NCBI GenBank assembly: GCA_038874655.1
Contig: JAVZBY010000006.1
Coordinates: forward strand, 31,041 to 45,575
DNA length: 14,535 bases
Reading direction: 5' to 3'
From: Candidatus Woesearchaeota archaeon
Lineage (GTDB): Archaea; Nanobdellota; Nanobdellia; Woesearchaeales; GW2011-AR15
Positions 1 to 14,535 of the stretch are shown piece after piece. Made by a program: the position numbers and the translations under genes. Under the pieces are notes generated by a model. It searched no databases and was not told the DNA's origin. It worked only from the letters and a program-made list of their open reading frames with translations. Each line of letters begins with the position of its first letter. Position 1 is the first letter of the stretch.

Positions 1-1
1 A

Positions 2-64
2 GAATTTTCGTCTGCAATCATTATTGTTGTTGCTTTAGCTTATAACAAAATATATAAAAAATAA
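2..64 (+). CDS. 3' end of an upstream gene, truncated by the window edge (…EFSSAIIIVVALAYNKIYKK*); probably a membrane protein
   Basis: Manual translation from base 2 is open to TAA at 62-64, 5 nt before the hypD ATG; hydrophobic stretch followed by a basic tail. Only 20 codons visible. Confidence 0.45.
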   Translation, partial: EFSSAIIIVVALAYNKIYKK

Positions 65-69
65 AAAAA

Positions 70-1176
70 ATGCTTGAAAATAAAGACATAATTGAAAACC
101 ATTTGAAAAAAATTAATGAATTAAGTTATAAATTAAATAGACAAATTACATTAATGGAAGTGTGTGGTGGTCATACAAATGTTATTATGAAATATGGAAT
201 TAGAGACATTCTTCCAAAAAATATTAAATTGATTTCTGGCCCTGGTTGTCCTGTTTGTGTTACTAGCCAAAAAGATATTGATTGTGCAATAGAATTGGCA
301 TTTTCAGGAATTATAATAGCAACATATGGCGATATGTTAAAAGTTCCTGGCTCTTATATGAACTTAGAAGAAGCAAAAGCAAAAACAGGAAATATAATTG
401 AAATTTATTCAACAACAGATGTTTTAGAACTAAAAAAAGAATTTGAAAGAAAAAATAAAGAAATTGTTTTTTTTGGAGTCGGTTTTGAAACAACAGCGCC
501 AATGACTTCATATTTATTAAAAAATAATGTATGTGTTTATTCTGTCCATAAAATAATGCCACCTGCTTTAAAATTTTTAGTTAGCCATGATAAATTAAAA
601 ATAGATGGTTTTATTAGCCCAGGACATGTTAGCACAATAATAGGAAAAACTGCCTATGAGGATTTAAAAATTCCACAAGTTATAACTGGTTTTAGCCCAG
701 AACAAATATTAAGAGGAATTTCTATTTTAATAGAACTAATAATTAAAGAAAAAAATATTGTTTTCAATGCCTATCCTGAGGTTGTTAAAGATACTGGAAA
801 TGAAGTTGCGAAAAAACTTTTAGAAGAGACATTTTATATTGTTGATTCTGAATGGCGTGGTATTGGATTAATAGAAAAGTCTGGATTAGAAGTAAAAAAT
901 TCTAAATTAAATGCAAAAATAAAATACAAAGATATTTTAAAAAATGTAAAAATTAGTGAGGAAAAAGAATGCTTAACTTGTAAAGTGGATTTAATAAATA
1001 GCACAAATATGAATTTAAATGAAGAAAAACCTAGATGCGGTGAAGTTTTATTGGGCTTAATACAACCAAAAGAATGTCCCTTATATAAAGTAAAATGCAC
1101 ACCTTTAACACCTAGAGGAGCTTGTATGGTATCTGAAGAAGGCTCTTGTGCTATTGCTTTTAGGTATGATAATTAA
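70..1176 (+). CDS. hypD: [NiFe]-hydrogenase maturation protein HypD
   Basis: Motifs MEVCGGHT, GPGCPVC, GFETT, PGHVS and C-terminal Cys cluster RCGEVLLG…CPLY…CTP…GACMVSEEGSC; adjacent to hypE. Confidence 0.97.
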   Translation: MLENKDIIENHLKKINELSYKLNRQITLMEVCGGHTNVIMKYGIRDILPKNIKLISGPGCPVCVTSQKDIDCAIELAFSGIIIATYGDMLKVPGSYMNLEEAKAKTGNIIEIYSTTDVLELKKEFERKNKEIVFFGVGFETTAPMTSYLLKNNVCVYSVHKIMPPALKFLVSHDKLKIDGFISPGHVSTIIGKTAYEDLKIPQVITGFSPEQILRGISILIELIIKEKNIVFNAYPEVVKDTGNEVAKKLLEETFYIVDSEWRGIGLIEKSGLEVKNSKLNAKIKYKDILKNVKISEEKECLTCKVDLINSTNMNLNEEKPRCGEVLLGLIQPKECPLYKVKCTPLTPRGACMVSEEGSCAIAFRYDN

Positions 1177-1198
1177 TTAAAATTTTTTGTATATAAAG

Positions 1199-1216
1199 TG
1201 TTAAAAATTTTTAACA
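1199..1216. promoter_or_regulatory. Perfect 18-bp palindrome TGTTAAAAATTTTTAACA between hypD and hypE; possible operator
   Basis: Exactly self-complementary; ends 10 bp upstream of a TATA-like box. AT-rich, so chance is possible. Confidence 0.35.
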
Positions 1217-1221
1217 TATGT

Positions 1222-1234
1222 AAAACTTTATTAA
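1222..1234 (+). promoter_or_regulatory. Putative BRE/TATA promoter of hypE
   Basis: AAAAC-TTTATTAA with the TATA-like part 26-33 nt before the ATG at 1260. Confidence 0.4.
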
Positions 1235-1259
1235 CATTAAAGCAATATAAAATATAAAA

Positions 1260-2228
1260 ATGTCAGAAATAAATTTAGCACATGGCTCAGGCTCAAAAGA
1301 AATGCATTCATTAATAAAATTGTTTGATTTTTTTAGAGGTAGTTGGAAAAATTTTGATAATGATTCAGCTACCTATGAATTAGATAATGAAAATATTTTA
1401 GTTTTTACCACTGATTCTTTTGTTGTTAATCCTATTTTTTTCCCTAATGCAAATATTGGACATTTGGCTTTTTCCGGAACATGTAATGATTTATTAGTAA
1501 TGGGCTCAAAACCATTAGGTTTAAGTTTAGCTTTTGTTATTGAAGAAGGTTTTTCTATTGAAGATTTAAAAAAAATTATTGATACATTAAAAGAACTTTC
1601 TTTAAAATACAAAATTCCTATTGTTACTGGCGACACCAAAGTAATGGAAAAGGGTAAAATTGACAAAATCATAATAAACACGAGTGGCATTGGACTATGT
1701 AAAAAAAATGAATTATTAACTAAAAAAATTGAAATTGGTGATAAATTAATAATCTCTGGTAGTTTAGGTGAGCATGCTGTTGCTTTATTATCAAAAAGAT
1801 TTAATTATGAAACAGATATTATTTCTGATTCAAAACCTTTAGTAGAGGAATTTAATGAAATTAGAGGTTTAATAAAACAAGCAAAAGATCCAACAAGAGG
1901 TGGAATTGCTTCTGTTTTAAATGAAATTGTTGAAAAAAATAATTTAGGATTTTTAATTGATGAAGAAAAAATTCCTGTAAAAAAAGAAGTGAAAAAAGTT
2001 GTTGAATTATTAGGCATAAATTTATATGAACTAGCATCAGAAGGCAGATTTTTATGCATTGTTAGTAAGGATAATTCTGAATTAGTTTTAAAAAAATTAA
2101 AGAAATTTAATGAAAGTGCTGAAATTATTGGCGAAGTAATTGAAGAAAAAAAGGTTATTCTAAAAACATTTTTAGGAAATAGAATTTTAGGCATGCCCTC
2201 TGGAAGAATTGTGCCAAGGATTTGCTAA
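1260..2228 (+). CDS. hypE: Hydrogenase maturation carbamoyl dehydratase HypE
   Basis: LAHGSG, TTDSFVVNPIFFP, GDTKV, DPTRGG, ASEG motifs and diagnostic C-terminal PRIC. Confidence 0.97.
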   Translation: MSEINLAHGSGSKEMHSLIKLFDFFRGSWKNFDNDSATYELDNENILVFTTDSFVVNPIFFPNANIGHLAFSGTCNDLLVMGSKPLGLSLAFVIEEGFSIEDLKKIIDTLKELSLKYKIPIVTGDTKVMEKGKIDKIIINTSGIGLCKKNELLTKKIEIGDKLIISGSLGEHAVALLSKRFNYETDIISDSKPLVEEFNEIRGLIKQAKDPTRGGIASVLNEIVEKNNLGFLIDEEKIPVKKEVKKVVELLGINLYELASEGRFLCIVSKDNSELVLKKLKKFNESAEIIGEVIEEKKVILKTFLGNRILGMPSGRIVPRIC

Positions 2229-2250
2229 TTATAAAAGTTATATTATTTTT

Positions 2251-2871
2251 TTATTTTAATTTTTCAAACCTCCAACAACCTACTTTAATTTTCTTAACTT
2301 TTTTTTCATGAAATTCCATTGTGTTTTTTAATGGAAAGTCAAATTCAAAATAATTAGTAATAAGAAAATTATTGTCTTTTGAAATTGCTTCAATAAATCT
2401 TTTACTTTCTATTTTATGAAAACTATAAATTATATTTGATATTTGAAATGCTTTTTCTAAAAATATTTTATCTGCATGTTCTTTTTTTGTTCCAAAAGGT
2501 GGATTTTGAATTACTAAATCAACTTTTTGATTAAAGTTTTTAACATCACTCAAAACAATTTCATAATTTTTTAAAGCCATTAATTTTAAGTTATTGTCTA
2601 AATTTTTTAGTTGCCTTTCATCTATATCAACAAAATAAACTTTTTTTGCTTTCATAAACAAACATCCTATTCCTAAAATTCCTGTTCCACAACCTAAATC
2701 AGCTATAACTTTATTATCTAAATCTCCTAATTGATAAGCATTCCATATAACTTCTGCAGCAATCTCAGAATCAGTTGAGTATTGCTCTAATCTAAAAGAT
2801 GGTTTTTCAAATGCTTTTAACCTTGATAATAAAACTGCCAATTGTTTTTTTGAAACAATATTATAATCCAT
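2251..2871 (-). CDS. METTL5-family SAM-dependent (probably RNA N6-adenine) methyltransferase
   Basis: LEQYxT motif, SAM-binding DLGCGTG, catalytic NPPFG, IYSFHK, FHEKK; 206 aa fits archaeal METTL5 homologues. Confidence 0.9.
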   Translation of the reverse strand: MDYNIVSKKQLAVLLSRLKAFEKPSFRLEQYSTDSEIAAEVIWNAYQLGDLDNKVIADLGCGTGILGIGCLFMKAKKVYFVDIDERQLKNLDNNLKLMALKNYEIVLSDVKNFNQKVDLVIQNPPFGTKKEHADKIFLEKAFQISNIIYSFHKIESKRFIEAISKDNNFLITNYFEFDFPLKNTMEFHEKKVKKIKVGCWRFEKLK

Positions 2872-2893
2872 TTTATGATTAAAAATTAAGATG

Positions 2894-2907
2894 TTTAAAA
2901 AAGTTGT
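2894..2907 (-). promoter_or_regulatory. Putative BRE/TATA promoter of the METTL5-family gene
   Basis: Minus strand ACAACT-TTTTTAAA, TATA-like part 23-30 nt before the ATG at 2871. Confidence 0.4.
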
Positions 2908-2964
2908 CTTAAAAAAGTTAATAAAAATATTTATTCAAAATAAAAAATTAAATGAAAAATTATA

Positions 2965-2978
2965 CAAAATTATAAAAA
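2965..2978 (+). promoter_or_regulatory. Putative BRE/TATA promoter of dedA
   Basis: CAAAA-TTATAAAAA, TATA-like part 23-31 nt before the ATG at 3001; divergent from the METTL5 gene. Confidence 0.4.
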
Positions 2979-3000
2979 CATAAACTAATTTTTAAAAAAT

Positions 3001-3648
3001 ATGTTTTCAGAATTAAGCAATTGGCTTTTAGAGTTAATTAAAACACATGGTATTTTAGCTGTTGTTATTGGTGTTGCACTTGAAACAATAATTGTTCCTA
3101 TTCCTAGTCCTTTAATTTTAATGGCGGCTGGCTATATTTTAATACCCCATACAACTTTATTAGAAATTTTAAGTAAATCCATTTTAATTGCTTTTGTTGC
3201 TGGCTTAGCCCAAACTATTGGTTCTTTTTTATTATATATTCCTGGCTATTATATAGGAAAACCATTTATACAAAAGTATGAAAAATATCATGGAATTAGC
3301 TGGAAAGAAATACAGCATTTTCAAAAAAAATTTGATTCAACAAAAGAAGAGATTGCAATATTCTTTTTAAGAGCATTGCCTATAATTCCCTTATCTATTA
3401 TCTCTGGTTTGTCAGGAATAATGAAAATAGATCTAAAAAAATATACTATTGCTACATTTTTAGGTTTACTTCCAAGAAATTTAATTTTAATCTTTTCTGG
3501 ATTTTTTTTAGGTGAATTTTATATTACCATAGGAAAAAAAATTGACCATGCTGAAACAATAATGACACTTATCATTCTATTTTTAATTATTTTATATATT
3601 GTTATGCATAAAACAGGAACAATTGATAAAATTAGAAAAAAAATTTAA
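3001..3648 (+). CDS. dedA: DedA/VTT (SNARE-associated) family membrane protein; candidate polyprenyl-phosphate flippase
   Basis: LETIIVPIPS (E-x-P-x-PS re-entrant motif), IGSFLLYIPGYYIG, FFLRALPIIP, SGIMKIDLKKYTIATFLGLLP; several hydrophobic segments. Confidence 0.88.
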   Translation: MFSELSNWLLELIKTHGILAVVIGVALETIIVPIPSPLILMAAGYILIPHTTLLEILSKSILIAFVAGLAQTIGSFLLYIPGYYIGKPFIQKYEKYHGISWKEIQHFQKKFDSTKEEIAIFFLRALPIIPLSIISGLSGIMKIDLKKYTIATFLGLLPRNLILIFSGFFLGEFYITIGKKIDHAETIMTLIILFLIILYIVMHKTGTIDKIRKKI

Positions 3649-3726
3649 ATTAGAAAAATATAAAAAATAAAGATACAGATTATTAATTAGATTATTGTTT
3701 TATTAAAATAAAATTTTATTAAGAAA

Positions 3727-4305
3727 ATGATGAAAAAAAGAAAAATCTATTATTTTGGTGTTTTTATTATAATTAGTTTTTTCTTTGATGAGATTATAAG
3801 CAAATTTGTTTTAGGTTTCAAAGATCCTTTTCTAATAAAGTTAATGGAATGGTTTTCTCATGAAATAACTGTCTTTGCTATTCTAATAATAATAAGTTCA
3901 TTATTTTTATATGAAGAGAGAAAAAATAATTATATTCCATTGTTATTCATAAGCTTTTTTACCTCATTAATTTTAAGTTATTTATTAAAATTTCTTATTA
4001 TGCGAGAAAGACCTTTTGGAATGGATTATACTATAATCTCAATATTCAATTTTATTTTAAAAATTCCAAATTATAGTTTTCCTAGTTCACATGCAGCAAT
4101 GGCTTTTTCTGTTTTGCCAATTTTAGATAGGGAATTTAAAAAATTAAAATTATTTTGGATATTTTTTGTAATAATGATTTGCATAAGTAGATTATATTTA
4201 AATCAGCATTATTTAAGTGATGTTGTTGCTGGTGCATTTTTAGGTTATTTATCTGGATATTATACTTTAAGAATCGGTGAGAAACATAATGTTAAACACT
4301 TATGA
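3727..4305 (+). CDS. PAP2-family membrane lipid (pyro)phosphate phosphatase
   Basis: All three PAP2 motifs: KFLIMRERP (Kx6RP), SFPSSH (variant of PSGH), SRLYLNQHYLSD (SRx5Hx3D). Confidence 0.93.
   Translation: MMKKRKIYYFGVFIIISFFFDEIISKFVLGFKDPFLIKLMEWFSHEITVFAILIIISSLFLYEERKNNYIPLLFISFFTSLILSYLLKFLIMRERPFGMDYTIISIFNFILKIPNYSFPSSHAAMAFSVLPILDREFKKLKLFWIFFVIMICISRLYLNQHYLSDVVAGAFLGYLSGYYTLRIGEKHNVKHL
4276..4280 (+). promoter_or_regulatory. Shine-Dalgarno GGTGA for the lipid kinase gene, embedded in the PAP2 3' end
   Basis: GGTGA 8 nt upstream of the in-frame ATG at 4289. Confidence 0.6.
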
Positions 4306-4879
4306 AATAAGAAGAAAAATTTTTCATGTATTTTCAGGAATAACTATAACTTTATTAATAAACAACATAGAAAAAAATATTTTATTAGTTTCATTAATTA
4401 TTTTATTAGTTATAGCCATTATTTTAAGTGTTATTGTAAAATATTTAAAACCAAGCATAATAACATATTTATTAAAATTATTTGATAAACCTAAAGATTT
4501 TGAAAAATTCCCTGGAAAAGGTGCTATCTATTTTTTAATCGGCACACTTATAACTATATTTTTTTTTGAAAAGAATATTGCCTCTGCTTCAATAATGATA
4601 TTAACATTTGGAGATCCCTTCGCACATATAATAGCAAGATATTATGGAAAAACAAAATTAATAATAAATGAAAAAAAAGTTTTAGAAGGCACTATTGCAG
4701 GCATAATTGCAGGAACAATTGCAGCTTCTCTTTTTATTCCTTGGCAAATTGCTTTTTTTGGCTCCTGCTTTGGTATGATAGCTGAGGCAATTGAACTAGA
4801 ATTCTTAAACTGGGATGATAATTTTTATATTCCAGTAGTTGCTGGATTTGTTATTACTATAATAAAAAAAACATTATAA
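4289..4879 (+). CDS. CTP-dependent isoprenoid-alcohol/lipid kinase, SEC59/DGK1/VTE5 (dolichol/phytol/diacylglycerol kinase) family; start revised from GTG 4277 to ATG 4289 (196 aa)
   Basis: EIRRKIFH, GDPFAHIIARYYG…KKVLEGTIAG (variant of KKS/TxEG) and DDNFYIP motifs; polytopic; overlaps PAP2 by 17 nt. Confidence 0.85.
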   Translation: MLNTYEIRRKIFHVFSGITITLLINNIEKNILLVSLIILLVIAIILSVIVKYLKPSIITYLLKLFDKPKDFEKFPGKGAIYFLIGTLITIFFFEKNIASASIMILTFGDPFAHIIARYYGKTKLIINEKKVLEGTIAGIIAGTIAASLFIPWQIAFFGSCFGMIAEAIELEFLNWDDNFYIPVVAGFVITIIKKTL

Positions 4880-4910
4880 AAAAAATTATAAAAATATAAA
4901 AAAATCAAAA

Positions 4911-5210
4911 TTATTTTTTCTGTCTCCCAGTTATAATCAAATTCCCAGGTTTTCCTTTTTCTTCTTCTACTTCAATATACTCTAAATCATTAATCAAAAT
5001 ATCAGAACCTGCTAATAAAAAACTTAAATCTAATCCTTTAAAAACTATTTTATGTATTTTTTTATAATCATCTATAAATTTATCTGGAACAGCATCAGGT
5101 TTTTTATGAGGATCATTTATTGAAAAAAGATGTATAAAAACAGGACCATTCCCATCTTCATCTCTTTTTCCAGCTCTTCCAATTATTGCGCTTTTTGTTG
5201 TATATCTCAT
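4911..5210 (-). CDS. Hypothetical soluble protein, 99 aa
   Basis: ATG-led ORF filling the gap between two genes, protein-like composition, TATA-like TTTAAAAA at 5237-5244 upstream and T-tracts downstream on the minus strand. No family recognised. Confidence 0.75.
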   Translation of the reverse strand: MRYTTKSAIIGRAGKRDEDGNGPVFIHLFSINDPHKKPDAVPDKFIDDYKKIHKIVFKGLDLSFLLAGSDILINDLEYIEVEEEKGKPGNLIITGRQKK

Positions 5211-5275
5211 TTTATAAAAATAATAAAATTTACTTATTTTTAAATTTATTTTTAACTAAATTTTAAACTAATTAT

Positions 5276-5281
5276 AAAAAA
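5276..5281 (-). terminator. Possible oligo-T terminator after rpoA''
   Basis: T6 on the minus strand 1 nt after the rpoA'' stop codon. Confidence 0.3.
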
Positions 5282-5282
5282 T

Positions 5283-6425
5283 TTATTTTTTATTTTTTTG
5301 TGTTTTCATCACAACTTCAGGCAACCCTGTTCCAACAGGGACTGGTTGATTTATCATTACATTTTCTACTACACTATTCAATGGATCAACTTCTCCAACA
5401 ATAGCTGCATCAACCATATGCTTAATTGGTGTTTCAAATGATGCTCTTGCCAATACAGAACCTTTATCACTAACAACTCCATATCTTGTTATACCTCTAA
5501 CTCTGCCTGAAAAAGTCATTATATCTGCTACCAGCATTATATGTCTTATATCTACATTTAAACCTTGGTCTTCTATTACTTTATAAACCTCTTTTATAAT
5601 TGCTTGTCTTGCTGCCTCAATTCCTAAAATATCTTCTATTTCAAAAACATTATTTGTTGTAGTTCTTGTTTTATCAACATAAGGCAAACTTAAAACATCT
5701 TTTAAATTTGATCCTGAGGTAATTATAACAAATTCATTTTCTCTTTTTACTGGCAACACTTGTAAAATACCTTTAACACCAGAAACATAAATCTCTTTTA
5801 TTCTATCTTTTAATTTATAAAATTCTGCAACATTTTCTATTTGATTTTTTGCTTTTATTGTTACAACATTATCCTTTTCTTTAATAGAATATCCTTTAAT
5901 ATTTTTTTCTAAAATTTTTATTAAAGAATCTATCTTTAAATTTACTCTTTTTACTTTTGCATCATCTAATAAAATTGTAATTATTCCTTCTGTAATTTCC
6001 ATATTTATTTCTTTAATAAAATCCTTAAATTGTGTTTGTTTTATTGACTCTGCAATATCTTTTATATTCTCTCCTTTAGAATATGGCTCTTTCAAATAAA
6101 TTTCCATCATTGGAGTACTAATATTTCTTCTACCATCTAATATCTCAATAATTCTTGGCAAACCTACTGTAACATTGAATTCAGAGACACCTGCAAAGTG
6201 GAAAGTATTTAATGTCATTTGAGTTCCTGGTTCTCCAATTGATTGAGCACTTACTAAACCTACAGATTCACCTGGTTCAATTAAAGAGGTTTTATATTCT
6301 TCATAAACCTTTTCCATTATTTTTTTTAATTGTGTTTTTGTAATTTTTTCAGGTAAGTTTTCTTTAACATCTTCAATTAATTTTAAAGGAAGTTTATCAA
6401 CATATTCATTAAATACTTCATCCAT
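5283..6425 (-). CDS. rpoA2: DNA-directed RNA polymerase subunit A'' (Rpo1C)
   Basis: [30 protein letters not shown] (trigger loop), [43 protein letters not shown]. Confidence 0.98.
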
Positions 6426-6429
6426 ATTA

Positions 6430-6435
6430 TCACCC
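6430..6435 (-). promoter_or_regulatory. Shine-Dalgarno GGGTGA for rpoA''
   Basis: Minus strand TAGGGTGATAAT-ATG, overlapping the rpoA' stop. Confidence 0.7.
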
Positions 6436-9008
6436 TAATTTTTCTCGTTAAGAACTGAATCAATTATTCTTTTAACATTAATCTTTCCTGCTTCAGATTT
6501 TGAAACATCAACTCCATCTTCACCATACTGGAATTGAACAATCTTTTTTGAAGCATTTCTTACTGTGTTATCATATTCTACTTTTAAATCCTGCATAGCA
6601 TTTGCCAATCTTCTATATAAATATCCTGATTTTGGAGTTCTCAATGCAGTATCCATCAATGAATCTCTTCCTGTCATTGCCATAAAAAAGAATTCTGCAG
6701 GATGCATACCTTTTTTGAAACTTGTTTTAATAAATCCTCTTGCTGCTGGCCTTAAATCTCCTGGCTTGAAACATGATAAAGTTCTATTTTTATAACCTCT
6801 TTCAATTCTTTTTCCTCTTAATGCTTGCTGTCCTACAACAGCAGCCATTTGTGCTAAATTGACAATATTTCCTCTAGCTCCTGAAATTGACATTATAAGT
6901 GTGTTTTTTGTTTTATCCAATGATTTTGAGACAACTCTACCTGCATCATTTCTTGCTTTATTTAAAACTTCCAAAATCTTAAGTTCTAATGTTTCTGCTG
7001 TTGTTCTTCCTGGATAAGTATCTAATTCACCTTTTTTATAGATCTCAATTAATTCATCAACTTTATTTTCAGCATTTTTTAAAATATCTTCTATCTCTTT
7101 TTTACTTTCTTCCTTTAAATCTGTATCTGAAAATGCTGCTGTAAATCCATGCATTAACAAAGTCTTAACTCCTAATCTAAATATTTGACCTAATATTTCT
7201 AATGCTTTTTTACTTCCGTATTTCTTATGTAAATTTCTAATCATTAAACCTGATCCACTACCTAAATTAGCTGAATCCATAAAACCTTCAACTAATTTAC
7301 CTTTTTCAATAACAACTTTAGTTCCATCTTTTGCTTTACCAACAAAATCAAAATCTTTTGGAATTAGAACACTGAATATTTCTGCTCCAGAAACAATTTC
7401 TTTTTTTGGTAAATCATCAAAATTTTCAACACCAATGCTTGCTAATAATTGTATTGCCTCTTTTCTTGGCATTTCTAACATCTTTGTCAACATATAATTT
7501 CCAGCAATACTATCATGATTACATGCAATTATACCTAATCCATATCTTGGACTAATTAATTGTGTTTCAACCTCCATCAAAATTTCTGCTTCTGCTCTTG
7601 CCTCTTCTGTTTGAGGTATATGTAAATTCATTTCATCGCCATCAAAATCTGCATTATATGGAGCACAAACAGAGGGATTTAATCTAAATGTTAAGCCAGG
7701 CAATACCTTTACTCTATGACACATCATACTCATTCTATGTAATGATGGCTGTCTATTAAATATTGCAATATCTCCATCTATTAAATGTCTTTCAACAATA
7801 TAACCAATTTGCAATTCTTCTAATAATTGTTCTTTAGTTTCTTCTGTTATTTTTTTCTTTTTACCATCTGGTCTACAAACATAATTAGCTCCTGGATATT
7901 GCTTTGGTCCTCTTTTCACATATTCTTTTAAGTATTCAAAATTCCACTCTGTTATTCTTTCAGGAATAGTTAATTTCATAGCAACTTGTTTTGGCACACC
8001 CACTTCATCAATTGCTATCATAGAATCGGGGCTTATAACAGTTCTACTTGAAAAGTTTGTTCTTTTTCCTGCTAAATTATGCCTAATTCTTCCTTCTTTA
8101 CTTTTTATTCTTTCTGTTAATGTTTTTAATGGTTGTCCACTTCTATGTCTTGCAGGGGGCAACTGTGCAACATTATTATCAAAGAAGGTTGTAATATGAT
8201 ATTGCAACAAATCCCATAAATCTTCAATAATTATTTCTGGAGCACCAGCATTGATATTTTCAAACAATCTTTGATTAATTCTAACCACATCTCCTAATTT
8301 ATGTGTTAAATCATCTTCACTTCTTTCTCCGGATTCTAAAGTAATAGAAGGTCTCATTGTGACTGGTGGAATAGGCAATAATGTTAAAACAGTCCACTCA
8401 GGCCTAAAAACACTTGGATTATATCCAAATAATTTTAAATCATCATCAGGAATCTTTTCTAATCTTGTTCTTACTTCTATTGGAGATAATCTTTTTTCTC
8501 CTTCATAGAAATTAGTTGGTTTTTCAAATCTTATTTTTTCTAATTTTGCATTACAATGTGGACATTTAGTAATTGCCTTACTTTGCATTATAATTTCTTT
8601 CATTAATATTTTTTTAAATTTCTTTTTTCCTTTAGATTCAATTTTTTTAAGATTTTTCTTTATTTCTTCTTCAGAAATTAAAATTCTTCCACATTCTTTA
8701 CATGTACACTTTAATAAGTCATTAATTATTTTTATATACTTAATATGTATTACAGGTCTTGCTAATTCAATATAACCAAAATGTCCTGTACATTCTTTTA
8801 ATTTTGAACCGCATGTTTTACACTTTAATCCTGGGTCTATAACACCTAATCTTGTATCCATTAAGCCACCATCAACAGGATAACCTTCTTTATCATACAA
8901 TTCTGGAGTAACTATTTTAGCAGCTGCCATCTCTTTAATCATTTTTGGAGACAAAACTCCAAATTTAATTGCATCTATTTTTTTATAAACATAAATTTCT
9001 TCATCCAT
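6435..9008 (-). CDS. rpoA1: DNA-directed RNA polymerase subunit A' (Rpo1N)
   Basis: Zn motifs CKTC…CTGH and CKEC…CPHC, NLAGKR, FNRQPSLH, catalytic YNADFDGDEMN, bridge helix near the C-terminus. Confidence 0.99.
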   Translation of the reverse strand: MDEEIYVYKKIDAIKFGVLSPKMIKEMAAAKIVTPELYDKEGYPVDGGLMDTRLGVIDPGLKCKTCGSKLKECTGHFGYIELARPVIHIKYIKIINDLLKCTCKECGRILISEEEIKKNLKKIESKGKKKFKKILMKEIIMQSKAITKCPHCNAKLEKIRFEKPTNFYEGEKRLSPIEVRTRLEKIPDDDLKLFGYNPSVFRPEWTVLTLLPIPPVTMRPSITLESGERSEDDLTHKLGDVVRINQRLFENINAGAPEIIIEDLWDLLQYHITTFFDNNVAQLPPARHRSGQPLKTLTERIKSKEGRIRHNLAGKRTNFSSRTVISPDSMIAIDEVGVPKQVAMKLTIPERITEWNFEYLKEYVKRGPKQYPGANYVCRPDGKKKKITEETKEQLLEELQIGYIVERHLIDGDIAIFNRQPSLHRMSMMCHRVKVLPGLTFRLNPSVCAPYNADFDGDEMNLHIPQTEEARAEAEILMEVETQLISPRYGLGIIACNHDSIAGNYMLTKMLEMPRKEAIQLLASIGVENFDDLPKKEIVSGAEIFSVLIPKDFDFVGKAKDGTKVVIEKGKLVEGFMDSANLGSGSGLMIRNLHKKYGSKKALEILGQIFRLGVKTLLMHGFTAAFSDTDLKEESKKEIEDILKNAENKVDELIEIYKKGELDTYPGRTTAETLELKILEVLNKARNDAGRVVSKSLDKTKNTLIMSISGARGNIVNLAQMAAVVGQQALRGKRIERGYKNRTLSCFKPGDLRPAARGFIKTSFKKGMHPAEFFFMAMTGRDSLMDTALRTPKSGYLYRRLANAMQDLKVEYDNTVRNASKKIVQFQYGEDGVDVSKSEAGKINVKRIIDSVLNEKN

Positions 9009-9012
9009 GATT

Positions 9013-9018
9013 CCACCC
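9013..9018 (-). promoter_or_regulatory. Shine-Dalgarno GGGTGG for rpoA'
   Basis: Minus strand TAA-GGGTGG-AATC-ATG directly after the rpoB' stop. Confidence 0.65.
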
Positions 9019-10821
9019 TTAAAATTTATCTTTCAACATTAATTTAGGATAAATTCCTAGTGATTTTAGTTCATCTAACAACAATTTGAAAGCATAACTC
9101 ATCTCAACATTTGAAACAGGTGCATTTTCACCACAAACAGGACAATAGCTTCTATTTTTAAATTCTTCATGAACAGCTGTTAAACCACATTGCTCACAAA
9201 TAGGAACAATTGTTCTATCTGAATCAAATCTTTCTTTCAATAACATTGATGCACCATGCGCAACAAAGGTATCTTTCTCCATTTCTCCTAATCTTAAACC
9301 ACCTTCTTTTGCTCTACCCTCTGTTGGTTGTCTCGTTAATAATTGCACAGGGCCTCTTGCTCTTGCATGAATCTTATTAGCTACCATATGTTTTAATTTT
9401 TGATAATACATATTTCCAACATAAATTTGTGCTTTCATCATTTCTCCTGTTCTGCCATTATAAAATGTCTCTGTTCCATCTTCTCTAAATCCTAATTTAG
9501 CTAATTCCTTTCTTAAATCTTCATGACTTTCTGCTTCAAAAGAAGTTCCATCAATATATCTACCTGCTAAACTACCAACCTTACCACCTAATAATTCAAT
9601 TAAATGAGCAATAGTCATTCTTGATGGAATACCATGTGGATTAAATATTATATCTGGCACAATTCCAGAAGCTGAAAAAGGCATATCAGCTGGATCAACA
9701 ATTAAACCAACTACACCTTTTTGTCCATGCCTTGAAGTAAATTTATCTCCTATTTCAGGAATTCTTTGGTCTCTTACTCTTGCTTGTACTAATTTATTTC
9801 CTTCTTCGTTTTCTGTTATTAATACAAAATCAACAACCCCTTTTTCTCCGTGTTTCATTGCAACTGAGCTTTCTCTTCTTGAACTTGTAGCTAAATTATA
9901 TTCATCCATACTATTTAAAAACCTGGGAGGACTTGTTTTTCCTATGATTACATCTCCTTCTTCAACAACAGCTTCAGGATAAATAATACCATCTGCTTCC
10001 AAAAACCTATAATCTCTCTCACTTTTATAACCCTTTACATCTTTATCAGGAATACATATTTCATCAGTTAATCCACCTGGATATCTTAATTCCTCACTAA
10101 TAACTGGTCTATAATAAGTTGATCTTGCAAAACCTCTATCAACAGAAGCTCTATTTAAAATAATTGAATCCTCCATATTATAACCATCAAAACTAATAAT
10201 AGCTAAAACAACATTCTGTCCTGAGGGATGTTTTTCATACTCTGAGGATTTATGCATTATTGTTTGAACAATAGGAATTTGTGGTTCATGCAATAGATTA
10301 ACATCCATATCCATTCTAATCAAATAATTAGCAACATAAAACCCTAATGCTTGTTTTTGATTTTTACTACCTGCATTTAATCTTGTGCTTTGATTAAAAT
10401 TACCAAATGGAACTAAACTAGTACATAAACCTACAATAGCTAAAGGTAAAATTTCCATATGTGTATGTTCAGGTGTTAGTTCCTCTTCATAGAAAGCAAT
10501 TAAAGCCTTTTCTTCTTCCATTGCATCTAAATACTCAATAATACCCTGATTAACCAAATCTGAAAAAGTTATCTCATTTTTCTCTAATTGTTCCAAGTGT
10601 CTATCAGTTAATAAAGGTTTTCCATTTTTTACTACAATTAAAGGTCTTATTGCTCTACCTTTTGTAGATTCAATGAAAACAGAATTTGACTCCTCTTCAT
10701 ACAATATATTAATTGAATAATGTATCTTTCCTTTTCTTCTTTCTTCAATAAAAGAATCAACTAATTTTTTCGGATCATCAACAGTTCCAATAAATTTACC
10801 ATTTAAAAATACTTCTGCCAT
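9019..10821 (-). CDS. rpoB1: DNA-directed RNA polymerase subunit B' (Rpo2C, C-terminal half of split RpoB)
   Basis: GYNMEDS, GDKFTSRHGQKG, NPHGIPSRMT, KLKHMV, RQPTEGR…GGLRLGEME, C-terminal CxxC…CxxC. Confidence 0.98.
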   Translation of the reverse strand: MAEVFLNGKFIGTVDDPKKLVDSFIEERRKGKIHYSINILYEEESNSVFIESTKGRAIRPLIVVKNGKPLLTDRHLEQLEKNEITFSDLVNQGIIEYLDAMEEEKALIAFYEEELTPEHTHMEILPLAIVGLCTSLVPFGNFNQSTRLNAGSKNQKQALGFYVANYLIRMDMDVNLLHEPQIPIVQTIMHKSSEYEKHPSGQNVVLAIISFDGYNMEDSIILNRASVDRGFARSTYYRPVISEELRYPGGLTDEICIPDKDVKGYKSERDYRFLEADGIIYPEAVVEEGDVIIGKTSPPRFLNSMDEYNLATSSRRESSVAMKHGEKGVVDFVLITENEEGNKLVQARVRDQRIPEIGDKFTSRHGQKGVVGLIVDPADMPFSASGIVPDIIFNPHGIPSRMTIAHLIELLGGKVGSLAGRYIDGTSFEAESHEDLRKELAKLGFREDGTETFYNGRTGEMMKAQIYVGNMYYQKLKHMVANKIHARARGPVQLLTRQPTEGRAKEGGLRLGEMEKDTFVAHGASMLLKERFDSDRTIVPICEQCGLTAVHEEFKNRSYCPVCGENAPVSNVEMSYAFKLLLDELKSLGIYPKLMLKDKF

Positions 10822-10827
10822 CTTAAT

Positions 10828-10833
10828 TCACCT
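10828..10833 (-). promoter_or_regulatory. Shine-Dalgarno AGGTGA for rpoB'
   Basis: Minus strand TAGGTGAATTAAG-ATG, overlapping the rpoB'' stop. Confidence 0.7.
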
Positions 10834-12313
10834 ATTTAATAATCTTAACACCTGATGTTTTTAAAAATTTTATAATTGGTTCTTCATTTTCTTCCTGTGA
10901 AATTGCAGTTAATAGTGCTAAATTTTTTCTTAATCCTATATTTGTACCTTCTGGTGTTTCTATTGGACATAATCTTCCTAAATGTGTGCTATGTAATGCT
11001 CTTGCTTCAAAATTTTCTTGACTTGCTGACAAAGGACTAACAACTCTTTGTAAATGACTTAATGTTTCTAAATGATTTAATCTTTGCATTCTTTGAGCAA
11101 TTCCTTTTCTGCCTCCTACCCAATTTCCAGTGGCCATAGAACTATAAATTCTTTGAGTTAATAATTTATCTCTTATTATAACTTTTAAAGAAGGGAATTT
11201 ACCCCTTTTTACAATTCTTTGGAAATTATATAACATATCTCCAATTAATATTTTTAAATTTACTCTAAACAAATCAGCCAATAATACCCCTGATAATTTT
11301 AATCTTTTATTAGCATAATGATCTTTATCATCGATATTTAATTTTCCATTAGAAACTGCAATATATCTTTTCAATAATTTACATAAATTATATGCTTTAT
11401 AGATTCTATCTTCTCTTTGTGTTCCTAAATGAGGCAATAAATACTTATCTAAAATTTCTTTTGTTCTCTCTATTCTTATTTCTTTTGCTTGTGTAATTCC
11501 CATTTTTTTAGCAATATAATCTAAAGCTTCTTCCTCATTTTTGATATTTACAAATTCTAATAAATTAATATAAACTTCCTCTTTATATTCTGTATCTATA
11601 AAATTCATTATTTCTTCATCTTTTAACAAACCTAATGCCTTTAAAACAATTACAAATGGCACTCTTTTAACTCTAGTGAAAGTTAAATAAAAGATATCAT
11701 CTTTCATCTTTTCAATTGTGTGAGGAATTTTATATGCTCCTTGTTCACTAAATAATTTTCCAACAAATCTACTTGGCCCAATTGAAGTTTCTTCTACTAA
11801 CATTTTATTTGGAGCTAAATCTTCAACATTAATCAAAACCTTTTCTGTGCCATTAATTATAAAATAACCACCTGGGTCATCAGGATCTTCACCTTTTTCT
11901 ATTAATTCTTTTGGACTTAATCCTTTTAAATGACAAGAATTAGATTTAAGCATAATTGGAAAATTTCCTACTTGTGCTGTAAATGATTCTCTTTGAATAC
12001 CATCTACAAAAGCTCCAATTTCTATAAACAAAGGTGCTGAATAGGATATTTTTCTTAATCTGGCTTCTATTGGATAAATAGGCCTTTTTGAACCATCTGC
12101 TTCAGTAATAATTGGTTTTCCTATTGAGACTTTACCTAATTTTATCTTATATTCATCAATAGTATGTGGAATTATTGTAGGCAAAATTGTTGCATTTTCA
12201 TCTACAATGCTTTGTAATTCTCTTTCAATAAAATTATTAAATGATTCAATATCTGAGTTAATTAAAGAATTTTCAATGAAATATTTTTTTATTATAATAT
12301 CTCTTTTATTCAT
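10832..12313 (-). CDS. rpoB2: DNA-directed RNA polymerase subunit B'' (Rpo2N, N-terminal half of split RpoB)
   Basis: PIEARLRKISYSAP, DPGGYFIINGTEKV, DDKDHYANKRL, ATGNW, CPIETPEG; ATGA overlap with rpoH stop. Confidence 0.98.
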   Translation of the reverse strand: MNKRDIIIKKYFIENSLINSDIESFNNFIERELQSIVDENATILPTIIPHTIDEYKIKLGKVSIGKPIITEADGSKRPIYPIEARLRKISYSAPLFIEIGAFVDGIQRESFTAQVGNFPIMLKSNSCHLKGLSPKELIEKGEDPDDPGGYFIINGTEKVLINVEDLAPNKMLVEETSIGPSRFVGKLFSEQGAYKIPHTIEKMKDDIFYLTFTRVKRVPFVIVLKALGLLKDEEIMNFIDTEYKEEVYINLLEFVNIKNEEEALDYIAKKMGITQAKEIRIERTKEILDKYLLPHLGTQREDRIYKAYNLCKLLKRYIAVSNGKLNIDDKDHYANKRLKLSGVLLADLFRVNLKILIGDMLYNFQRIVKRGKFPSLKVIIRDKLLTQRIYSSMATGNWVGGRKGIAQRMQRLNHLETLSHLQRVVSPLSASQENFEARALHSTHLGRLCPIETPEGTNIGLRKNLALLTAISQEENEEPIIKFLKTSGVKIIK

Positions 12314-12549
12314 TTTACCACCCTTCTATAAAAAACTGTTTTTTTTGCAGTGGGACTTTGTCTTTCTATCATAATAATATCATCTACTTCCACATCTAAA
12401 CGAGAAATCGCAGGATCTTTTATAGAAATCCTAGGCAATTCCTTTGCAGTTATTTTGTATTTTTCAAGAAGTTCATTTTTTTCTTTTTCACTCAACTTTT
12501 TATGTTTTGGAACTAGAAAATGCTGACTTACATCAAACTCTTTTTCCAT
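12310..12549 (-). CDS. rpoH: DNA-directed RNA polymerase subunit H (Rpo5), 79 aa; start revised from 12618 to ATG 12549
   Basis: HFLVPKH, LPRISIKDP, IERQSPTA, YRRV; the longer ORF-track start lies inside tRNA-Lys and an SD precedes 12549. Confidence 0.96.
   Translation of the reverse strand: MEKEFDVSQHFLVPKHKKLSEKEKNELLEKYKITAKELPRISIKDPAISRLDVEVDDIIMIERQSPTAKKTVFYRRVVK
12318..12323 (-). promoter_or_regulatory. Shine-Dalgarno GGGTGG for rpoB'' inside the last rpoH codons
   Basis: Minus strand AGAAGGGTGGTAAA-ATG. Confidence 0.6.
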
Positions 12550-12557
12550 AATAAAAA

Positions 12558-12563
12558 TCACCC
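12558..12563 (-). promoter_or_regulatory. Shine-Dalgarno GGGTGA for rpoH
   Basis: Minus strand AAGGGTGATTTTTATT-ATG. Confidence 0.7.
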
Positions 12564-12582
12564 TTAATGCATTATAAAAATG

Positions 12583-12656
12583 TGGGCTGGACGCGATTCG
12601 AACGCGCGACCACCTCATTAAAAGTGAGGTGCTCTACCAAGCTGAGCTACCAGCCC
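12583..12656 (-). tRNA. tRNA-Lys(UUU), no intron, CCA not encoded
   Basis: GGGCTGG/CCAGCCC acceptor, GCTC/GAGC D stem, CCTCA-CTTTTAA-TGAGG anticodon arm, GCGCG-TTCGAAT-CGCGT T arm, discriminator A. Confidence 0.97.
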
Positions 12657-12661
12657 ATGTA

Positions 12662-12734
12662 CGCCCAAGCCGAGATTCGAACTCGGGTCAGACCCGTGAC
12701 AGGGGTCTATGATAGGCCACTACACCACTTGGGC
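12662..12734 (-). tRNA. tRNA-Asp(GUC), no intron, CCA not encoded
   Basis: GCCCAAG/CTTGGGC acceptor, GACCC-CTGTCAC-GGGTC anticodon arm, CCGAG-TTCGAAT-CTCGG T arm, discriminator G. Confidence 0.97.
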
Positions 12735-12753
12735 ATTCTTTATTAACTTTATA

Positions 12754-12808
12754 ATACAGAGGTTCATCTACAAAAAATAGAGATATTTGTAGAAAAACCC
12801 CATTGCAT
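12754..12808 (-). other. Predicted 55-nt RNA hairpin in the leader upstream of tRNA-Asp
   Basis: Minus strand ATGCA-at-GGGGTTT-t-TCTACAAA…TTTGTAGA-t-GAACCTC-TGTAT: 20 pairs including three G·U that work only on the minus strand. Confidence 0.6.
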
Positions 12809-12831
12809 AAAATTCTTGGAATTTTTAGCGA

Positions 12832-12846
12832 TTTATAAAGATTACT
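12832..12846 (-). promoter_or_regulatory. BRE/TATA promoter of the tRNA(-rpo) unit
   Basis: Minus strand AGTAATC-TTTATAAA; standard spacing predicts a start near 12808, the first base of the hairpin. Confidence 0.6.
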
Positions 12847-12886
12847 AAATATTATTTATAACAAAAATTATTTTATAAATTATTTT

Positions 12887-12923
12887 AAAAAAGAAAAAAT
12901 TTAAAAAATAAAAAATAAAAAAA
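12887..12923 (-). terminator. Oligo-T terminator region after the surface-protein gene
   Basis: Five consecutive T6 runs on the minus strand directly after the stop codon. Confidence 0.5.
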
Positions 12924-14534
12924 TTATTCATATTGTTCTCTTGCTAATTTTATTTCTTCATACAATCTTGCTATAAAACCATGGATTTTTCTTTTATCTG
13001 ATTGTTGTAGTAATTTATATTCATTTATTAATCTTAAATAAATAAAATAAGCTTCATTTATCTTTCTCTGTCTTAATAAAATTTCTGCTTGATTAATTTT
13101 AAAGAACATCTCATCAAGTTTAGTTAATGGATTATTTATAACCTTTGATTCTTTTTCAACTAATTCCTTTTCACTAGTTAATGCTACTATTTGTTTAAAT
13201 TCTGATAACATTGCTCTAAACTCTTCTTTTGAAACAGATTTACCAGAGAATTCAATTTCTGTGCTTCTTTCAAAAAAATTAATAAGTACTGATTTAAAAG
13301 TATCGCTTATTCTTCTAGATTTTATTTCATCGATTAATTCTTCATATGTAAATTCATATCTTAAATTAAATAAACTTTTAAAATATCTCCTAATAATATT
13401 AGCTAACATCAATATTAGTTTTTCAATATTTTCTATCTCAATTAAATCCTCTAATTTTAAAATACTATCAAAAATAGATTCTGAAATTTTTGCTTCTAAC
13501 AATAATTTTTCTTCATAATATTTTCTCCTTCTTTTTTTCATAGCATTTAATAAATATGGATAACTTTTAATAGCTAGAAATAATAAGGTTGAAGATAATA
13601 CAAAAAGAAAAAAATAAAACCCATAATCAACACCTTGTTTTTTTGGTTGTTCTAAATAACTACAGGGTTGACAAGGGCCTCCACAATCTGGAATTTCTGT
13701 TAAGCCTCTTGTGCAATCTTCATTATTATTACAAATAAAGTCAAAACATGACTCTTTTTTTCCATACTCACAAGGCTTACAACTACCTCCACAATCTGGT
13801 ATATCTATTAATCCTTTTGTACAATCCTCATCATTATTACAAATATTATCATAACAATTTCCACAAGGAGGACAAGGCCCTCCACAATCTACACCTTCCT
13901 CATCAGGACCTTTAAAACCATCATAACAAGTGCTTTCAAAAATACATGGCTCTGTTAAATTTGGCTTGCCTAAATTTGTTGAACAATTATTTAAATCATA
14001 GCATTCCCTTCTTCTTAGATTATCTGGCTCACATTTACCAAATGGCCTACAATACCATTGTGGTAAACATTGCGGCATTGATCCTGAACTTCCAGAACCA
14101 CTACCTCCACTTCCTCTTACTTGTTGTTCTTGTGGTTGTTGATTCGGCATTACTCTTATTTTTACAATATTACTTGTAGCATTTGCATAATAAGGATCCC
14201 ATGCAATAAAAATTATTTCTTCCTCTCCAAACCATCCAGATATAGGTGTTAATGTAATAACATTATTTGAATCAATAAAATAACCAATATTATTTAATGA
14301 ATTTGGAATAGTTGTATATGTCAAAGGATCATTGTCGTAATCAAAGAAATAAACATCTAAATCAAAAGATATACTAGTATCCTGCATAATTGTCTGATTT
14401 GGGATATGTTCTACTAAAATTGGCGGATCATTTACATTGATAACTTCTAATCTAAATTCTCTGTAATCATAATTATTTTGACAATTAGAATTATCCCAAA
14501 CACTAATTCCAAAACTATAATTTCCAACTTGTGT
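12924..14534 (-). CDS. Large single-pass cell-surface protein, 5'-truncated: cadherin/Ig-like domains, Q/G/S linker, Cys-rich modules, TM helix, helical cytoplasmic tail
   Basis: Frame stays open from 14387 to the window edge (TQVGNYSFGISVWDNSNCQNNYDYREFRLEVINVNDPPILVEHIPNQTI-M); NVNDPP and DYDNDPLTY motifs; TM segment followed by KKRRRK. Confidence 0.88.
   Translation of the reverse strand, partial: TQVGNYSFGISVWDNSNCQNNYDYREFRLEVINVNDPPILVEHIPNQTIMQDTSISFDLDVYFFDYDNDPLTYTTIPNSLNNIGYFIDSNNVITLTPISGWFGEEEIIFIAWDPYYANATSNIVKIRVMPNQQPQEQQVRGSGGSGSGSSGSMPQCLPQWYCRPFGKCEPDNLRRRECYDLNNCSTNLGKPNLTEPCIFESTCYDGFKGPDEEGVDCGGPCPPCGNCYDNICNNDEDCTKGLIDIPDCGGSCKPCEYGKKESCFDFICNNNEDCTRGLTEIPDCGGPCQPCSYLEQPKKQGVDYGFYFFLFVLSSTLLFLAIKSYPYLLNAMKKRRRKYYEEKLLLEAKISESIFDSILKLEDLIEIENIEKLILMLANIIRRYFKSLFNLRYEFTYEELIDEIKSRRISDTFKSVLINFFERSTEIEFSGKSVSKEEFRAMLSEFKQIVALTSEKELVEKESKVINNPLTKLDEMFFKINQAEILLRQRKINEAYFIYLRLINEYKLLQQSDKRKIHGFIARLYEEIKLAREQYE
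13662..13928 (-). repeat. Three intragenic Cys-rich repeats, C-x-D…E…DCGG-x-C-x-P-C
   Basis: CYDGFKGPDEEGVDCGGPCPPC, CYDNICNNDEDCTKGLIDIPDCGGSCKPC, CFDFICNNNEDCTRGLTEIPDCGGPCQPC; ccacaatct recurs at 13681, 13789 and 13882. Confidence 0.85.
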
Positions 14535-14535
14535 A

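Follow-up and report, generated by a model that had tools for sequence, protein, structure and literature searches.

A conserved cluster of DedA, PAP2 and CTP-dependent kinase-like genes in a woesearchaeotal genome, a candidate module for polyprenyl phosphate supply and recycling

We analysed a stretch of 14,535 nt (hereafter the window) from a Candidatus Woesearchaeota archaeon, in which ORF calling places three co-oriented membrane genes that fill positions 3001-4879. The first (3001-3648, plus strand) encodes a DedA/VTT-domain membrane protein of 215 aa, a candidate lipid translocator, and is followed by an AT-rich spacer of 78 nt (3649-3726), as read from the sequence. The second (3727-4305, plus strand) encodes a PAP2-family lipid phosphate/pyrophosphate phosphatase of 192 aa, and the third (4289-4879, plus strand) a dolichol/polyprenol-kinase-like protein of 196 aa that belongs to the CTP_transf_1 superfamily. 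An earlier note on this DNA had named the same three genes and had described a 17-nt overlap between the last two with an embedded Shine-Dalgarno element; both descriptions held, the genes being borne out by the ORFs, by Pfam in the case of DedA and PAP2, and by a CTP motif in the case of the kinase-like protein. The overlap (4289-4305, plus strand) runs from the ATG of the kinase gene at 4289 to the TGA of the PAP2 gene at 4303-4305, and a GGTGA Shine-Dalgarno-like element (4276-4280, plus strand) lies within the 3' end of the PAP2 coding region with the ATG 8 nt downstream. ORF calling also offered an in-frame GTG at 4277 as kinase start, which would give 200 aa; in the alignment, homologues start near the ATG at 4289. 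Both flanking ORFs, a methyltransferase gene (2251-2871) and an unassigned ORF of 99 aa (4911-5210), were called on the minus strand, and no minus-strand ORF of at least 50 aa was called inside 3001-4879, so that the three genes form a self-contained co-oriented block. They are probably co-transcribed. In relatives that have all three genes, the tblastn matches to DedA and PAP2 are separated by between a few nt and about 65 nt, a distance between match ends and not between called gene ends.

The assignment of the second protein is straightforward. It matches Pfam PAP2 (PF01569) with an E-value of 1.4e-20 and 73.8 bits, above the cut-off of 27.2. The catalytic motifs of this superfamily are KxxxxxxRP, PSGH and SRxxxxxHxxxD, and all three are present in the window protein (K88-x6-R95-P96; P119-S-S-H122; S154-R-x5-H161-x3-D165) and invariant or nearly so across 28 aligned PAP2 sequences, which together with the Pfam match places it in the PAP2 superfamily. 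Among PDB sequences it matches PgpB/YodM of Bacillus subtilis (1e-07) and LpxE (4.4e-07). Its scores against the NCBIfam equivalogs SepP, PRK11837, LpxE and PgpB (36.9, 35.2, 27.8 and 15.9 bits) are all below the respective cut-offs of 250, 229, 177 and 261. A search of the genome found no PAP2 gene besides the one in the window.

The third protein is more divergent. Against Pfam it had no match at E<=0.01; the only family reached was PF01148 (E 0.34, 11.2 bits, cut-off 24), which 8 of its 27 homologues do reach at E<=0.01, the best at 2.3e-06. Residues 109-134 fit the dolichol-kinase CTP motif DxxAxxxGxxxGx8KKTxEG, as quoted in an excerpt of PMC13586052, with exact spacing and at seven of the nine fixed positions: D, A, the second G, both K, E and the last G are present, and the two departures are A for G116, a position that is G in at least 90% of 27 aligned family sequences, and V for T. 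By this motif the protein would be of the Sec59/DOLK type. D109, E133, G134, D177 and N178 are invariant in all 27 aligned sequences. A relaxed form of the CTP pattern caught 68 of 203 family members, 60 of them with a spacer of 8 residues, whereas the related motif of E. coli CdsA has 11. Moreover, 195 of the 203 members carry a C-terminal [DN]DN...P motif that E. coli CdsA does not have, and the C-terminal metal-binding motif of CdsA was looked for in the kinase family and is absent from it. A profile of the family scored E. coli CdsA at 16.5 bits and the CarS of the same genome at -0.8, and found no match in the PDB at E<=10. The AF2 model of the protein has a pLDDT of 94.8; its best Foldseek match, CdsA (4q2g), was weak (E 0.11, TM 0.39), and there was none at E<=0.001. 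Automatic JGI names call eight homologue clusters dolichol kinase and three phytol kinase, a neighbouring Atlas cluster is named diacylglycerol/polyprenol kinase family, and NCBI automatically names two homologues cytidylyltransferase. The choice between a kinase and another CTP-using activity rests on these motifs and automatic names. A complex prediction for PAP2 and the kinase-like protein, run without controls, counts neither way; its score was 0.00, where the mark is 0.32.

We examined 76 loci, which came to 60 distinct kinase loci once 15 exact duplicates had been merged and one short fragment dropped. Nine carry the full trio, 10 DedA and the kinase, 14 PAP2 and the kinase (three of these at 540-1145 nt) and two a fused PAP2; 22 have neither neighbour and three lie at a contig edge. 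DedA, PAP2 or both lie upstream on the same strand in 35 of the 57 loci with enough upstream sequence. In a set of 41 related genomes, the PAP2 orthologue abuts the kinase or is fused to it in 14 of the 16 relatives with a strong orthologue. The fusions reach further still: among the best 150 representatives of the kinase family, 34 have at least 300 aa, and phmmer recognises an N-terminal PAP2 domain in 29 of these, to which Pfam adds one, so that PAP2-kinase fusions make up about a fifth of these representatives. They come from DPANN archaea and CPR bacteria, with named examples in Nanoarchaeota, Gracilibacteria and Peregrinibacteria, and their domain order, PAP2 then kinase, is the gene order found here. 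This recurring synteny and fusion rules out a chance neighbourhood of the three genes, and the fusions lend strong support to the earlier proposal that phosphatase and kinase serve one pathway. Since they occur in bacteria as well, a substrate common to both domains, polyprenol, is favoured.

Counting against a common module, the kinase has no DedA or PAP2 neighbour at 22 loci, 17 of which fall in one clade; in this stand-alone clade the kinase is often next to RtcB, and its neighbours, which also include a CBS protein and an alpha/beta hydrolase, give no functional lead.

The earlier note had suggested looking in the genome, which is 97% complete, for the mevalonate pathway, a cis-prenyltransferase, AglB and CarS, and all of them were found. 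The mevalonate cluster includes HMG-CoA reductase and a polyprenyl synthase, and one of two cis-prenyltransferases lies 2.4 kb from AglB. A BacA/UppP phosphatase gene is also present, and this rules out PAP2 as the sole polyprenyl-diphosphate phosphatase; the idea that the three genes by themselves make a complete carrier loop had to be given up for the same reason. Searches of the genome found no DUF368/PopT, no GGGPS above cut-off and no UbiA-type DGGGPS, a weak UbiA match proving to be an exosortase-like protein. With AglB, BacA, both cis-prenyltransferases and the mevalonate cluster present and GGGPS/DGGGPS not found, the gene content speaks for supply and recycling of the carrier and not for scavenging, which the earlier note had offered as an alternative and which, given the mevalonate cluster, the polyprenyl synthase and the cis-prenyltransferases, is not needed for polyprenols. 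Two gaps in this inventory speak against the recycling reading. A search of the genome for a GPT-type Glycos_transf_4 found none, so that a Dol-PP carrier, the natural substrate of PAP2, is not evident; and since BacA could alone turn the cis-prenyltransferase product into polyprenyl phosphate, the source of the free alcohol for the kinase is without explanation.

Taken with these gaps, the reading that we favour, and regard as reasonably probable, is that the three genes form a module for the supply and recycling of polyprenyl or dolichyl phosphate in this Woesearchaeota-type DPANN archaeon. The 196-aa protein would be a minimal CTP-dependent polyprenol or dolichol kinase, reduced to its catalytic domain and with its active site toward the cytoplasm, and PAP2 would be a lipid phosphate/pyrophosphate phosphatase with its active site facing outward; the substrates of both enzymes are putative, and the opposite facing of their active sites is likewise a prediction. 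PAP2 may dephosphorylate the carrier left outside after glycan transfer, turning Dol-PP into Dol-P and perhaps this into dolichol, and the kinase would remake Dol-P on the inner side for AglB-dependent glycosylation. DedA would shift the carrier, as Dol-P or as the free alcohol, from one leaflet to the other, which is the most likely role for it.

Alternatively, PAP2 and the kinase may be a true polyprenyl-phosphate pair in which DedA has no mechanistic share; DedA would then scramble phospholipids in general or carry some other substrate, and would lie upstream by chance in one lineage. The protein itself matches Pfam VTT_dom/DedA (PF09335) over residues 34-167 with an E-value of 2.6e-17 and 63.9 bits, above the gathering score of 33.9. 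Alignment with eight E. coli paralogues shows that, of the four hallmarks of the undecaprenyl phosphate (UndP) flippase subfamily (COG0586; UptA, YghB), it keeps only two and is by them no clear member: E28 and R124, the counterparts of YghB E39 and R130, are conserved in all 98 homologues, and prolines occupy the columns of the hallmarks D51 and R136. Like E. coli YdjZ, it has R-x-x-P-x-x-P as its second re-entrant-helix motif, and by the criteria of Todor et al. (bioRxiv 10.1101/2023.01.04.522824) this motif and the proline at the D51 position make an UndP flippase unlikely. When members of COG0586, COG0398 and COG1238 are compared by profile, that of the archaeal DedA family scores best on YdjZ, which is of the COG0398 type, at 46.8 bits, while five COG0586 paralogues range over 11.8-25.4 bits (all other scores: DedA 25.4, YdjX 20.8, YohD 19.5, YqjA 16.5, YabI 12.5, YghB 11.8, YqaA 1.5). 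On the other side, the window protein scores 70.9 bits on the NCBIfam model of Bacillus UptA, above all five E. coli paralogues tested (DedA 56.2, YohD 42.2, YdjZ 36.4, YghB 31.5, YdjX 27.5), with every one of these scores below the cut-off of 250. The earlier suggestion of a DedA flippase is weakened, with the hallmark residues and the profile against it and the UptA score for it. A PDB search with DedA found no match at E<=1.

The genomic distribution is equally two-sided. A DedA orthologue (>=258 bits) is present in 19 of the 20 genomes of the family to which the window belongs, its own genome included, and in just one of the 21 other relatives; the linkage of PAP2 with the kinase is spread far wider than that of DedA, and no DedA form that is longer or fused turned up in a search, which is weak evidence. 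However, of the 20 relatives (among the 41) that have the orthologue, 17 have it immediately before the kinase, and where PAP2 is missing between them the gap is 0-38 nt, bar one locus at 474 nt. In one genus, none of five genomes has a PAP2 above cut-off, so that PAP2 is dispensable there, and yet all five keep DedA next to the kinase. The adjacency moreover recurs at three loci outside the family's clade (L024, L062 and L075), and no DUF368/PopT was found in the genome as an alternative translocator. We consider it unlikely, on this evidence, that DedA is a bystander. As to the trio as a unit, its linkage is conserved in relatives, so that the proposal passes the synteny check that the earlier note had set, but the unit is not universal, given the narrow range of the DedA orthologue, the genus without PAP2 and the 22 of 60 loci where the kinase has neither neighbour.

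Membrane-lipid salvage would account for the genes differently. The kinase would then be a CTP-dependent archaeol (diether) kinase like yeast Dgk1, a CTP-dependent member of the CTP_transf_1 superfamily; PAP2 would be an archaetidic-acid or phospholipid phosphatase and DedA a phospholipid scramblase, and host-derived archaeol would be passed on to CarS. CarS is indeed present where GGGPS and DGGGPS were not found, which leaves the source of its substrate without explanation, the DedA protein resembles the eukaryote-like COG0398 type, and the name of the Atlas neighbour cluster includes diacylglycerol kinase. However, the kinase tracks the cis-prenyltransferase better than CarS: it occurs in 32 of the 37 relatives with a cis-prenyltransferase and in one of the four without (because the genomes are related, these numbers are no independent observations), while CarS was not found in 12 relatives with the kinase and the kinase is missing from three with CarS. 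Furthermore, CPR bacteria, which are not expected to use archaeol, have PAP2-kinase fusions and pairs too, and a fused phosphatase and kinase acting on one diether lipid would run a futile cycle unless the membrane separates them. Such salvage is therefore decidedly improbable. That the third protein is no kinase and instead a cytidylyltransferase, a second CdsA/CarS-like enzyme making a CDP-activated lipid, is very improbable indeed, for although PF01148 is the sole Pfam family reached, the best fold match is a CDP-DAG synthetase and two homologues bear that name, the family has the [DN]DN...P motif in place of the C-terminal motif of CdsA, the dolichol-kinase spacing and profile scores that are low on CdsA and negative on CarS, and the genome already has CarS.

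The module that we favour, for polyprenyl or dolichyl phosphate, resembles two known systems. By motifs, PAP2 and the kinase represent the same two enzyme families as the eukaryotic dolichol cycle pair DOLPP1/Cwh8 and DOLK/Sec59. DOLPP1 is a dolichyl-diphosphate phosphatase of the PAP2 family that acts on the luminal side. Both pairs would presumably share one logic, in which an outward- or lumen-facing phosphatase and a cytoplasm-facing CTP kinase both yield Dol-P; the CTP site of dolichol kinase is cytoplasmic according to excerpts of PMC11542857 and PMC13586052. Unlike the eukaryotic pair, the window genes overlap and are fused in relatives, a DedA gene is attached to them, and they are known from sequence. 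Furthermore, the window kinase corresponds to the catalytic C-terminal domain alone, and the long N-terminal domain that most dolichol kinases have, as described in an excerpt of PMC11542857, is missing.

Bacterial UndP recycling, by BacA/UppP or PAP2 together with a DedA protein (UptA/YghB) or DUF368 (PopT), likewise ties PAP2 to DedA, and its BacA is shared with the window genome. It differs in that the host here is an archaeon, that the window DedA has E28 and R124 only of the four hallmarks along with a YdjZ-like second motif, that no DedA fusion was seen, and that the third partner is a kinase of the CTP_transf_1 type. The undecaprenol kinase of Gram-positive bacteria belongs to a different family. 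In bacteria, DedA-PAP2 and DUF368-PAP2 fusions have served as evidence for UndP translocation (PMC9876793, in excerpt; Todor et al., bioRxiv 10.1101/2023.01.04.522824). An archaeal dolichol kinase was predicted in 2015 as arCOG01881/COG0170 (e.g. HVO_0053; PMC5898192, in excerpt), to which the window kinase may belong; the main text of that paper mentions neither PAP2 nor DedA. The enzyme families are known; what the literature searched did not describe is their linkage as a cluster and, elsewhere, as one fused gene. That search covered openly licensed PMC papers and bioRxiv preprints, in which neither the trio nor a PAP2-dolichol-kinase fusion was found, in line with the earlier note, which knew of no such archaeal unit; supplements of PMC5898192, PMC9876793, PMC5088576 and PMC11542857 lay outside its scope and may list such contexts.

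A bolder version of the recycling module can be put forward tentatively, as a possibility that we hold to be well below even. Here the glycan carrier would pass through a shuttle of dephosphorylation, flipping and rephosphorylation, with PAP2 facing outward and the CTP kinase inward, often as one polypeptide, and with DedA, through its eukaryote-like (TMEM41B/VMP1/YdjZ-type) substrate-site motifs, as the translocator of Dol-P or dolichol. If this were true, the missing Dol-P translocator of archaea and eukaryotes would have a concrete candidate in this type of DedA protein.

Overall, the synthesis and recycling of dolichyl phosphate in archaea are poorly worked out; a word search of a review of archaeal N-glycosylation (PMC11407970) gave no hit for kinase, phosphatase or flippase, nor for any word beginning with recycl-. 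The conserved putative operon or fusion of PAP2, a minimal CTP-type kinase and DedA provides three small, expressible candidates for these steps. The 196-aa kinase would be a dolichol-kinase type pared down to its catalytic core and would be useful for structural work, and the link to DedA makes it testable whether DedA proteins outside COG0586 move polyprenyl phosphates. Moreover, that PAP2-kinase fusions occur in both DPANN archaea and CPR bacteria suggests that ultra-small cells have a solution in common.

The three genes described in the earlier note lie on the + strand and encode a DedA/VTT protein (215 aa, 3001-3648; Pfam VTT_dom, 63.9 bits), a PAP2 protein (192 aa, 3727-4305; Pfam PAP2, 73.8 bits) and a kinase-like third protein (196 aa, 4289-4879, read from the ATG at 4289). 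The PAP2 stop codon TGA occupies 4303-4305, giving a 17-nt overlap with the third gene, and GGTGA stands at 4276-4280 before the latter's ATG; the three genes, the overlap and the embedded SD had thus been described correctly in all details that we checked by ORFs, Pfam and sequence. No ORF of at least 50 aa runs antisense to the trio in the ORF listing of the window. The trio is flanked on the left by a divergent methyltransferase gene (2251-2871, −) and on the right by a convergent 99-aa ORF (4911-5210, −) that matched no Pfam or NCBIfam family. This ORF comes after a split archaeal RNA polymerase operon on the − strand (5283-12618), comprising an Rpb5-like RpoH (12310-12618), Rpb2 in two pieces (10832-12313 and 9019-10821) and Rpb1 in two pieces (6435-9008 and 5283-6425). 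Rfam places two tRNA genes on the same strand (12583-12656 and 12662-12734), and since the first shares sequence with the called RpoH ORF at the latter's 5′ end, the real RpoH start is probably further downstream. At the other end, HypD (70-1176, +) precedes an AIR-synthase-related, HypE-like gene (1260-2228, +), so that hydrogenase maturation genes (70-2228) occur in a DPANN genome of 1.26 Mb (17 contigs, 24.5% G+C, rated 97% complete).

The named relatives of the third gene come from Woesearchaeota/Nanoarchaeota metagenome bins, which marks the organism as a DPANN archaeon. The 41 related genomes supplied 30 kinase loci and named genome contigs a further 46. After 15 exact duplicates had been collapsed and an 80-aa fragment discarded, these 76 came down to 60 distinct loci, whose same-strand upstream sequence was scored over 1.5 kb with DedA and PAP2 family profiles: nine with the trio, ten with DedA-kinase, 14 with PAP2-kinase (three of them, from CPR bacteria, with PAP2 at 540-1145 nt), two with a fused PAP2, 22 with neither and three at a contig edge. 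Most of the stand-alone kinases (17 of the 22) form one clade and often adjoin a divergent RtcB gene. Seen from the other genes, 16 of the 41 relatives have a strong PAP2 orthologue, which adjoins the kinase or is fused with it in 14 of them, all but G028 and G033, the latter with no kinase match; a DedA orthologue (at least 258 bits) occurs in 20 and lies directly upstream of the kinase or PAP2-kinase in 17, all except G009, G013 and G015. DedA and PAP2 are separated by a few to about 65 nt in the trio relatives (measured between tblastn match ends, not gene ends), and loci that lack PAP2 have 0-38 nt between DedA and the kinase, save for one with 474 nt. The linkage of the three genes exceeds chance, and the conserved synteny on which the proposal depended is found in relatives that keep DedA, PAP2 or both beside the kinase.

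Fusions tighten the link between PAP2 and the kinase. Searched without a profile, 1.84 billion representatives yielded 2960 relatives of the third protein at E≤0.001; among the best 150 of these, 34 are at least 300 aa long with the kinase domain C-terminal, and in 29 of the 34 phmmer finds homology to the window's PAP2 in the N-terminal domain, with one more recognised by Pfam. A Pfam scan found PAP2 in nine of ten long or intermediate proteins. Named fusions, from Nanoarchaeota, Gracilibacteria and Peregrinibacteria, are annotated just as "phosphatase PAP2 family protein". Their domain order is the gene order of the window, where the 17-nt overlap is one frameshift from fusion. The kinases on CPR contigs (Gracilibacteria/Patescibacteria; L079, L082, L083 and L084), whose PAP2 is either fused or lies 540-1145 nt upstream, nest within the archaeal clade of the tree as a group with support of 100/98, which suggests DPANN-CPR transfer or mis-binning. 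Kinases from many contigs titled "uncultured Methanosarcinales archaeon" (L041, L042, L047, L049 and others) group with Woesearchaeota/Nanoarchaeota, and these titles look like automatic mislabels. The window's PAP2, the sole one detected in the genome by family profile against the six-frame translation, has all three catalytic motifs, which are invariant or nearly so in an alignment of 28 sequences (itself plus 27 PAP2 domains taken from fused relatives). Among solved structures, B. subtilis PgpB/YodM and Aquifex LpxE come closest to it in sequence, and it reached none of the named phosphatase equivalogs in NCBIfam.

Outside the window's own family the DedA orthologue is nearly absent, occurring in G039 and at two named loci. 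PAP2-kinase is therefore the robust, widespread pair and DedA-kinase a pairing at the level of a lineage; the trio arises where the two coincide. PAP2 is itself dispensable in some lineages, because all five genomes of one genus (g8; 94-98% complete) keep DedA-kinase with no PAP2 over the Pfam cut-off. The DedA of the trio had been taken for a carrier flippase. According to Todor et al. (bioRxiv 10.1101/2023.01.04.522824), COG0586 UndP flippases are defined by acidic residues in re-entrant helix 1 (YghB E39 and D51) and arginines in helix 2 (R130 and R136), and COG0398 proteins, being without these residues and similar to eukaryotic scramblases, are unlikely to flip UndP. Against eight E. coli paralogues, a profile of 98 archaeal homologues scored highest with YdjZ (COG0398; 46.8 bits), against 11.8-25.4 for five COG0586 proteins, 20.8 for YdjX and 1.5 for YqaA. 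DedA E28 and R124 align with YghB E39 and R130 and are invariant in 98/98 homologues and in 18/18 of a second set; the columns of D51 and R136 hold prolines, giving an R-x-x-P-x-x-P pattern as in YdjZ. However, the NCBIfam model of Bacillus UptA gave the window's DedA 70.9 bits, far below its cut-off of 250 and above the 27.5-56.2 of five E. coli paralogues, and the predicted subfamily placement is therefore ambiguous. The flippase assignment thus keeps its support from linkage to the kinase and loses that from clear subfamily membership; flipping of polyprenyl phosphate is a claim from gene context. That the PAP2-kinase pair is real and DedA serves an unrelated role is unlikely, given the conserved DedA-kinase adjacency. 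G000, the genome that carries the window (at C6:31041-45575), has one more DedA-like frame, a weak one at C1:27558-28268 (28.4 bits with the archaeal profile).

The genome checks proposed earlier all turned up their genes. A compact, one-strand mevalonate cluster (L097; G000:C3:192000-201000) contains a GHMP kinase, an HMG-CoA-synthase-like protein, thiolase, a DUF35-type OB protein, HMG-CoA reductase, an endonuclease/exonuclease/phosphatase-family protein, a second GHMP kinase and a polyprenyl synthase. Of two cis-prenyltransferases, one lies 2.4 kb from AglB/STT3; a sugar epimerase/dehydratase and a GT2 come after AglB/STT3. Given the mevalonate cluster, polyprenyl synthase and cis-prenyltransferases, the organism is able to make polyprenyl diphosphate itself, and it uses AglB; scavenging of polyprenols, the earlier alternative, is not needed. 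CarS is present (one TAA is read through at the edge of the match), with no GGGPS over the cut-off and no UbiA-type DGGGPS found in the genome, leaving no evident in-genome source of its substrate. The top weak UbiA match was dismissed as an exosortase/archaeosortase-like protein; the coordinates given for CarS and this match together are G000 C2:51168-51698 and C7:17715-18227. The genome seems to lack core ether-lipid enzymes yet keeps CarS, as archaeol salvage would have it. Among the 41 relatives, all kin and hence not independent counts, we found the kinase in 33, cis-prenyltransferase in 37, STT3 in 39 and CarS in 24. The kinase occurs in 32 of 37 of these kin genomes with cis-prenyltransferase versus one of four without, in 12 of 17 where CarS was not found, and is absent from three of 24 with CarS. 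Because the kinase follows cis-prenyltransferase and occurs without CarS, the pattern fits a polyprenol role better than one feeding CarS, and we consider archaeol salvage improbable.

The polyprenol reading also depends on what the third protein does. On its own it matches PF01148 at E 0.34, missing every curated threshold, and eight of 27 homologues reach E≤0.01. Residues 109-134 agree with the dolichol-kinase CTP-binding motif DxxAxxxGxxxGx8KKTxEG (PMC13586052) at 7/9 fixed positions with identical spacing; D109, E133, G134, D177 and N178 are invariant in 27/27 aligned family sequences, and a C-terminal [DN]DN...P motif occurs in 195/203 members. E. coli CdsA lacks that motif, having another at its C-terminus, and in the motif that the two share its spacer is 11 residues long; with the family profile, CdsA scores 16.5 bits and the CarS of this genome −0.8. 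Homologue clusters are named by source annotation as dolichol kinase (eight), phytol kinase (three) and cytidylyltransferase (two), and one Atlas neighbour cluster as diacylglycerol/polyprenol kinase family. The AlphaFold model is confident (pLDDT 94.8); a fold search of the PDB with it gave nothing at E≤0.001, CDP-DAG synthetase being the top match (E 0.11, TM 0.39), and a PDB sequence-profile search with the family gave no match. The protein appears to belong to the CTP_transf_1 superfamily, and four lines of evidence (the PF01148 matches of homologues, the CTP-binding motif, the contrast with CdsA and CarS, and the cluster names) point to its kinase branch, a call based on motifs and automatic names rather than on a phylogeny with characterised kinases. 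A cytidylyltransferase, which the top fold match and two cluster names would suit, is very improbable given the CdsA and CarS comparisons.

PAP2 enzymes usually have their termini inside and the active site outside. The basic N-terminus, short loops and C-terminal tail of the window's PAP2, with its three motifs in alternate loops (from hydrophobic segments and charges), would fit this layout, and in the fusions the kinase domain comes after this tail, predicted to lie inside. Helix parity in the AF2 model puts the conserved polar groups R9/H13, D109, K129-K130-E133 and D176-N178 of the kinase all on its N-terminal side, which would be the cytoplasmic side, where CTP is located. Because the PAP2 motifs are predicted outside and the kinase's polar groups inside, the two active sites may face opposite sides of the membrane. 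An outside phosphatase and an inside kinase would make or consume the carrier's phosphate, so that the carrier could be recycled after its use by AglB, with DedA as the putative translocator linking the leaflets. BacA/UppP is present and could alone make polyprenyl phosphate, which bears on where the kinase's free alcohol originates. GPT-type Glycos_transf_4 was not found in the genome, so no such enzyme points to a diphosphate-linked carrier, which bears on the natural PAP2 substrate; nor was DUF368/PopT. We regard the trio as somewhat more probably than otherwise a dolichyl/polyprenyl-phosphate supply and recycling module. The earlier interpretation is thus supported in its families and linkage, and not in the need for polyprenol scavenging or in clear flippase membership.

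The closest parallel to the PAP2-kinase pair is eukaryotic DOLPP1/Cwh8 (PAP2) with DOLK/Sec59, from which it differs in that the archaeal genes overlap or are fused and the kinase is minimal. In bacteria, the parallel is the recycling of UndP by phosphatases (BacA or PAP2) together with translocases (DedA or DUF368), for which DedA-PAP2 and DUF368-PAP2 fusions are recorded (PMC9876793; bioRxiv 10.1101/2023.01.04.522824). A predicted archaeal dolichol kinase is given as arCOG01881 in PMC5898192. A full-text search of the main texts of CC-licensed PMC papers and bioRxiv preprints returned no description of a PAP2-dolichol-kinase fusion or a DedA-PAP2-kinase trio. The three small proteins of the trio are candidates, open to testing, for little-understood steps in the carrier-lipid cycle of archaea and possibly of eukaryotes.
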